Source of the DNA: an uncultured Bacteroidota bacterium
GTDB taxonomy: Bacteria > Bacteroidota > Ignavibacteria > Kryptoniales > JAKASW01
Length of the DNA stretch: 64,000 nt
Reading direction: 5' to 3'
NCBI GenBank assembly: GCA_963808245.1
Contig: CAWEES010000002.1
Location: 43,032-107,031 of the forward strand
This document shows, piece after piece, positions 1-64,000 of this stretch (positions are counted from its first letter, which is position 1; every line of letters starts with the position of its first letter). A program made the position numbers and the translations under genes. The notes beneath the pieces were generated by a model. That model ran no database searches. It was not told the DNA's origin and saw only the letters and a list, made by a program, of their open reading frames with translations.

Positions 1-383
1 TCACGGTGGCGAACACCTATGTCGGCATGGCAATTGACATTTACAAGAAAGCGCCAAAAATTCACACCGTTACCGGCGGGTATTCCGGCCCGGCAGTAAA
101 ACCCCTGACGATGGCAAAAGTGTTCCAGGTATATAATTCTGTAAAAATACCTGTAGTTGCCAGTGGTGGGATTTTTACATGGCAAGATGTTATTGAATAT
201 CTTCTGGCAGGCGCAACCGCTGTTGAGTTGGGAACGGTATTATTCACGAAGCCCGATGCATCGAATGAATTTCTAAGTGAGATCGGTCACTATCTTTTGG
301 ACATGAAGATAGATCGGGTAAAGGAACTTATTGGAAACTTGAACGTCAACATAGACAATATGCCACATTTGATGCCAAGTTAA
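1..383 (+). CDS. pyrD: dihydroorotate dehydrogenase, C-terminal part (5' end lies left of the window)
   Basis: The ORF is open to the window edge. The translation ...TGGYSGPAVKPLTMAKVFQVY...IPVVASGGIFTWQDVIEYLLAGATAVELGT is typical of the C-terminal FMN-binding strands of class 1 DHODH. Confidence 0.8.
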   Translation, partial: TVANTYVGMAIDIYKKAPKIHTVTGGYSGPAVKPLTMAKVFQVYNSVKIPVVASGGIFTWQDVIEYLLAGATAVELGTVLFTKPDASNEFLSEIGHYLLDMKIDRVKELIGNLNVNIDNMPHLMPS

Positions 384-497
384 TTCTCATTACGACATTC
401 AATTAGAAGGGACCCTCGAACCACCCACCGCAGTTGGAGAATCAAATATCTTTGAACTAAGTCTAATAAATAGATGTTATAATAGCCTGGAGCGATT

Positions 498-1799
498 TTG
501 CAGATAGAAGCAGCAATAGATTTCCTCTTTGACCTTGAAAGATTCGGAATGAAGATGGACATGACAAACATCAGGAAACTGGTAGAGTTTGCGGGGAATC
601 CTCACGAGAGTCTAAAGCTGATCCATGTTGCCGGAACCAACGGCAAAGGGAGTACGTGTGCGGCTATTGCAAGCGTCTTGACATCGATGAAATATAAGGT
701 TGGATTATATACCTCACCGCATATTGTGGATTTTACGGAGCGTATCAAGATTGACGGAAAGCAGATATCGGAATCAGAGGTGGCTCGACTTACAGATTTT
801 TTCCAGCCTGAGATTGTAAAATCGCGGGCAACTTTCTTTGAAGCGACTACCGCGATGATGTTCAAATATTTTGCCGACAACGAAGTTGATTATGCGGTTA
901 TAGAAACAGGGTTGGGTGGAAGACTGGACTCGACCAATATCGTGGATCCCATGATCTCTGTTATAACGAGTATCGGCCTTGATCATACGGAAATCCTAGG
1001 CGACACAACCGAGAAGATCGCGGCTGAAAAGGGAGGAATAATAAAACCCGAACGCCCCGTGGTTGTGAATGCAGGAACAGAATCAGTGAAGGAAGTTTTT
1101 AGATCGATAGCAAGAAAAAATAATTCGGAATTGTTCTTTGTTGATGAGGCAGCGCAGTATAAAAATCTAAGCATGAATATTTATGGTTCGGCATTTGACG
1201 CAGAAGTGTTTGGCGATAAATTTCCGGAATTGAGAATCGGATTAGCGGGGGAACATCAAGTCCAAAACGCTTTAACAGCCTTGACCGCATTATCCATCCT
1301 GGCCCGGAACGGGGTAAATATTAAGAAGGATAAAATCTATGAAGGCCTTGAGCTCATACCCGAGAATACCGGCCATAAAGGGAGATTTGATATCGTCAGT
1401 AATGAGCCACTGATAATCTTAGACGTAGCTCATAACCCGGACGGTGTTCGAATGCTCCTCAACAGTTTAAGCCTCCTTGGTGAAAAAGAGGGAATTTTGT
1501 TGTTTGGTGCGATGAGAGATAAAGATGCAAAATCTATGTTAAACCTGTTGCGCCAAAGATTTGAGAAGGTTATCTTAACTCAGCTTCAGACCCCGCGTTC
1601 GTTAAATGTTGAAGAGTTGAACAAGTTGTCTGAAGATATTAACTTACAATCGAAAGTTTTTGATAATTCCTCGGAAGCGTTAAGAACCGCCTTAACTCAA
1701 ATCAATAATGATAGTTTTCTTCTGGTAACAGGCTCCCATTACTTGGCGGGTGAGGCTTTGCCATTCATGGATAAGGCAATCTTGAATCTTCAAATTTAA
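498..1799 (+). CDS. folC: bifunctional folylpolyglutamate synthase / dihydrofolate synthase
   Basis: 433-aa ORF with a TTG start. It has the Mur-ligase P-loop HVAGTNGKGST and the GLDH.. motif (SIGLDHTEILG), and the length fits FolC. Confidence 0.85.
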   Translation: MQIEAAIDFLFDLERFGMKMDMTNIRKLVEFAGNPHESLKLIHVAGTNGKGSTCAAIASVLTSMKYKVGLYTSPHIVDFTERIKIDGKQISESEVARLTDFFQPEIVKSRATFFEATTAMMFKYFADNEVDYAVIETGLGGRLDSTNIVDPMISVITSIGLDHTEILGDTTEKIAAEKGGIIKPERPVVVNAGTESVKEVFRSIARKNNSELFFVDEAAQYKNLSMNIYGSAFDAEVFGDKFPELRIGLAGEHQVQNALTALTALSILARNGVNIKKDKIYEGLELIPENTGHKGRFDIVSNEPLIILDVAHNPDGVRMLLNSLSLLGEKEGILLFGAMRDKDAKSMLNLLRQRFEKVILTQLQTPRSLNVEELNKLSEDINLQSKVFDNSSEALRTALTQINNDSFLLVTGSHYLAGEALPFMDKAILNLQI

Positions 1800-1938
1800 T
1801 TTAGATGAGTAGATATTTCCCGTTCTTTTTGAATTCCAACCGTACCTGATGAAGGATAAACATATCACTGAAATATTTTGGTGCTAATTAGTTTTGTCAG
1901 GAAATTTTCCTCAACGTTTCAATAGTAATAAAACCTTT

Positions 1939-1944
1939 AGGAGG
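1939..1944 (+). promoter_or_regulatory. Shine-Dalgarno site (AGGAGG) of rho
   Basis: AGGAGG lies 9 nt upstream of the ATG at 1954. Confidence 0.6.
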
Positions 1945-1953
1945 TAGTTTTCG

Positions 1954-3258
1954 ATGAGTGTAGATCTCGCAGAGCTGCAGGGAATGAAAGTGGCTGATTT
2001 GCATAAGCTTGCAAGAGAGCTGGAGATCCCGGGCTATAGTGGACTTAGGAAAGAAGAAGTCATATTCAAGATCATGGAGAAGCAGAGCAGCATTGCTGTA
2101 AAGGAGGTGCCTCAAAGTGAAACACAGGCAGCACCGCCGGAACCTCCCGGCATATCCGTTAGCGCGGGCGTTTTAGATGTTCATAATGATGGATATGGTT
2201 TCCTGCGATCTCCTAAATATAATTATCTATCGTCACCTGACGATATCTACGTTTCCCCGTCGCAGATAAAAAAATTCGGCTTGATGACGGGAGACACCGT
2301 CAGCGGACAAATCCGGCCTCCCAAGGAAGGCGAGAAGTTCTTTGCTCTACTTCGAGTTGAACGGGTGAATTTCCGTGACCCTGAGTTTACGCGCGAGCGG
2401 GTCATGTTCGATAACCTCACGCCTCTTTATCCGAATGAAAAACTGCACCTTGAGAGTGTCCCCGGAGAATATTCAATGAGGATTATCGACCTCCTTGCAC
2501 CGATCGGGGCAGGGCAGCGCGGCATGATCGTCTCTCCTCCCAAAGCGGGTAAAACAATTTTTCTACAAAAGATCGCCAACAGCATAACCAGAAATCATCC
2601 TGACGTCCGTCTCATTGTTCTGCTGATCGATGAACGCCCGGAGGAAGTAACCGACATGGAGCGTTCGGTCAATGCCGAAGTTGTCAGTTCAACTTTTGAC
2701 GAAGAACCGCAGCGACACACACAGGTGGCAGAAATGGTGCTCGATAAAGCGAGGCGTCTCGTCGAGGCAAAGAATGATGTCGTCATTTTGCTGGACAGCA
2801 TTACGAGATTAGCCAGAGCTTATAATGCCACGGTCCCTCATAGCGGAAAGATCCTTTCAGGAGGTATCGACTCAAATGCGCTTATCAAACCGAAACGGTT
2901 TTTCGGCGCCGCGAGAAACATTGAAGAAGGCGGGAGCTTGACCATCATCGGAACTGCATTGATCGAGACAGGAAGCAGAATGGATGAAGTGATCTTCGAA
3001 GAGTTCAAGGGGACAGGTAACATGGAAATTGTTCTGACCCGTGAGCTTGCGGACAAGAGAATTTTCCCGGCTGTCGATGTTAATAAGAGCTCGACCAGGC
3101 ATGAAGAACTCCTTTTGTCGCCGGATGAGCTTAATAGAATTTGGGTTTTGAGAAAGATACTAAGCGATTACTCGCCCGTTGATGCGATGGAGTTTCTGCT
3201 GGACAAGATGCGCGGGACGAAAAGTAATAAGGAATTCTTAAAGGCAATGAACAGCTAA
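1954..3258 (+). CDS. rho: transcription termination factor Rho
   Basis: The N-terminus [40 protein letters not shown] is Rho_N-like. Also present are Walker A SPPKAGKT and the conserved C-terminal [36 protein letters not shown]. Confidence 0.95.
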
Positions 3259-3260
3259 AA

Positions 3261-3266
3261 AGGAGG
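3261..3266 (+). promoter_or_regulatory. Shine-Dalgarno site (AGGAGG) of the thiolase gene
   Basis: AGGAGG lies 5 nt upstream of the ATG at 3272. Confidence 0.55.
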
Positions 3267-3271
3267 TACAT

Positions 3272-4447
3272 ATGAGGCAGGTGGTGATAGTTAGCGCCTG
3301 TCGCACTCCGATCGGTTCCTTCCAGGGGTCTTTGAGCGGGCTCTCCGCTCCAAAGTTGGGTTCCATTGCAATCAAAGAAGCTGTTAAGCGGGCAGGAATC
3401 TCTCCACAGCAAGTGGAAGAGGTCTTCATGGGTTGCGTGTTGACGGCGGGTGTCGGTCAGGCACCCGCGAGGCAAGCTGCCATCTTCGCCGGTATCCCAA
3501 ACACCGTACCATGTACTACCATCAACAAAGTTTGCGGATCGGGAATGAAATCGGTGATGCTCGGAGCATTGACGATCATGGCGGGCGAGGCAGATATCGT
3601 CGTTGCCGGCGGGATGGAAAGCATGTCTAATGCGCCTTACCTGTTGGACAAAGCAAGAACAGGTTACAGGATGGGGGATGGGAAGATCGTTGATTCGATG
3701 GTTAAGGACGGGTTATGGGATGTTTACAACGAATTTCATATGGGCAACGCCGCCGAGCTTTGCTCCAGAGAATGCAACATATCACGTGAGGCTCAAGATG
3801 AATATGCTGCAATGAGTTACCGTCGCACTTTGGAAGCGATGGACAAAGGATATTTCAAGAGTGAAATTGTGCCCGTTCCCGTCAAGGCAAAAGATGGTAC
3901 AACACTTCTTGTCGAAGAGGATGAAGAACCTCGAAAGGTAAAATTTGAAAAGATCCCACAACTAAAGCCGGCATTTGAAAAAGATGGGACAGTAACTGCC
4001 GCAAACGCAAGTAAGCTGAACGACGGAGCGTCGGCAGTGGTCCTGATGGCTGAGGAGACAGCAAGAAAATTAAACCTCATCCCGATGGCGAGAATTTTGT
4101 CCCAGGCGTCCACTGCGCAGGCACCGGAATGGTTCACAACTGCGCCGGTGGCTCTTATCGAAAAGCTTCTAATAAAATCGGAAATGCGAAAAGAGGATAT
4201 CGACCTCTTCGAGATAAACGAGGCTTTCGCGGTGGTTTCTTTGGCAGCAAAACAAAAGCTTGATCTGGATATCGACAAAATCAATATCCACGGCGGTGCG
4301 ATCGCTCTCGGCCATCCTATCGGTGCGAGCGGAGCGAGAATACTGACTACACTTATTTATGCGATGCAAAGAAAAGGCTCTCACAAAGGGCTTGCCGCAA
4401 TTTGCATTGGAGGAGGAGAAGCGGCAGGAATCATAATTGAAAGGTAA
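3272..4447 (+). CDS. acetyl-CoA C-acetyltransferase (thiolase II)
   Basis: 391 aa. It has the active-site Cys context NKVCGSGMKSV and the C-terminal thiolase signatures NIHGGAIALGHPIGASG and CIGGGEA. Confidence 0.92.
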   Translation: MRQVVIVSACRTPIGSFQGSLSGLSAPKLGSIAIKEAVKRAGISPQQVEEVFMGCVLTAGVGQAPARQAAIFAGIPNTVPCTTINKVCGSGMKSVMLGALTIMAGEADIVVAGGMESMSNAPYLLDKARTGYRMGDGKIVDSMVKDGLWDVYNEFHMGNAAELCSRECNISREAQDEYAAMSYRRTLEAMDKGYFKSEIVPVPVKAKDGTTLLVEEDEEPRKVKFEKIPQLKPAFEKDGTVTAANASKLNDGASAVVLMAEETARKLNLIPMARILSQASTAQAPEWFTTAPVALIEKLLIKSEMRKEDIDLFEINEAFAVVSLAAKQKLDLDIDKINIHGGAIALGHPIGASGARILTTLIYAMQRKGSHKGLAAICIGGGEAAGIIIER

Positions 4448-4450
4448 AAA

Positions 4451-5320
4451 ATGGAAGTCTGCAATGTAGGAGTGATAGGAGCAGGAACAATGGGGAGTGG
4501 AATTGCCCATATCTTAGCGCTTTGCAAATTCAATGTGAACTTAATTGATCTTCGCAGAGATGCGGTTGAAAAGGGAATGTATTATATAAGGCACAATATG
4601 GAAAGGCAGGTTACAAAAGGATTAATTTCCGAAAATCAGAAAGACGAGGCGCTGAATAAAATAACGCCGTCCACATCTCTTGAAACCGGCGTCCGAGACG
4701 TGGAGTTTGTAATTGAAGCTGCGACGGAAAATATTAAAGTGAAGAAAGATCTGTTTCACACGCTGAGCGATATATGCAAGGAGGAGACGATTCTTGCAAG
4801 CAACACCTCTTCCATTTCAATCACCGACCTTGCCGCGGCGACATTCAAACCGGATAAGGTAATCGGGATGCATTTCTTTAATCCCGTGCCGGTCATGAAG
4901 CTCATCGAGATCATAAAAGGACTTGCAACCTCAAATGAAACTTTTGAAACTGTACGAAATCTCTCTTACAAGCTTGATAAGGTCCCGGTAGAGGTTCAAG
5001 ACTATCCCGGCTTCGTTTCGAATCGTATTCTCATGCCGATGATTAACGAGGCGATATTTTGCGTGATGGAAAATGTGGCATCCGCCGAGTCTGTCGATAC
5101 TGTAATGAAACTTGGAATGAATCACCCAATGGGGCCGCTGGCTCTAGCGGACCTCATCGGCTTGGACGTGTGCCTTGACATCATGAACGTTTTGTTTCAT
5201 GGAACGGGAGATCCTAAATACCGGCCCTGCCCATTATTGAAAAAGATGGTGGCGGCTGGCTATTTGGGAAGAAAATGCGGAAGAGGATTTTATACGTACG
5301 AACAAAAACCATCGGCCTGA
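4451..5320 (+). CDS. hbd: 3-hydroxybutyryl-CoA dehydrogenase
   Basis: 289 aa with the Rossmann motif [15 protein letters not shown] and 3HCDH C-terminal domain motifs ([15 protein letters not shown]). It starts 4 nt after the thiolase stop. Confidence 0.9.
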
Positions 5321-5327
5321 TCCCAGG

Positions 5328-6476
5328 ATGATTGACTTCGATTTTACAGATGAACAGCTCCAAATTAAGGAAGCTGCCAGAGATTTTGCAGACACTGAAC
5401 TGGCAAAAGGAGCGGCAGAGAGAGACGAGAAGGAGCTTTTTCCTTACGAACAGGTGAAGAAGATGGCCGAGCTCGGTTTCATGGGAATGATGGTTCCAGT
5501 GGAACATGGTGGTGCCGGCCTTGACACCGTTAGTTATGTTTTAGCGCTCGAAGAGATCAGCCGGGCAGACGCTTCCGCCGGAGTAATCATGAGCGTCAAT
5601 AATTCCCTTGTCTGCTGGGGATTGGAAAAATTCGGGACTGACGACCAGAAGAAAAAATATCTCGAACCGCTCGCATCGGGGAAGATGCTCGGCGCATTCT
5701 GTCTTTCAGAGCCGGAAGCAGGGAGTGATGCCGTAAATCAACGAACTACTGCCGTACGAAATGGAAACAGTTACATTTTAAACGGGACGAAAAACTTCAT
5801 CACAAACGGAGCGAACGCTGATATATTGCTGGTGATGGCAACTACCGACAAAACAAAAGGTGCCCGCGGCGTCAGTTCTTTTATTGTCGAGAAGAGGTTC
5901 TCCGGGATTTTCGTTTCAAAGAAAGAGCATAAGCTGGGAATCAGAAGCTCCGATACCGCACAAATTACTTTGCAGGATTGCGGCGTCCCCGTCGAGAACC
6001 GGATCGGCGATGAGGGCTTTGGATTCAAGTTTGCGATGATGACGCTCGACGGAGGAAGAATCGGCATCGCTGCCCAGGCAATCGGAATTGCGAGAGCCGC
6101 ACTCGATGCGTCGCTCAAGTACGTCAAAGAGAGAAAGGCGTTCGACAAACCGCTGCACGAGTTTCAGGCGATCCAATTCAAGCTCGCTGATATGCACACG
6201 AACATCGAGGCGGCGCAGCTGTTGACCTTGAATGCGGCTCTTCGGAAAGACCACGGTGAAAGATACACGAAAGAAGCTGCCATGGCGAAACTAATGGCAT
6301 CAAAGGTCGCCGTTGACTCCGCATTAGAGGCGATTCAAATTCACGGCGGATATGGATATCTAAAAGATTTTCCTGTTGAACGTTATCTCCGTGACGCAAA
6401 GATAACTGAAATTTATGAGGGAACGTCGGAGATTCAACATCTGGTTATAGCGAGAGAATTGCTCGATTTGAAATAG
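5328..6476 (+). CDS. acyl-CoA dehydrogenase (short-chain/butyryl-CoA dehydrogenase-like)
   Basis: 382 aa. It has the ACAD signatures GAFCLSEPEAGSD and the catalytic-base region YEGTSEIQHLVIAREL. Confidence 0.9.
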   Translation: MIDFDFTDEQLQIKEAARDFADTELAKGAAERDEKELFPYEQVKKMAELGFMGMMVPVEHGGAGLDTVSYVLALEEISRADASAGVIMSVNNSLVCWGLEKFGTDDQKKKYLEPLASGKMLGAFCLSEPEAGSDAVNQRTTAVRNGNSYILNGTKNFITNGANADILLVMATTDKTKGARGVSSFIVEKRFSGIFVSKKEHKLGIRSSDTAQITLQDCGVPVENRIGDEGFGFKFAMMTLDGGRIGIAAQAIGIARAALDASLKYVKERKAFDKPLHEFQAIQFKLADMHTNIEAAQLLTLNAALRKDHGERYTKEAAMAKLMASKVAVDSALEAIQIHGGYGYLKDFPVERYLRDAKITEIYEGTSEIQHLVIARELLDLK

Positions 6477-6530
6477 CTCCTCTCATCGAGCAGGTATTAT
6501 TACCTATTTCGAAAACTTATTTACGAAAAC

Positions 6531-8999
6531 ATGAACATGGACATGAAGAAATTGCTACTGTTTACAATACTTGCCGCGTCAGCGTTACCTCCAGGTATCA
6601 TGGCTGAGGTTCATATTCTACCAACACCGAAGTTCGTAAGTGAGATTAAGGGAGATATTAAGTTTGCAAAAATATCTGCAGACTTTAATACCGCTTCGAA
6701 CGACACAGCGTCATTGATCGAACTCAAGAACATTTTTGGGAATGACCTTGTGCACGCATCAAGAACCGGCCGTGAACTCTCCATAGTCGCCCGCATCATC
6801 ACTCCAGGCGAGGGGCAGGTTGACCATAATTTTCCTGCCGCCATCGGAGACAGTGTTCTCGCCAATGATGAAGGCTATTTCCTCACGATTACCAGGCATC
6901 AAATCCAGATTCAGGCTAACACAAAAGTCGGAATATTCTACGCGGTTACGACGCTTCTTCAACTCATTCAGAAAGAAAGAGGTGGTTATACTCTTCCGGT
7001 GGTTAGTATTGCCGATTACCCATCCATGAAGATGCGAGGAATCAGCGACGATATCAGCAGAGGCCAGATTTCGACGCAGGACAATTTTAAGAAAATCATC
7101 CGTTTCCTTGCGATGCACAGGATGAACGTCTATATGCCATATATAGAAAACCTATTTGACTTCAAGTCTTATCCTGATTTCAGCAAAGGACGCGCCCCGC
7201 TGACATCGACAGAGGTGTCCCAGCTTGATGAATATGGAAAGCTGTACCATGTCCAGATAATTCCGATCTTTGAGACGCTCGGGCACATGGAAGACATTTT
7301 ACAGAAACCTGAATTTGAACAATATGCGGAATTCCCCGGCGCGGCATCGGTCAATATCTCAAGCGATTCGACTTACGCCTTTATGAAAACCCTCCTCTCG
7401 GAGATTGCGCCTGCATTCTCGAGCAGATATTTCAACATGGCCGCCGACGAGAGTTTCGATGTGGGCCTGGGGCAAAGCAAACATTTGGTCGATTCGCTCG
7501 GAATCGATCAGGTGCACGCCCAATACTACAAGAAGATCTACGATCTTTTGAAATCACTGGGTAAAGACGTGATGATGTACGGAGATATTATCTTGAAGAA
7601 CCCGACTATCTTATCCGAGATTCCAAAGGACATTACGATCGTTGATTGGGAGTACGGTGCCGCATTCGATTATCCGAGTGTGCAGAAATTCAACGATGCC
7701 GGATTCAAGTTCATCGTTTCACCCGCGGTTTGGAATTTCACAGGACCGTTTCCGAACTTCTACAACAGCTACATAAACATCGAGTATTTCATCAGGGAAG
7801 GATACAAAGCCGGGGCTGCCGGAGTCGTCGTCTCAACCTGGAACGACAACGGCGCTGCCGAGCTTCGAGAATTAAACTACCCCGGCTACGCCTGGAGCTC
7901 AGAATGCGCATGGAACCAGGAGAATCCCTCCATGGCAGGATTCGAAGAGATTTTCTTCAAACAATATTTCAGGACAAGATCGGACCTGCCGCGAATAATT
8001 TACGAGATGCTAAGCTCAACAAGTAATCAAGTAAGCTGGTACGATTTCTGGCGGGCTCCCTTCATTGATAAACCGGAGTGGGGTGTTCCTGTTCGCGCCG
8101 CGAGCATTGAGTCTTCCATGCCGGAAGTGTTGTCGCTTATAAAAGAAGCACGCGGAGTCGTCGGGACGAATGAAGACATACTCGACCTGTATGAACTTGT
8201 AGTCAACATAAATAAATTCTGGGCGGACAAGGTTCTAGCGGTTAATCAAATCAAAAGCGTTGCCTCCGACAGCTCTTTGTCAAGTTCAAAGAAAAGCGAG
8301 AAGATACTGCCGATCACCGGCTCACTTCTTGAGTCGCTGTCAAAATTGAAGAAGGACTATACAAAATTATATTTAAGAACCAACCGCTACCCGATGCTCC
8401 AACTCATCGAGTCAAGATTTGACGATCAGGAGAAAGATCTTGAGGCGGGGACAAAAGAAATCCTCTCGGGGGATTCCACATTCAATCAAATCCTGGCGTC
8501 TAAGTTTATTTATTATCCGGGAAGCCGGCCATACACAAACGGAGCTTTCAAAGTCGACTCTGCGACATTCTTCAAGTCAATCGACCTTGCGGAAGTTCCA
8601 GAGTCAGATACGCTTCAACTTATCGGCGACACATACTGCAAGCTCATCATCAATGGCGACTATGTCGGGGAAGTACAGGCGAGAAGAACATTGACGTGGA
8701 ATGTCGAGAAAGAAAGGGTGAGAATATTTGATATTGCAGGATTTCTCAAGACAGGATCCAATACAATCGTTGTACAGTCAATCAACTACGATCACAACGG
8801 ATCGGCGGGCTGCAATGTGTTCGCGGAAATCGGCAGCGACACACTGGAAACGGACGGGAGCTGGAAAGTCGCGAAGGGAATTGTGGCATCCGACACTCTC
8901 GATGCTTCATCCTTCATCGATGCGATGCCATATGATAACGGCTGGCTAATCTCGGCACCGGAATTCTCAATGGGGCTCAAGTCCTGGATCGAAAGGTGA
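6531..8999 (+). CDS. secreted GH20-family beta-N-acetylhexosaminidase-like glycosidase with a long C-terminal extension
   Basis: 822 aa with a signal peptide (KKLLLFTILAASALPPGIMA). GH20 TIM-barrel motifs are MKMRGISDDISRG, IIPIFETLGHME and the D-E pair in NMAADES. Confidence 0.75.
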   Translation: MNMDMKKLLLFTILAASALPPGIMAEVHILPTPKFVSEIKGDIKFAKISADFNTASNDTASLIELKNIFGNDLVHASRTGRELSIVARIITPGEGQVDHNFPAAIGDSVLANDEGYFLTITRHQIQIQANTKVGIFYAVTTLLQLIQKERGGYTLPVVSIADYPSMKMRGISDDISRGQISTQDNFKKIIRFLAMHRMNVYMPYIENLFDFKSYPDFSKGRAPLTSTEVSQLDEYGKLYHVQIIPIFETLGHMEDILQKPEFEQYAEFPGAASVNISSDSTYAFMKTLLSEIAPAFSSRYFNMAADESFDVGLGQSKHLVDSLGIDQVHAQYYKKIYDLLKSLGKDVMMYGDIILKNPTILSEIPKDITIVDWEYGAAFDYPSVQKFNDAGFKFIVSPAVWNFTGPFPNFYNSYINIEYFIREGYKAGAAGVVVSTWNDNGAAELRELNYPGYAWSSECAWNQENPSMAGFEEIFFKQYFRTRSDLPRIIYEMLSSTSNQVSWYDFWRAPFIDKPEWGVPVRAASIESSMPEVLSLIKEARGVVGTNEDILDLYELVVNINKFWADKVLAVNQIKSVASDSSLSSSKKSEKILPITGSLLESLSKLKKDYTKLYLRTNRYPMLQLIESRFDDQEKDLEAGTKEILSGDSTFNQILASKFIYYPGSRPYTNGAFKVDSATFFKSIDLAEVPESDTLQLIGDTYCKLIINGDYVGEVQARRTLTWNVEKERVRIFDIAGFLKTGSNTIVVQSINYDHNGSAGCNVFAEIGSDTLETDGSWKVAKGIVASDTLDASSFIDAMPYDNGWLISAPEFSMGLKSWIER

Positions 9000-9058
9000 A
9001 TTCCCAATCTACCTCATTATAATTTAACCGAAACATTTAACCACCCGAGTGAAATGCA

Positions 9059-9505
9059 ATGGCAAACCTATTTAAACACGTAACGGCAGAATATATCAAC
9101 GGTCTTTGCAAAGGGACGATGGTAGAGCACATCGGGATTGAGGTAACAGAAATCGGGAGCGATTACTTGAAGGGGAGGATGCCCGTTGACACGAGGACAA
9201 TCCAAACGTACGGCATCCTGCATGGTGGCGCATCCGCTGCGTTCGCGGAAACGCTCGGGAGCATCGCCGGGGTCTTGACGCTCGACTACGAGAAAGAATT
9301 CTGCGTCGGACTGGAAATAAACGCGAACCATGTTCGTAGCGTGAGGAGCGGGTACGTTTATGGCACGGCAAAGCCGCTGCATATCGGAACCAAGACTCAA
9401 GTTTGGGAAATCAAAATCGAGAATGAATCCGGCGAGCTGACGTGTATAAGCAGGTTAACTCTGGCCGTCCTTGCGAGAGACGACGAAAAGGAAATAGGGA
9501 AGTAG
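9059..9505 (+). CDS. hotdog-fold thioesterase (PaaI/YbdB family)
   Basis: 148 aa with the motif YGILHGGASAAFAETLGS typical of PaaI-type thioesterases. Confidence 0.8.
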   Translation: MANLFKHVTAEYINGLCKGTMVEHIGIEVTEIGSDYLKGRMPVDTRTIQTYGILHGGASAAFAETLGSIAGVLTLDYEKEFCVGLEINANHVRSVRSGYVYGTAKPLHIGTKTQVWEIKIENESGELTCISRLTLAVLARDDEKEIGK

Positions 9506-9589
9506 GTCGAAGTCGCGCGGGACAAAATGGCGCCGCTCTTCGCCGTGATAAAGCAAGCGCCATCTTAAATAATAATTGAGTATTGTTTT

Positions 9590-9613
9590 TTCGCTGTCAG
9601 GCGAAGTTGTTTT
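9590..9613. terminator. weak bidirectional hairpin between convergent genes
   Basis: TTCGC-TGTCAG-GCGAA is preceded by TTTTTT and followed by GTTGTTTT. It sits between the convergent ORF ends at 9505 and 9645. The stem is only 5 bp. Confidence 0.3.
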
Positions 9614-9644
9614 CAATCCGGTTCGGTAAGCATCCATCGAACAT

Positions 9645-10052
9645 TCAGGAACTTGAGCCAAGCTTAGCTTCAGCTATAATTGGCTGGAACAGTTCTACCG
9701 GATTACCCGATGGATCATCGATCAGACACTGCTTCCCGCCAACACCTGTAATAACATCGTTTCTGAAGTGAACTCCGGCATCGCGCAGCCGGTTAACCAG
9801 ACTCTCTATATCAGAAACTTCGATTGCAAACCGGTTCCATCCTCCCGGTTTTGGCAATGTACCGTCCGGCATCGCTTGTCCGCCGCCGGGTCCACCTCCC
9901 GGTTTGCTCAGCACAAGACGCAGGTCGCCGCGGGAAAGCATGGCGAAGGTCGGAGCCGGATGCATTACTTCATGAAAGCCGAGATGCGCACAATAGAATT
10001 CAATTGCCGTATCAACATCGTTGACTATATATCTAACTTGAACCGTAGCCAT
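9645..10052 (-). CDS. VOC (glyoxalase/bleomycin-resistance/dioxygenase) family protein
   Basis: 135 aa. The N-terminus VRYIVNDVDTAIEFYCAHLGF and the C-terminus CLIDDPSGNPVELFQ follow the paired beta-alpha-beta-beta-beta VOC pattern. Confidence 0.8.
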   Translation of the reverse strand: MATVQVRYIVNDVDTAIEFYCAHLGFHEVMHPAPTFAMLSRGDLRLVLSKPGGGPGGGQAMPDGTLPKPGGWNRFAIEVSDIESLVNRLRDAGVHFRNDVITGVGGKQCLIDDPSGNPVELFQPIIAEAKLGSSS

Positions 10053-10199
10053 TTCATATTTCTCCTCTCATATCCGTCTGTCTAAAGATACATTTCTGAA
10101 ATGAATGCAGCAAAACCATTTCGACTAACGTGACGCCGCATCACGCCGTCCCACCGCTCCATGATATTGAACACATTAACAAGGCGGACAGGCTCATAT

Positions 10200-11375
10200 T
10201 TACTTCTTTGGTTCAGCGGCAAACGGGAGAGGATCGTAGAGCGCCCGGCATAATCCTTCGGTGTAGTTGCCTTTGGCAGCGAGATATGCCGAAACGTTCG
10301 TGAGGACAACTACGCCGACACGTGTGTTCCTCTCAAAAATTATCCCGCACGTGTAGCCCGGTGTGGCTCCGAACGCCCCCTGGTGAACCTTTCCTCGCTC
10401 GCTGTAAGGCGCCCAGCCCAACGCCCCCGAAAAGTGCTCGTCGAATTGCTTTGTCGGTTTCTGGGCAAGGTAGAAGTACGTCGTATCGGTCATGTTTGCT
10501 CTAAGATATTTCACAAGGTCTTTGGCCGAGGATTTTATCCCGCCGCAACCAGTGAGTGCACCGCAATCGCCGTCGCCAAAAGGAAGCAAATCGCCGTTTG
10601 GATATCTTCCATGGACCATCCGGCGTTCGCGATCCGGCGTGAGTTCAACGAATGTACTGGACATTCCCAACGGCTTGCAGATCGTCTCAAACATAAGTTC
10701 TTCGTATGATTTCTTCGAAATTAAAGTCAGTATGTGACCGAGGAGACCGGCTCCAAGATTCGAGTATATCCTTTTCTCGCCAGGCGTTGATTGCAGAACC
10801 AGTTGGTGCGACAGGTAATCATATAATCGTTCCGTGTCGTAGTATTTGTAAGGAGCGTATTGATCAAACGGATGTCTCTCATCGTTCCTCACGTTGGTCG
10901 GTTCGAAGGGAAGTCCGGAGGTATGATCCGCGAGTTGAACCAGCGTCATTTCTTTTCCGTTAAGCGAGGATTGAATCAACGTGAGGGGGAGATAATTTTT
11001 TACAGGATCATCTTCGTTGACTTTCCCATCATACACGAGTTTCGCGAGCATAGTACCTGTAAAGGTCTTCGTGATGGAGCCTATTTCAAAAACGCTGTCA
11101 CTGTTATCAACATATACAAGTGAATCGTTACGCCTCTCAATGCCGACATATTTTTCCGAGTCTCCTTTGATAATACAAATAGAAAGCTGGGTTCCATCTG
11201 GAAAATACTGCGCACGATCGTAAACGGCCTGCGCCTGCGTTGAATCAAGCGAATTGGAATTGTTCGTCACCGTCAACTTCACGAGCTCCTTTGGGGTAAA
11301 TAATGAACAAGATGTCATTGTGAATAATATCGACGTCAATAAAGTCTTCAAGAGGTTCCTTTCAGTTCTTTGCAT
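10200..11375 (-). CDS. serine hydrolase, class C beta-lactamase/esterase family, lipoprotein
   Basis: The S-x-x-K motif SITKTF and the Y-x-N motif IYSNLG are present. I chose the start at the ATG at 11375 because MQRTERNLLKTLLTSILFTMTSC is a lipoprotein signal. The longer ORF to 11573 adds 66 non-signal residues. Confidence 0.8.
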   Translation of the reverse strand: MQRTERNLLKTLLTSILFTMTSCSLFTPKELVKLTVTNNSNSLDSTQAQAVYDRAQYFPDGTQLSICIIKGDSEKYVGIERRNDSLVYVDNSDSVFEIGSITKTFTGTMLAKLVYDGKVNEDDPVKNYLPLTLIQSSLNGKEMTLVQLADHTSGLPFEPTNVRNDERHPFDQYAPYKYYDTERLYDYLSHQLVLQSTPGEKRIYSNLGAGLLGHILTLISKKSYEELMFETICKPLGMSSTFVELTPDRERRMVHGRYPNGDLLPFGDGDCGALTGCGGIKSSAKDLVKYLRANMTDTTYFYLAQKPTKQFDEHFSGALGWAPYSERGKVHQGAFGATPGYTCGIIFERNTRVGVVVLTNVSAYLAAKGNYTEGLCRALYDPLPFAAEPKK

Positions 11376-11565
11376 TGTTGACGGATTCCGGGGCCGCAAA
11401 AGCGCATCGCCCCTAACTTCCATAGGAAAGAAGTCGTGCCGCGCATCCATGCTATGCCCATGAGCGAGCGCGGAGCGTCTTTTCTGACGCATATTAGGCG
11501 ACGCCGCCAGCCCGTCTGCTTGTTGCAAAATGATGTCGAACGAAATTGTTCTCTTAACAAATCGC

Positions 11566-12252
11566 TCACGCATGTTGCCTCAGGTTGTTCTTTTGAATGA
11601 ACGCACCAAGAGACATCAGAGACCTATCAAGGTTCACAACATCTCGCACTGTTTGATGGCCATTTCTCCAAGCGTTGAGAATGCCTAGAAACCACCAGCG
11701 AAAATTTTGGTAGCCCGTATTCGCACCACCAAAAGGAGGATAGCTAAAGTTCGTTGGCACATTGATTGGTATGTTCTGTGGCCTTTCTTGAATGAGTCGC
11801 CACGCCGTATAATTGAATCTATCGATGGGTGGAAAAGCAATTGGTTCTATCAAGTAGTGGCACCAAACTGTCAGGACTGGACCTATCTCTCCGAGATTGT
11901 TTTGGAAATTGTTGTGATGGTCCAATTGATTGAAGTTTCCAAGGTGGTTTCGTACAAGGAACTGATGGACTATCGGTGCGATTCGGTCAACTTCTGCATC
12001 CGACCATTGAGGATTCTTTGCCTTCAGACTTGTCCGAATGGTTGCGACATCAGGGTTCGGGGCATTTAAGACATTTGCAAACACGAACTCTATTCTTTCG
12101 TGCATCCCCTCGATTGTGAGCCATAGGCGTCCAGACCAAAAGCAAATAAAGTCCTCAATGCCGTTGTTGTTCCAAACATCAGCTCGAAGATATTGGTTGA
12201 CAACTTCAGGTGATTGATGAGAATTCTCGAAGGCTTGCTGTCCAAAAGGCAT
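11566..12252 (-). CDS. hypothetical protein, no family recognised
   Basis: 228-aa ORF, Trp/Asn-rich, with no signal peptide. It lies 102 nt downstream of the zinc-ribbon/propeller gene on the same strand. Confidence 0.5.
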   Translation of the reverse strand: MPFGQQAFENSHQSPEVVNQYLRADVWNNNGIEDFICFWSGRLWLTIEGMHERIEFVFANVLNAPNPDVATIRTSLKAKNPQWSDAEVDRIAPIVHQFLVRNHLGNFNQLDHHNNFQNNLGEIGPVLTVWCHYLIEPIAFPPIDRFNYTAWRLIQERPQNIPINVPTNFSYPPFGGANTGYQNFRWWFLGILNAWRNGHQTVRDVVNLDRSLMSLGAFIQKNNLRQHA

Positions 12253-12354
12253 GATAAATTTCCCTTATTGCTTAAGATTCATTCTAGCTCGTTTCAGTAA
12301 CACCGATGGAACTGCTGTTGATGATATATGGATTTGTTCGCGTCATCAGTCGAA

Positions 12355-13737
12355 CTACCTTAACGTCTTTCGTTGCCAACTCTCACCGTTATCGGTGGAG
12401 ATGTAAAACAAATTGCTGGGAGACGGAGGAATAAAAAGGGCATATCCTCTCGAGCCAGCCCAGAGATAACAACCGCTAATATTGTCATCGGCTGAAGCGC
12501 CTGTACTGGTAATTCCAGCGCTCGTCCATGTGGTGCCTGCATCTTGCGACCTAGCCAACAACCAGCCACTCGGACTATTATTGCCTGAGTAGTTAATTGT
12601 GGCCTCGCCGACTTGGAGAATCGACCCGTCTGAACAGGCAACGGATTCCCACCCAGAGGTAAATGTATTGTCCGAGACTTCGTCCCACTCATTGCCGTCG
12701 TCAGAGGATAAGTAGTGATAGCATGTGATGTCACCAGAAGTAGACGCGTGAGCCCTTGCAGCATTAAATGCCACGACCGTTCTTTTCCCCGTAAATATGA
12801 GGCTCCTGACGTCTTGCAGTTCTAGCCGCTTCCAATTTGCCCCTCCATTGGTGGAACGATATAAGTTACGATCATCTGGATGCGATAGATTAAACTTAGG
12901 CGAGATTCTTGCAAAGAGAGTACCTTGGGGACTCACCAGAAGACTCAGAATGTTTTGACCTTCCAGACCTGCATTCGACCAACTCTGACCACCATTATTC
13001 GACCGCCAAACTTGGCCTTTACCTGCGTAGGAACTAACTGCGAAGATCGTGGAGTTAGAAGCAAAGGCAAAATTAGACAATTCCAAGGACACGCGATGGC
13101 CAAAGAATACCTCGGACGGAGGAAAGAATCTAAGCCAATCCTTGCCGCCATGGCTCAAGTAGTAACTGCTTCCGCTGAGCGACCATAATGAATCTGCCAT
13201 GGATAATGAGTCCGTGGCCACACAAATGGCGATGAAATTGTTCTTGCCCGAATCGTAAACATATACCACGTCTCCAAATTTTAGTGAATACCCGTGGTGA
13301 GTTTTGATGGGGACATTTTCCCAGGTGGAACCGAGATCGCTGGAGGAAAACAGTCCGTAGTTCGTACCAGCGAAAATCTCACCATTAGTGGCAACTACTG
13401 CTGACGTCACCGAAAGGCTCGTGTCCGATTCAGCACCAGTTTGACTAGAACCGTTTTCGTCTGAAGTACCTTGCGAACGATCCAAGTTCGCGCGGTTGGT
13501 TTGATCCTGAGACGCTTGCGGGGAAGGAGATTCATCGTGATGACTTAAGCCTATTAATAAACATAGAGCAACGATCACACCACCGAGGATATACACCCAA
13601 CTTGGCAAACTTGAAAATGACCAACGTTGGGCGCTTGCCTCCAGTTGTGAAACAAAAGATACTTGCAACGGAGAACCGCACTCAATGCAATATGCTCCAT
13701 TGTGTTGATTTTCCTTACCGCAGTTTGGACAGACCAT
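12355..13737 (-). CDS. membrane-anchored protein: N-terminal zinc ribbon, one TM helix, Ser/Gln-rich linker, Asp-box (BNR) beta-propeller
   Basis: The zinc ribbon is CPNCGKENQHNGAYCIECG and the TM helix is WVYILGGVIVALCLLIGL. Asp-box-like motifs recur: SSDLGSTW, SHGGKDW, SNNGGQSW, STNGGANW, SSDDGNEW, SQDAGTTW, STDNGESW. Confidence 0.7.
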   Translation of the reverse strand: MVCPNCGKENQHNGAYCIECGSPLQVSFVSQLEASAQRWSFSSLPSWVYILGGVIVALCLLIGLSHHDESPSPQASQDQTNRANLDRSQGTSDENGSSQTGAESDTSLSVTSAVVATNGEIFAGTNYGLFSSSDLGSTWENVPIKTHHGYSLKFGDVVYVYDSGKNNFIAICVATDSLSMADSLWSLSGSSYYLSHGGKDWLRFFPPSEVFFGHRVSLELSNFAFASNSTIFAVSSYAGKGQVWRSNNGGQSWSNAGLEGQNILSLLVSPQGTLFARISPKFNLSHPDDRNLYRSTNGGANWKRLELQDVRSLIFTGKRTVVAFNAARAHASTSGDITCYHYLSSDDGNEWDEVSDNTFTSGWESVACSDGSILQVGEATINYSGNNSPSGWLLARSQDAGTTWTSAGITSTGASADDNISGCYLWAGSRGYALFIPPSPSNLFYISTDNGESWQRKTLR

Positions 13738-13876
13738 ATTTACTACCTCCTCGAATTTGGCTGGCGGTGTCGCCTAACTACCCATTATGTGCCATATGAC
13801 GTCTTTCTGCCTTTTGCATCCTGCCCACCCGACTTCTTCAAATTTATCCACGCACAAATTTATTTCTTTTATACAT

Positions 13877-13932
13877 CCGGTTCAAATCCCCGGTACCGAT
13901 TTAATGCAGGGGCTTGACCGTTCAAACCCCTG
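13877..13932 (+). repeat. two direct repeats resembling a tRNA T-arm (CCGGTTCAAATCCCCGG and CCGTTCAAACCCCTG)
   Basis: GGTTCAAATCC at 13879-13889 is a canonical T-loop string. The second copy lies 41 nt downstream within the stem GCAGGGG(13906-12)/CCCCTGC(13927-33). No complete tRNA can be drawn. Confidence 0.35.
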
Positions 13933-14082
13933 CCATCAATGACAACCCCTTCTTATGCTTTCGGCGCTTTCTTCAACGCCTTCCCTGTAGCGATCTTACT
14001 TCAGCCCTTTCCTCACCCTGTACCCCATTGGTTTCAACCTGTGTGTCCGCGGCAGTCTCTGTTCAGGTCAAGTCCGGTGCCA

Positions 14083-16273
14083 TCATTTCAAAAGTAAGAG
14101 CTTCTTCGTCGCTGCGTAGTCTCCTGCTCGTAATTGGTAGAAGTACACTCCGCTCGGAAGATTTGTACCATCAAATATGACCGAATGACTTCCTGCAGTC
14201 TGGCGCTCGTTTACCAATGTTCTCACTTCTCTTCCAAGAACATCGAAAATTCTTAGAGCAACTTGGCCGTTCGTTGGTAATTGATAATTGATCACTGTAC
14301 TAGGGTTGAATGGGTTAGGATAGTTTTGAGATAGCAGAAACGACTTTGGTATGTTACCAGATGGAGGCGTCACGGAAGTTATCATTTCTGACAACGGCCG
14401 TTTCCAAACACCACTTCCACTAGTCCCCGCATAAACATCATCGTTGCTGACAGCAAGGGAAATAATATTTGTGTTCGTCAAGCCGGAATCGACTGCCTTC
14501 CACGTGTCGCCATTATTAGTAGATAGGAAGACTCCTTCACTCGCAGCAAACAGATCCCCACCACTAACGGCAAAGCAGGAGGGGAGAATCGCAAGACCCG
14601 AATCGACGATAGTCCAGCTTGCGCCATTGTCAGTGGAGAGAAACACGCCAGTACTATCTGCCGCGGAGACGGTGTCTTCGCTTAGAGTGCCCAGGGGGAT
14701 TGGCCCGGGCGGATGATTTTTTTCCGCACTAGCGAAGATTTCCGAGTTGTCTCCGGCGATGACCGCCAGTGCCAAGACCGTGGTGCTTGCAAGTCCGGGG
14801 GTGTCCCAACTTAATCCGTTATTTGTGGAACGAAAGATACCATTTGCCGTCCCAGCAAATATAGTAGGGTTGCCACCTGGAAGTACTGCCAGAGCATTGA
14901 TGTAAGAATCTGTTAATCCAGAAGTGACGGGGCTCCAGCTTGCACCGTTATTTGTCGAGAGATACCACACCATAACCATTGGTTGCTGCAAAAATGTCCG
15001 GGCCTGAAACGGCCAGAGAAAGGATGCTGAAAACAGTGGGCGAGACCGATAAAGGCAATCCCGAATTTACAGCGATCCAAGTCGCACCGCCATCCGTAGA
15101 TCGAAAGACCCCGTCGAAGTCCGTGCCAACAAAAAGATTGGTGCTGGAACCAGCCAGAGCATATACATCATAGCATGCGGTGCTGATATTAACCGGTATC
15201 CATGTCGTACCGCTGTCGGCGGTAGCACAGACGAATGCACCATAAGTACCCGCAAAAACATTTTTTCCCGAGACGGCAAGTGAATGGACATCGGTGTTTG
15301 TCATACCGGTGTTGGCCGCAGTCCAGTTTGTGCCGTTGTCGGTGGAACGAAAGACGCCGTCCTCGTAAGTGCCTGCCAACAGATTTGTGCCGGAGACGCC
15401 AAGGGTATAAACAGGATATACATTGTATGGCTGCGGCAAGCCGGAAGTAGCTGCCACCCAGCTTCCACCACTATCCGTGGAGCGAAAAACGCCACTAAAT
15501 GTTCCAGCGAAAAGATCACCGCCGGACGTTGCGAGAGCGTACACGTAAAGACTCGTCAGTCCGTTATTGACCGCTGTCCAGCTTGCGCCGTTATCCGTGG
15601 AACGAAACACCCCGCCGTAGGTTCCGGCAAAAAGATTGTTGCCAGAGACAGCAAATGCCAATGTAATGTAGGGCAAGGCATTATTCTCCGGTGTCCAGCT
15701 TTTGGCATTATCAGTAGAACGAAAGATTCCTCCCTCAGTTGCAGCAAAGAGAATCGTGCCAGAGGCGATAAGCTTATTAATAGAGGTGTTCGTCAATCCT
15801 GAATCCACTGCAGTCCAGGTTGTGCCGTTATCGGTTGAGAGAAAGACGCCGTTGCTAGTCCCGGCGAAGAGATTAGTGCCAGACACAACAAGGGAAGTGA
15901 TGCCTGCGTTTGGCAAGCCGGGATTAATCTTATTCCAGCTTGTACCATTGTCCGTCGATAGATAAACACCAGCCCCGTTAGTTCCGGCAAAGAGACTCGA
16001 TCCCGAATTGACAAGGGACCCGGCACCAGCGTTTGGCAAGCCGGCATTGGCTGTTGTCCAGCTTGTGCCGCCATCGGTGGAACGAAAGATCTCACCCTGA
16101 TTAGTTTGAGCAAAGAGGTCATTGCCGGAAACGACGAAGGCGGTAACGCTACTGCCGCCGTAAGGGCCATTCGTTTGGACCCATTGAGCGTTTGATGTTT
16201 GCATACATGTTAATGTTACAATCATAAAAGACGAAAATAGATAAACAGTTTTCACGGCTAATTCCTTTCGCAA
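14083..16273 (-). pseudogene. Asp-box (BNR) repeat beta-propeller protein with T9SS C-terminal sorting domain, split by a frameshift near 14950-14990
   Basis: Two overlapping ORFs (14948..16273 and 14083..14991) carry the same ~47-aa repeat (..FAGT..GVF.STDNG.SW..). The upstream ORF has the signal peptide and the downstream ORF has the T9SS tail (NYPNPFNPSTVINYQLP...VYFYQLRAGDYAATKKLLLLK). Joined, they match the length of the 705-aa paralog next door. Confidence 0.65.
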
Positions 16274-16304
16274 CTTGTCTTAAACAGGGTTGCAATTAAA
16301 TCAC

Positions 16305-18422
16305 CTATTTCAAAAGCATGAGCTTCTTTGTTGCGCTGTAACTTCCCGCCTGTAATTTATAGAAGTACACTCCGCTTGGAAGGCTTGTACCATCAAACGT
16401 GACCGAATGACTTCCTGCGTCCTGGCGTTCATCGACTAACGATTTGATTTGTCTTCCGAGCACGTCATAGATTTTCAATGTCACCCGACTCCCAACGGGC
16501 AGCTGGTAGTTGATAACCGTTGTGGGGTTGAAGGGATTGGGGAAGTTCTGAGCAAGCCTGAACTGCGTAGGGGTCTTAGTGTGAGTTTCTTGTATTCCAG
16601 TTATCATCTGAGACAATGGGCGCTCCCATACGCCATCTCCCGATATACCTGCGAAAAGATTCTCTCCGTCAACGGCGATCGATTCAACCTGTTTGCTTGA
16701 AAAACCCGTATTGACTTGAGTCCAGGTTGTACCATTATTCGTAGAAAGGAAAACTCCTGAGTAAGTAACTGCGACAAATAGGTTGTTTCCGCTGACCGCA
16801 AAGGATTCGATGGATTCGTTTTGTAGACCAGCCGCGTTCCAGCTTGCCCCGTTGTTGGTTGAAAGAAAAACGCCATTGCGTGTCCCCGCAAATATGTCCG
16901 TGTCGATGACCGCAAAGCAGTCAACGATAGTATCACCCAACCCAGTGTTAATTGCAGTCCAACTCGTGCCATTATTGTTAGAAAGAAATGCGCCTTCACC
17001 GAACGTGCCGGCAAGAATGCTGCTATCTTTCAAGGCGAGAGATGTAATGGTGATGCTCTTCAAGCTGGAATCGGATACTCTCCACGTTGTGCCATTATCT
17101 ATTGAATGATAGACACCGACGCTGCCAGCTCCGACAAAGATATTCGAGCCTGAGACTGCAAGAGACGAGATGTCCCGGCCGCGATTGGGCAGTGTGCTTA
17201 CCAGCGACCAATCTGAACCATCATCCGTAGAAAGAAAGAGGCCTGCGTTGGCACTTCCGTTATCAGATCCGGCGTAAATAGTGGACCCGCTTACGGCAAA
17301 GGAGCCGATGTAATTATTCGTCAGGCCATTATGGACTGTGGTCCAGGTTGAATCGTTGCTGTCGTACCGAAATATGCCTCCGCCATATGCCCCCGCGAAA
17401 AGATTCGTGCCGCTGACGGCAAACGTTCCCACGGACGCGTTAATCAAACCTGAGTCTGCCGGTTTCCATGTCGCGCCGCTGTTGCTTGAAAGGAATATGC
17501 CGTCATTGTAGGTCCCTGCAAGCACCATTGTGCCATTCGCGGCTATAGATATAAGGTTAGCATTAGCTAATCCCGAATCGACCTGTGTCCATGTTGAGCC
17601 ATCGTCGGTGGAAAAAGAGACTCCACCGAAATAAGTCGCTACATAAAGATTATTGCCGCTCACAGCAAGGTAATAACCCTCCTCATTTTTTACTTCGGAA
17701 TTGACTAGAGACCAGTTCGTTCCATTATTGGTCGAAATAAAAATACCGCTGGAAGTTCCTGCAAAGAGATCCGTGCCACTAACGGCAAGTGAAGTGATGA
17801 TAGTATCAGTCAACCCAATGTTGGAGGGCGCCCAGCTTGTACCATTATTGGTGGAAGCGAAAACGCCACCGCCCCAGGTTCCTGAGAAAAGGTCTTTTCC
17901 CAGTACAGCAAGGGCATAAACAGCCGTATGAGTAAGTCCCGAATCGATCACGGTCCAGCTTGAGCCGTCGTTCGTTGACCTGTAGATTCCCTCGGGAGTC
18001 GCAGCGAAGAGGTTTGTGTCGGAGACTGCGAAAGCCTCGATTGAGGCTAGTATGGGGAATCCAGTGTTGAGGCTTTTCCAATTAGCACCGTTATCCGTGG
18101 AGACATATGCGCCCGCAAATGAAGTCCCGGCAAATAGCATCGGGCCACCTTCCGCATCCGTAGAGACCATAAAGACATTGATCGTGGTATCCATAAAACG
18201 CGTATTCGTTCGTTTCCAAGTCGAGCCGTTGTCCGTGGATATGTAAATGCCGTTATCTGTTCCCGCAAAGAAATTTGTGCCGCCTGTACCGTTAGGGGAG
18301 ATAGCAAGGGAAGTTACGATGCCTCCATAAGGCCCATTGGTTCGGGTCCATTGCGCGCGGGATGGGTTTATGAGAAAAAGGAGGGAGAAGAATAGAGCTA
18401 TAAATTGTGACCAGTGCTTCAT
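16305..18422 (-). CDS. Asp-box (BNR) repeat beta-propeller protein with T9SS C-terminal sorting domain
   Basis: 705 aa with a signal peptide (FIALFFSLLFLINPSRAQ). It has about 13 repeats containing STDNGSTW/STNNGTSW-type Asp boxes and the C-terminal NFPNPFNPTTVINYQLP...GVYFYKLQAGSYSATKKLMLLK. Confidence 0.8.
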   Translation of the reverse strand: MKHWSQFIALFFSLLFLINPSRAQWTRTNGPYGGIVTSLAISPNGTGGTNFFAGTDNGIYISTDNGSTWKRTNTRFMDTTINVFMVSTDAEGGPMLFAGTSFAGAYVSTDNGANWKSLNTGFPILASIEAFAVSDTNLFAATPEGIYRSTNDGSSWTVIDSGLTHTAVYALAVLGKDLFSGTWGGGVFASTNNGTSWAPSNIGLTDTIITSLAVSGTDLFAGTSSGIFISTNNGTNWSLVNSEVKNEEGYYLAVSGNNLYVATYFGGVSFSTDDGSTWTQVDSGLANANLISIAANGTMVLAGTYNDGIFLSSNSGATWKPADSGLINASVGTFAVSGTNLFAGAYGGGIFRYDSNDSTWTTVHNGLTNNYIGSFAVSGSTIYAGSDNGSANAGLFLSTDDGSDWSLVSTLPNRGRDISSLAVSGSNIFVGAGSVGVYHSIDNGTTWRVSDSSLKSITITSLALKDSSILAGTFGEGAFLSNNNGTSWTAINTGLGDTIVDCFAVIDTDIFAGTRNGVFLSTNNGASWNAAGLQNESIESFAVSGNNLFVAVTYSGVFLSTNNGTTWTQVNTGFSSKQVESIAVDGENLFAGISGDGVWERPLSQMITGIQETHTKTPTQFRLAQNFPNPFNPTTVINYQLPVGSRVTLKIYDVLGRQIKSLVDERQDAGSHSVTFDGTSLPSGVYFYKLQAGSYSATKKLMLLK

Positions 18423-18490
18423 AGATAGCCTCCGTGCAGAATTATTCAGGACGACACAACCTAACTCTTTTTTAGAGTCAAATCCATACG

Positions 18491-18508
18491 CCGTCCGTCG
18501 ACGGACGG
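18491..18508. terminator. perfect 18-nt GC-rich palindrome (CCGTCCGTCGACGGACGG) just downstream of the holA-like remnant
   Basis: Perfect inverted repeat. On the minus strand it follows the TAA of the remnant by 5 nt. No strong T-tract follows, so a terminator function is uncertain. Confidence 0.4.
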
Positions 18509-18513
18509 GACTT

Positions 18514-18570
18514 TTACTCCTTTTCGGGCTGCCTCATTATTTCCGATATCACCACGACCATGGCATCGGC
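18514..18570 (-). pseudogene. remnant of a holA 3' end (last 18 codons plus stop)
   Basis: The minus-strand translation ADAMVVVISEIMRQPEKE* matches the real holA C-terminus ...DADAMVVVISEILGQSVVN*. By my count 31 of 33 nt are identical between 18538-18570 and 19900-19932. Confidence 0.7.
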
Positions 18571-18571
18571 A

Positions 18572-19612
18572 TCATTTCAAGAGCATGAGCTTCCGCGTTG
18601 CGTTGTAACTTCCCGCCTGTAATCTATAGAAGTACACTCCGCTAGGAAGGTTTGTGCCATCAAACGTGATTGAATGGCTTCCTGCATCCTGGCGTTCATC
18701 GACTAACGATTTGATTTGTCTCCCGAGCACGTCGTAAACTTTCAAAGTCACACGACTCCCAACCGGCAGCTGATAGCTGATAATGGTTGTCGGGTTGAAG
18801 GGGTTGGGATAATTGTCTTCGAGAGTATAGTCTAGCGGAATTTTCTCCTTCTCTTCTATCCCGGTCAGCTTAGCTACGGTCACCCAAAGCGTATCGGAAG
18901 TCCAGTACCCGTTAATCTGTCCAACCACAGCATGGTTGCCGTATGCCAGCGTGTCGGTGATAGGAAACGGAGGCAACTCCCATGTAACCAAATCTTGTGG
19001 AGAAAACACGGCAGGTACAATGACCAATGGACATGGGCGATGTGCAGCAAGGTTGAAATTATCGAGATAGTAGTTCACGTCGCAATAAGACAGCCACAAA
19101 GTGTCGGGAACGCTCCCGATATTTACGGCAGTCAAAGCCACATGTATGCTGTCTCCATAATGATATACGGAGCTATCTGTTGAAACGTTGTATCTCATTG
19201 CGGCACCTTGAATAACTGTGACCCACAGCGTATCGGAAGTCCAATAGCCGACGACCTGACCGACAACTGCATGTTCCCCTGGAGAAAGGGTGTCACCTTT
19301 CACCGGATAGGGAGGGAGGTACGCCGAACCCCATGTGACTGAATCGTGCGCGGGGATCGTGGTTTCTGTAAGTACTGCTAAGCAGGCCCGATTGGCGCCA
19401 AGATTGAAATCATCGATGTAATAGTTGACCTGACATGAGGAACCAAAGTTTAATGTCACTGTGGTATCTGAAGTGTTGACAGCAGTTATTGTAACATGGA
19501 TGCTGTCACCGTAGTGATACACGGTACTATCCGTTGCCACGCTGTATTTCACTTGAGAAAAAACAACGACATGTGTGAAAAGCATCGTAGTCACGAGAAT
19601 CAATTGTTTCAT
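18572..19612 (-). CDS. secreted protein with two tandem ~115-aa Ig-like domains (possibly BsuPI/protease-inhibitor-like) and a T9SS C-terminal sorting domain
   Basis: 346 aa with a signal peptide. There is an internal duplication: KYSVATDSTVYHYGDSIHVTITAVN...GYWTSDTLWVTV versus RYNVSTDSSVYHYGDSIHVALTAVN...GYWTSDTLWVTV. The T9SS tail is NYPNPFNPTTIISYQLP...VYFYRLQAGSYNATRKLMLLK. Confidence 0.75.
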   Translation of the reverse strand: MKQLILVTTMLFTHVVVFSQVKYSVATDSTVYHYGDSIHVTITAVNTSDTTVTLNFGSSCQVNYYIDDFNLGANRACLAVLTETTIPAHDSVTWGSAYLPPYPVKGDTLSPGEHAVVGQVVGYWTSDTLWVTVIQGAAMRYNVSTDSSVYHYGDSIHVALTAVNIGSVPDTLWLSYCDVNYYLDNFNLAAHRPCPLVIVPAVFSPQDLVTWELPPFPITDTLAYGNHAVVGQINGYWTSDTLWVTVAKLTGIEEKEKIPLDYTLEDNYPNPFNPTTIISYQLPVGSRVTLKVYDVLGRQIKSLVDERQDAGSHSITFDGTNLPSGVYFYRLQAGSYNATRKLMLLK

Positions 19613-19875
19613 TGTTTCTCTCCTTTCACAAGTGTGGTTTACGGGATAAGTACCAACTTCTCATTTCTCGTTAAGATATTAATTGTGAAGGAATTTGGTT
19701 TTGCATACCGCCCAAAAGATCAAACAATAGATGCACCTTATCCTCCTATCTTGTAGAGGATGCAACATTAATGCCACCGCATACCATCAAATCAAGAGCA
19801 TTCAGCCACTAAACTTGCGAACGGTCAAGACACTCTGCAAATGTTGCGCATCAGCGCGCAAAACCTGCGATGTTA

Positions 19876-20886
19876 CTAATTCACAACACTTTGCCCGAGT
19901 ATTTCAGAGATCACCACGACCATGGCATCGGCGTCTTTGTAGCCGCCGGTCTTGAGTTTCAAATCTACGTCGAGGAGTGTTGCGAGTGCTCCTTTGATTT
20001 CACCAATTGAAAAGATTTTTGCTGCGGCTGTGTACTCGTTTATAAACGGGTTCCATTTTCCGAATACGCTCGTCGAAATATTGTTCGGGTTTGTTCCTTT
20101 AGCCGCGAGGTGTTTTACCTGAAGAAGGTTCAGGAAGTAGCGGCTCAGCATGAAGTTTATATAAACAGGTTTCTCGCCATTGTCGAGCATCTTACCGGCA
20201 ATTTCCTGCGCCCGTTTCGAGTTCCGTTGTCCGATAGCTCGCTGCAGTTCGAATATATTGAACGCCCTTGATTTACCAACTACCGCCGTTATATCGTCTA
20301 TCTCGATTTTCTTCTGGTCTCCGATGTAGAGGTTGAGTTTTTCGATCTCGGCCGTTAGATCGCCGACAGAATCGCCTGTGAATTCGATGAGCAAATCGAT
20401 CGCGCCGCCTTCGAGTTCTTTGCCTAATGAAGCCGCAGTCTCCTTGACAAAGTCCGCCAGCTCCACCCCTTTCATTCTGTTGAATGTCAATGTCTCTGCC
20501 GATGAGGAAATCTTTTTATAAGGCTCTTCCGACAATTTTATTTCACCGGCGGAAAGGCACAGGATATTTGTGTCAGGCAAATCAGCGATATGATCGGCAA
20601 TATCAATACGGTATTTCTTATCCATCTTGTCGAACCTCCTGACGACGGTAAGATGGCGGGCACCGACAAAAGGGAAGCTGAGCATGGATGAAAGAACCGC
20701 CTCAGAGTTCGTATCGGTCCCGTCAAAAATATCGAGATTGAATGCGCGTTCACCAGGCTCGACGGCGCTGTCTATCAGGAGTTCAACTGATTTTGAGACG
20801 AAGTAATCTTCGCTCCCGTGAATGAGATAGATCTTCTCGAATTTCTTCTTTGCTATCGCCGAGGCGAATTTCTTGAAATCACTCAT
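19876..20886 (-). CDS. holA: DNA polymerase III subunit delta
   Basis: 336 aa. The N-terminus KKFEKIYLIHGSEDYFV and the overall length and pattern match HolA. Confidence 0.8.
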   Translation of the reverse strand: MSDFKKFASAIAKKKFEKIYLIHGSEDYFVSKSVELLIDSAVEPGERAFNLDIFDGTDTNSEAVLSSMLSFPFVGARHLTVVRRFDKMDKKYRIDIADHIADLPDTNILCLSAGEIKLSEEPYKKISSSAETLTFNRMKGVELADFVKETAASLGKELEGGAIDLLIEFTGDSVGDLTAEIEKLNLYIGDQKKIEIDDITAVVGKSRAFNIFELQRAIGQRNSKRAQEIAGKMLDNGEKPVYINFMLSRYFLNLLQVKHLAAKGTNPNNISTSVFGKWNPFINEYTAAAKIFSIGEIKGALATLLDVDLKLKTGGYKDADAMVVVISEILGQSVVN

Positions 20887-20927
20887 GTAGCCTTACCCTA
20901 ACGACATATCCGGGAATTCGTCCGCTA

Positions 20928-20956
20928 TCATTCCCGCTTGAAACATGCGGGAATGA
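20928..20956. repeat. 10-bp perfect stem-loop (TCATTCCCGC-ttgaaacat-GCGGGAATGA) between the cyclophilin gene and holA
   Basis: The inverted repeat is visible in the sequence. A third GGGAAT copy lies at 20912-20917. No T-tract follows on the minus strand. Confidence 0.35.
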
Positions 20957-21009
20957 CATTGCAGGGAAGTATTTGCTTCGTTCAGGGTAACCTCGGATAG
21001 CTTCATGAA

Positions 21010-21681
21010 TCACTTCTCCAGATAAGCCTTCAAGATATAAACGGGTTTTATCGGTACATCACGCTGGTCGCGTGGTTGAACGGAAATGGTGTCGACGACG
21101 TCCATTCCTTTGACAACTTCTCCGAACACTGTGTACTGTCCGTCCAGATGAGGTACGTTCTGTACGCAAATATAAAATTGGCTCCCGCTGGACCTGCGCT
21201 GTGGATTGACCTGATCTCCTTCGCGCGCCATTCCAACGGAGCCTCTCAGGTGCGGCTTCTCGATCTCCGCAGGGAGTGTGTATCCCGGTCCGCCCTCGCC
21301 GTAGCTCATCTTGTTAGGGGTTTTCGTGTTCGGATCTCCGGCTTGAATCACAAAACCTGGAATGATTCGATGGAATTGGAGGCTGTCGTAAAAACCCTGG
21401 ACGACAAGTTTCCGGAAGTTCTCGCTATGCACCGGTGCGGCGTCATCGTAAAGTTTAATTTCTATGTTTCCGTAGTTTGTTTCTAGTATCACGTTTTTTC
21501 CTTTCGTACTGCAGCCAATTAATAGGAATGTAAGAGCAGCGGCTGCCAAAAATGTTCTCTTCCATAAATCATGAAATGATTTAACCCTGGCGACACCGTA
21601 TGCAATACGGTGCCGCAATAACTTGATCCTGCCTTCAACCCTGAACGGGTTGAACTTATCACAATAAATATTTTTCGTCAT
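21010..21681 (-). CDS. peptidyl-prolyl cis-trans isomerase, cyclophilin type, lipoprotein (true start probably downstream of 21681, e.g. TTG at 21618)
   Basis: The cyclophilin signature FHRIIPGFVIQAGDP, GSQFYI and the lipobox LLIGC are present. The first ~29 codons of the ORF-track model overlap the tnpA 3' end and are read through two hairpin repeats. Confidence 0.85.
   Translation of the reverse strand: MTKNIYCDKFNPFRVEGRIKLLRHRIAYGVARVKSFHDLWKRTFLAAAALTFLLIGCSTKGKNVILETNYGNIEIKLYDDAAPVHSENFRKLVVQGFYDSLQFHRIIPGFVIQAGDPNTKTPNKMSYGEGGPGYTLPAEIEKPHLRGSVGMAREGDQVNPQRRSSGSQFYICVQNVPHLDGQYTVFGEVVKGMDVVDTISVQPRDQRDVPIKPVYILKAYLEK
21594..21654. repeat. double-hairpin (REP-like) module, copy 1
   Basis: CACCGTAT-GCA-ATACGGTG lies at 21594-21612 and TTCAACCC-TGAAC-GGGTTGAA at 21634-21654. 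Confidence 0.8.
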
Positions 21682-22105
21682 AGTCGATATGGTTCTCCTT
21701 CAAAAGTTCAATATATTCTTCGTGAAACGTCTTAACCTTGTGGTGCTCCTCTTGATTTCTTATATAGTTAATCAAAACGTCCTTCCGATCGAGCGAATAT
21801 GTAAACGCGCCGTAGCCGTCCTGCCATCCTTTAAAATCAGGGAATATATTTTTCTCTTTGATAAATTTAGTACTTGCGAGTTTTATATCCTTGATTAAAT
21901 CTGCAAGTGAAACGGAAGGATGGATATGAGTAAGTATGTGTAAATGATCCTCGACGCCATTGATCTGGTACAGGTGGCAGTTCTTGTTTTCCAATATTCC
22001 CGAAATATACATGAACAATTCTCCGCGGTGTTCCTGGACGAGTGTACGCTCGCGGTTCTTTGTGCCGAATATGAGTTGATATAATATTTGAGTATAAGGA
22101 CTCAT
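21659..22105 (-). CDS. IS200/IS605-family Y1 (HUH) transposase, REP-associated tyrosine transposase-like
   Basis: 148 aa. It has the HUH motif in EDHLHILTHI and the catalytic-Tyr helix YIRNQEEHH. Size and N-terminus (ILYQLIFGTKNRE) are typical of the Y1_Tnp family. Confidence 0.85.
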   Translation of the reverse strand: MSPYTQILYQLIFGTKNRERTLVQEHRGELFMYISGILENKNCHLYQINGVEDHLHILTHIHPSVSLADLIKDIKLASTKFIKEKNIFPDFKGWQDGYGAFTYSLDRKDVLINYIRNQEEHHKVKTFHEEYIELLKENHIDYDEKYLL

Positions 22106-22112
22106 TTCTTGT

Positions 22113-22131
22113 TCAACCCTTTCAGGGTTGA
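22113..22131. repeat. REP-like hairpin in inverted orientation (TCAACCCT-TTC-AGGGTTGA)
   Basis: Its reverse complement, TCAACCCTGAAAGGGTTGA, equals the hairpin at 22758-22776. It lies 8 nt upstream of the tnpA start. Confidence 0.75.
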
Positions 22132-22166
22132 GTCTCCTTTGTTACTTCTCAGCTTTATTCAAGTTG

Positions 22167-22181
22167 AACCCCTTCGGGGTT
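22167..22181. repeat. related hairpin AACCCC-TTC-GGGGTT
   Basis: The inverted repeat is visible in the sequence. The flanking TTG..GAG partly extends the similarity to the GTTGAACCC family. Confidence 0.6.
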
Positions 22182-22211
22182 GAGAGGTGCATCTTGCACG
22201 TTATTCATAGT

Positions 22212-22725
22212 GAATTCTTTTGGGCGCAGAAATGCTTTTTGCATTGTCGTATTTCGTGTTGCGACCATTTATGTTGGTCCACTTCAGATCTTCGTCCATC
22301 AAGGAATCCTGAAAGGATTCAATTTCTGTAACACCGTGCGAACCTCTTTTGGACCCGGAAATCCTTTTTGCATTGTCGTCTTTCGTGTTGCAACCATTTA
22401 TGTTGGACCACTACATATTTTAGTCCATCGGGGAATCGTGAAAGGCGTCAATTTCTGTAACACCGTGCGAACCTCTTTTGGACCCAGAAATGCCTCTTGG
22501 ACTGTTATCATTCGTGTTGCGACCATTTGTGTTGGGCCATCTCAGAGTTTCGTCCATCGGGGAACCCTGAGGGATTCAATTTCTGTAACACCGTGCGAAT
22601 CTCTTTTGAATCCAGAAATCACTCTTGCATTGTTATCCTTCGTGTTGCCATTATTCATGTTGGACCTCTTCAGATTTTTGTCCTTCAGGGAATCCTGAAA
22701 GGATTCAATTTCTTTAACACCGTAT
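22212..22725. repeat. tandem array of four diverged ~128/129-nt units
   Basis: Units start at 22212, 22340, 22469 and 22597. All share the core TTCGTGTTGC...ATGTTGG and the end AATTTCT(G/T)TAACACCGT. Units 1 and 4 contain a perfect GGAATCC-TGAAA-GGATTC stem-loop. Confidence 0.85.
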
Positions 22726-22777
22726 GCAATACGGTGTTAAAGAAGAGGAGACTACTTTCAACCCTGAAAGGGTTGAA
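22716..22777. repeat. double-hairpin (REP-like) module, copy 2
   Basis: AACACCGTAT-GCA-ATACGGTGTT lies at 22716-22738 and TTCAACCC-TGAAA-GGGTTGAA at 22757-22777. Confidence 0.8.
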
Positions 22778-22886
22778 CTGAGTACAGAAGTCGATGGTCT
22801 TCATATCAGATGTGACGCTACTGCGTAATTCCGATATGGAGTGTACAAATCAACCTGACGTTGTATCATATTCATACTACGAGCAG

Positions 22887-23675
22887 TCACCCGGTGAAGA
22901 ACATTAGTAACAGTAATCCAAGCACAATTCTGTATACTCCGAAGACTGTGAAGCGATGAGTTTGAATATACCGCAGCAGCCACTTTACCGCGATGAATGC
23001 TGTAATCGTGGACACGATGAATGCGATGCCGAGGTCGCTCCAGCTCTCTCCGCCGCCGTGCAGCTTATAGGCATCCCACAATAATTTTGCACTCGCCGCG
23101 TACATCGTCGGAATCCCGACAAGGAATGTAAATTCCGTCGCTGCCGCTCGATTGCTCGTGCCGAGAAGCATTGCCGCAAAGATCGTCACTCCCGACCGTG
23201 AAGAGCCGGGGAAAATGGCCGCGACCATCTGTCCCAAGCCCACCGCTATAGCCACTTTCCATGTTATGACGACCGTGTCCGGTTTTTTCGCCGCGAACCA
23301 TTCCGCGACGAAGATCCACAGCCCGCCGATTAAGAGAGCCCATGCAATCGGCGTTATCTCCTCCGGTAATTTGAAACCCATTTTTAAGGCAATGAAACCG
23401 AGGATGGCGGTAATAACAAATGCGGCGATAAGTTTCAGCGCGTAATCGCGATTCTCAGGTTTGGTGAATCCTGTCGCGAGCGACCACAGCCGCTTCCAAT
23501 AGATTATCGTAATCGCAATAATTGCTCCCGCCTGGATGACAACGTTGAATAAATCCGAACGATGTCCTAAACCGAGCTTTTCGGCAATGAGAAGATGTCC
23601 AGTGCTGGAGATGGGCAAAAATTCCGTGATGCCTTCGATAATTCCAAGTATTATGCTCGCGATGTAGTGGTTCAC
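22887..23675 (-). CDS. uppP: undecaprenyl-diphosphate phosphatase
   Basis: 262 aa, polytopic. The BacA signature is GIIEGITEFLPISSTGHL, and PGSSRSG is also present. Confidence 0.92.
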   Translation of the reverse strand: MNHYIASIILGIIEGITEFLPISSTGHLLIAEKLGLGHRSDLFNVVIQAGAIIAITIIYWKRLWSLATGFTKPENRDYALKLIAAFVITAILGFIALKMGFKLPEEITPIAWALLIGGLWIFVAEWFAAKKPDTVVITWKVAIAVGLGQMVAAIFPGSSRSGVTIFAAMLLGTSNRAAATEFTFLVGIPTMYAASAKLLWDAYKLHGGGESWSDLGIAFIVSTITAFIAVKWLLRYIQTHRFTVFGVYRIVLGLLLLMFFTG

Positions 23676-23699
23676 TCTGCCTCCGTCTTTATCTTTGCG

Positions 23700-24344
23700 T
23701 TAAAAGTAATAAACCAATCCGAGGGTAACTCCGACACCGGAAAGGTTACTGCTGACCTCGCGGGAGTTGTTGTTGTTCATCAGAGCCGTTCCATCTTTTT
23801 CCTTGAGGTTGCCGGTGAACTCCGCCCGCGCATCGGCATCTACCCGTGCATAAAAATTTTCGCCAAGCTTTGTGTCTATCGCGGCATCGAATTTTAATCC
23901 GAGGCCGCTCGCCGAGTAATCTGTCGTGCTTCCGTAAGCGAGAATGTCCTGGCTCAAGGAAGAGAAGTGATAACCGATTCCGCCGCCAAGTCTCAAATAG
24001 TAATTGTCACCAGTGATGACCTTCCTCAGCGTAATGGAGGGAAGCGAATAGGAATAGTTGATCTGAATGCTGTTGCCCGTCGATTGATTGGTCAGGTAGG
24101 CATACTCGATCCCTAACGCCCAATCCTCGACGATAAAATATTCAATCCCTGCTTCCAACTGGACGGAGGTAGTAAATGTTCCCGGCGTGACGCCTCCGGT
24201 CGTTCCAGCAAAATATTGAGACAGTGATGGAGCATTGTAATACTCCAAACCGAGTCCTGCTGTGGCCGAGAAATTCTGGGCCATAGCAGACTGTCCGGCA
24301 AGCATAATAATTATAGAAGTCAACCCAATTTTATGAGTGCGCAT
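23700..24344 (-). CDS. outer-membrane beta-barrel protein (OmpW/porin-like small barrel)
   Basis: The signal peptide is MRTHKIGLTSIIIMLAGQSAMAQ (start taken at the ATG at 24344). The protein has alternating hydrophobic beta-strand patterning and the terminal ...GVTLGLVYYF. Confidence 0.7.
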   Translation of the reverse strand: MRTHKIGLTSIIIMLAGQSAMAQNFSATAGLGLEYYNAPSLSQYFAGTTGGVTPGTFTTSVQLEAGIEYFIVEDWALGIEYAYLTNQSTGNSIQINYSYSLPSITLRKVITGDNYYLRLGGGIGYHFSSLSQDILAYGSTTDYSASGLGLKFDAAIDTKLGENFYARVDADARAEFTGNLKEKDGTALMNNNNSREVSSNLSGVGVTLGLVYYF

Positions 24345-24379
24345 AAATTTTTGTACTCCAATTGCATCTCTGTAACAGG

Positions 24380-26557
24380 TCATAAATTAATAGGCTCGCC
24401 GGTTGAAAGCGAGTTAATTATTTTAAAGGTCGTTAACGTGGTGTTGACGAGCTCATCGAAAGTTATCAATGGGTGTCTATCCGACGCAGCTGATTGGAGA
24501 AATGCCGCCACTTCATTACCGATTCCCTTGTCAACTTTTCCGCTCCCCTTCTTCATTTTCTTCCCGTTCCTGAAGAAATAAACGTGCTGAAAATTATCTA
24601 TTACAGCGGCGCGCTTTGCCGAGGTCACTTCAATTCGCTCCTTCGGAAGCGCGGAATCACCGTTGGCAACATAAGTGATTACACCAAGCGATCCATTCTT
24701 CATGCGCAGGGTAATGCTCACATTGTCGTTATTGACGATCGATGAATTAGCGGAAGAAATCGATTCGGCGTAGACTTTTTCCACACGGGACTTCGTCAGG
24801 AATTGAATTAAATCCACGAAGTGGCACACCTCGCCGACAATTCTTCCGCCTCCCTCGACGGGGTCTTGTGTCCAGTGGTTTTGCGGAACATAGCCTGCGT
24901 TGACCCTGTAATTGATGACCAGCGGTTCGTTGACATCGGCAAAAAATTTCTTTACTTCGATTGCGAGCGGGGCAAACCGTCTATTGAAGCCCACCATAAG
25001 CACCGGGCTGTTCTTTTCATCCGAACCCCTGCAAATCTGCCCGATGGAAATGAGCTCGTTCTCATTCAAAGCAAGCGGCTTCTCAACGAAAACGTTCTTG
25101 CCGGCCTTAAGACCTTCGAGGACAAGAGAGGCATGCAAGTTATGACGAGTCGCGATAAATATGGTTCCGATTTCATTCCTGGAGAAAATGTCTGCAGGAT
25201 TCGTGGTGACCGAAGCGAAGTCGAATTGCTGCTGCGCTGTTCTCGCACTGATTCCGGAAGCAGTACATACCGTATCAAGCCGGACGTTCGGAATTGTTTT
25301 CACTGCAGGGAGGAGGCTTGCTTGCGCAAAAGTTCCTGCTCCGATAAAGCCGATTCCCATCGGATGTTTCTTGAAACTTTCAGACGAATTTCGAATTTCC
25401 ACTTTTGAATTCAGGCTTTCGACTTCATGGATTTCTTTCTCATATTCTAGAAGAATTCCGATGTAAGTCTCCTTTGATTCGCCCGAAATCATTTTGTAAG
25501 CCTGTTGGGCTGATTCGATAGGGAATCGATGGGTAGTGAGGGCTTTGACATCCACCTTCTTGTCTCTCAGCAGGTTGACAAACTCTTTTATGTTTCTGTT
25601 TTCCGTCCATCGCACATAACCGATGGGGTAATCCACTCCTCCCTCTTCATAACCCGAATCATATCTGCCGGGTCCATACGAGCGCGATAGCTTGAACTCC
25701 AGTTCTTTCATATAATACGGCTGACGCGGGATGTTCATCCCCGTCGCGCCTATCATCACAATTCTTGAGCGGTCTCTTGCTATTTCCCCGGCAAGAGAAA
25801 CCGGATCGCTCGACCTTGTTGCGGCGGCAATCACGACTGCATCCGCACCATAACCATCAGTGAACGAACGAACAATTTGCGCGACATCCGCGCTTCTTTC
25901 ACAACTGTTGTCCGCGCCGACTTTTTTCGCAAGCAGTACACTGTCAGGATTCGTATCGATTCCCAAAACCCGGCAGCCGTTCGCTTTGAGAATCTGCACG
26001 GCAAGCAAACCAACTAACCCAAGGCCGATGACTACAACATTCTCGCCGAGGGTCGGGTTTGCCTGTCTCACTCCTTGCATCGCGATTGATCCCAAAGTCG
26101 TATATGCGGCTTCATCGAGTCCGACTTCATCCGGGACTTTCACGGCAAGATTCTTCGGCACGAAGACGATATCCGCGTGACTCGCATATCCTGCTCCCGC
26201 ACAGGCAACACGATCCCCGACTTTGAAACCTGATATATTCTGATCCACCGCGATCACGACGCCGGCGCTGCTGTACCCCATCGGTTTTCCCGTATCCAGC
26301 TTCGACATGACTTTCTTATACGTGGCGAGAAAACCGTTTTGCTTGATCTCTTGTAAAACCTTTTTCACATCATCGGGTCGAGATCGAGCTTTCTGAACCA
26401 TGCTCATCTTTACGAGATCCACGGTGCTTTTTTCAGTTCCCGCACTTATTAATGAGTAATGATTCTTGACGAGCATTCCGCCCGACTTCAATGCAGGTGC
26501 CGGTACGCTGTCAACTTTAAGTTCACCTGATTTCATGTTTTGAATTACTTGTTTCAT
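24380..26557 (-). CDS. bi-domain oxidoreductase: N-terminal zinc-type alcohol dehydrogenase (MDR) fused to C-terminal Gfo/Idh/MocA oxidoreductase
   Basis: 725 aa. The MDR Rossmann motif is VVVIGLGLVGLL, the second Rossmann motif is IGFIGAGTFAQ, and a Gfo/Idh/MocA-type EKP motif (VFVEKPLAL) is present. Confidence 0.8.
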   Translation of the reverse strand: MKQVIQNMKSGELKVDSVPAPALKSGGMLVKNHYSLISAGTEKSTVDLVKMSMVQKARSRPDDVKKVLQEIKQNGFLATYKKVMSKLDTGKPMGYSSAGVVIAVDQNISGFKVGDRVACAGAGYASHADIVFVPKNLAVKVPDEVGLDEAAYTTLGSIAMQGVRQANPTLGENVVVIGLGLVGLLAVQILKANGCRVLGIDTNPDSVLLAKKVGADNSCERSADVAQIVRSFTDGYGADAVVIAAATRSSDPVSLAGEIARDRSRIVMIGATGMNIPRQPYYMKELEFKLSRSYGPGRYDSGYEEGGVDYPIGYVRWTENRNIKEFVNLLRDKKVDVKALTTHRFPIESAQQAYKMISGESKETYIGILLEYEKEIHEVESLNSKVEIRNSSESFKKHPMGIGFIGAGTFAQASLLPAVKTIPNVRLDTVCTASGISARTAQQQFDFASVTTNPADIFSRNEIGTIFIATRHNLHASLVLEGLKAGKNVFVEKPLALNENELISIGQICRGSDEKNSPVLMVGFNRRFAPLAIEVKKFFADVNEPLVINYRVNAGYVPQNHWTQDPVEGGGRIVGEVCHFVDLIQFLTKSRVEKVYAESISSANSSIVNNDNVSITLRMKNGSLGVITYVANGDSALPKERIEVTSAKRAAVIDNFQHVYFFRNGKKMKKGSGKVDKGIGNEVAAFLQSAASDRHPLITFDELVNTTLTTFKIINSLSTGEPINL

Positions 26558-26880
26558 CGGTTTCTCATTAAATGTTATCGAAAAATTTCAAAAGAGATGT
26601 TTGACATGTACTTTTCATTTGCACGATGATATTTCAATTGAGATTGATATCGGGAAGAATTGGTCATCAAGGCATGGTACAAAAGGGAAATCGCTCATTC
26701 GTATAGGAAAAATATATGCTTCCGGGAAGGAAAATACAATTTACTTTATCTGACTACACACTCATGACAGTCCCTTATTCTGAGTATAAAGGACCGGCTT
26801 CGGATTAAAGTTTTCGATGGGAGCTTTGAAACCACTGAGAAATTCCGCGAGACTTTGACAAGCCTTACATGACTTGAATG

Positions 26881-27705
26881 TTATGGGGTCAAAAAGGCCG
26901 CGTGTATTAGATATTGTATCTTCATGTGGTCAGAGATGAAACCTAGCAGCCTGTTCTTGAGTTTTACATCTTTCTCCAATCGTCTGAAATACAAATACTC
27001 GCCCAGCACCTTAATTCTCTTGTCCCACGAGTTCATTTCCGCTGCGTTCAATATGCCCCATTTCAGGAATGAATTTTCGTCCATGCCGGCATTCTTTATC
27101 ACCAATTTGTTGGCCATTTCGACGCCTTTGGGAGAACATGCATCGAAAATAATTTCACTCCCCGGGAAGTTATCTGCTAAGCCGGTCAAAAAATTCTTCA
27201 CCTGATCCTCTTCGAAATAATACAATACGCCTGCGGCGATAAAAAGCACTGGGCCTTCTATTTCCAGCTCCTTGAACCAGCAATGATCTATGAGGGAAGC
27301 AGCGATAAATTGTCTCCTCTTATTTTCAAGGATAAAGTTCTTTCTTAAATCGATGACATCGGGAAGATCGAGGTCGTACCAGCGGAGGACTCCGTTATCA
27401 ATCCTGTCGAATGTCGTATCAAGTCCGCAGCCAACGTTAACGATCGTTGATTTGGGATAGTCCCTCAGGAATTTCGAGATTGTTTCGTCTATCAATAAGC
27501 TTCGCGCTATCCACGCGAGCTGGGTGATGTCCCTGATATTTCTTGTTATAGTAGAGAAGTCATAATCGATTTTGTCGATAATTTCAACCGCAAGGTTGTC
27601 GACGAGCAAAGGTTTTTTCTTTTTTGTCTCGACCGCGCGCCCCCAAAGGGGAAGGAGGAGAGTTTTTTGGACATTACCAAGGTCAATAGATATTTTGGGA
27701 TTCAT
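26881..27705 (-). CDS. class I SAM-dependent methyltransferase (TcmP/LCM-type O-methyltransferase family)
   Basis: 274 aa. SAM motif I is IVNVGCGLDT, and the protein shows the overall COG3315-like pattern (PLWGRA..., WYDLDLPDV). Confidence 0.7.
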   Translation of the reverse strand: MNPKISIDLGNVQKTLLLPLWGRAVETKKKKPLLVDNLAVEIIDKIDYDFSTITRNIRDITQLAWIARSLLIDETISKFLRDYPKSTIVNVGCGLDTTFDRIDNGVLRWYDLDLPDVIDLRKNFILENKRRQFIAASLIDHCWFKELEIEGPVLFIAAGVLYYFEEDQVKNFLTGLADNFPGSEIIFDACSPKGVEMANKLVIKNAGMDENSFLKWGILNAAEMNSWDKRIKVLGEYLYFRRLEKDVKLKNRLLGFISDHMKIQYLIHAAFLTP

Positions 27706-27762
27706 CTTTATTGATACGGAGTTCTGTTTCGCTATTACTCTCCGGCCGATTGCCGAAACTTG

Positions 27763-28173
27763 TTATCTCCGATTTTGCCGCGATTCCTGTAAATCGACCA
27801 TGGTTCGCCATACGGCCAACCATTTATCTCCTGTCCGTTCGAACGCCCAGATATCTCGCCCGACTGATCGAGCCCGGTAGGCTGAGCGATCGTAAATCAT
27901 CTCGAACTTAAAACTCGCGACAGCCACTTTGTCTATCACATTTATATTTTCTTCGGACTCCGAATATTGTACCACCTGAGCGTTTGCATCAAATTCCACA
28001 AATCCTGCAAGGAATGTGTGCCGCCCGACAACTTTTTCTTTGAAGCCCGGTAGAGCCATGGTTATATCGGGGTGCAGGTATTCATACATATCCATCGGCT
28101 TCCCGTTGCGCCACGCGTTGTTGATTGCCGCCAATATGTTATGTATCTGTATTTCGGGAATGGGAACTTCCAC
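27763..28173 (-). CDS. SnoaL-like / DUF4440 (NTF2-fold) protein
   Basis: 136 aa. The C-terminal GRDIWAFERTGDKWLAVWR is typical of the DUF4440/SnoaL cone fold. Confidence 0.65.
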   Translation of the reverse strand: MEVPIPEIQIHNILAAINNAWRNGKPMDMYEYLHPDITMALPGFKEKVVGRHTFLAGFVEFDANAQVVQYSESEENINVIDKVAVASFKFEMIYDRSAYRARSVGRDIWAFERTGDKWLAVWRTMVDLQESRQNRR

Positions 28174-28413
28174 AGTAAATCCTCCTAATCATTTCGACTC
28201 GCAATGATGTTTCTTCTTTATGTTTTCCTACGAAGCTCTCTCGGCTTGGTAAGAATTAACTGTTGTGGACGCTCTGCGTTCGCGAAGCACAGCTGAATAT
28301 CATCTCGCATTTTACTGTGCCATTTTGACAAATATAACTCAGCTGACGGGAAAATCAAATTCCGGACAATCGAGAATCCTCTTCTACTTTTGATCAGTCT
28401 TCCATAAGAGATA

Positions 28414-30405
28414 TTATTTACCTTCTCGGAAGAGCATTCCTGGTGGAATAATCTGTTTCTCTAATCCCGGTCCTTCAATACTTGCATCTAATGCCATTCC
28501 TCCGGACGCCTGAAAGAACGTAACTTTTATTTCGTGGTATCCCGCTTTTAAAAATATGCTTCCCGATAATTCTTCCGGCGCATGCTGACCGTCATTTGAA
28601 ACCAGCAGGCCTTTGTCGAGATATAGGCTTGAGCCGTCGTCGGAGTTTAAGTAAAAAGTATATTCACCATCGTGGGGAATCTTTATGTAACCTTGATATT
28701 GGACGCCAAAATTCTCGCCCGAGTTCTTTTGCGGCAGAGAGAAGTTTTCAATTTGTCCCCTACTAATCGGGGTCAACAAGTCGAAATTAGGCAGCTCCTC
28801 CCATGTCCCTTCATAGTATTCGTAATCAATTCCATGTTCGGGGTTCTTGAGCTCAATTGCCGGAGGCGTTTCCAGAGTTCCGTCAACCTCCAATACAATC
28901 ACGGACATCGGCGGCATATAGACAACCAGACTATTTCCTTCGGTTCTGAAATCCGTGAAACTCTTTGGAATCACCCGATTGGGGTTTTCAAAAGTGTTCT
29001 CCGCATTCATCTTATCGGCTGTTAATATTCGACCCGAGACGTTGTCACTCTTAAATTTCAGGAATCGTAATGAGACTGTTTGCGTAGAATCCGGATCGAC
29101 ATTGCACAACGAGACATGCATTTTACCGTTCCTGTCTATGGAGGCGGAGGCATTAACGACAGGGAGTTCTTCTCCTTTAAATGAGTACTCTCTGGTGGTC
29201 AGCTTCATCGGAACCCATTTTGCGTCCTGGTGAACTTTGAAAAGGTCAAATACATAATAAGTTGGAGTTAAAACTATTTTGTTGCTATCGGTAAGAATCA
29301 TTGATTGTAATACATTCACCATCTGTGCAATGTTCGCCATCCTGACACGATCGCAATGGTTATTGAAGATGTTCAAATTGCAGGCCGCGGCAATTGCGTC
29401 TCTCATTGTATTCTGCTGGTAAAGGAAAGCAGGGTTAGTGCCTGGTTCGACTGCGTACCATGTCCCGTACTCGTCGACCTCCAACGCGACTCTCTTTCCG
29501 GGATCATATTTATCCATAATTGCGGAATGCTTTGTAATCAGCTCGTCCATCTTGAGTGTGCTCTTGATTATATTGAACCAGCCCTGCTCATCGAAATCCG
29601 CGGCAGGTTTTCCATTGGCGAATGAGTAGTAATGGAGAGACAAGCCGTCGAAACTGCTTCTCGCGTTCTTCATCAAGACTTCGGTCCAGTTGTAATCACT
29701 TCCGGATGGGCCGCACGCAATCTTAAAAACTTTATTGTTGCCGTAGTTCTTGATAAAAGTCCCGAACCTTCTTACCTGGTCCGAGTAGTATTCCGGAGTC
29801 ATGTTGCCGCCGCATCCCCAGCTCTCATTGCCCAGCCCCCAATATTTTACTCCCCAGGAATTGTCGCGTCCGTTCTTCTTGCGAAGCTCCGTCATCGGGC
29901 TCACGTTGTCCGAGTTGACATACTCGACCCATTGAGAGAATTCCTGTACAGTTCCGCTTCCGACGTTTCCGGTGAAATATGGATCGCATCCGACAAGTTT
30001 GCAGAACTCTAAGAACTCGTGGGTACCGAAACTGTTGTCTTCGGTGACATTACCCCAGTTTGTATTTATCATTTTGGGCCGAAGGTCGCGCGGTCCGATG
30101 CCGTTCTCCCAATGGTATTCATCAGCAAAACATCCCCCGGGCCACCGCAATACCGGGACTCTTATTTCTTTCAACGCGTCGATGACATCTTTTCTCATGC
30201 CGTCGATGTTCGGGATTGGAGAATTTTCCCCGACCCAAATCCCTCCATAAATGCAATGACCGAGGTGCTCACTGAATTGCCCGTAGATGTTTTTATCAAT
30301 TTTGTATCTGAGACTCGACGCATCGAGAACGGCTTCGTTTACCTGTGCGTTTGAAAGAGATGCGGTTATCGAAATTAGAAGAGCCAAAAATAAAAGACGT
30401 TTCAT
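28414..30405 (-). CDS. secreted GH51 alpha-L-arabinofuranosidase with C-terminal PA14 domain
   Basis: 663 aa with a signal peptide. GH51 motifs are [24 protein letters not shown] and the acid/base region [12 protein letters not shown]. The C-terminal [28 protein letters not shown] is PA14-like. Confidence 0.85.
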
Positions 30406-30459
30406 TGCTTCACCTTTCTATATCAAAGATAATATTCCGAAAGTTAAAATAATTTCGGG

Positions 30460-33300
30460 CTATTTAACTTTTTTAATCGTCATGGATTTGTTTTTATAAA
30501 TAACCGCCTGCGATTTAGTGCTTTCAGACAAGAATGGATGAGGACTCTCTTTTCCTATCCATACAATTCGGAACGTCCGATTAGCGGGCATTCCCGGATA
30601 AAATCCGGCGGGCGCACTAATCGATAGTTCACCACTGCTGTTGTCGTAGTGTATTTGTATTTCTGAATAAATCCCTTTTTCATAATCGTTGTTCTCATTC
30701 TCATCTTCATAGAGAGTAAACTCTGCGTCCTTGCCCTCGTAAACATAAAGTGTAATTGTTCCATCTGTTTTTTCCTCCGCGTACTGGATTTCGGGGCCGA
30801 CCGGAATGATAGATCCTTCGCGGACAAACAATGGAATTTTATCAAGCGGCGCCTGAGCGGTTATGGACTTACCGCCATCGTAGTGTTTCCCGGTATAAAA
30901 ATCATACCAACCGCTTCCGTCCGGCAAATAGACTTCTTTAGTTCGGTCTTTGTAAGTTGTTACGGGAGCCACAAGGAGCGACGGGCCAAACATGTACTCG
31001 TTGGAAAGATTCTCAACATTTTTGTCCGAGGGAAAATCCATTTCAAGGGCGCGCATCATCGTGTAGTTCTTTAAGTAAACCATCCCAGCCAATGAATAAA
31101 TGTACGGCATTAGTCTATAACGAAGTTTCGTCACACCTACCATCGCATCATATTCTATGCTTCCTTTTGGGGCAAGGTTGAAGATCTCCCGGAAGGGAAA
31201 CTGGCCGTGTGAACGGTAGAGAGGACAGAATGCTCCGAACTCGTACCAGCGGGTAAGAAGCTCACGCCATTCTGCGAGTTCGGCTCCCTTCGCATTGATA
31301 AATTTGTTCGGGACTGCAAAACCGCCAATGTCGAAAGTCCAATAGGGAAGGCCTGACATAGAATAATTTAATCCGGCGGGAAGTTGTCCCTTTAAATCGT
31401 TCCAGGTGGATCCGATGTCGCCGCTCCAGACAGCAACACCGTACCGCTGGGATCCGGCGTATGCCGAGCGGCTGAGAATGAATACCCGATTGTTGGCGTT
31501 CTCCGACATCAGACCGTTATAAACCCCCTTGCAGTGCTCAAAGGCATAAGCGTTAAAATATTCAGCTCCCGGACCGAGCGCCGTAGGATCCATGAGATAT
31601 TTTCTGGTGTCCATTGACAGGTTTGAGTTCATGTCCGGCTCGTCCGAGTCGATCCACCATGCGTCGATGCCGAGCGGATAAAGTTTTTCATCTATCATCT
31701 GCCAGAATAATTTTCGTGCATCCGGATTAAACGCATCATAAAATGTGGACAGGTACCCTTTGCCAACCCAGTCTCTGTTATTCAAATCCAGATTCCCGAT
31801 GTAAAGGTATCCCTTATCCATCATTCTGTCAAAATTCTTTATCCCTTTGTAAAATTTTGCCCACACGGAAACCATGATATGTTCATGAAGTTTGTGAACG
31901 TCGTCGACCATGGCTTTGGGGTCCGGATAGCGAGAGCTGTCGAATTCCATGCTCCCCCATTGATCTTCTCGCCAGTAAAACCAATCCTGCACAATATTGT
32001 CGAATGGTATTTTTAATTTGCGATACTCGTTTGCAACCTGTAAAAGCTGGTCCTGGGTTTGATACCTTTCCCGGCTTTGCCAAAAGCCGAACGCCCACTT
32101 CGGCGGAATAGAAGCCTTTCCTGTCAATTGACGATATCCGCTGATGACTTCATCCATATTTTCCCCGTCAATGAAGTAGTAATCGATCTGGTTCGCATAT
32201 TCCGAATAAAGAGACAAATCGTTCTGATCCTTCGAACTAATTGGGGTCTTAACCTTTAACGAGATGTAAGCTTCTTCACCGTCAGGAATCCATTCGATCC
32301 TGACAGGATATTGTTTCCCTTTTTCCAGTTGGAGATTAAATAAATACACGAAAGCATTCCATGATTGCCTCCACCTATCGACGACCAGCTTATTGTCAAT
32401 CCACATTTTGCAGTGGCCGGAAGAGTAGAGGCGGAATTTCCATAAACCAGTCGAATCCGCTTCGAATGAACCGCTCCAGCTGACTACACCATTTGCGAGG
32501 GAATAACCAGCAGGGAAATTCTTCAAGTCGGATAGGAACTCGTAATTGATTTCCGACTCGTTCCGTACGACGAATACCTTCGATGTGTCCAGAGAATCAT
32601 AATAAGTCGCAGTTAAGCCGCCCTGTTTCCCGTTTTCATTGTAAAGATTAAACGCCGACAACGGACCGAATTCACGTGGGTCGCCGAATTTCGTCCTGGA
32701 GTAATTATCCCATAGTATCCCGTAATTCTTGTTCGAAACCACAAACGGAATCGAAATTTTGGTATTATACTGGTACAGGTCAACGTCTTGACCTTTATAG
32801 TTGAACAGGCCTTCCTGCTGCTGACCGAGTCCGTAGAATGCTTCATCGGAGAGGGATTCAAACTTCTGTCGGATTCTGAAAAGGTTTTTATTTTCTATGA
32901 TAACAGGCTCAATAGTTTTTCCGCCTCCTTTGAGTTCAGTGAGAATCGGTTTTCCCATCGGATCGCAAAATACAAGCGCCCCCGTTTTAGTTGAGATTTT
33001 CACCAGTAATGCAGCAGTCTTAATGACAAGCGTGTCTCCTGACTCTTCCGTGGAGAATTGCACAGGCGGGAATCCTTTCGGTTCGATCATTAGGCTCCGT
33101 ACGTTTGAGAATGAGTCCGAACTAACCGCGCTAACACGGATTATTTTATCGGTGATGGGCTGGATCCTAACGAGCTTGACCCCGCCCGTTACCGTATCGG
33201 TCACAGAGATTATGACGCCACCCTCAGTCAAGCGATATGGTTTTTGAGCATTAACTGTTAGAGAAGTAATTCCCAGCAAAAAAAGGATCAGCAATTTCAT
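30460..33300 (-). CDS. secreted GH31 glycosidase (alpha-xylosidase-like) with inserted PA14 domain
   Basis: 946 aa. The GH31 catalytic region is GIDAWWIDSDEPD, followed by SRSAYAGSQRYGVAVWSGDI. The PA14-like insert is GLTATYYDS...GLWKFRLYSSGHCKMWIDNKLV. This architecture is known from Bacteroides xyloglucan-PUL GH31 alpha-xylosidases. Confidence 0.8.
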   Translation of the reverse strand: MKLLILFLLGITSLTVNAQKPYRLTEGGVIISVTDTVTGGVKLVRIQPITDKIIRVSAVSSDSFSNVRSLMIEPKGFPPVQFSTEESGDTLVIKTAALLVKISTKTGALVFCDPMGKPILTELKGGGKTIEPVIIENKNLFRIRQKFESLSDEAFYGLGQQQEGLFNYKGQDVDLYQYNTKISIPFVVSNKNYGILWDNYSRTKFGDPREFGPLSAFNLYNENGKQGGLTATYYDSLDTSKVFVVRNESEINYEFLSDLKNFPAGYSLANGVVSWSGSFEADSTGLWKFRLYSSGHCKMWIDNKLVVDRWRQSWNAFVYLFNLQLEKGKQYPVRIEWIPDGEEAYISLKVKTPISSKDQNDLSLYSEYANQIDYYFIDGENMDEVISGYRQLTGKASIPPKWAFGFWQSRERYQTQDQLLQVANEYRKLKIPFDNIVQDWFYWREDQWGSMEFDSSRYPDPKAMVDDVHKLHEHIMVSVWAKFYKGIKNFDRMMDKGYLYIGNLDLNNRDWVGKGYLSTFYDAFNPDARKLFWQMIDEKLYPLGIDAWWIDSDEPDMNSNLSMDTRKYLMDPTALGPGAEYFNAYAFEHCKGVYNGLMSENANNRVFILSRSAYAGSQRYGVAVWSGDIGSTWNDLKGQLPAGLNYSMSGLPYWTFDIGGFAVPNKFINAKGAELAEWRELLTRWYEFGAFCPLYRSHGQFPFREIFNLAPKGSIEYDAMVGVTKLRYRLMPYIYSLAGMVYLKNYTMMRALEMDFPSDKNVENLSNEYMFGPSLLVAPVTTYKDRTKEVYLPDGSGWYDFYTGKHYDGGKSITAQAPLDKIPLFVREGSIIPVGPEIQYAEEKTDGTITLYVYEGKDAEFTLYEDENENNDYEKGIYSEIQIHYDNSSGELSISAPAGFYPGMPANRTFRIVWIGKESPHPFLSESTKSQAVIYKNKSMTIKKVK

Positions 33301-33614
33301 CTTATTTTACCTCGAAAGTTAAGGAGAAAGAAACACGATTCAGATAAAAAATAATCACTTTGCGCGTGAAACAAAATTTTCAGAAGAGAGAAAAGGGATC
33401 ATCTGGGGCCAAATTCGAATAGGGTAGTTGCAAATAACTCACGCGTCATTTCTCGTGTATTCCTGTTGGGAATGACAAACCCACTTCCTTTTGAGAATTT
33501 CAAAATGACATCCAGATGGAGAGAGCCTAATCAACTTCAAGGGGGTTCTGCTCGATTCTCCTTAATTAATTTTCGTTCATTGCTCAGGTATAAAGTCGGA
33601 TTTATATTGGTTTT

Positions 33615-35492
33615 ATGAGAGGAAAATCGATAGCGTCGTCTGTTCTTATTCTCGTTTATGCGTCGCTGACGTATGCCCAGAATGTAGATGTGGACGAACT
33701 TAACAAGCTGAGGATTGCACAGGCGCTCGAACAGGCGGGGGAGTATGGAAAGGCCCTAGATTTTTACAAGCAGCTTTATCAGTATTTGCCGGGTAACTTC
33801 GTGTACTTTGACGGACTCAGGCGCACTTACATGGATCTAAAAATGTACGATGATGCTAAGGCACTCCTTCACGGTAAATTGAAGATCGATTCTACAAATA
33901 TCGTCATGGTGTGCCAGCTTGGCGATGTATATTTTAAGAATGGACAACAAGATTCAGCGACGATTACGTGGAGCAGGGCTCTGGCAATTGAACCGAAAAA
34001 CTCCAATGCATATAGAATTGTTGCGCAAACAATGGCGGACAATAGACTTTTCGATAATGCAATTGAGGTTTATCGTAAAGGCGAGGCATCAACTATTCCC
34101 AAAGCAGTTTTCTCGAATGAGATCGCCAGGCTATATTTTCTCGATGCAAATTACGGTGCCTCATTGCATGAGCTCTTGAAACAACTACAAGCGCCTCAAA
34201 CTCCCTATGTTTTGTCAAATATAGAATCGCAAATTGCGGCGTACAGCTCCAGTAAAGAAGCGGTCGATCAGTTCACAGCCGAAATGGAGAAGCAGGTGTT
34301 AGATCAACCTGATGACAAAGATTATCGACAGTTGCTTGGCTTCTTGTACATGGAGACAAAGAATTACCCTGCGGCGTACATGACTTACAAATGGCTCGAT
34401 GATCATTCGGGTACACCTGGTTCGGAGCTTTTTCAGTTCGCAGCGAGGTCGTATAACGACGAGGCTTTCGATGTCGCGGCTGCAGCTTTTAAGGAAGTCT
34501 CGGTTCTCTCCAAAGACCAATCGGTGATTGTCCAATCGCTGGTTGGAAATGCGCATTCACTCCGAATGCTGGCCGAGAAAAACTATTCCGAAGATGACCT
34601 TCCTTGCATGGCGACAGATTCGCTGGATGACTTGAATCGCGCCCTCACGGCATATGAAAAGATAATCGAGCAGTATTCGGGCACGCAGTACTTTAGTGCC
34701 GCCGTCTTGAATTCGGCGGAGTTAAAGATGAACTACTTCCATGATTTTACGGGGGCCGAAAAACTTTTATCAGACTACAGCGATCGAATTGGACCCATGA
34801 CGGATGATTGGACTCTGATGCGAGTCCAACTTTTTATGAAAGAAAGAAAATTTCAGGATGCTTTTTCTACTTCGCTGGGAATGATCCAATCGAGTTCGCC
34901 GGGAGTTCAGAGTATGTCGCTCCCCAATGATCCTGTCGGGAGCTTTCATGACAGGATTGAGTTTCAAGCAGCAGTGGCACTCTACTATTTAGGGTTATAT
35001 GACAGTGCTGCATTTTATCTGAACAGGATAACCTCAAATCCGATGTCCGATGCCGCCAACGAGGCGATTCAACTTTTGAATACCATTACAAATAACCGGG
35101 GGAATCCTCCGGCTCTCAGAGCATTTGCGTCGGCATCGGCGATGGAGCAATCTTATCAAATTCCCGAAGCATCCGCCGCACTTGAGAAACTGCTGAATGA
35201 ATATCCGAACGCTCCATTGGCAGATAATGCGAGATTCAATTTGGCGGCGGATTATTGCAGGATGGGCAACACCGCGGCCGCGTTGAAGGGTTATTCGATG
35301 CTTGCAGAAGACAGCACTGGAGTCTTTGCGGACCGGGCTGATTTCAGAATTTGCAGGATATACCAGGAAACTTTGCATCAGGACGGGAAAGCCGTCGCCG
35401 AATACGAGAATTTTTTGACGCGCTACCCAAATTCCATTTATCAAAATAGAGTGCGCGATATACTGAGAGATTTGCTTGGCAAGAATTCATGA
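33615..35492 (+). CDS. secreted tetratricopeptide-repeat protein
   Basis: 625 aa with a signal peptide and multiple TPR-like A..Y......A helices throughout. Confidence 0.7.
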   Translation: MRGKSIASSVLILVYASLTYAQNVDVDELNKLRIAQALEQAGEYGKALDFYKQLYQYLPGNFVYFDGLRRTYMDLKMYDDAKALLHGKLKIDSTNIVMVCQLGDVYFKNGQQDSATITWSRALAIEPKNSNAYRIVAQTMADNRLFDNAIEVYRKGEASTIPKAVFSNEIARLYFLDANYGASLHELLKQLQAPQTPYVLSNIESQIAAYSSSKEAVDQFTAEMEKQVLDQPDDKDYRQLLGFLYMETKNYPAAYMTYKWLDDHSGTPGSELFQFAARSYNDEAFDVAAAAFKEVSVLSKDQSVIVQSLVGNAHSLRMLAEKNYSEDDLPCMATDSLDDLNRALTAYEKIIEQYSGTQYFSAAVLNSAELKMNYFHDFTGAEKLLSDYSDRIGPMTDDWTLMRVQLFMKERKFQDAFSTSLGMIQSSSPGVQSMSLPNDPVGSFHDRIEFQAAVALYYLGLYDSAAFYLNRITSNPMSDAANEAIQLLNTITNNRGNPPALRAFASASAMEQSYQIPEASAALEKLLNEYPNAPLADNARFNLAADYCRMGNTAAALKGYSMLAEDSTGVFADRADFRICRIYQETLHQDGKAVAEYENFLTRYPNSIYQNRVRDILRDLLGKNS

Positions 35493-35501
35493 GGTGATAC
35501 G

Positions 35502-36767
35502 ATGAAAAGGATCGCAATCTTATTCCTGTTTTTGTTAACGACGACTGCTTTCAGTCAGTCTAAACTTTTTATTTATATGGATCTCAAACAGACAGATGAC
35601 TTGAAGGCCTACGGCATAGCTTACTATGCACTTCAACAGGGAATCAAGGTGGATTGGCTGTTGAATTACAGGGGCGGATCTTTCATGATAGACTATAACG
35701 ATGCCATCGCAAACGAATGCCGAATCCGCGGAGTTGCCTTTGACCAGTTATCGGGCGCGGACGCGGCCCAGATTTACGCTACTGTGCAAAACGTCGACAA
35801 TAACATGGACGTTGTCCGGCTTGAGAAAGCACCGAAGATTGCCGTTTATATCCCTCCAAATTTCAAGCCGTGGGATGATGCCGTAACCCTTGCACTCAAC
35901 TATGCGCAGATACCGTTCTCGCAGATCTGGGACCAAGATATACTTGACGGGAAGCTGTCGCAGTACGACTGGCTTCATCTGCACCACGAAGATTTCACAG
36001 GTCAATACGGAAAATTCTATGCGTCATACAGCAATGCGCCATGGTATATCGACGAGCAGGCAACTTACGAAAAAGAGGCTCGCCGCCTCGGTTTTAAGAA
36101 GGTTTCTGACGAGAAGAAAGCAGTGGCGCTTGCTATTAGGAATTACGTCGGGCAGGGAGGATTTCTGTTCGCGATGTGCTCCGCAACTGAGACCATCGAT
36201 ATCGCCCTGGCTGCCCAACATACCGATATTTGCGATGTAATGTTCGATGGCGACCCACCGGACCCCGACGCTCAGGAAAAACTCGATTATTCGCAATGTC
36301 TCGCATTTCAGAACTTTAAATTAGTGATGAACCCGTATCAATATGCCTTCTCTGATATTAACAATCCTCAAAACGACATGGTGCAGTTTCGTGACCCGAC
36401 AACAGACTATTTCACGCTATTTCAATTTTCGGCTAAATACGACCCGGTACCGACAATGTTGACGCAAGACCATGTAAATGTAATTAAGAATTTTATGGGG
36501 CAGACTTCATCATTCAAGAAGAGTTTAATCAAGCCCAGTGTTTTGATATTAGGGGAGAAAGAAGGTACCGACGAAGTAAAATATATCCACGGCGACTATG
36601 GCAAAGGGACATTCACTTTCCTTGGCGGCCACGATCCGGAGGCTTACGAACATTTAGTCGGAGACCCGCCGACTGATCTTTCGCTCCACAAAGACTCTCC
36701 CGGGTACAGGCTGATTCTAAATAATATTTTGTTCCCCGCTGCGGAAAGAAAACCTCAGAAGACATAA
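35502..36767 (+). CDS. secreted conserved hypothetical protein
   Basis: 421 aa with a signal peptide (ILFLFLLTTTAFSQ). It starts 10 nt after the TPR gene stop. I recognised no catalytic motif. Confidence 0.55.
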   Translation: MKRIAILFLFLLTTTAFSQSKLFIYMDLKQTDDLKAYGIAYYALQQGIKVDWLLNYRGGSFMIDYNDAIANECRIRGVAFDQLSGADAAQIYATVQNVDNNMDVVRLEKAPKIAVYIPPNFKPWDDAVTLALNYAQIPFSQIWDQDILDGKLSQYDWLHLHHEDFTGQYGKFYASYSNAPWYIDEQATYEKEARRLGFKKVSDEKKAVALAIRNYVGQGGFLFAMCSATETIDIALAAQHTDICDVMFDGDPPDPDAQEKLDYSQCLAFQNFKLVMNPYQYAFSDINNPQNDMVQFRDPTTDYFTLFQFSAKYDPVPTMLTQDHVNVIKNFMGQTSSFKKSLIKPSVLILGEKEGTDEVKYIHGDYGKGTFTFLGGHDPEAYEHLVGDPPTDLSLHKDSPGYRLILNNILFPAAERKPQKT

Positions 36768-36840
36768 AAGGAATTGCAGATGGAAGATGGAAGATGGAAT
36801 GCTAATTTGCCAGGGAGCAGCTAAATTCAACAACTAAAAT

Positions 36841-37278
36841 CTAAAATTTATTTGAAAGTCTCCTGTATTCGACCATGATGCATTTATTCATCACAACCTT
36901 GAGCCCGTGGTCATTGGCATATTGAGCCGCATTTTCGTTCACAACCCCTAGCTGCATCCATAACACTTTGGCATTCGCTTCAACCGCGTCTAGGGCGACA
37001 TCACCTACAAATTCGCCTCTTCGGAAAACATCCACGATGTCAATAGGTTTGCCGATGCCTGACACGGTGGGATAACATTTCTTTCCGAGGACTTCTTCAT
37101 AATTCGGGTTCACTGGAATTACATCGTATCCGACTTTGATAAGGTAAGCCGTGATCCCGTTGCTATCGCGGTGCGGGTCCGGTGAGGCCCCGACAACGGC
37201 GATCGTCCTTGCGCTTTTCAGAATTTCCGAAAGCTGATTATCATCTCCGATGGTGTTTGCGTTCATTCCCTGAAGCAA
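36841..37278 (-). CDS. CoA-binding domain protein (YccU/YneT-like)
   Basis: 145 aa. [18 protein letters not shown]...VIPVNP is the CoA_binding_2 pattern. Confidence 0.8.
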
Positions 37279-38726
37279 ATATTGATGTTGCGTGCCGCAT
37301 AAGCGTCGTCAAGGCGTCGAACGGGAGTCGTCATAGGGGCCGAGTGCAGCGTATCCGGCGAAGACTTTGTTTCCTCGTCGATCTTCAGAAGCGCCTCCGC
37401 GAAAGCATCGAGCGTCTCTTTGGTTTCTGTTTCGGTTGGTTCGATCATTAATGCTTCATGGACTATTAGCGGGAAATAAATTGTCGGCGCGTGATAACCG
37501 TAATCGAGTATCCTCTTTGCGATGTCCAATGTTTTCACGCCTCGATCTTTTTGAGTATCGCCGGAGAGGACGAATTCATGCATGGGTCTTGCCTTGTATG
37601 GGAGGATGAAGGCGCCGCGCAGTTTGCTGAGGAGATAATTTGCATTGATGACGGCATTAACGCTGTTATTCCTGAGACCGTCGGGGCCATGAGAGAGGAT
37701 ATAAGTATAAGCGCGGACATGCATACCGAAGTTTCCGAAGAATGAATGGATCTTTCCGATACTGTTCGGTTTATCAAAACTTACACTAAACCTTTCTCCA
37801 TGCTTTTCGACAACCGGTACAGGAAGAAAATCTTTTAATTTATCATTCACTGCCACAGGACCGGAACCGGGGCCACCGCCGCCATGCGGTGTCGAAAAAG
37901 TTTTGTGTAGATTAATGTGAACAACATCGAACCCCATATCACCCGGTCGGACGAGCCCGACGATGGCGTTTAGGTTTGCCCCGTCCATGTACATCAGTCC
38001 GCCGACATCGTGTACCATCTTACTGATCTTTAAGATGTCAGTTTCAAAGATGCCGAGAGTATTCGGGTTCGTCAGCATCATTCCCGCAACTTCGCCATCA
38101 AGATGCTGCTTCAGGTCGTCAAGGTCGACCGTGCCGTGTTGATTCGATTTGACACTGACGGCTTTGTATCCGCTGATCGCGACGCTTGCCGGGTTTGTGC
38201 CGTGAGCTGAGTCGGGGACGAGAATTTTACTCCGGACTTTGCCGTTCAACTCGTGGTATTTTCTTATTAGCATAATCCCCGTGAGTTCTCCCTGGGCGCC
38301 GGCCGCGGGTTGCAGCGAAACGGCGGACATGCCTGCGATCTCGCGAAGAATCTCGGAGAGATTATACATCAACTCCAGCGCCCCCTGAACAGCCTGTTCG
38401 GATTCCATCGGATGAATTTCCGCATTGCCCGGCATTACTGAGGTCTTCTCATTGACCTTTGGGTTGTACTTCATGGTACACGATCCAAGGGGATAAAAGC
38501 CTTTGTCTATATGGTAATTCATATTTGAAAGGCGAACGAAGTGCCGGACGACCTCATTCTCACTAACTTCCGGCAAGTCGGGGGACTCAGACCGCATGTA
38601 TTTTTGCGGAATCGTTTTGCCCAAAAAGCTTCCTGGGACGTCTAGTTTCGGGAGAGTGTAACCTTTTCTGTCTTTATGCGATAGTTCAAATATGAGTTTT
38701 TCAGGCATAGAGTATTCTCTTTTCAA
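37263..38726 (-). CDS. gcvPB: glycine dehydrogenase (aminomethyl-transferring) subunit 2
   Basis: 487 aa. The PLP-lysine region [16 protein letters not shown] is present and the N-terminus EKLIFELS is typical of GcvPB. No gcvPA lies adjacent in this window. Confidence 0.9.
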
Positions 38727-38844
38727 TAAAAATAAAAATATGAGCCGATTTAAACAAGATAACGAGCTGCTATTAGTTCCAGCCTGGTATTCTTGAGTTT
38801 CAATCGGCCCTTCTCTAAATTAAAGTAAACAAAAGGAGTTAATC

Positions 38845-39450
38845 ATGTCGCGCGGAGCGATCATTGCATTATCAATTGTAGCCGTAGTCATTCTTATCGG
38901 TTTGAGCATCGTAGGGTGGGGGGTTGGAGTATATAACAAACTTGTCTCTTATGACGAAAACGTGAAACAGTCATGGGGACAGGTCGAGAATCAATATCAA
39001 CGAAGGTACGATTTGATCCCGAATCTTGTTGAAACGGTAAAAGGTTATGCCAAGCATGAAGAAGATGTTTTTATAAAAGTTGCTGAAGCAAGGTCGAGCG
39101 TTGGCAAGCTGACAGTGACGCCGGAAGTTTTGAATAACCCCCAGGCTTTCAGCAGGTTCCAGCAAGCCCAGGATGCGCTGAGTTCAGCTCTGACAAGACT
39201 AATGGCAGTATCGGAAAATTATCCGAACCTCAAGGCAGACCAGAATTTCCTGGCGTTGCAGTCTCAACTTGAGGGAACGGAAAATCGCATTGCCGTAGAA
39301 AGGCAGCGATTCAATTTGAGTGTACAAACTTTTAATACCATAGTTCGTACCATGCCGTCGGCGATAATTGCTTCGTTCTCCGGTTTTCATGAACGGCCAT
39401 ACTTCGCAGCACAGGAAGGCGCAAGCACTGCTCCGAAAGTGCAGTTCTAA
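38845..39450 (+). CDS. lemA: LemA family protein
   Basis: 201 aa with an N-terminal TM helix and the LemA core YNKLVSYDENVKQSWGQVENQYQRRYDLIPNLV. Confidence 0.88.
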   Translation: MSRGAIIALSIVAVVILIGLSIVGWGVGVYNKLVSYDENVKQSWGQVENQYQRRYDLIPNLVETVKGYAKHEEDVFIKVAEARSSVGKLTVTPEVLNNPQAFSRFQQAQDALSSALTRLMAVSENYPNLKADQNFLALQSQLEGTENRIAVERQRFNLSVQTFNTIVRTMPSAIIASFSGFHERPYFAAQEGASTAPKVQF

Positions 39451-40221
39451 ATGCGTCGCTTAAAAAATTCCGTAGGGATATTTTTTCTCCTATTTGTTTT
39501 TTTTGAGTTACCACATTCAGCTCTTGCCCAGGATGTTCCGACTCTTACGCAGTATGTCACTGACGAAACTGGAACACTTGGTTCTGAGCAAATAGGAATG
39601 CTTGAGGCTCGACTCAAAGCTTACGAGGATACTACTTCAAATCAGATTGTCGTCCTCATCGTAAACTCGGTTCCTGGAGCGGATGTCTTTTCATATTCCA
39701 TGTCGGTGGCAGAAAAGAATAAGGTTGGTCAAAAGGGAAAAAATAACGGCATAGTTTTTCTCGTCGATGTCGGTGACCACAAGACGTGGTTCCAGGTTGC
39801 ATACGGACTTGAAGGAGTTGTGACAGACGCCTACGCAAGCTATATAGCAAACCAGATTGTAGTCCCGAAATTTAAGTCAGGAGATTACTACGGCGGCATA
39901 AATGATGGCATCACCGCTCTCGCATCGCTGATCGGCGGGGCATTTCAGGCGGATGTTAGTCAAAAAGAAAATTCCAGTCCTTTCGGAAGAGTAAATCCGT
40001 TCTTCTTTCTTTTTCTCATAGTGCCAATTTTTCGGGCATTGTTCTGGAGCAGGAGATATTCCGCATCCTCGCGAGGAGTTAGAAGCAGGGGCATGTTTTT
40101 TCCCCCCTTCGGAGGATTTGGTGGCGGTGGGTTTGGCGGTTTCGGAGGTGGTGGAGGTGGCGGTGGATTTAGTGGAGGCGGTGGATCGTTTGGCGGTGGC
40201 GGCGCCGGCGGAAGCTGGTAA
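39451..40221 (+). CDS. TPM-domain protein (YgcG-like) with TM segment and Gly-rich tail
   Basis: 256 aa. The TPM motif is VTDETGTLGSEQIGMLEARL...NQIVVLIV. The C-terminus is GGFGGGGFGGFGGGGGGGGFSGGGGSFGGGGAGG. It starts immediately after the lemA stop. Confidence 0.85.
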   Translation: MRRLKNSVGIFFLLFVFFELPHSALAQDVPTLTQYVTDETGTLGSEQIGMLEARLKAYEDTTSNQIVVLIVNSVPGADVFSYSMSVAEKNKVGQKGKNNGIVFLVDVGDHKTWFQVAYGLEGVVTDAYASYIANQIVVPKFKSGDYYGGINDGITALASLIGGAFQADVSQKENSSPFGRVNPFFFLFLIVPIFRALFWSRRYSASSRGVRSRGMFFPPFGGFGGGGFGGFGGGGGGGGFSGGGGSFGGGGAGGSW

Positions 40222-40286
40222 GAGTCGGAGGTTCGGAAGATGATAACAAATCAGAATTTAGAATTTAAAGAATAGAATTCCTTTTT

Positions 40287-41306
40287 ATGCTAATTGTAAT
40301 GGATAAAAACGCGACGGATGAGCAGATCGAGGGGGTCGAGGATAAGATTCGCTCCCTCGGTTGGACACCGCATGAGATCCCCGGTTCACTCCGGATCGCC
40401 ATTGGAATCACCGGCAACAAGGATATCGTAGATCCAGGTCTCTTTACAAATTTATCCGGCGTTGTCGAATGTATCCCTGTAAGCAAGCCCTATAAGCTTG
40501 TAAGCCGCGATGTAAAATCTGAAGATACCGTAGTCCGGTTGAAAAATGTTTCCATTGGAATAAAGCAATTGGTGTTGATGGCTGGCCCTTGCTCGATTGA
40601 AAGCAAATCTCAAATTATGGAGATCGCAGAATTTGTTAAGTCGCAGGGAGTTCAGGTGCTTCGTGGCGGTGCATATAAACCCCGCACTTCTCCCTATTCT
40701 TTCCAGGGTTTGAAAGAGGAAGGATTGAGATATCTCCGTGAGGCTGCTGACCGGTATGGATTGAGCGTCGTTACGGAAGTGAAGGACACTGAAACGGTTC
40801 CACTCGTCAGCGATTATTCCGATTTGCTTCAGATAGGTGCAAGGAATATGCACAACTTTTCTTTGTTGGAAGCAGTGGGGCGGACGAGGAAGCCTGTACT
40901 TCTCAAACGCGGGCTGGCAGCAACTATTGAAGAGTGGTTGATGGCAGCCGAATATATTGCCTCCCAGGGAAATTATAATATAGTGTTGTGCGAGCGCGGT
41001 ATCAGGACTTTCGAGACTTATACCAGGAATACGCTCGACTTGAATGCCGTTCCGTTAGTCAAACAGCTTTCTCATCTTCCGATTATTGTTGACCCGAGTC
41101 ATGGAACGGGGAGTTGGGAACTGGTCACCCCGATGGCGCTGGCGGCGGTGGCTGCAGGCGCGGACGGCCTGATGATTGAAGTTCACCCTCATCCTGAAAA
41201 AGCTCTTTCAGATGGGAGACAATCGCTTAAGCCGGAAAAATTTGCCGAGTTGGTCGAAAAACTTAGAAAGATTTCAGCGGTATTCGATAAAGGATTTCCT
41301 AGATGA
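40287..41306 (+). CDS. 3-deoxy-7-phosphoheptulonate (DAHP) synthase, type I-beta with N-terminal regulatory domain
   Basis: 339 aa. Motifs are [26 protein letters not shown] and IVDPSH. The ~70-aa N-terminal extension ([17 protein letters not shown]) resembles the ferredoxin-like regulatory domain of Thermotoga-type enzymes. Confidence 0.85.
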
Positions 41307-41746
41307 AAAAGATTCTCACAAAAGAAGAACTCCAAAATTTGAGCGAACAAATCAGTGAAATCGAAAAGAAGACTGCGGCTGAAATTCGTGTTGTAGTTCG
41401 CCACAAAAAGCATTGGAGCGAAAGGAAACTTTCCGCTCGCCAGGTTGCCGAAAGGGAGTTCAGCACTTTGGGGATGACCAAGACAAAGGAGGGCACAGGC
41501 ATCCTGGTGTTCATTCTTGTTAGCGAGAGAAATTTCGAGCTCCTCGCCGATCGGGGAATAGTTGCAGTATTACCCGCGGAATTTTGGACGCAAGCCGCCG
41601 AAAAACTTTCCGACCATTTCTCCAAGAATAATTTCTATCACGGATTGAAGTCCGCCCTCGCAGACGTAGGGGAAGTGCTCGAAAGCAAGTTACCTCCGAC
41701 ACTCGGAGTCCAAAATGACCTTCCGAATGACATCATTGAGGAATAA
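41303..41746 (+). CDS. small TPM-domain protein
   Basis: 147 aa. [15 protein letters not shown]...[21 protein letters not shown] is a TPM-phosphatase-like pattern. It overlaps the DAHP synthase stop by 4 nt. Confidence 0.7.
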
Positions 41747-42593
41747 GCAATTGGGGAAATTTACATTAGCAATCGGACAAATTAAGCCAAAGCTGGGTGA
41801 TCTAAAGTCCAACCTTGAGCATCATCTTGAAATCGCTAAGCAAGCTAAAAAAGGTGGAGGGGATTTGATCCTTTTTCCGGAGCTGAGTCTCACCGGGTAT
41901 TCCGTTCGCGACCTTAATTCAGAAGTTGCCATGAAAGTCGACGATGAATTTTTTAGTCCGTTAAAATTGCTTAGCAAGGAAATCTCGATTGTAGTTGGAG
42001 CGATAATACGTGATGAGGACGGCGGGATAAGGAATAGCCTGATCTATTTTGAAGAGGGCGTTATCAAGCATATTCATTTCAAAGTCTATCTTCCGACTTA
42101 CGGAATTTTTGAAGAGCAGAGATATTTTCTCCCGGGCAGGGAAGTGAAAGCGTTCGATACGAAATTCGGAAAACTCGGGCTCCTGATCTGTGAGGATCTG
42201 TGGCATGTTTCTCTGCCATATCTTTTGGCTATCCAGGGGGTGAAACTCATTCTCGGTGCGGCTGCGAGCCCGACGCGCATATCGGGAGACAGTGAAGAGT
42301 ATCCTGGTTACCAGATAAATAGTGAACAGCATAAAAGTTTTGCTCGCCTTCTCAGCATTTATCTTGCTTTCGCGAATCGAGTAGGCTTCGAAGATGGAGT
42401 AAACTTCTGGGGTGGATCGGAGATTGTTACTCCGAACGGGGAAGTATCATCTGTGGCTAAGATTTTCGACGAAGAGACAATTTATTCCAGGATCGACCTC
42501 GCCGAGATCGACAAGGCTCGACTTTTTGCACGGCATTTTTTAGATGAGAGACCGGAAATAGTAGCCGCGCATCTGAGGAAATTAGGCTTCTGA
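41715..42593 (+). CDS. carbon-nitrogen hydrolase (nitrilase superfamily) protein
   Basis: The Glu-Lys-Cys triad contexts are LILFPELSLTGY and LGLLICEDLWH. The start is uncertain: ATG at 41715 or 41727, and both overlap the upstream gene. Confidence 0.8.
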   Translation: MTFRMTSLRNKQLGKFTLAIGQIKPKLGDLKSNLEHHLEIAKQAKKGGGDLILFPELSLTGYSVRDLNSEVAMKVDDEFFSPLKLLSKEISIVVGAIIRDEDGGIRNSLIYFEEGVIKHIHFKVYLPTYGIFEEQRYFLPGREVKAFDTKFGKLGLLICEDLWHVSLPYLLAIQGVKLILGAAASPTRISGDSEEYPGYQINSEQHKSFARLLSIYLAFANRVGFEDGVNFWGGSEIVTPNGEVSSVAKIFDEETIYSRIDLAEIDKARLFARHFLDERPEIVAAHLRKLGF

Positions 42594-42718
42594 GTTTTTC
42601 ACGATCGCAGATAGTAAAATTTCATTATACATCTTCACGATGAATTAGGGGATTTGCATTGCCTTGCAACTCCATCATCCACTTGATAAATTATTTTACA
42701 AAAGGAGATTGAGTAAAG

Positions 42719-43579
42719 ATGAAGAATACTATGAAAACGGTGTTCTTTATGACTTTGATGATGGTTTTATTCCTCGTTATCGGGAATTTAATCGGCGGTA
42801 AAACGGGGATGACGTACGCGTTCTTATTTAGTCTTGCGATGAATTTTTTCGCTTATTGGTTTTCAGACAAGATGGTTTTAATGAGCTATCACGCAAGAGA
42901 AGTAAAGGAGTCGGAAGCACCAAGACTCTACGGAATGGTCCATCGTTTGGCGACTCGCGCGAATATTCCCATGCCGAAACTTTATATGGTACCTACGGAA
43001 ACACCGAATGCTTTTGCTACCGGCAGAAGTCCGCAACATGCGGCAGTGGCAGTAACAGACGGGATAATGAAAGTTCTAAACGATGAAGAGCTGGAAGCAG
43101 TAATCGGGCATGAGCTCTCTCACGTTATTCATCGGGATATTCTGACTTCGTCGATAATCGCCACATTTGCCGGAACGATCACTTACCTTGCCCAGATGCT
43201 GAGCTGGTCGATGTTCTTTTTCGGCGGGCGCGGCCGGGATAACGATTCATCATCTGTCATCGGAGACTTGTTCATAATCATTGTTGCGCCTATTGCCGCG
43301 ATGCTGATTCAGTTGGCTGTGTCTCGTTCGCGCGAGTATAAGGCGGACGAAGGCGGAGCGCAGCTATCTATGAAGCCTCTCTCGCTGGCAAACGCATTGC
43401 AGAAACTACAGGTGAGTGCTAAACAGATTCCTATGCAGGCACAACCTTCAACTGCACATCTTTTTATAATAAATCCTTTGAGTGCCCAATCCTTTGCAAG
43501 GCTTTTCAGCACTCACCCTCCAACAGAGGAGCGAATCGAAAGACTTGAAGCACTAGCAAAAGGAAAAAATCTCTACTAA
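42719..43579 (+). CDS. htpX: zinc metalloprotease HtpX
   Basis: 286 aa with TM helices, the HExxH motif in VIGHELSHVIHRD, and the C-terminal FSTHPPTEERI. Confidence 0.9.
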   Translation: MKNTMKTVFFMTLMMVLFLVIGNLIGGKTGMTYAFLFSLAMNFFAYWFSDKMVLMSYHAREVKESEAPRLYGMVHRLATRANIPMPKLYMVPTETPNAFATGRSPQHAAVAVTDGIMKVLNDEELEAVIGHELSHVIHRDILTSSIIATFAGTITYLAQMLSWSMFFFGGRGRDNDSSSVIGDLFIIIVAPIAAMLIQLAVSRSREYKADEGGAQLSMKPLSLANALQKLQVSAKQIPMQAQPSTAHLFIINPLSAQSFARLFSTHPPTEERIERLEALAKGKNLY

Positions 43580-43594
43580 AAACAGGGGAGACTT

Positions 43595-44878
43595 ATGGAC
43601 ACGGTCACTTACAAAGAGCCGGCTCCGATTGCGGATAAAGAGAATCCTTTTCAATCGATGATGCAGCGGTTTGATATTGCCGCAGAGTTATTGGAATTGG
43701 AACGCGGCGTTTATGAATACCTGAAAACACCGGTGAAGCAGGTAACGGTTTCGATCCCGATTCAGATGGATAACGGGGAGATTGAGGTCTTTGAAGGATA
43801 CCGGATCATCCACAATGACGCCCTTGGACCGTCAAAGGGCGGGATCCGATACGCTCCCGATATTACTGTCAATGAGATTAAAGCACTCGCGGCATGGATG
43901 ACGTGGAAATGCGCGATCGCCAACATCCCGTTTGGTGGAGCGAAAGGCGGAGTAAGATGTGATCCGTCAAAGCTGACGATGGTTGAGCTTGAGAAAATTA
44001 CACGCCGATTCACGGCAAACATGCTTGATGTTTTCGGACCTGACAAAGACATACCCGCTCCCGATATGAACACGAATGAACAGATCATGGCGTGGATCAT
44101 GGATACTTACAGCATGCACGTTCGGCGGACGGAGACTGCTGTCGTTACCGGCAAACCTTTAATAATCGGCGGGTCCCTCGGTCGAAGAGAAGCAACAGGA
44201 AGAGGAGTCATGGTTTCCACTTTCGCGGCGATGTCGAGAGTGGGACTTAATGCGAAGCAAACAAGTTGCGCCGTCCAAGGATTCGGGAATGTCGGTTCAG
44301 TGTCCGCAAAACTTTTGAGCGAGCAAGGATTGAAGATTGTCGCAATCAGCGATGTAAGCGGGGGATACTATAATAAGCGCGGCATCGACGTGAACCAGGC
44401 TATTGAATGGGTACAAAAGCATAAGAGTCTTGACGGAGGTGGATTTGGCGATCCGGTTACCAACGAAGAACTTCTAGAGCTTGAGGTCGATGTCCTTGTC
44501 CCGGCGGCGAAAGAAGATCAAATCACTTCGCACAACGCTGACAAGATTAAGGCGAAGATAATTGTCGAAGGAGCTAACGGCCCTACGGTTGCCAAAGCAG
44601 ATCCGATCCTTGATCAAAAAGGAATTCTCGTTGTTCCTGATATACTCGCCAATTCCGGTGGTGTAACTGTCAGTTATTTTGAGTGGGTTCAGGACAGACA
44701 AGGATTCTTCTGGACGCTTGATCGAGTTAATCGGCGCCTCGAACGAATGATGCACGACGCTTTCAACAACGTTTTCCAAACCGCAGAGAAGTACAAAGTT
44801 TCGATGCGTGTCGGTGCTTACATTTTGGCAATTGACAAAGTGGCGAAGACTCTTAAAGTCCGCGGAATTTATGCGTAA
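43595..44878 (+). CDS. gdhA: Glu/Leu/Phe/Val-family dehydrogenase, glutamate dehydrogenase
   Basis: 427 aa. The catalytic-Lys region is PFGGAKGGV. GPSKGGIRY and the Rossmann motif VQGFGNVGS are also present. Confidence 0.9.
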   Translation: MDTVTYKEPAPIADKENPFQSMMQRFDIAAELLELERGVYEYLKTPVKQVTVSIPIQMDNGEIEVFEGYRIIHNDALGPSKGGIRYAPDITVNEIKALAAWMTWKCAIANIPFGGAKGGVRCDPSKLTMVELEKITRRFTANMLDVFGPDKDIPAPDMNTNEQIMAWIMDTYSMHVRRTETAVVTGKPLIIGGSLGRREATGRGVMVSTFAAMSRVGLNAKQTSCAVQGFGNVGSVSAKLLSEQGLKIVAISDVSGGYYNKRGIDVNQAIEWVQKHKSLDGGGFGDPVTNEELLELEVDVLVPAAKEDQITSHNADKIKAKIIVEGANGPTVAKADPILDQKGILVVPDILANSGGVTVSYFEWVQDRQGFFWTLDRVNRRLERMMHDAFNNVFQTAEKYKVSMRVGAYILAIDKVAKTLKVRGIYA

Positions 44879-45492
44879 TGAAATATTCGCCTTCTGTAGG
44901 AGTGCTCATATTTGGCGGAGTTTTATTCTTGAGCGGTGGTACGGCATCGGGAAAAAGATTAACCAACTACGAGGTTCTTCGCGCCCAGGTTGATACTCTT
45001 TCAGGCTCAATCGTCAAGGTTTTGACGAGCCAGCAGATCAAGTCTCTGGCCTGCAGGAATAAGCCCGGTGAGATAGAGGCGTTTGTGCGTCAAAGAATCG
45101 ATGAGAACTTATTGGGAAATAATTTTCGACTCGTATCGGACTCGTTGTCTGTTCCGCAATTGAAATTGATCGTGCCGGTGGTCAATGTAGAGTATTCCTC
45201 CCCGGTATCGTCACATCTTTTTGCTTCACCGGATGTTGAACGGACAATTCAATCCGCTTACGATCTCGAGGTTTCTGACAGCGGCGTTGTAACATTTGCG
45301 AAATCGTACTCATTCTTTTTTTCAGATACCATAAATGAAAGTGAAATTCCCGATCTGGAATCCGGATCATATAGTTTCCTTCATGGCAAAATCGATCAGG
45401 GAGGATTCATCGATGCGATGTTACAGCCGGTTTTATTTCTCGCTTCTGCCGCGGTAATAGTTTATCTTTTCTTTACATTAAGAGGTTCTTGA
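44878..45492 (+). CDS. hypothetical membrane/exported protein
   Basis: 204 aa with an N-terminal hydrophobic segment and a C-terminal TM helix (VLFLASAAVIVYLFF). Its start overlaps the gdh stop (TAATG). Confidence 0.5.
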   Translation: MKYSPSVGVLIFGGVLFLSGGTASGKRLTNYEVLRAQVDTLSGSIVKVLTSQQIKSLACRNKPGEIEAFVRQRIDENLLGNNFRLVSDSLSVPQLKLIVPVVNVEYSSPVSSHLFASPDVERTIQSAYDLEVSDSGVVTFAKSYSFFFSDTINESEIPDLESGSYSFLHGKIDQGGFIDAMLQPVLFLASAAVIVYLFFTLRGS

Positions 45493-46275
45493 ATGACTTT
45501 AAAGAAGTTTCCCATATTGTTAATCCTTTCAATAATCGCAATCACAATCTCTTCATGTTCTTCAACGCAAGAATTGATTATACAGGGAGCGGGTGAGACT
45601 TTTCGCCAGGGAATGCAGCTCCTGCATAAAGAAAATTATACCAAAGCAAGAGAACAATTTGATATTGTTGTGAAACAATATCCTGCGAGCACTTACGCGG
45701 ACAGTGCGCAGTTTTTTCTTGCAGAAACTTACTACGACCAGACGGAGTATGTTACTGCCGCATTCGAATACGGAAACGTTTTCCGAAATTATCCGTCATC
45801 AAGGCTCGCTCCCCAGGCGCGGTTCATGATTGCGAAATGTTACTCCGCACAGGCGCCAAGAGTCCAGATAGACCAGCAAAGCACAACCAAGGCGATCGAA
45901 GGTTTCCAGAGTTTTATAGATTATTATCCGCAAAGCCCTCTGGTGCCCGAGGCGGAGAAAGAAATTTTGGACCTTCGGAGCCGCATCGCAGAAAAGTATT
46001 ACGATACGGCGGAATTATACTCCACGATGGGATATTATAAAGCCTCTATTGTTTATTATGATCTTATACTTGACCAGTACCACGATTCGAATTACGCCGA
46101 TAAAGCCGCGTTGGGAAAAGTTAAGGTACTGATAAAACGTAACAAGGATAATGATGCCCGTGCCGCGCTCGAGAAGTTCTACGCTTCGTTTCCTAATTCA
46201 GTATTGAAGGAAGAAGCGAATCAACTCGCTCGCTCATTGAAAATGGATTTAAGTAAGCAAGCGGAAATAAATTAA
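45493..46275 (+). CDS. bamD: outer membrane protein assembly factor BamD
   Basis: 260 aa. It has a lipoprotein signal (ITISSCSS) and the YfiO/BamD TPR pattern (YPASTYADSAQFFLAETYY, YPSSRLAPQARFMIAKCY, YHDSNYADKAALG). Confidence 0.85.
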   Translation: MTLKKFPILLILSIIAITISSCSSTQELIIQGAGETFRQGMQLLHKENYTKAREQFDIVVKQYPASTYADSAQFFLAETYYDQTEYVTAAFEYGNVFRNYPSSRLAPQARFMIAKCYSAQAPRVQIDQQSTTKAIEGFQSFIDYYPQSPLVPEAEKEILDLRSRIAEKYYDTAELYSTMGYYKASIVYYDLILDQYHDSNYADKAALGKVKVLIKRNKDNDARAALEKFYASFPNSVLKEEANQLARSLKMDLSKQAEIN

Positions 46276-46304
46276 ACACCAGGAAGAAGGATAAGAAAAC
46301 GACT

Positions 46305-46832
46305 GTGACCGTTGGCGGAAACAATTTGCGCGGAAAGAGTGTGCAGGAATCGAATGTCGAAATGGTTGAACTTGTTCTGCCAAACGACACGAACCAGCTG
46401 GGTAACCTGTTAGGCGGGAGATTGATGCATTGGATGGATATAGCTGCAGCAATGGCGGCTACCAGACACTCCAACCATGTTTGTGTCACCGCCGCCGTGG
46501 ATGAGTTGAGTTTTCTCCACCCGATTAAACTTGGCGAGCTCGTCATATTAAAAGCGAGCGTTAACCGGGTATTTAATACTTCGATGGAAGTTGGTGTAAA
46601 AATATTTTCGGAGAATCCACTCACAGGAGAGAGGAAGCATTCCAACTCCGCATATCTGACATTTGTAAGCATTGATCAGTCAAACCTCCCTGTTAAGGCC
46701 GTTGCTGTGGTGGCCGAGACTCCGGATGAGAAGCGTCGGTTTGAACAAGCGCTATTTAGGCGCGAGCAGAGGCTTAAACATCGAGAAGAAACGAGGCGGA
46801 TCTGGCAAGAGCGTTCTAGTGAACTGGGGTGA
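46305..46832 (+). CDS. acyl-CoA thioesterase (YciA/BFIT hotdog family)
   Basis: 175 aa. VLPNDTNQLGNLLGGRLMHWMDIAA is the 4HBT/YciA motif. Confidence 0.85.
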   Translation: MTVGGNNLRGKSVQESNVEMVELVLPNDTNQLGNLLGGRLMHWMDIAAAMAATRHSNHVCVTAAVDELSFLHPIKLGELVILKASVNRVFNTSMEVGVKIFSENPLTGERKHSNSAYLTFVSIDQSNLPVKAVAVVAETPDEKRRFEQALFRREQRLKHREETRRIWQERSSELG

Positions 46833-48988
46833 CTAAAAACGGTATGAACGACATCGCCGGTATTAGACCTGCTGAAATATTCAGACAGGTAATAATTCAA
46901 ATGGTATTTGTTGTGAACTTTGTCCGAATCGCCGAGGCACAAATTTATACGCCTCCGTTCAAGTCTGTCGAGATGCAAGCGACGATCTCCCCGCTCGGTG
47001 AAATGGTGGCAGGTAATTTTTCAGGCCACAATTGTGTGGCCGCAATATGCAAAGTCGAAAAAGCAATTTACTTTTTTGAACCCGACTCGATAGAAGATCT
47101 GGTATTAACGAACGTGGTTAGTCTTCCAGACACACCTATTGCCATTTCAAAGGGTCAAGAAGTGGTCTTGGATACCAGCGATCATGAGAAACATTTAGAT
47201 AAACTTGCTGTTTTGATGAATACGCATTCTGTGATTCTTGTGTCCTTCGGAAAGGATGGTCGTCCAATTCTCACTCAAGCATCCCAGACCGACGCCTATA
47301 CGACTGATATTGCAGCCGCGGACCTGGAGACCTCGGGAAAACTCGATATAATTACCTTCGGGAAATTTTGTCTGGGTGTGTCCGTAGCTAAAAATATGGG
47401 AGATGGAAAACTTGAAGAAGCGCAGTTGATGCAGGGTCCGCTGGGAAGTATTCCTTTCAGTTCGATCGCATTTACCGACTTCAACGGCGATCTGGTTCCT
47501 GACATGGCTGCCCTTGATTGGGTGAACCATAGGCTCCTTATCTTCTACGGAAGGGGGGATGGGACGTTTGCCCAGCCGGTTTCATTCCTGCTCAAAGCCG
47601 AACCTTCGACTCTTGCGGTCGCTGATTTAAATGGCAATGGTTATCCTGACATTGTAATCGGTTACACTCGGGTCAACCAAATCGACTTCTTCGGGGGTGA
47701 TGGATTCGGCAGATTCTTCCTCCACCAGACATTAAAAACGGATGGTCCCGTGTCAAGGTTTGCCATTGCTGATTTTACGGGAGATGGAACAACAGATATT
47801 GCAGCTCTAAGCAATACTTCAAAACAGATCACTTTTTTCTCTTACGATCCGCTTTCGCGCAATTTTAAATATGATGGAGTCATTGGCACCGGACAAAATT
47901 ATGATGACATTGTCCCTTTTTATTTTGCAGACCGGTTTCGTGCTGATCTAGTCGCTTCAAGCCTATCCGAAAAATACATTAAAGTTTTCAAGACCTCCGT
48001 CATATTCAATAAGACTCCCGACATACTTTTGCCGGTGAGCGAAGACGCTCGCTTCCTATCAGTATTTGGGAGCGATACTTCGAACTATGCGCTTGTGGCA
48101 GATTCGTCCGGACGGATCAGGGTAATGCACTATATTGGAACCACTGCTTCGGATATCGAATCCACTTTTGAATTTCAATCAGAAGGGAAACCCGTTTCAA
48201 TAAAACTGATCTCTGCGGATTACCTTAAGCTCCTCGTATCTTATGACAATGCCGATATCGTAAGCATATACGACCTGTTATCGAAAGATAAAGAAGCCCG
48301 CAAAGTGATGACCGCCTTCTTGCCATTCGTAGTTGATGGGACAACAAGAGGAGATTCCGTAACCATCGCCGCGGCATATCCTGTAAAATCGGATAGCGAA
48401 ATCGGCATATCATATTTTAGCTCCATCACTAATGCTAATAGCGACTTTATCGAGAATGACTTTTCCGTGGATGAGATGAAAGATTATTTGTCCACTGATC
48501 TTACTATCGGTAAGGATCCTCTCTTTCTTAGAATCTGGAAAAATGGAATTGATACATTGATATTTGCCTGTACTCGCTTGAAAGAAGACAAAAACGTCTC
48601 CACTTCCGTCCCGGGATCCGAAGCAAGATTAGTTAAGTCAGATGAACAGCCGTTTCTAATCGTTGATGAGAACGATACACTTATAGTATTTAAAGTGACC
48701 GTGGAGAAACCAATGAGGTTGGAGCTGCATCAAACTAGCGTGATACCCTTTGATAGTTCCGATTTCAGCAGTATTCGGATGTCGTTTGCCGACTCTATTA
48801 ATTATGTGGCGTTCTTTGACAGCACGCAGGACAGAGTTTTGCTTTACTCGTCTACAAATATGCAATCGCAGATGATCAAATCGTGGCATACCGATGACAA
48901 GCCCGGCGACATTGCCGTCTCATCCGAGCTGAAAAGAATTTATTTCCTGAATAGATCCGAGTCGTATGTCTCTGTCCATAATTTTTGA
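46829..48988 (+). CDS. FG-GAP/VCBS repeat (integrin-alpha-like propeller) protein
   Basis: 719 aa. The Ca-binding-type repeats are FTDFNGDLVPDMAA, VADLNGNGYPDIVIG and IADFTGDGTTDIAA. Its GTG start overlaps the upstream stop (GTGA), and the start is uncertain. Confidence 0.7.
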   Translation: MTKNGMNDIAGIRPAEIFRQVIIQMVFVVNFVRIAEAQIYTPPFKSVEMQATISPLGEMVAGNFSGHNCVAAICKVEKAIYFFEPDSIEDLVLTNVVSLPDTPIAISKGQEVVLDTSDHEKHLDKLAVLMNTHSVILVSFGKDGRPILTQASQTDAYTTDIAAADLETSGKLDIITFGKFCLGVSVAKNMGDGKLEEAQLMQGPLGSIPFSSIAFTDFNGDLVPDMAALDWVNHRLLIFYGRGDGTFAQPVSFLLKAEPSTLAVADLNGNGYPDIVIGYTRVNQIDFFGGDGFGRFFLHQTLKTDGPVSRFAIADFTGDGTTDIAALSNTSKQITFFSYDPLSRNFKYDGVIGTGQNYDDIVPFYFADRFRADLVASSLSEKYIKVFKTSVIFNKTPDILLPVSEDARFLSVFGSDTSNYALVADSSGRIRVMHYIGTTASDIESTFEFQSEGKPVSIKLISADYLKLLVSYDNADIVSIYDLLSKDKEARKVMTAFLPFVVDGTTRGDSVTIAAAYPVKSDSEIGISYFSSITNANSDFIENDFSVDEMKDYLSTDLTIGKDPLFLRIWKNGIDTLIFACTRLKEDKNVSTSVPGSEARLVKSDEQPFLIVDENDTLIVFKVTVEKPMRLELHQTSVIPFDSSDFSSIRMSFADSINYVAFFDSTQDRVLLYSSTNMQSQMIKSWHTDDKPGDIAVSSELKRIYFLNRSESYVSVHNF

Positions 48989-50645
48989 ATTGGCAATCTT
49001 TGTTTTGCCCTATGTTGCGTTTACATCGATGGCGGTCGGCTCCGGCCATCAAAAGGAGATAAATAAATTTTTCGAAGCGTATAATATTAAATCGTACAAC
49101 AAATGCGGCTTCCACATTATTGCAAATTATTATGGAACACCGGGGGATAGGTTCGATGTTAAAGGCGTTCTGCAATTCAGGCCCCTTAATGATACAAGCG
49201 TCGTGAGCCCGTCCGGGAAATACAGGATACACTTCGATACCACGGAAGCAAACGGGAATCAGCCGTTTCTATACGACGAAAACGGGCAGGAGATTCCGGG
49301 GAGCACCATGGCGTTCATCGATTCGGTCGAAGAAATATGCGATCACGTTTATCATGTGGAAGTCGACTCACTTGGTTTTCCTCCGCCTCCGTCCGACAGC
49401 GGTGCCGGAGGTGGTAATGAATACGATATTTATGTCCAGGCTTTGCCTATTGGCGACTACGGATACACAGATTGGGATCCTTCTCAACCTTTGGTAAACC
49501 GCACGAATTCGACTTACGCCGCCTGGACTGTTATAAGAAACGAGTTTGAGTCTACGTATACAAAGGGAATACCGGGGATTGAAGTTACAATTGCGCACGA
49601 GTTTCATCACGGAATTCAAGTCGGTAATTACGGATTATGGCCGGACGACCTTTGGTTTTACGAACTCACATCAACATGGATGGAGCAAGTTGTCTATCCG
49701 GAAGTGAAAGATTATTATCAATATCTCGGCAATTTTTTTAACAATGCCGATCAACCATTTAACCTTTATCAACAATATAATTATGCGGGCTATGAACGAT
49801 GCATATTTGGAATTTTTGTTCAGAACGAATTTGGTTCATCGGTGATGAAATCAATATGGGAAAACATGGCACATGAGGGAGCAGTCCAGTCCATTGAGGA
49901 TGGCTTCATATCAATAGGAAAAGCTCCCTCTTCTGTGTTCCAATTGTTTGCGCAACTCAATTACTTTACCAATTACAGGACTCAGTTGGCATATCAATTT
50001 AACATTCCACCTTATCCTTTAGGGGCCGATTATCCGTTAGTCAAAATCAGCGGTGTAGGTGACTTTACGAACTCGGGAAACGGTGTCGATTTTTCTGAGT
50101 CAGCGATGAGATTGTCGGAACAATTTTATCAAATTTACGATGGTGCGGACACCCTCGGCCTCGTGGTTGTCAACAACAACTTCTCTGCAGCAGTGAATCA
50201 AGACACTTCTAGCTTTCCATTCTCAGCAGGGATTTCTACCGGCAGCTCGAATTGCGTTAAAGAGTTGATGAACGGATACTGCCTCTTCTTTTGGCCGGCA
50301 GATCAATCAGACTGGGGATTAACACCGTTTATTCTTAGCAGTGTTCTGGCAGAGAAAGACGACGCTGTTTTTCCACAGCCGTTCAATCCATCCTTGCAAA
50401 AGTTGAAAATACCATATTCTTTTTCCGGCGGATCAAGCGTAACTCTATCAATCTTTAGTACTTCAGGAGTTTTGCTTCGAACAGTTAATAGTGCTAGCGG
50501 GACCGGATATTTTCTCCGGGGAAAATACTTCCTTTGGGATGGAAAGGATGCTGGGGGGAGAGTGGTATCAAGTGGTATCTACATTTACGTCTTAACTGAC
50601 GGCACAAAAAGCTCTGTCGGAAAAATTGCGGTGGTGCGGAATTAA
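48966..50645 (+). CDS. putative HExxH zinc metalloprotease with T9SS/FlgD-Ig-like C-terminal domain
   Basis: 559 aa. The HExxH motif is HEFHHGIQ. The C-terminus FPQPFNP...GIYIYVLTDGTKSSVGKIAVVRN resembles a T9SS type-A sorting domain. It overlaps the upstream gene by 23 nt. Confidence 0.6.
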   Translation: MSLSIIFELAIFVLPYVAFTSMAVGSGHQKEINKFFEAYNIKSYNKCGFHIIANYYGTPGDRFDVKGVLQFRPLNDTSVVSPSGKYRIHFDTTEANGNQPFLYDENGQEIPGSTMAFIDSVEEICDHVYHVEVDSLGFPPPPSDSGAGGGNEYDIYVQALPIGDYGYTDWDPSQPLVNRTNSTYAAWTVIRNEFESTYTKGIPGIEVTIAHEFHHGIQVGNYGLWPDDLWFYELTSTWMEQVVYPEVKDYYQYLGNFFNNADQPFNLYQQYNYAGYERCIFGIFVQNEFGSSVMKSIWENMAHEGAVQSIEDGFISIGKAPSSVFQLFAQLNYFTNYRTQLAYQFNIPPYPLGADYPLVKISGVGDFTNSGNGVDFSESAMRLSEQFYQIYDGADTLGLVVVNNNFSAAVNQDTSSFPFSAGISTGSSNCVKELMNGYCLFFWPADQSDWGLTPFILSSVLAEKDDAVFPQPFNPSLQKLKIPYSFSGGSSVTLSIFSTSGVLLRTVNSASGTGYFLRGKYFLWDGKDAGGRVVSSGIYIYVLTDGTKSSVGKIAVVRN

Positions 50646-51287
50646 ATGATACTGACCGGCAAAGAGCTGAAAATGGTCTTCAACCGAAGGATGGTCTTTA
50701 AGGACATTTCCTTTGAGGTAAAGTCGGGCCAAGTCCTTTCGATAACCGGACCGAATGGCAGCGGTAAATCAACTGCTTCTAAGATTATTTGCGGAATAAT
50801 TACTCCAACATCCGGACAAATTCTTTTCTTGAACGATGGAAAAATAGTCGATCGAGATGAAATACACCGGCATGTCGGTTTCGTCGCCCCTTACCTTGAA
50901 CTTTACGGGGAGTTTACAGCTCTCGAAAATCTTCGGATAGAAGCCGGGGCTCGCGGATTGAAGAATAAAAGCGATGATAATCTTCGGGAAATTCTTGAGC
51001 TCGTTGGCTTGTTTAATAGAAGGAACGATGAACTCCGGAGTTTTTCATCGGGAATGAAACAAAGACTGAAATATGCAGCAGCGCTTATTCATGATCCCGA
51101 TGTAATCGTGCTTGACGAACCCACGGCAAATCTTGATGTGGCTGGAACTGAAATGGTATTTGAGTTGGTCGATAAATTCAGAAAAGATAAAATAGTGGTC
51201 CTTGCAACGAACGATGAAAAGGAAGCTGCACTCGGTGACGTTAAAGTTGTGCTTCAAAAGGATTTAGGGTCGGGAAATGGTAAGTGA
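50646..51287 (+). CDS. ABC transporter ATP-binding protein with no adjacent permease (possible CcmA-like)
   Basis: 213 aa with Walker A GPNGSGKST, signature FSSGMKQR and Walker B VIVLDEPT. It starts directly after the upstream stop, and its end overlaps the copA start by 11 nt. Confidence 0.85.
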   Translation: MILTGKELKMVFNRRMVFKDISFEVKSGQVLSITGPNGSGKSTASKIICGIITPTSGQILFLNDGKIVDRDEIHRHVGFVAPYLELYGEFTALENLRIEAGARGLKNKSDDNLREILELVGLFNRRNDELRSFSSGMKQRLKYAAALIHDPDVIVLDEPTANLDVAGTEMVFELVDKFRKDKIVVLATNDEKEAALGDVKVVLQKDLGSGNGK

Positions 51288-53622
51288 TTCGGTTGATATA
51301 ACTGGACAGATTAGGAAAAGCAAGATAAAGTTAACCCTTCCGGTTGAAGGAATGACATGCGCCAGTTGTGTGTTGCGGGTAGAAAAAGCATTGAAAGGGG
51401 TAACCGGTGTTGAAGATGCTGTGGTTAACCTTGCCACTGAATCCGCAAGTGTCGAAATAGAAGCCTCTAAGGTCTCGATGGACATTCTAAAAAAGGCTGT
51501 CGAAGATGCCGGCTACAAGATCATAGACACCGCGGATGATGTTGATTCGGTGAAGGCGGAAGCAGAATCGAGAGAGAGGGAATACAAGAACCTCAGACGG
51601 AAATTCCTTTTGGGCGCAATACTGACTTCGATCATAATGGTCGGCAGCATGCCGGAGGTTTTTGGGTTTGTGACCATCATTCCACAAACGATTAGAAATA
51701 TCATCCTGATGCTCCTTACGGCTCCCGCCATGTTTTACGTTGGGAGCAAATTTTTTAGAGGCTTTTGGAGCGCAACTAAGCATCGTACTACGGACATGAA
51801 TACTCTTATTTCCGTAGGAACACTATCCGCATTCATATACAGCGCTGTCGCAACAATTTGGCCGGAGGTCTTTGTCTCAGCGGGTAAATCTGCCGATGTT
51901 TATTTCGATACAAGCGCCGTTATCATCTCATTGATTTTACTGGGAAAAATACTTGAAGCAAAAGCAAAGTGGAAATCTTCCGAAGCTGTCAGGAAGCTGA
52001 TCGCGCTTCAACCCACCACCGCCCATCTTGTCGTGGATGAAAACGATGTCGATGTTCCGGTCACGTTGGTCCAGGTCGGTAGCGTATTGAGAGTCAAGCC
52101 GGGCGAGAGAATTCCGGTGGACGGGAAAATCCTGATCGGCTTCGCGACGGTTGACGAGTCGACGTTAACCGGAGAGAGCATTCCTGTCGAACGGACCATT
52201 GGCGGTTCTGTCCTAGGAGGGACTGTTTGTCTTGATGGTTCAATAATGATCCGGGCTGAGAAAATTGGGAAGGAAAGTTTCATCGCGCGCGTCGCTAAAC
52301 TTGTAGAAGATGCGCAGACTTCAAAACCTCACGTCCAGAGGCTTGTAGATAAAGTTGCATCTGTCTTTGTTCCCGCAGTCATTGTCCTGGCTCTTATTTC
52401 CGCCGCCGCATGGGCAATCCTGGGCCCATCTCCGCAGCTCGTTCATTCATTGATGGCTTTTGTCGCCGTGTTGATTGTTGCATGCCCGTGCGCACTAGGC
52501 CTTGCGACGCCGACGGCTATTATGGTCGGGACGGGACGCGGAGCCGAGATGGGAACGCTCATCAGGGACAGCGATACACTGGAACAGGCGCGGAAAATCA
52601 CCGGCGTCGTTTTTGATAAGACCGGGACAATCACTGCCGGCGAGATGAAGGTTGTGGAGATTATTCCCTTTGGCCGTACCTCCGAAAGCAAATTACTGAG
52701 AATGGCTGCCCTCGCCGAGGTCTATTCTACGCACCCACTCGGTAAAGCGGTGGTTGATGAGGCGAACCGACGTGGGTTGGATAAGAACCAGTTTGCTGAA
52801 AGTACTAGCAGTACGAATACCGGATCGTCTTTTAAATCGTCTTCAGGAAGAGGCGTCGAAAGAACATTTCGGGAGGAAGGCAAAGAGAAGAAAGTTCGTG
52901 TAGGAAAGCTCGACTTTGCATCGGAGGACGAGACGGTGAATTTGAATCAGAGCTTCCTGGATAATGTTTTGCAGCGTGTTCAAGATTTAACCGCATCGGT
53001 TCTGTATGTCTCGCTGCGGAATGACCCCTTCGGAAAGCTGGAAATTATTGGAGCGATATTGGTGAGTGATTACGTACGCGATGACGCGGCGTCGACGATT
53101 GAAAAAATAAAATCCCTCGGCTTAAAAGTGTACTTGCTGACCGGAGACGGAGAATCTTCCGCGAAGAGGATTGCCGAACATGTCGGCGTGGATAAGTTCT
53201 TTGCCAACGTTTCCCCCGAAGGAAAGTTAAACAAGATAAAAGAGTTGCAAAGCGGCGGGGAAGTTATAGCTTTCGTCGGGGATGGAATCAACGACGCGCC
53301 CGCATTAACACAGGCAGATATTGGAATCGCGATGGCAAGCGGGACAGATATCGCCGTAGAATCCGCGGACATAACTCTCGTACGGAATGAACTTAATCTC
53401 GTGCCGAGATCGATCCTCCTGTCGAGAAAGACCATCAAAGTGATAAAGCAAAATTTATTCTGGGCGTTTTTCTACAATATCATGTTGATACCGCTTGCCG
53501 CGGGAGTATTCTATCCGCTGACGGGATGGCAATTAAATCCTATGATTGCTTCAGTCGCCATGGCACTGAGTTCTGTCAGCGTAGTGAGCAACTCGCTCAG
53601 GTTGAAGCGGTTTAAATTTTAA
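51277..53622 (+). CDS. copA: copper-translocating P1B-type ATPase
   Basis: 781 aa with the N-terminal HMA motif GMTCASC, the TM6 CPC motif (VACPCALGLATP), the phosphorylation site DKTGT and the hinge GDGINDAP. Confidence 0.92.
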   Translation: MVSDSVDITGQIRKSKIKLTLPVEGMTCASCVLRVEKALKGVTGVEDAVVNLATESASVEIEASKVSMDILKKAVEDAGYKIIDTADDVDSVKAEAESREREYKNLRRKFLLGAILTSIIMVGSMPEVFGFVTIIPQTIRNIILMLLTAPAMFYVGSKFFRGFWSATKHRTTDMNTLISVGTLSAFIYSAVATIWPEVFVSAGKSADVYFDTSAVIISLILLGKILEAKAKWKSSEAVRKLIALQPTTAHLVVDENDVDVPVTLVQVGSVLRVKPGERIPVDGKILIGFATVDESTLTGESIPVERTIGGSVLGGTVCLDGSIMIRAEKIGKESFIARVAKLVEDAQTSKPHVQRLVDKVASVFVPAVIVLALISAAAWAILGPSPQLVHSLMAFVAVLIVACPCALGLATPTAIMVGTGRGAEMGTLIRDSDTLEQARKITGVVFDKTGTITAGEMKVVEIIPFGRTSESKLLRMAALAEVYSTHPLGKAVVDEANRRGLDKNQFAESTSSTNTGSSFKSSSGRGVERTFREEGKEKKVRVGKLDFASEDETVNLNQSFLDNVLQRVQDLTASVLYVSLRNDPFGKLEIIGAILVSDYVRDDAASTIEKIKSLGLKVYLLTGDGESSAKRIAEHVGVDKFFANVSPEGKLNKIKELQSGGEVIAFVGDGINDAPALTQADIGIAMASGTDIAVESADITLVRNELNLVPRSILLSRKTIKVIKQNLFWAFFYNIMLIPLAAGVFYPLTGWQLNPMIASVAMALSSVSVVSNSLRLKRFKF

Positions 53623-53637
53623 GTTAAGGAGATCACG

Positions 53638-53862
53638 ATGTTTGGGTTAGGAAACAAAAACAAAGTCCTCACAGTGGAAGGGATGACATGTCATCACTGC
53701 GAGATGACGGTCGAGAAAGCATTGCTTGAAGTTAACGGGGTAAAAGCAGCGAAGGCGGACCACACGACAAAAAGCGTTGATGTCCAGTTTAAAGGCGAGC
53801 TCGATTTGAACAGTGCTAAAGAAAAGATCGAGAAGGCGGGTTACAGACTAACAAACAGTTAA
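53638..53862 (+). CDS. copZ: heavy-metal-associated domain copper chaperone
   Basis: 74 aa with the GMTCHHC metal-binding loop and a beta-alpha-beta-beta-alpha-beta length. Confidence 0.85.
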   Translation: MFGLGNKNKVLTVEGMTCHHCEMTVEKALLEVNGVKAAKADHTTKSVDVQFKGELDLNSAKEKIEKAGYRLTNS

Positions 53863-54091
53863 GCAGTTGTTGCGAAGGTTGAGAATCTTTGCGAGTTTAT
53901 TCGGTAAGGAGGAGGAGTTGCAAGCATTCCAATTTGTTTCCCATGGATAAAAGGAATAGATTTTGGAGTCAATGGGTTGCATCCAAAAGGCAAATGAACG
54001 ACATGTGTCGTATAACGTGTCATAGATGCAGGAACGACGACGTATGGCGTTGTTTCGAGTAGTCAGGCACCATTCGCGGAAAGGGAAATAG

Positions 54092-54805
54092 ATGAAGTTA
54101 CCTAACTCGTTTAAAATACTGTGGTGGATCATTCTAGTTATTGGGGTAGGATACCTGTGCTCGAAGCGATTTGGCGCGATAAGCGTTGGCGCTGAGTCTC
54201 CAGAAGATGCCTTTTTGTTTCTCATTTGGATAGCTCTTTTGTTGCTGCCACTATTTAACGAATTCGAGTTCTTTGGTATTAAGCTCAAAGCACAGCTCGA
54301 GGATCTTAAAATGCAACTAACGCAGCAAGTGTGCACCTTGAGAACGGAATTTCATTCCACAGTCAATTCTCAAATCAGCCCGAATATTTACCTTAACCCG
54401 CCTCCAGATTCTCAACTTCCTCAAGACGAGGAGCGATTCCGAAAGATTCTTGACGAAGTCATGAGTTCTTATGGCATCGAGAGTATGACCGAGAGTTCAT
54501 CTCAAATTGACCTTCCTGAACAGACTAGTTACTTGTTTGGTGTTCGTTACTCAATTGAAAAGGAACTCACCCGCATTTACGATACACGAATACCAATTCG
54601 ACCGCCATTCAGGGAACCACTCTATATAAAAGTTAAGGCGCTCACGGAAGCGGGGCTCATTTCTCCTCAGTTGCAGAATGTCGTGCTGCAACTATACTCC
54701 ATCTGCAACCCAGCCATCCACGGTCAACAAGTGAGCGAAGAGAAGATCAAGTTCGTTAAAGACATCGCGCCAAACCTCATTGCAAGTCTGAAGGCGATCA
54801 AGTGA
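54092..54805 (+). CDS. hypothetical membrane protein: two N-terminal TM helices, coiled coil, C-terminal DUF4145-like helical domain
   Basis: 237 aa. The TM helices are ILWWIILVIGVGYL and FLFLIWIALLLLPLF. The C-terminus VRYSIEKELTRIY...VKALTEAGLISPQLQNVVLQLYSICNPAIHG follows the DUF4145 pattern (..lE..l...L...g.I......l..iR..gN.aaH) but has no Arg at the R position. Confidence 0.55.
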   Translation: MKLPNSFKILWWIILVIGVGYLCSKRFGAISVGAESPEDAFLFLIWIALLLLPLFNEFEFFGIKLKAQLEDLKMQLTQQVCTLRTEFHSTVNSQISPNIYLNPPPDSQLPQDEERFRKILDEVMSSYGIESMTESSSQIDLPEQTSYLFGVRYSIEKELTRIYDTRIPIRPPFREPLYIKVKALTEAGLISPQLQNVVLQLYSICNPAIHGQQVSEEKIKFVKDIAPNLIASLKAIK

Positions 54806-54957
54806 TAATTCGCAAACAGCAGATAACATGCGCAAAAAAGATGCTCAGTTATTGTATATCATGGTTCTCGCTTCATGGCACGCACATTATACGAAGAAGG
54901 AGCGTGCCACGACTTTGTCCGGCAGGACGTTAGCTGCCACTGCTTGGAATTGCACCG

Positions 54958-55899
54958 ATGATCACTTCACATCGATTGATAGATTTTCTTGCTTGGGTTA
55001 ATCCAAGCAAGCGGCGTCACATTGACGCAAAGTTGAAACCATATTTGAAACTGCTCACCAAGGAACTCGAGTTGATTCAGTACGCTTATTTCGGTCACAA
55101 GAGTCTCCTCGGCAAAGACAAGAGCGTCTCAACCAAGGTTCACTTTCTTACTCCGTTGCTTTATAGCATCGAATCTAATGCATACTCGCTTGGGGTTTTG
55201 GTCAGCCATAAGTTTGTCAATGAGGCGTACATTCTCATACGAGCACTTTATGAACGATGTCTAAACTACTGTTATCTGATAGCTGCTCCTGATGATGAGT
55301 ACATGAGATGGGCGGAGCACTCGCTGCAGAAAAGCATTCGTCTTCTCCGGAAGGAATTGGTAGTTGGGAATTTCGGGATGAAACTGGAATTCAGCGGACT
55401 TCAAGAGATTTGGGATCGACCTCAGGTTACGGAGATTATGAAGAAGTACCAACGCAAGAATTCCAGTAAGGAAGATCCACAGTGGTCCAAGCTGTCGAGG
55501 CGGCGGATTGACCGAATAGAGTGGCTTTCTAAGAATCAAACTGACATACCTTGGGAGCCTTTCGTTCTGATGGAGCTCATGTTCTTCGATGAAGCTTCGG
55601 AGGCCGTCCATGGAACATTCTATGGAACAGTGTTTCATAAAGGCTTTTTTGAACCAAAATTTCAGGAGAAAGGGAAGCTCGCCAAAGAAACTGACTCCTC
55701 TTCTCTTCTAATTGGTGCTTCGGTAATAATGCTTGACTCCGTTCTAAGGGCGGCACACCTCCGTTTTCCGACAGAAGATCTAATTGCCAAATCACGGGAT
55801 AATGCGCAATCGGTGGCGAGATTATTCAAGAGCGAAATTGCCAATATGGACGTGTCGGAAATCGATCCAAAGAAACGTATTCTTAAAGTGTTGCCATGA
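54958..55899 (+). CDS. hypothetical all-alpha protein, DUF5677/AbiV-like by pattern
   Basis: 313 aa with no TM helix or signal peptide. NAYSLGVLVSHKFVNEAYILIRALYERCLNYCYLIAAPDDEYMRW and the later EASEAVHGTFYG resemble the DUF5677 core. This is my pattern-level judgement only. Confidence 0.5.
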   Translation: MITSHRLIDFLAWVNPSKRRHIDAKLKPYLKLLTKELELIQYAYFGHKSLLGKDKSVSTKVHFLTPLLYSIESNAYSLGVLVSHKFVNEAYILIRALYERCLNYCYLIAAPDDEYMRWAEHSLQKSIRLLRKELVVGNFGMKLEFSGLQEIWDRPQVTEIMKKYQRKNSSKEDPQWSKLSRRRIDRIEWLSKNQTDIPWEPFVLMELMFFDEASEAVHGTFYGTVFHKGFFEPKFQEKGKLAKETDSSSLLIGASVIMLDSVLRAAHLRFPTEDLIAKSRDNAQSVARLFKSEIANMDVSEIDPKKRILKVLP

Positions 55900-56207
55900 T
55901 AACATGGGCAAGCAGCGGCAACTAACAAGCGGGACAAGTCCGCTTCGCTCAATAGTTTTGTCATCAGATTCTTTTTTCATAGGTCAAAACTGCTTCCTTG
56001 TTCCGCCATCCGTTATGTGAAATGCTTCGCTGAGGTTTGAACTCGCCTTCCTGGTGAGCAATTACTTTTTAAAATGTTTAACTTCTTTTCAAAACCTTAT
56101 TTGGAAAAGTTGTTGTTTAAGAATTTATTCTAAATTTGATTGACTTTTAATTCTTTTGACGGTTAAAACCACGGCTGCCTACCATGGCTCCAACCAAGAA
56201 ACTTCCG

Positions 56208-57242
56208 TTAGCTGCACTTAACGACAACCTTGCCCACATTGTTTGTGCCTTTCCTAAAGGCTTCTAACGCCAGCTGTAACGCAGATGCATCGAATGCCAC
56301 CGTCGAAGTGATCATGGGATTTAACTTTCCTTCTTCGTACCAGGACACAGCCCGGCTGAGTCCTTCGGTCCGTTTCGCAGCCTCTTCAATGCGCTTGTCC
56401 GGGTCACCGCTGATTATCATTTTCGCCCCGCGGCTTTCTACTGCACTACTCATATCCTCATTCCCGGTTATGGCCAACTGAGCCGCAGTGCCAAGCCTGA
56501 TGTACTCTCCCCCCGACGCGATAACCGCAGCGGATTGAACATACGAGGATTGCGAAGCTGTCGAATCGTAAACGACATCCACTCCCTTGCCTCCGGTGAG
56601 TTTCATGATTTCCTCGACGACATTCTGATTCGAGTAATCGATGATGTGATCAAGGCGAAGCTGACGGAGCAGATTGAGCGATGCAGGTTTGCCCGCGCTG
56701 CCTACGATTTTGAGTCCATACAACTTTGCAATTTGCGCAGCAAAGTGCCCTACTCCTCCTCCGGCGCCCGCAACATAAATCCACTTCCCTTTGTGCCGCT
56801 CAATATTAGAGGTAATCACAAGCGAGGCGTAAGCTGTTATGTAGGCTATACCGAAGGTGCTAGCCTCCGGTGCAGGCACACTGCCTCTCGGCAGGACACT
56901 ATCTTTCCCGGAAACAACATACTCTGCAAAGCATCCGCCTGGACGTGTACTGCCGAAAACTTGTTGCCCAATAGAAAGTGAATTCTCACAGTTTCCGTCA
57001 CCCAACTCAACCACCTCGCCGCTGAAGTCAAAACCCAGGACATAAGGTTCCGGAAGATTAAAAATATTCCTGAGGGCAAAGAGAGAATCCATCTTATTTA
57101 TGGAAGCATAACTGACACGGATGAGCGCCTCATCGTCCTTTAGCGATGCTATGGTTTTCCGTTGAAGGGTGATAGGCTCGCCGGCATGTTTAACGGCAAG
57201 TGCGTTAAATGAAACCGGCAATGAAATCTTTTCTTTTGACAT
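56208..57242 (-). CDS. NADPH:quinone oxidoreductase / zinc-type alcohol dehydrogenase superfamily (MDR) protein
   Basis: 344 aa. The Rossmann motif is VAGAGGGVGHFAAQIAK. The protein has an MDR N-terminal GroES-like domain and lacks the catalytic-zinc Cys/His pattern. Confidence 0.8.
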   Translation of the reverse strand: MSKEKISLPVSFNALAVKHAGEPITLQRKTIASLKDDEALIRVSYASINKMDSLFALRNIFNLPEPYVLGFDFSGEVVELGDGNCENSLSIGQQVFGSTRPGGCFAEYVVSGKDSVLPRGSVPAPEASTFGIAYITAYASLVITSNIERHKGKWIYVAGAGGGVGHFAAQIAKLYGLKIVGSAGKPASLNLLRQLRLDHIIDYSNQNVVEEIMKLTGGKGVDVVYDSTASQSSYVQSAAVIASGGEYIRLGTAAQLAITGNEDMSSAVESRGAKMIISGDPDKRIEEAAKRTEGLSRAVSWYEEGKLNPMITSTVAFDASALQLALEAFRKGTNNVGKVVVKCS

Positions 57243-57758
57243 AAATTCCTCCTGGGGATAAATTCTATTTTATAATGAATAAACCGAAATTTCCCAAATA
57301 ACCCACAACACACCCCTGATTGGAAGGTTTCATATTATAATACCGGAAAATTAACCTGTCAATGTCAAAATCCGGTTTTCTTTCCATAAAACACCTTCGA
57401 TATTAATACAAAATTTTGCATGATATTATGTTTTAAGCTAAAGAATATCTTTTCGTGGTTTTAAAGATTTGTTCAGACTTGGCGACGTCGTGTCGCGTGG
57501 ATTTTGTTTATTTATTTTGCGAAGCACTTCAATATAGGAGCCGATAAACGCTGCGGGCGGCTTCGCTTACGCTCTCGCCGTCCTCGGTCTGCGCTGGCAG
57601 CGTGCAAGTTCGGAAAGGATTGTTTGCGCCGTCGTGTTCGACACATTTTTTTCTTCGCTCGATTACGATCTCGAAAAAAACGTCGCTTATCGGCACCGCT
57701 CTCTGCCACACAGCCGAACGGAGGTTGAGTTTAAGGTACTAAACGAAGGAGGTTATCT

Positions 57759-58163
57759 ATGAGAAACAGAATCATTCTCCTGCTGACTACCTTCTCAATG
57801 GTGGTTTTATCAGCCTGCACGCAAACGACCGCGCCCCGCATTGACAACCCTCACGGAGTCTTTCAAGGTTCACTTGTAATGTATGATTCAACAGGAGGCA
57901 ACCCGATTAACGGGAGACTCTCGGTCAGCCGTGGTGATTCAGCCGACCTTTCTGGAAATTGGGGTTTGAAGAATGGACAAAGCGGTAAGCTGGCTGGGGC
58001 CATGACCGATTCGACGCTTTGGATGAATCTCAACCCAAACTTGATTGACGCAAACACGTTTCTGTTTGGAACGTTCGATGGAAGAAACATTCAGGGAAAG
58101 TGGACTTATTCCGGCGTCATGGGTCCAATCAATCATGGTACATTCACCGCAACGAGCGACTGA
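57759..58163 (+). CDS. small lipoprotein, unknown function
   Basis: 134 aa with a lipobox (VVLSAC). AAGGAGG lies 6 nt upstream of the ATG. Confidence 0.6.
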   Translation: MRNRIILLLTTFSMVVLSACTQTTAPRIDNPHGVFQGSLVMYDSTGGNPINGRLSVSRGDSADLSGNWGLKNGQSGKLAGAMTDSTLWMNLNPNLIDANTFLFGTFDGRNIQGKWTYSGVMGPINHGTFTATSD

Positions 58164-58219
58164 TTCGTCGATGGAGGAAAATTGACACGGCCGCATCCGA
58201 TGACCTTGTCACTCAGGCT

Positions 58220-60601
58220 TTACGCATGCAGCTTCGCCAGATCTTCCCGTCTTCTTCGCCAAGTGATTATAAATCCAATCACCATTATTATCACTCCGCC
58301 CCAAACCAGGTTGATGAAGGGTTTAATGGTCGCTTCAATAACCAGCACGTCTTTCTTGTTCTGACTCCCTTGCTGTGCTTGTGCGAGAAGGGAAGCGTCG
58401 GGTGACGTTTTCGCGGGCAAGTATCCTATCATGACAGAGGCTTCCTTGGTCTTGTCGTCGACATGCACATCGGTGACGGTAAACTGGTCTCCCGATTTTG
58501 TCTTTACTGTGTTGATCTCGTTTTGACTTCCCGGGACAATCTTGTTCGATGGCATTACCGTTTCTGTTCTCCCGTCGGAAGTCGTCAGCTCAATTATCGA
58601 CCCAAGAGAGAAAGCCTGACCGTTTATCATAGCTTGTCTTTGATCGTCGGGTACCTGAAAGCCTTTGAAAACCATGGTATATTTGCCGAGCTTAACCGGT
58701 TTGTTCAAATCGAGAGGAGCTTCAATTCCGTAGGGAGTCGCCTGCATTCCGCCGTCGTTTGTCTGTTCGAGAGCTTGCGGAGATAAATACAGGTCGCGTG
58801 TCAGCATATTCCTTCCAATGAACGCAAGCAATGAGGGGTGGCTGAAAATATCGTAATTAACGAGGCTGAAAATATATGGATGACGCATGATCGCTCCGCC
58901 GTTGTAAGCGCTGGCGTACATCACGAGCGGAGCATTGAATTCGCTGGATCCATTTGCAACCGTGACATTGTATGCAGTCTTTTCATCATCAAGCTGCGAA
59001 GTCCCGACGTAGGTAAGCTTATATCCAAATGCATCGGCTGATTCACCTTGTGGAAGAGAAAGCGTGACGTGCTTGTCGTAATGTGCCGACGCAATGATGC
59101 CGATAAACAGAAGTGACACGCCGATATGAGCGATTGATGACCCCATGAACTTCGGATTTCCTTTGGCAATCTTGTAAGCAATTTGTAAGTTCACAAAAAA
59201 TGCGAATGAGCTTGCGAGGAAAAACATGATCATCAACGTGTCGTGCATCCCGGCAAGTATCACGGCCAATGTGAGAATTACGGCAGCCGAACCGGGAAGC
59301 TGAACCGTCTTTAACAGTGACTGCGAATTTGTTTTTTTCCACCAGAAAAGTTGGCCCAGCCCGATCATCGTTGCCATGAGGATTGCCAGCGGCAAGTTGG
59401 TCTTAAGGTAATAGCTCGGATCTATCGCGCTCGACTGTCCCTTCAGTATGTTTGTAATCAATGGCGCGCTCGTTCCAATCAAAGTAAAACCGGCAACCAC
59501 AACTAGAGAAGCGGCACCTAAGAAGAGCGCAAACTCCCGCGATGTTAGAGTGTAATGAATCTTTTGTTTGGGGATGTCTCTGACCCGCCAGAAGTACACA
59601 CTCAAACCTAAAATTATGAAGAATGCGATCAGCGCGACGAGAAGGATGTAAACCCACATTCCAGGCGTCTCGAAACTATGTACTGATGTGTCTCCGAGAA
59701 CACCGCTGCGAGTAAGGAAAGTGCTGTAAAGGACCAGGAGAAACGGAAGCATTCCCATTATGAAGTTCGCCCTCAAGAAACCTCCGGTGCGGCGCTGCAC
59801 CAGCAAGGTGTGAACGGACGCCACGGCAACGAGCCATGGTATGAATGAGGAATTTTCAACCGGATCCCATCCCCAGAAACCACCCCATCCTAATGTCTCG
59901 TAAGCCCAGAAGCCGCCGAGCGTAATTCCAAATCCGAGGATTGCTGAAGTGAAAAGGGTCCATGGTACGGCGACATTTATCCAATTCTTGTAATCTCTTC
60001 TAAGGAGTCCTGAAATGGCATGGGCGAACGGTACTGCGGTCGAAGCAAATCCGAGAAAAAGTATGGGCGGATGAATTACAATCCAGAAATTTTGCAGGAG
60101 AGGATTCAATCCTCTGCCATCATCGGGGAGCATGCCGGGATGGGCTGTTTGCGGCCACGTCTGCCATACGTACTCGAACGGATTTTTCACAACGGCTAAC
60201 AGAATAAGGAAGGACGCAATCGCGGAGTAAATCCCCATGACAGAAGTCTCATAGTGGTGCTTGCGGGAATAAACCATCAGCATTAATCCGATAATGCATG
60301 TGTACATCGTCCAGAGCATGAAGCTTCCTTCTTGTCCGACGTAGAAAGTAGAGACTAAAAGCGCAGAGGGGAGTTGGAGAGAACTATAGCTCCATACGTA
60401 GGTGTATTGGAATTGATGAGTGAGGAGCATGTTCATCAAATAACCCGCCGTGAGTATTACTGATATCGTTCCGGCGTGGTACCCGATCCGGGCGAACTTC
60501 AAAAACCTTTTATCATCGCTATTAAAGAAAGCAAACACATATCCAAAAGTGGCAGTCAGCATTCCGGCGAATGCCACCAATATTAGAACATGGCCAATCA
60601 T
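58220..60601 (-). CDS. ccmF: cytochrome c-type biogenesis heme lyase CcmF
   Basis: 793 aa, polytopic. The WWD heme-handling motif is WGGFWGWDPVENSSFIPWL. A C-terminal periplasmic domain plus a final TM helix follow. Confidence 0.9.
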   Translation of the reverse strand: MIGHVLILVAFAGMLTATFGYVFAFFNSDDKRFLKFARIGYHAGTISVILTAGYLMNMLLTHQFQYTYVWSYSSLQLPSALLVSTFYVGQEGSFMLWTMYTCIIGLMLMVYSRKHHYETSVMGIYSAIASFLILLAVVKNPFEYVWQTWPQTAHPGMLPDDGRGLNPLLQNFWIVIHPPILFLGFASTAVPFAHAISGLLRRDYKNWINVAVPWTLFTSAILGFGITLGGFWAYETLGWGGFWGWDPVENSSFIPWLVAVASVHTLLVQRRTGGFLRANFIMGMLPFLLVLYSTFLTRSGVLGDTSVHSFETPGMWVYILLVALIAFFIILGLSVYFWRVRDIPKQKIHYTLTSREFALFLGAASLVVVAGFTLIGTSAPLITNILKGQSSAIDPSYYLKTNLPLAILMATMIGLGQLFWWKKTNSQSLLKTVQLPGSAAVILTLAVILAGMHDTLMIMFFLASSFAFFVNLQIAYKIAKGNPKFMGSSIAHIGVSLLFIGIIASAHYDKHVTLSLPQGESADAFGYKLTYVGTSQLDDEKTAYNVTVANGSSEFNAPLVMYASAYNGGAIMRHPYIFSLVNYDIFSHPSLLAFIGRNMLTRDLYLSPQALEQTNDGGMQATPYGIEAPLDLNKPVKLGKYTMVFKGFQVPDDQRQAMINGQAFSLGSIIELTTSDGRTETVMPSNKIVPGSQNEINTVKTKSGDQFTVTDVHVDDKTKEASVMIGYLPAKTSPDASLLAQAQQGSQNKKDVLVIEATIKPFINLVWGGVIIMVIGFIITWRRRREDLAKLHA

Positions 60602-60616
60602 TTTTTTACCCCAGTT

Positions 60617-61027
60617 TTAGTTTACGCTACTATTACTAGTTTGCGCTGAAGCTTGAGGTCCCGTTTTCGATTGATATTTTGAAGGGCATTTTGTCAGAAC
60701 ATCGCTTGCGTGGAAAACCCCGTTCTCGTAGCGTCCCTTCGCCACGATATCGTTTGCAATTTCAAAATTATTCGGTTTTGCTCCGGCAAGTTCAACCGGC
60801 AAAACTGTTTTCTCATCATCCGTCATGTAGAAATGAAATGTGTTGGTCTTCGGGTCATAGAAACTTTGCATGCTTTTCACCCATGTGCCTTTTACCTGGA
60901 CGGTGCGATGCGAATTTTGTGCGGCCTTTGCCGTGACATATTCTATGTTATTCTGCATAAAAGAAATTGCACCGAAAATTATGAAGGCAATGATGACTAG
61001 CCCGCCGACTATATATTTGGGCTTCAT
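60617..61027 (-). CDS. ccmE: cytochrome c maturation heme chaperone CcmE, CxxxY variant
   Basis: 136 aa with an N-terminal TM anchor and an OB-fold core (VQVKGTWV...). The heme-attachment region VLTKCPSKY aligns with the canonical VLAKHDENY, with Cys in place of His. Confidence 0.85.
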   Translation of the reverse strand: MKPKYIVGGLVIIAFIIFGAISFMQNNIEYVTAKAAQNSHRTVQVKGTWVKSMQSFYDPKTNTFHFYMTDDEKTVLPVELAGAKPNNFEIANDIVAKGRYENGVFHASDVLTKCPSKYQSKTGPQASAQTSNSSVN

Positions 61028-61029
61028 TC

Positions 61030-61209
61030 TTATTCGTTCTCCTTTTTAGATACTTTCCCTTGAGCGGGATCTTCAATTTTCTCAAACAGTTCGTTCACCT
61101 TTCTATCTAACCTAAATAGATAAAGAAAGATTCCCAGCCAAATCACAAGTACGATTGTCAAAACCACATAAAGCGAATGTGCGTCGAGAAAGTCATAAAG
61201 TGAACTCAT
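61030..61209 (-). CDS. ccmD: CcmD-like small membrane protein (59 aa, below the ORF-track cutoff)
   Basis: My manual translation is MSSLYDFLDAHSLYVVLTIVLVIWLGIFLYLFRLDRKVNELFEKIEDPAQGKVSKKENE*. It has a single TM helix and exactly fills the gap between the ccmC stop (61210) and the ccmE start (61027). Confidence 0.7.
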   Translation of the reverse strand: MSSLYDFLDAHSLYVVLTIVLVIWLGIFLYLFRLDRKVNELFEKIEDPAQGKVSKKENE

Positions 61210-61902
61210 TTACTGATTCTCCGCCTGATTGTTGTATGTTAATAAACTGATTTTTGTTCTTAATTGAAATAGCCAGACGTACAGAGCACTGAATCCTATG
61301 AGAGAGCCGTAAAATACAAATCTCATATTCATGTCCAGATACATCTTGCCGTTTGAATTGACGATCGGCGCGGCAGATCCGCCTCCGCCCGGATGGAGGC
61401 TGAACATTATTCTCGGCATGATGAAAACGAAGAAGGGAACAGTCACGAATGCTATGATCGAATAGACTGCTGAGAGCGAAGCACGTTTCTCTTCAACTTC
61501 CACCGCGCTGCGAAGAGAAAAGTACGCGCCGTATATCAGTAGAAGAACAAATATTGAAGTCTCACGAGGATCCCAGTTCCAGAAACTCCCCCAGTTGAAC
61601 TTCGCCCAGATTGAACCCGTGATGGTGGCCAGGACGCTGAAGATGAAGCCGAGCTCAGCCGCCGTCGCCGACTTTATATCGTACTTAATTTCTTTTTTCC
61701 GGAGATAACCGATGCCGTACCACATCGACATGAAAAATGCGAGAACGGCAAGCCAGGACATCGGGACATGAAAGAATATGATCCGCGCCTTGGGGCCCAG
61801 ACCGGGAATGTCCCCGATCGGCATTGCAAATCCGAGTGCAACCACTGCCGCTATCCAAATGCCAACTGCAATTTTCATCCACGTTTTCATTAGTCTCTCC
61901 AA
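61210..61902 (-). CDS. ccmC: heme exporter protein CcmC
   Basis: 230 aa. The WWD motif is WGSFWNWDPRETS, and conserved His-containing loops are present. Confidence 0.9.
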   Translation of the reverse strand: MERLMKTWMKIAVGIWIAAVVALGFAMPIGDIPGLGPKARIIFFHVPMSWLAVLAFFMSMWYGIGYLRKKEIKYDIKSATAAELGFIFSVLATITGSIWAKFNWGSFWNWDPRETSIFVLLLIYGAYFSLRSAVEVEEKRASLSAVYSIIAFVTVPFFVFIMPRIMFSLHPGGGGSAAPIVNSNGKMYLDMNMRFVFYGSLIGFSALYVWLFQLRTKISLLTYNNQAENQ

Positions 61903-62552
61903 ACAAAATCAAACAAAACAATAGAAAGGGTTGTAACCACGACACTGTAAGAAACCATTATCTTGATATCGTCGGCAGCATCCGCGATTGAAGCTCCTTC
62001 GACTGCAAGTCTCGTTGCATCTATAACGCTCATCAAAAGAGGAAGCAAGATTGGGAATGAGAGGACTGGGTATAAGGTCCCTTTCGAGTTCGCTTTAGAT
62101 ATGATAGCCGCAATAAAAGTCGAGGCAGAGGCAAGACCGAAACTCCCCAGCAAAACCGTGAGTAAAAAGATTCCCGGCGCCTTGACTGTGAAAGTCGGCA
62201 TCGTCAATAAATAGGCGGCGATTATCAAGCCATTAAGTACATAGATCAGCAGCGTGTTAAATGCGAGTTTGCCGAGTAGGACTGAAGTTGGTTTTACCCA
62301 TAGCTGCAGAGTCATGGCGGTTCCTCGTTCCTCTTCGCTCACAAAGCACCGCGAAAGCCCGCTCATCGCCGCGAAGAAAATGATGATCCATAGAATGCCG
62401 GCAGAAAGGCTTGGCGAGACGGTTTCGCCTGCAGTTGAGAAGAGGATTATTGATAGCGTGACTATGACAAACATGACCAGTGCGTTCAGCGCATAGCGTG
62501 TACGCAGTTCTCCATAGAGGTCTTTATAAAAAACCGCAACCGTTCCTCTCAT
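61890..62552 (-). CDS. ccmB: heme exporter membrane protein CcmB
   Basis: About 220 aa, polytopic and hydrophobic, overlapping the ccmC start by 13 nt. I set the start at the ATG at 62552 because the longer ORF (to 62696) runs through a tRNA gene. Confidence 0.75.
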   Translation of the reverse strand: MRGTVAVFYKDLYGELRTRYALNALVMFVIVTLSIILFSTAGETVSPSLSAGILWIIIFFAAMSGLSRCFVSEEERGTAMTLQLWVKPTSVLLGKLAFNTLLIYVLNGLIIAAYLLTMPTFTVKAPGIFLLTVLLGSFGLASASTFIAAIISKANSKGTLYPVLSFPILLPLLMSVIDATRLAVEGASIADAADDIKIMVSYSVVVTTLSIVLFDFVWRD

Positions 62553-62615
62553 GCATTGAAGATAGGCGGTGTCGGTTTGAGGTTCAAGGTAAGGATTAAA
62601 AACCGAGATAGGCTG

Positions 62616-62702
62616 CGGAGAGGGAGGGATTCGAACCCTCGATACCCCGAAGGGCATTCCGGTTTTCGAGACCGGCCGATTCAACCACTCTCGCACCTCT
62701 CC
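62616..62702 (-). tRNA. tRNA-Ser (anticodon CGA)
   Basis: The minus-strand sequence is GGAGAGGTGCGAGAGTGGTTGAATCGGCCGGTCTCGAAAACCGGAATGCCCTTCGGGGTATCGAGGGTTCGAATCCCTCCCTCTCCG. It has a 7-bp acceptor stem, an anticodon loop CTCGAAA, a long variable arm and a T arm GAGGG-TTCGAAT-CCCTC. Confidence 0.9.
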
Positions 62703-62708
62703 AGTAAA

Positions 62709-62946
62709 CTATTTTATGATTCCTTTTGATCTTAGCCAATTGTAGCCGTCTATCGATTTGAAGAACTTTTCTCTTGCTGCTGCTTCTTGTCTTGTTTTGT
62801 ACTCTTCAGAATAATGTAATACATACGGCAAATGAATAACGTACCTTGCCGCTATTATGAGTCTTCAGTCGTGATTTAATGTTCTCCGAATGTCCATAAT
62901 AATAAGTAGCATCTTTCAAGCTTCGCAAAATATAGGTAAAAAACAT
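62709..62946 (-). pseudogene. GIY-YIG nuclease-family small ORF, frameshifted
   Basis: Frame A (62946..62806) reads MFFTYILRSLKDATYYYGHSENIKSRLKTHNSGKVRYSFAVCITLF*. Frame B continues ..LPYVLHYSEEYKTRQEAAAREKFFKSIDGYNWLRSKGIIK* and ends at 62709. Together they give the GIY..YYG..R...H...E fold pattern of ~80-aa GIY-YIG proteins. Confidence 0.6.
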
Positions 62947-62977
62947 ATTCACCTCATTGCTGACGGGAACAAAGCTG

Positions 62978-63101
62978 GAGGGATTTCTCCATAAGGAGTC
63001 CCTACGGGAGAACCCTCGATACCCCGAAGGGCATTCCGGTTTTCGAGACCGGCCGATTCCTCCCTAGGAGTCCCTTCGGGAAACCACTCTCGCACCTCTC
63101 C
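62978..63101 (-). ncRNA. tRNA-Ser(CGA)-derived tRNA-like element or tRNA pseudogene with insertions in the D loop and T loop and no 3' acceptor strand
   Basis: It is identical to the intact tRNA-Ser(CGA) from nucleotide 1 through the T stem, except that TCCCGAAGGGACTCCTAGGGAGG replaces G in the D loop (plus-strand 63059-63081) and CTCCCGTAGGGACTCCTTATGGAGA replaces CG in the T loop (62986-63010). After the T stem it reads AGCTTTG instead of CTCTCCG. Confidence 0.6.
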
Positions 63102-63158
63102 ATTAATAAATCTTCTTTCAACCGGTGGCAAGGATGCCTGAGTTTTAATAAAGTCTTG

Positions 63159-63245
63159 CGGAGAGGGAGGGATTCGAACCCCCGGTACAGTTGCCTGCAC
63201 TCACGCTTTCCAGGCGTGCCAGTTCAGCCACTCCTGCACCTCTCC
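63159..63245 (-). tRNA. tRNA-Ser (anticodon GGA)
   Basis: The minus-strand sequence is GGAGAGGTGCAGGAGTGGCTGAACTGGCACGCCTGGAAAGCGTGAGTGCAGGCAACTGTACCGGGGGTTCGAATCCCTCCCTCTCCG. The anticodon loop is CTGGAAA, and it has a long variable arm and a TTCGAAT T loop. Confidence 0.9.
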
Positions 63246-63413
63246 AAGACCGATAAATTTAATACTTCTATGCGAGGTCTCCAAAAATCTGTCCTTCCTT
63301 GAATCTATTCAAGAAAAGATGGGTAATCCGGAGAGTCAGGGCTTTTAATAGTGTGGGTAAGCATAATTCTTGATTCTTATTTTTGACAAGAATATCTTGC
63401 ATTCGTATTAGGA

Positions 63414-64000
63414 ATGCATATGAATACTGACGACTTCGCCTTTGACGACGAACAATTCGACGATTTTGAAAAACACAATATCGACGAGGAAATAAAACGC
63501 CTCCGCAGGGAAGAACCAACGTTTTCCAGCATTACAGCCCTAGAAGAAATAATAGACTATTTCATGAGCAAAGATAAATACGAAGATGCGCTGTTCTTTG
63601 CCAACAAGTTAATTGCAGTTATGCCGGCAAGTGCCGAGAATTTGACACGTCGGGGAGAGATAAACGAAGCGCTTGGCAAATTTGAAGACGCCCTGGAGGA
63701 TTACTCGAAGGCGCTTGAGTTTAACCCGATAGAGGTAGATGCTTTAATCGGTCGAGCAAGTTGTATGCAAATGCTTGACCTGTTCGAGGAAGCTTTGGAT
63801 AACATAGATCGTGCCCTCGATATCGATCCGGGTAGTTATGAGGCGCTGATGAATAAAGGGGTAATTCTTGAGAAGCTCGCCAGATATGAAGAGTCATCAA
63901 AAGTTTTCAGATATCTGACGGAACTTGATTCCAGCGACAAGGATGCGTGGTTTGAATTGGCTTATTGCTATGACTATCTGGAAGAGCCGGAAAAATCCAT
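63414..64000 (+). CDS. tetratricopeptide-repeat protein, N-terminal part (runs off the right edge; not in the ORF track)
   Basis: My manual translation from the ATG at 63414/63420 is M(H)MNTDDFAFDDEQFDDFEKHN...GEINEALGKFEDALEDYSKALEFNPIEVDALIGRASCMQMLDLFEEALDNIDRALDIDPGSYEALMNKG... It is open to position 64000, with TPR A..Y..AL...P periodicity. Confidence 0.7.
   Translation, partial: MHMNTDDFAFDDEQFDDFEKHNIDEEIKRLRREEPTFSSITALEEIIDYFMSKDKYEDALFFANKLIAVMPASAENLTRRGEINEALGKFEDALEDYSKALEFNPIEVDALIGRASCMQMLDLFEEALDNIDRALDIDPGSYEALMNKGVILEKLARYEESSKVFRYLTELDSSDKDAWFELAYCYDYLEEPEKS

Follow-up and report, generated by a model that had tools for sequence, protein, structure and literature searches.

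Between uppP and the gene of a Y1 transposase, tnpA, four diverged copies of a sequence of about 129 nt are set head to tail in the genome of an uncultured Bacteroidota bacterium. What are these copies, how did they come to be there, and do they serve the transposase gene beside which they lie? We think it likely that a 129-nt block from a REP-like hairpin cluster was amplified fourfold in this lineage only and fairly long ago, that slippage or recombination gave rise to the array, and that the array, which is non-coding, probably has no function of its own. The window referred to below is the whole stretch of 64,000 nt (64 kb) that was analysed, and all coordinates are those of the window.

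The tnpA locus and its hairpins

The locus, with uppP/BacA, tnpA, a cyclophilin PPIase gene and holA, has all its genes on the minus strand, and the array is located between the uppP stop codon and the tnpA start codon. The features surrounding it are as follows.

21010..21681, minus strand: cyclophilin-type PPIase (lipoprotein), downstream neighbour of tnpA (Pfam Pro_isomerase, E 1.9e-48)
21565..21654, minus strand: inner module of three hairpins, following the tnpA stop codon (hp1 21634-21654, hp2 21594-21612, hp3 21565-21583)
21659..22105, minus strand: tnpA, 148-aa HUH/Y1 transposase, by its motifs (DHLH, GWQ, YIRNQEEHH) of the TnpA-Y1 subclass 1.2 type
22111-22131 and 22163-22185, plus strand: two REP-like hairpins, each after a TTATTCA-type linker
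22304..22320 (unit 1) and 22690-22706 (unit 4), plus strand: intact hp3 (GAATCC-TGAAA-GGATTC), perfect hairpins
22710..22744, plus strand: outer hp2, 16-bp palindrome with the core CACCGTAT-GCA-ATACGGTG at 22718-22736
22757..22777, plus strand: outer hp1, TTCAACCC-TGAAA-GGGTTGAA
22779..22868, minus strand: remnant of a tnpA copy (its 3' end, diverged), next to the outer module
22887..23675, minus strand: uppP/BacA, upstream neighbour of tnpA (Pfam BacA, E 1.2e-67)

The tnpA product matches Pfam Y1_Tnp with an E-value of 5.6e-23 and scores 61.3 bits against the NCBIfam IS200 model, for which the cut-off is 55. A tblastn search finds the gene in single copy in the 64-kb window. The longest ORF of the PPIase extends through the inner hairpin module, in which hp3 takes the form of a compensated variant, AATCA-TGAAA-TGATT. 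On the other side of tnpA, the REP-like hairpins within 22111..22185 are inverted relative to the hp1 found downstream of the gene, the inverted repeats being 84-100% complementary; the palindrome copies at 21635-21655 and 22111-22131, which flank tnpA in inverted orientation, are 95% complementary. Farther out, the outer hp1, hp2 and hp3 (22777-22690) make up a second, direct copy of the three-hairpin module that is collinear with the inner one, and a 20-mer of the outer hp2 recurs without change at 21593-21612, in the inner hp2. Between this outer module and the inverted REP-like hairpins, the array takes up the whole interval. The hairpin cluster to which it belongs thus lies between the fixed Y1 transposase gene and the outer module copy, and the array is indeed part of a hairpin-bounded unit built around that gene, as the original prediction had it.

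The outer module has its own history. The segment 22779-22868 matches the end of tnpA at 46/90 nt when the register is fixed by hp1, while 329 other registers give a mean of 22 and a maximum of 33; the same test in the related genome L041 gives 48/90. By local alignment alone the relic is not significant against shuffles (99/500). The match in the fixed register indicates that an old second tnpA copy, mostly lost by now, has left its tail as the outer module.

The hairpins seem to be local and not spread genome-wide. Further copies of hp1, hp2 or hp3 with up to three mismatches are absent from the rest of the 64-kb window, and the 18-mer has only one exact match in the 3.6-Mb chromosome of a relative (OY969800.1). 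A contig scan with TCAATTTCTNTAACACCGT returned 56 loci, nearly all of them single chance matches in unrelated taxa; the only true relative among them is L041, with one match.

An array of four diverged units

22212..22725, no strand assigned: tandem array of four head-to-tail units (Tandem Repeats Finder, alignment, pairwise identity, assembly L143)
22212-22339: unit 1
22340-22468: unit 2
22469-22596: unit 3
22597-22725: unit 4

Tandem Repeats Finder reports the array at 22216-22723 with a period of 129, 3.9 copies, 82% matches, 0% indels and a score of 666, and detects no comparable repeat elsewhere in the 64-kb window. In a MAFFT alignment 84 of the 129 columns are invariant among the four units. 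Both results agree with the four diverged, head-to-tail units of about 128/129 nt that had been proposed from the letters. A repeat search brings the four copies into register at spacings of 129, 129 and 128 nt, and pairwise identity between units amounts to 78-85%.

The array is not an assembly artefact, since an independently made ENA assembly of this strain, L143, which is 99.98% identical to the window over 6012 nt, carries the same four units. Within the array the sole difference is a 1-nt homopolymer indel at about 22346-22350. No variation in unit number between strains was observed in what is a minimal sample, namely this one long assembly with its four units.

All four units terminate in TCAATTTCT(G/T)TAACACCGT, and in units 1-3 this end is followed by GC and GAACC... 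The 5' arm of the outer hp2 is the end of unit 4; units 1-3 hold only that arm, together with the conserved linker AATTTCTGTAAC. It is therefore correct that unit 4 alone reaches the complete hairpin, as part of the TTCTTTAACACCGTAT-GCA-ATACGGTGTTAAAGAA palindrome at 22710-22744. The alignment and the hairpin listing also confirm the GAATCC-TGAAA-GGATTC stem-loop, which was described beforehand as perfect in the first and last units but degenerate in the two between. The core ending in ATGTTGG, said to be common to the units, reads GTGTTGG in unit 3. A 38-nt stretch is identical at the junctions of units 1 and 2 and of units 2 and 3, and the array contains an invariant 19-nt block; selection or gene conversion, instead of drift, could account for these two stretches.

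The unit is a single-copy hairpin block in sister genomes

The order uppP-tnpA-PPIase(-holA) is conserved at the same site in L041, L060 and L061 (by tblastn) and in L143 and L144 (by called genes). The flanking proteins, uppP and PPIase, are about 90% identical in the three genomes compared, and the tnpA copies are 90% (L060), 89% (L061), 86% (L041) and 83% (L144) identical to that of the window. Differences in tnpA are distributed over the three codon positions as 0.05/0.06/0.32. Judged from these comparisons, tnpA is fixed, vertically inherited and under purifying selection.

L061/L062 are without the array. In its place is a single-copy segment that is collinear over its full length with one window unit and consists, in this order, of a REP-like hairpin, a spacer, an intact hairpin TTGAACCCC-TC-GGGGTT, hp3, the linker and hp2. 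The two REP hairpins are better preserved in L061 than in the window units. L144 is likewise without an array and has one copy, with the same layout by eye as L061. L041 has about five hairpins some 50 nt apart and no tandem array. At the same spot, L060 has a different and much younger array (45 nt x 5.4, 93% identical), each unit of which consists of one hairpin and a linker.

The unit of the window array is thus the orthologue of a single-copy hairpin block. Read on the plus strand, it is a composite of two decayed REP-like hairpins of one polarity, hp3, the linker conserved in the family and the 5' arm of hp2. The two REPs point one way, hp3 and the half hp2 the other, and this arrangement is repeated four times. 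Decay within the array has affected the REP hairpins in all units and hp3 in units 2 and 3.

The window units are 69-75% identical to the L061 segment, less than the 78-85% that they share with one another, and third-codon-position divergence between the window and L061 is 32-47%. Since the units are closer to each other than to L061 and the third positions have diverged to this extent, amplification must have followed the split of the two lineages and occurred long ago, in keeping with the early impression that the array is old, not fresh. Of the four units, the one most similar to the orthologues is unit 4, the neighbour of the complete hairpin.

Covarying hairpins and recurrent arrays in the transposase family

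Relatives of tnpA, 59-81% identical, were obtained at a further 80 loci by a metagenome scan, and uppP, PPIase or holA was detected beside tnpA in none of them. Many loci across the family have hp1-like hairpins on both sides of the gene, about -25 to -37 nt and +6 to +16 nt away, and hp2 at +44 to +54 nt. In an alignment of the three-hairpin module from 36 relatives, 93.4% of the cells are paired and 14 of the 22 pairs show double changes. These double changes number 83 cells, against 19 in shuffles (0/500 of which reach 83) and at most 17 in slid controls. This strong covariation indicates that the hairpins are selected structures.

The strand on which they fold was approached through mismatches. 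A polarity-based count over all hairpins gives G.T versus A.C ratios of 17:3 and 7:17 (Fisher p=2.7e-4), whereas the curated module alignment gives only 21:11 (p=0.11). These counts are suggestive only of folding on the strand that carries TGAATAA before hp2, which is the plus strand of the window. The block formed by the linker and the 5' arm of hp2, which has stayed conserved in every unit of the array and from genome to genome, is likely to be the determinant by which the transposase recognizes its hairpins.

Tandem arrays are frequent near these genes. At least one array with a period of at least 20 lies within 800 nt of tnpA in 24 of 76 non-redundant loci. These loci have 29 arrays near tnpA, against 2.8 expected from the outer flanks, a ratio that is inflated because the outer flanks are mostly coding and the DNA near tnpA is mostly intergenic; the count itself probably includes a few coding repeats of neighbouring genes. 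Array periods beside members of the family range from about 22 to 306 nt. A perfect hairpin of at least 6 bp is present in the consensus unit of 17 of 31 family arrays; most also have a TTATTCA-type linker. Different arrays have formed independently beside the tnpA family in many lineages, and the propensity to form them is a property of the hairpin cluster. The outcome envisaged at the start as a refutation, that of a lineage-specific decaying duplication bearing no relation to tnpA, is therefore partly borne out: although the 129-nt array is confined to its lineage, the tnpA family is accompanied by tandem hairpin arrays as a class.

Origin of the array

Where the unit begins and ends bears on how it was multiplied. 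In the alignment to L061, the array begins on its left at the 5' foot of a REP-like hairpin other than hp2, one that has since decayed. The unit boundary had been assigned to the foot of a hairpin; it actually falls 2 nt below the loop of the CACCGTAT hairpin, near its apex. The breakpoints are blurred by about 20% divergence, and the 2-nt 'GC' at each junction can be assigned to neither side.

The first duplication most probably arose through slipped-strand mispairing or illegitimate recombination between hairpin arms, the breakpoints being the REP foot on one side and the region near the hp2 apex on the other. The number of copies would then have been raised to four by unequal homologous recombination, after which the units would have drifted; pairing has been lost in internal hairpins. 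To call the array a reiterated element end, as was done originally, comes close to the truth as far as content is concerned, because the units carry hp3, the linker and the hp2 5' arm of the module that follows tnpA.

The same description invoked the transposase as the agent, and we regard this part of it as unlikely. The array would have been made by repeated ssDNA cleavage and strand transfer at hairpin sites, or by an alternative resolution of a circular intermediate; RAYT-mediated excision and recombination have been proposed as a source of REP arrays (PMC3733652). Such an enzyme is at hand, tnpA being intact and under purifying selection, and arrays recur independently beside its relatives. 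It would also suit this mechanism that the array starts, on the left, at a REP hairpin's 5' foot, and GT precedes both breakpoints (..ATAGT|G.. and ..ACCGT|..). Y1 enzymes (IS608, ISDra2, E. coli TnpA-REP) cut outside the hairpin, however, at a site specified by a guide beside its foot, whereas the right breakpoint falls inside the hp2 stem, near the apex. Beyond the GT dinucleotide, the two breakpoints have no 4-nt motif or microhomology in common. The 'GC' at the junctions is left unexplained by this mechanism, and hairpin-rich DNA slips without the help of any enzyme. The claim that the boundary fits Y1 cleavage is thus undermined both by the near-apex position and by the want of a clear cleavage motif shared by the breakpoints, and slippage or recombination remains the preferred origin.

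A second alternative, which we hold to be improbable, assigns the array a role in cis. Its half-sites, each a linker with an hp2 5' arm, would bind or titrate the transposase, or else the array would modulate read-through between uppP and tnpA or the expression of tnpA. Every gene of the locus being on the same strand, transcripts would include the array as the 3'-UTR of uppP or the 5'-UTR of tnpA. The TCAATTTCT(G/T)TAACACCGT sequence is the most conserved stretch in the four units and is conserved in L041, L060, L061 and L144, and the one 3' arm present can pair with any of the three additional 5' arms (14 nt, 93% complementary). On the other hand, the conservation of this block within the array is only marginally above chance for four copies, both REP hairpins are decayed in every unit, as is hp3 in units 2 and 3, and the closest relatives with the same locus manage without the array. 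The half-sites could have some function, but the decayed amplification that we favour probably has none of its own.

The array is non-coding

That the array is neither coding nor a CRISPR was stated at the outset and is borne out by the repeat structure and by codon-phase, frame and Pfam tests. The notion of a protein-coding repeat, either as a remnant with 43 codons per unit or as a live ORF (22180-22698, plus strand, 172 aa), has some appeal. The 129-nt period is equal to 43 codons, one plus-strand frame is free of stop codons across three units and one minus-strand frame spells a hydrophilic repeat (HGVTEIESFQDSL..). It is nevertheless very hard to sustain. The variable columns are distributed 15/19/11 over the three codon phases and so show no codon-position bias. 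A six-frame translation gave no coding signal: because of the 1-nt indels, units are of 128 or 129 nt and reading frames shift between them on either strand, and on the minus strand even the best frame is interrupted by stop codons in unit 2. Neither of the two long ORFs, nor the minus-frame repeat once repaired, has an above-threshold match in Pfam. The orthologous single copy in L061 is, moreover, plainly a set of hairpins in intergenic DNA.

An array of small structured RNAs, one per unit, had been listed among the possible explanations, and it too has next to no likelihood. The unit size is regular and units 1 and 4 share a short stem-loop, but folding of the units shows no stable or shared fold: the z-scores of the minimum free energy range from -1.35 to +1.82 over both strands and the predicted structures differ from unit to unit. 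Where hp3 has changed, in units 2 and 3, pairs are disrupted and not compensated, and the unit is single-copy in L061 and L144. No Rfam family matches the array, be it at the gathering score or at E<=10. Over the whole window, Rfam 15 matches are confined to two tRNAs, and in 21400-23000 there are only chance miRNA matches at E>1. A promoter and terminator scan found only weak terminator-like matches, on the plus strand and at hairpins already known; no T-run follows hp2.

A CRISPR array, for which repeats of 24-48 nt alternating with unique spacers of similar size would be expected, is rejected because the repeat takes in the entire 129-nt period, at about 80% identity, and leaves no unique spacers.

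Relation to REP-RAYT and BIME systems

The original prediction knew of no described equivalent beside a RAYT or IS200 gene, a claim that is wrong because tandem REP, REPIN and BIME clusters beside RAYT genes have been published (PMC3116915, PMC2817692, PMC3733652). In E. coli, BIME-2 flanks yafM, and an association with BIMEs is reported for one third of rayt genes (PMC2817692). P. fluorescens SBW25 has ordered tandem REPIN clusters, flanks included, beside each of its three RAYTs (PMC3116915), the SBW25 RAYTs being discussed as pflu3939/yafM/pflu2165 (PMC2817692, PMC3116915, PMC3733652). REP clusters consist of units that are tandemly reiterated together with flanking DNA (PMC3733652).

The likeness to such systems, with criteria taken from Nunvar 2010 and from Bertels & Rainey 2011, is considerable. 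As in REP-RAYT systems, the Y1 gene is single-copy (in the window), vertically inherited and bracketed by inverted copies of short hairpins, and hairpins are clustered beside it. As in REP clusters, hairpin units are repeated in tandem along with their flanks. The proportion of loci with arrays, 24/76 here, is close to the 'one third' given for RAYT loci (PMC2817692). The unit resembles a BIME in holding both hairpin polarities at regular spacing, two of the three hairpins in each window unit having decayed.

The differences concern the protein, the head of the repeat, its dispersal and the age of the units. The protein belongs to class 1 (IS200-like, Y---Q--HH), not to class 2, TnpA-REP; the latter has a Y motif ending in NP and extra domains, both absent from the tnpA product (YIRNQEEHH). 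The E. coli TnpA-REP is not among the PDB sequence matches of the tnpA product, which are to IS200-type TnpA only. In place of the GTAG/CGTC head of REPs, the hairpins here have a conserved flank resembling TGAATAA/TTATTCA. Dispersed palindromes, of which tens to hundreds would be expected in a REP-RAYT system, are lacking within the 64 kb, and the OY969800.1 chromosome contains one exact 18-mer match. Published tandem clusters have nearly identical units, whereas those described here are old and about 80% identical. The locus works like a REP/BIME cluster but lacks two of the features that define a classical REP-RAYT system.

A subclass 1.2-type enzyme with hairpins

By its motifs alone, set against Table 1 and the text of PMC6006769, the tnpA product matches TnpA-Y1 subclass 1.2. 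Members of this subclass are of about 148 aa, with DH[IV]H, WQ and Y---Q--HH motifs and a conserved C-terminal domain (PMC6006769). They occur in few copies, do not resemble ISs and as a rule have no secondary structures at their flanks (Quentin et al. 2018, PMC6006769); no later literature on the subclass was found. The window protein, with its 148 aa, EDHLHIL (of the DH[IV]H type), GWQDG and NYIRNQEEHH (Y---Q--HH), resembles these enzymes, as do its low copy number, its lack of IS behaviour and a range that takes in Bacteroidetes/Cyanobacteria. In contrast to the subclass as described, a conserved, covarying three-hairpin module accompanies tnpA and 36 relatives, with an inverted hairpin upstream and, frequently, tandem hairpin arrays.

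The association of hairpins and arrays with subclass 1.2 appears to be new. Amplification beside RAYT-type genes is a known kind of event that is undescribed for this subclass. Taken alone, the array is a decaying local amplification of little consequence; its value is that it points to the covarying module and to a roughly tenfold enrichment of arrays around subclass 1.2 genes. Should the association hold genome-wide, REP/RAYT-like biology would extend to the IS200-like class in genomes of the Bacteroidota type, and the young and old arrays would offer a natural series for the way in which REP clusters and BIMEs arise. A bolder view, which we put forward tentatively and do not ourselves expect to prevail, is that subclass 1.2 enzymes are domesticated ssDNA enzymes with a cognate, TGAATAA-headed three-hairpin system. 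The locus would then be a local 'REP nursery' and the array its fossil product. Such a nursery, if it exists, would repeatedly form local tandem arrays with no genome-wide dispersal and would be distinct from classical REP-RAYT systems.

Insertion sequences and minisatellites

IS200/IS605 elements such as IS608 and ISDra2 have subterminal hairpins at their left and right ends that are recognised on one strand. The locus has in common with them an HUH/Y1 enzyme that scores above the NCBIfam IS200 cut-off, and two direct copies of hp2 that bracket the gene region. The best PDB sequence matches of the tnpA product are the ISDra2 and IS608 TnpA proteins (E about 1e-3). Yet tnpA does not behave as a mobile IS, given that it occupies the same chromosomal site in five related genomes, in which it is 83-90% identical. 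It also differs from IS200/IS605 in having no tnpB, and from an IS end in that the outer hairpin copy belongs to the relic of a second tnpA.

There is, finally, a resemblance to intergenic minisatellites, which arise by slippage or unequal recombination. The units are head to tail and of about 100 nt, and their copy number is lineage-specific. Unlike a minisatellite unit, that of the window is not anonymous DNA but is built of hairpin repeats cognate to the neighbouring transposase family. As with minisatellites, short-read assemblies break inside the array: three Logan short-read contigs of the same strain (L057-L059) end within it, at the 38-nt identical stretch. In practice, arrays of this kind interrupt short-read assemblies at the tnpA locus.

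A tnpA relic beside the outer hairpin module

In the window, about 90 nt separate the uppP stop codon from hp1 of the outer three-hairpin module. They are a relic of the 3' end of tnpA, the Y1 transposase gene. A counterpart is found in L041, one of the related genomes with the same uppP-tnpA-PPIase synteny.

22779-22868, minus strand: diverged tnpA 3'-end relic (46/90 identical, fixed register)
L041, about 5689-5778: counterpart of this relic

The null maximum in the fixed-register comparison is 33 identical positions. The locus probably once contained two tandem copies of tnpA plus its module. In the dead copy the coding relic is down to about 50% identity and the hairpins are nearly unaltered. 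The hairpin hp3 reads AATCA-TGAAA-TGATT in the inner module (21565-21583) and AATCC-TGAAA-GGATT in the outer one (22690-22706), a compensated double change inside one genome.

At L135, a 60%-identical relative, a 306-nt segment is tandemly duplicated (x2) upstream of tnpA (211-823). The duplicated segment contains hp1 and the final codons of a tnpA (..ENDIEFDEKYLL*). It is a younger case of the duplication of tnpA tail plus module proposed for the window.

The PPIase reading frame and the inner module

The open frame of the PPIase extends across the inner module.

21540-21681, minus strand: PPIase reading frame across the inner module (columns 101-130 of alignment A3)

In all five genomes compared (the window, L041, L060, L061 and L144), the PPIase frame is free of stops across the entire three-hairpin module, and it also overlaps with the stop codon of tnpA. 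At the position where relatives start the lipoprotein signal peptide (..KRTFLAAAALTFLLIGC), the window lacks a canonical start codon. The codon at this position is TGG in the window, TTA in L061 and TTG in L041 and L144; L060 has ATG one codon later.

A length difference inside the tandem array

Over 6 kb, a single difference separates the window from L143, an independent assembly of the same strain: it falls in the CTCTTTTGG run where the second unit of the 128/129-nt array begins.

About 22346-22350 (L143, 2662): T4/T5 homopolymer difference

Either long-read sequencing erred at this homopolymer, or the array carries a genuine slippage polymorphism.

Other repeats and structured elements

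Rfam matches in the window are limited to two tRNA genes, both of the long-variable-arm type.

62616-62702, minus strand: tRNA gene, 87 nt
63159-63245, minus strand: tRNA gene, 87 nt

In some relatives (L095/L098, 2641-2987 and 3594-3782; L133/L134), hairpin arrays flank tnpA on both sides (29-nt x11 upstream, 33-nt x5.7 downstream), or up to about 14 hp1-like hairpins occur at regular spacing. At a few loci such hairpins also lie 2-3 kb off, hinting at dispersal in some genomes.

The sister genome L060 carries, downstream of holA (5583-5819), an unrelated 21/42-nt tandem array of ATGTAACATGCCTCAG.. units, with up to 9.9 copies. It is absent from the corresponding place in the window. Between its 45-nt array and the outer module (about 2440-2700, read on the minus strand), L060 also has an additional segment of ~250 nt with different, GC-rich palindromes (e.g. 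CCGCTCGCGG and CCCGCTTCGCGGG). This resembles the insertion of a further small element into the cluster of hairpins.

Follow-up and report, generated by a model that had tools for sequence, protein, structure and literature searches.

A truncated tRNA-Ser(CGA) duplicate with twin-hairpin inserts in its D and T loops beside a GIY-YIG nuclease pseudogene in an FCB-group bacterium

The SDRs of cyanobacteria, reportedly described by Elhai et al. in 2008 (Genome Res 18:1484), are said to form nested copies and to lie as insertions in structured RNA genes. Two later papers give the modules of Nostocaceae a length of 21–27 nt and place the insertion of SDR5 within the HIP1 palindrome GCGATCGC (PMC4390886, PMC5861425); in one of them, SDRs are reported only in Nostocaceae (PMC5861425). 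The inserts described here, which fill the D and T loops of a duplicated tRNA-Ser(CGA), resemble SDR4-6 as described, namely as dispersed noncoding modules of 21–27 nt, far below MITE size, with a precise short palindromic target. They are 22–23 nt long, sit precisely at the dyad of TTCGAA and occur as nested copies at two loci (L085, L005). The likeness is one of description: the host here belongs to the FCB group and the SDRs to a different phylum, and the target and, going by the descriptions, the sequence differ. The near-obligate association with GIY-YIG cassettes and spare tRNA copies is a feature of the inserts that is absent from the SDR description. From MITEs the inserts differ in having no target duplication and in size, with 22 nt being far smaller.

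SegB of phages T4 and T6 is a protein of about 220 aa with a DNA-binding part. This phage GIY-YIG endonuclease cleaves DNA in tRNA regions, and units of tRNA genes plus segB are amplified in tandem through its action (PMC13096335). A GIY-YIG gene among tRNA genes and tandem arrays of ORF and tRNA are common to that system and the one described here; the cassette protein, in contrast, is about 80 aa long, of the UPF0213 type and encoded on a bacterial chromosome. Palindrome-interrupted spare tRNA copies, systematic in the present cassettes, are not reported for Seg loci. Patchy occurrence among close relatives and ORFs that decay readily are further likenesses, shared with homing endonucleases. 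A GTAG or CGTC tag and a companion RAYT gene characterise REPs, which are mostly extragenic and present in many copies (PMC3733652, PMC3116915). Together with REPINs they resemble the inserts as short palindromic hairpin repeats, often doublets, with a presumed structure-recognising enzyme acting in trans (RAYT, Y1 HUH). The inserts, however, show no such tag in the aligned family, have a low copy number in the window and target the tips of hairpins, and no RAYT was seen at the loci examined.

Partial direct repeats of tRNA genes are known from the tRNA-end duplications at integrated elements (attL/attR) and from the 3' repeats of E. coli tyrT. Here, too, partial direct tRNA repeats flank inserted DNA beside a live tRNA, but no integrase was recognised beside the copy, the cargo is a single 80-aa ORF, and the repeats vary in length and are interrupted by palindromes. 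None of the compared systems (SDR, REP/RAYT, SegB) combines a UPF0213 nuclease, spare tRNA copies and T-loop inserts, and a literature search found no description of an 80-aa UPF0213 nuclease with spare tRNA copies and palindromes at the T-loop dyad. The present feature is a dead, 3'-truncated tRNA-Ser(CGA) duplicate that flanks a decayed GIY-YIG cassette. On balance we lean towards reading the cassette as selfish and the palindromic inserts, acting at the DNA level, as disarming the spare copy.

The duplicate tRNA-Ser(CGA) and its two inserts

The features below lie on the minus strand of the window, by which we mean the whole 64-kb stretch of DNA that was analysed.

63158–63245, minus strand: intact tRNA-Ser(GGA) (ARAGORN; Rfam tRNA, 52.5 bits)
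62977–63101, minus strand: dead 5' copy of tRNA-Ser(CGA) (alignment to the intact copy)
63060–63081, minus strand: 22-nt twin-hairpin insert in the D loop of the dead copy, TCCC-GAA-GGGA then CTCC-TAG-GGAG, between GGTT and GAAT
62987–63009, minus strand: 23-nt twin-hairpin insert in the T loop of the dead copy, TCCC-GTA-GGGA then CTCC-TTAT-GGAG, at TTC^GAA
62709–62946, minus strand: GIY-YIG (UPF0213-type) nuclease pseudogene (PF01541 match of the joined translation)
62615–62702, minus strand: live tRNA-Ser(CGA), downstream flank of the cassette (ARAGORN; Rfam, 57.6 bits)
61890–62552, minus strand: ccmB (CcmB homologues and synteny)

Read along the minus strand, tRNA-Ser(GGA) (63245–63158) is followed by a spacer of 56 nt, the dead copy (63101–62977), an interval of 274 nt and the live tRNA-Ser(CGA) (62702–62615), which lies directly upstream of ccmB. 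The cassette is thus laid out as dead tRNA copy, nuclease ORF and live tRNA, and the interval between the two tRNA-Ser(CGA) copies holds only one GIY-YIG pseudogene of 238 bp. None of the ORFs listed next to the dead copy was recognisable as an integrase. The upstream neighbour tRNA-Ser(GGA), kept in the syntenic loci L121, L123, L125 and L127, is probably the start of the transcription unit.

An alignment (MAFFT) of minus strand 62977–63101 with the intact tRNA-Ser(CGA) agreed with the earlier note, which had described a copy identical through the T stem except for two homologous loop inserts, and devoid of an acceptor strand. Starting at nucleotide 1, the copy matches the intact tRNA base for base as far as the T stem, apart from three differences. 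The first is a clean insertion of 22 nt in the D loop, TCCCGAAGGGACTCCTAGGGAG, between GGTT and GAAT (63060–63081); that note had it in place of a G, but it is a pure insertion. The second is the 23-nt T-loop insertion TCCCGTAGGGACTCCTTATGGAG between TTC and GAA (62987–63009), immediately followed by a single G>A change. The third is the replacement of the 3' acceptor strand by other sequence, with tRNA homology stopping at 62977, one base past the end at 62978 given previously. The two inserts are homologous to each other. Neither ARAGORN nor Rfam called a tRNA at 62977–63101, where the acceptor stem is unpaired and both elbow loops (D and T) are filled. Comparison of filled with empty sites (spare copy against live tRNA) disclosed no target-site duplication but a clean insertion at TTC^GAA, and an uninterrupted block of 50 nt of homology is left between the two inserts.

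The 15-mer CCCGWAGGGACTCCT is found at just two places in the 64 kb, each inside the dead copy, and no sequence resembling the inserts was found elsewhere in the window. Twin mini-hairpins as such are not enriched in the window (14 observed against 6–14 in shuffles), and the two inserts themselves account for three of the 14. A search of the window and 33 loci with Rfam found no family at the inserts, and the weak sX4 and plastid matches in the window reflect tRNA similarity only.

In the Thermoproteales, transposed archaeal tRNA introns occupy non-canonical positions. The present inserts could likewise be regarded as intron-like segments removed from a functional tRNA, as they are short (22–23 nt) and related, both the D and the T loop of the one tRNA that carries them are non-canonical positions, and in-silico deletion converts five filled copies into full tRNAs (L080, L156, L198, L243, L246). 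We consider this explanation extremely unlikely. The host copy here is truncated, with no 3' acceptor strand, and only 274 nt separate it from an intact paralogue; the filled copies are for the most part 3' fragments, the orientation of the inserts is not fixed but occurs both ways, the host is a bacterium (CcmB, FCB group), and no tRNA was found whose sole copy carries an insert.

The nuclease gene and the ccmB-linked locus in relatives

The interval between the two tRNA copies contains two ORF pieces in two frames (62806–62952 and 62709–62831). This frameshifted GIY-YIG gene had been missed in the earlier note. Relative to locus L125 (Kryptonia-like), which encodes an intact 81-aa orthologue, the frameshift is an 8-nt deletion between 62836 and 62835. 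Both proteins match Pfam PF01541, with E=4e-12 for the joined frames of the window and E=1e-12 for L125, and the nearest solved relatives are the UPF0213 structures PDB 1ywl and 1zg2. YhbQ and YazA belong to the Slx1 family of GIY-YIG nucleases (PMC7017083). With its matches to both the Pfam GIY-YIG family and the UPF0213 structures, the cassette protein is likened to Slx1, YhbQ and YazA, and it is predicted to be a UPF0213 member of the Slx1/YhbQ branch of structure-selective nucleases. It is about 80 aa long and consists of the catalytic domain alone, with no extra domain or evident DNA-recognition module. No literature linking UPF0213 proteins to tRNA genes or to palindromic inserts was found. 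The ORF is unbroken in L125, L127, L261, L269, L277, L279 and L281; several GIY-YIG ORFs at the ccmB loci of other relatives are broken too. The existence of a duplicate tRNA-Ser(CGA) is explained by the GIY-YIG gene between the two copies.

An exact match to the CcmB of the window is not on record, and syntenic loci were reached through CcmB homologues with identity of up to 90%, the named matches being Kryptonia/Kryptoniota and Bacteroidota MAGs. In L125 the order is the same as in the window, with tRNA-Ser(GGA), a dead copy, the intact GIY-YIG ORF, live tRNA-Ser(CGA) and ccmB. Its dead copy (2407–2560) carries the D and T inserts of the window altered in their loops only, the D-loop insert reading TCCCGTAGGGACTCCGTAGGGAG. 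A third insert, of a different subfamily (TCAC-ATA-GTGA then TGGC-TTC-GCCA), lies in the anticodon loop of L125, exactly at TCG^AAA. Because this anticodon-loop insert is present in L125 and not in the window, insertion into the dead copy must have continued after the window and L125 split, unless the window lost it precisely.

The unit that starts with the first nucleotide of the dead copy and ends with the live tRNA is roughly 90–95% identical between the window and L125, and the spacers on both sides are almost unalignable. A cassette less diverged than its flanks is typical of a mobile or recently shared unit. Like the window, L125, L121, L127 and L129 have a cassette at the ccmB-linked tRNA-Ser locus; L123 and L131–133 lack it. 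Two properties of free-standing homing-endonuclease cassettes are found together, presence/absence polymorphism at one locus and a unit less diverged than its surroundings. The locus is present in some close relatives, absent in others and differently built in the rest. In L121, L127/128 and L129, the live tRNA is followed by a GIY-YIG gene of another type and this in turn by a 3' piece of tRNA with its TTC^GAA site interrupted; the insert is a twin hairpin of 30 nt in L127/128 and L129 and a palindrome of 14 nt in L121.

Within each genome the dead and live copies also share variation. A derived G in the variable arm is common to both copies of the window, and a G/A difference from L125 is likewise common to both copies in each genome. 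Such a pattern is what gene conversion between the two would leave and points to it, the alternatives being parallel change or separate origin.

Architecture and distribution of the insert family

Each insert is made of two adjacent hairpin palindromes of 11–12 nt, with a stem of 4 bp and a loop of 3–4 nt. The variants (TCCC/CTCC, TCCC/TTCC, TCAC/TCCC, TCAC/TGGC, TGCC/TCCC and TGAGCC/TGCGCC) all retain two adjacent perfect mini-palindromes, and the most frequent ones differ in their loops only. On either strand, purines predominate in the first loop (GAA, GTA, AAA, ATA) and pyrimidines in the second (TTC, TTT, TAC). No terminal GTAG or CGTC tag was present in the aligned family, GTA appearing only as a variable loop. 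Across 11 variants, the twin-hairpin model gave 100% pairing, with double changes in 6/8 pairs, against 78% pairing and double changes in 1/9 pairs for a single long hairpin; the 100% is partly built in, since several of the variants came from a filter for perfect hairpins. Energy models favour one long hairpin for the commonest variant, but the covariation across variants rejects this fold as the one conserved. A local origin by copying of the T stem was discarded as well, since T arms whose stems are unrelated hold the same insert. In the loci read by eye there was no ORF with a single hairpin at each end, as would be seen if the 22-mer were the joined ends of a longer element.

Since the reverse complement of an insert has the same architecture, the feature is strand-symmetric, which fits a DNA palindrome set on the dyad of the TTCGAA palindrome. 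Compensatory stem changes are nevertheless also what a structured RNA would display, and the interrupted arm may be imagined to work as RNA, either as a UTR structure that stabilises or processes the nuclease mRNA within a tRNA operon, or as the tRNA-like decoy or scaffold with an enlarged elbow that the earlier note had put forward. No promoter of its own is evident for the ORF, which lies between tRNAs on the same strand, the interrupted arm is always within about 200 nt of it on that strand, and the insert strengthens the T hairpin from a weak -6.7 kcal/mol (RNA) to between -19.8 and -23.8 kcal/mol (z about -2.6 to -4). We find such a role improbable. A DNA palindrome predicts compensatory stems equally well, inserts occur in both orientations, and some fragment arrays have no ORF at all (L085, L198). 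The dead copy as a whole folds no better than shuffles (z=-1.5); in the window the acceptor stem is missing and the ORF to be served is broken. The decoy or scaffold idea in particular is not supported by the relatives, in which a spare copy can be anything between a 3' fragment of 29 nt and a near-full tRNA and lies upstream or downstream of the ORF, so that an interrupted arm adjoining a GIY-YIG ORF, mostly with the T loop alone filled, is the sole constant. In L125 the anticodon loop is filled too.

The same note had offered a tiny insertion element in a dead duplicate as its other explanation, which proved essentially right, and had proposed the 15-mer as a probe for a dispersed mini-element. 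An orientation-blind scan of 596 Gb of genomes with this 15-mer, in which about 2,000 matches are expected by chance, gave 120 raw matches that are mostly noise, and the analysis was restricted to the 32 loci that carry the full 22-mer. All 32 fall in Ignavibacteria, Bacteroidota, Marinimicrobia and Calditrichia (FCB) or are unclassified, and they include non-tRNA contexts. Seven matches on viral contigs, all in G+C-rich non-tRNA contexts, were chance-like. About one third of the full motifs from the genome scan occupy the exact TTC^GAA position in the T arm of a partial tRNA copy beside an intact tRNA, and about 25 of 36 lie outside T arms. Several of the latter sit at the tips of long flanking stems, stems of at least 5 bp being present in 31% against 8% of controls, and one motif is contained in an insertion of +26 nt in the PK1 region of an otherwise full-length tmRNA. 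Relative to the tRNA, four motifs of the genome scan are sense and three antisense. Besides the nested copies, tandem arrays also occur.

A metagenome scan with GTTC plus the insert yielded at least 120 loci with at least 139 T-loop sites. Among the metagenomic sites listed, the right flank begins with RA in 126/136 and completes the T stem (at least 4 of 5 pairs) in 103/136; only four restore a full tRNA after in-silico deletion of the insert. An intact tRNA lies within 200 nt upstream of 42 of the sites listed, and the filled copies are therefore mostly 3' fragments. The TTC^GAA dyad of the T loop is the usual site; D and anticodon loops are used less often, with D-loop inserts found also in L100 and L281. 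Among the matches found, the inserts are thus a dispersed, FCB-restricted family that is precise, duplication-free and palindromic.

A family so distributed could be an independent miniature mobile element, akin to SDRs or REPs and moved in trans, that targets hairpin tips and palindrome centres, with the cassettes being only the main source of dispensable tRNA arms that tolerate insertion and the insert having no role for them. The many full motifs outside T arms, several of them at the tips of long stems, agree with this, as do the tmRNA PK1 copy, the nested copies, the occurrence of both orientations and the polymorphic presence of the anticodon-loop insert. Variants that differ in loops only are what decaying copies of a master sequence would leave, and one insert type is found with distant GIY-YIG clades. 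We regard independence from the cassettes as possible, if somewhat unlikely: no candidate transposase was identified, and both copies in the 64 kb of the window lie in one 125-nt pseudogene. The remaining objections arise from the spare tRNA copies themselves.

Interrupted spare copies beside GIY-YIG cassettes

To relate the inserts to the nuclease gene, we used an HMM profile built from Kryptonia-like ORFs. A GIY-YIG ORF was detected in 48 of the 120 metagenomic T-loop loci listed, against 1/88 control (chance) loci. The lone positive control (L100) contains a 5' tRNA-Ser fragment with a D-loop insert, then a GIY-YIG ORF and a live tRNA. Among the motif loci in non-tRNA hairpins or tmRNA, an ORF was near 1/32. 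Within 200 nt of the interrupted arm, the ORF is always on the same strand in the metagenomic loci listed; it lies upstream of the interrupted fragment at 36 of the sites listed, downstream, as in the window, at 6, and on both sides, in tandem arrays, at 5. Tandem arrays of ORF and tRNA piece were observed in L189, L198, L261, L269 and L277. The type of insert and the GIY-YIG clade did not co-diverge, the same type occurring with distant clades.

Cassettes were also reached by GIY-YIG homology with the motif ignored (L261, L269, L277, L279, L281). In all five, the ORF is accompanied by a live tRNA and by spare tRNA copies into which twin hairpins, differing in sequence, are inserted. L277 is a cultured Bacteroidales genome, from the assembly of Tangfeifania diversioriginum. 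Together with the ccmB synteny loci, this motif-blind sample, which amounts to only about ten cassettes while most other counts come from motif-selected loci, has 14/14 spare copies interrupted. The T-loop site is filled in 13 of these 14; the fourteenth, in L281, has no T loop. In all loci collected, most of which were motif-selected, 123/124 extra copies of the 3' end of the neighbouring tRNA are interrupted at the T loop and one is empty. The inserts hence interrupt nearly all spare tRNA copies beside GIY-YIG cassettes, and the live copy is clean.

These counts bear directly on the proposal that the element moves independently of the cassettes. Every motif-blind spare copy is filled, fragments of 30 nt included, and so high a neutral rate would also hit the roughly 45 live tRNA genes at heavy cost. 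The 64 kb of this genome contain only two copies, yet tiny fragments are filled in an all-or-none manner; this contrast favours a coupling of inserts and cassettes.

According to the reading that we favour on balance, the inserts would be made or retained for disarming the spare tRNA copy. By wrecking the D/T elbow, they would leave that copy unable to act as a tRNA; by splitting the TTCGAA palindrome and the arm hairpin, they would remove a plausible target of a structure-selective nuclease; and by cutting the direct repeat with the live tRNA into shorter blocks, they could slow recombinational loss of the cassette. Interrupted copies alone would then persist, with selection keeping the live tRNA clean, and RNA from the dead copy, if any, would be a by-product and no functional tRNA mimic.

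Several observations stand against this disarming role. The presence of the 22-mer in non-tRNA hairpins and in tmRNA implies that it can spread without the cassette in cis. A homology block of 50 nt remains in the window, so the proposed benefits are incompletely realised. Immunity of the T loop alone fails for L281 and L100, in which fragments without a T arm are still interrupted. The nuclease is a catalytic domain of about 80 aa without an evident DNA-recognition module, and there is no link of insert type to clade.

A broader reading, which we put forward as unlikely, is that UPF0213 nucleases and the 22-nt twin hairpins form one previously unrecognised mobile system of the FCB group, in which the nuclease attacks hairpin tips or palindrome dyads of tRNA-gene DNA and thereby creates or mobilises the module. 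If true, no non-autonomous partner of a nuclease-driven element smaller than the 22-nt insert would be known, the insert would home naturally to tRNA T loops, and the UPF0213 proteins would gain a function.

For genome analysis, cassette loci break metagenome assemblies, with several contigs starting inside them, and yield pseudo-tRNAs that are missed or miscalled by annotation; the motif GTTC-TCCCGNAGGGACTCC serves as a marker for finding them. The mechanism by which such tiny elements insert is a question last raised for the cyanobacterial SDRs. If the coupling holds, a very small palindromic insert of 22 nt reaches single-base target precision in the most conserved hexamer of tRNA genes. 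With one tRNA copy clean and every spare interrupted, the cassettes would also allow the stability of repeats and gene conversion across tens of bases to be studied in a natural setting. The coupling would, finally, give UPF0213, a widespread family of about 80 aa with solved structures, its first biological context, in selfish cassettes at tRNA genes.

Cargo and rearrangement at tRNA loci

In an Ignavibacteria locus, cargo of a different type separates the live tRNA from a dead 5' copy.

L027:4800-6000 (-), in order: 5' fragment of tRNA-Thr(TGT), DUF805 RNA motif (RF03081), 90-aa ORF, solo twin hairpin, intact tRNA-Thr

The tRNA-Thr(TGT) fragment at this locus is accompanied by a duplicated promoter region.

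Relatives at the ccmB-linked tRNA-Ser locus were recorded both with and without a GIY-YIG nuclease cassette beside the live tRNA.

L127:2187-2471, with the cassette: GIY-YIG ORF running on into the tRNA fragment downstream
L131-L133:2640-2860, without the cassette: tRNA-Ser(GGA)/tRNA-Ser(CGA) pair inverted relative to ccmB

The ORF in L127 terminates at a TAG that arises from the insert's GTA loop, and its stop codon is therefore supplied by the insert itself. L131-L133 represent one group of relatives. The ccmB-linked locus has undergone more than one rearrangement.

Tandem arrays and contig ends

Tandem arrays with units of 60-410 nt were observed at four loci.

L005:1900-3050 (-)
L085:6150-6550
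L228
L138

A tRNA 3' fragment makes up each unit, and its T loop holds 2 to 6 serial mini-hairpins, in which GAA and TTC-like loops alternate. This organization suggests repeated insertion or local amplification. Metagenome contigs at L122, L124, L126, L130, and L080 start within or directly beside the duplicated tRNA or GIY-YIG unit, and many GIY-YIG homologues lie on contigs of 0.5-2 kb; duplicated tRNA/GIY-YIG arrays seem to break assemblies.

Look-alikes and a tmRNA insertion

In nine Clostridia/Oscillospiraceae loci (L023, L052, L053, L087, L101, L106, L107, L112, and L118), a common GTCCCGWAGGGACTCCTTAAC precedes runs of CAACTGT-like heptamers. They represent an unrelated repeat family that contains the queried 15-mer by coincidence. 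Besides the inserts, the 64-kb window holds a single adjacent mini-hairpin pair with a G+C-rich, TTCG-type second hairpin, which is probably a chance occurrence or a terminator.

Window 22158-22179: adjacent mini-hairpins, TTCAAGTTGAA|CCCCTTCGGGG

A twin-hairpin-like 22-mer (motif 1179-1200) was also located in a Chitinophagales tmRNA gene, where it lies in the pseudoknot-1 region as part of a +26-nt insertion.

L017:874-1271 (-): full-length tmRNA gene (Rfam 98.9 bits; tag GNTQLAMAA)

Here a functional RNA gene apparently tolerates the module inside it.
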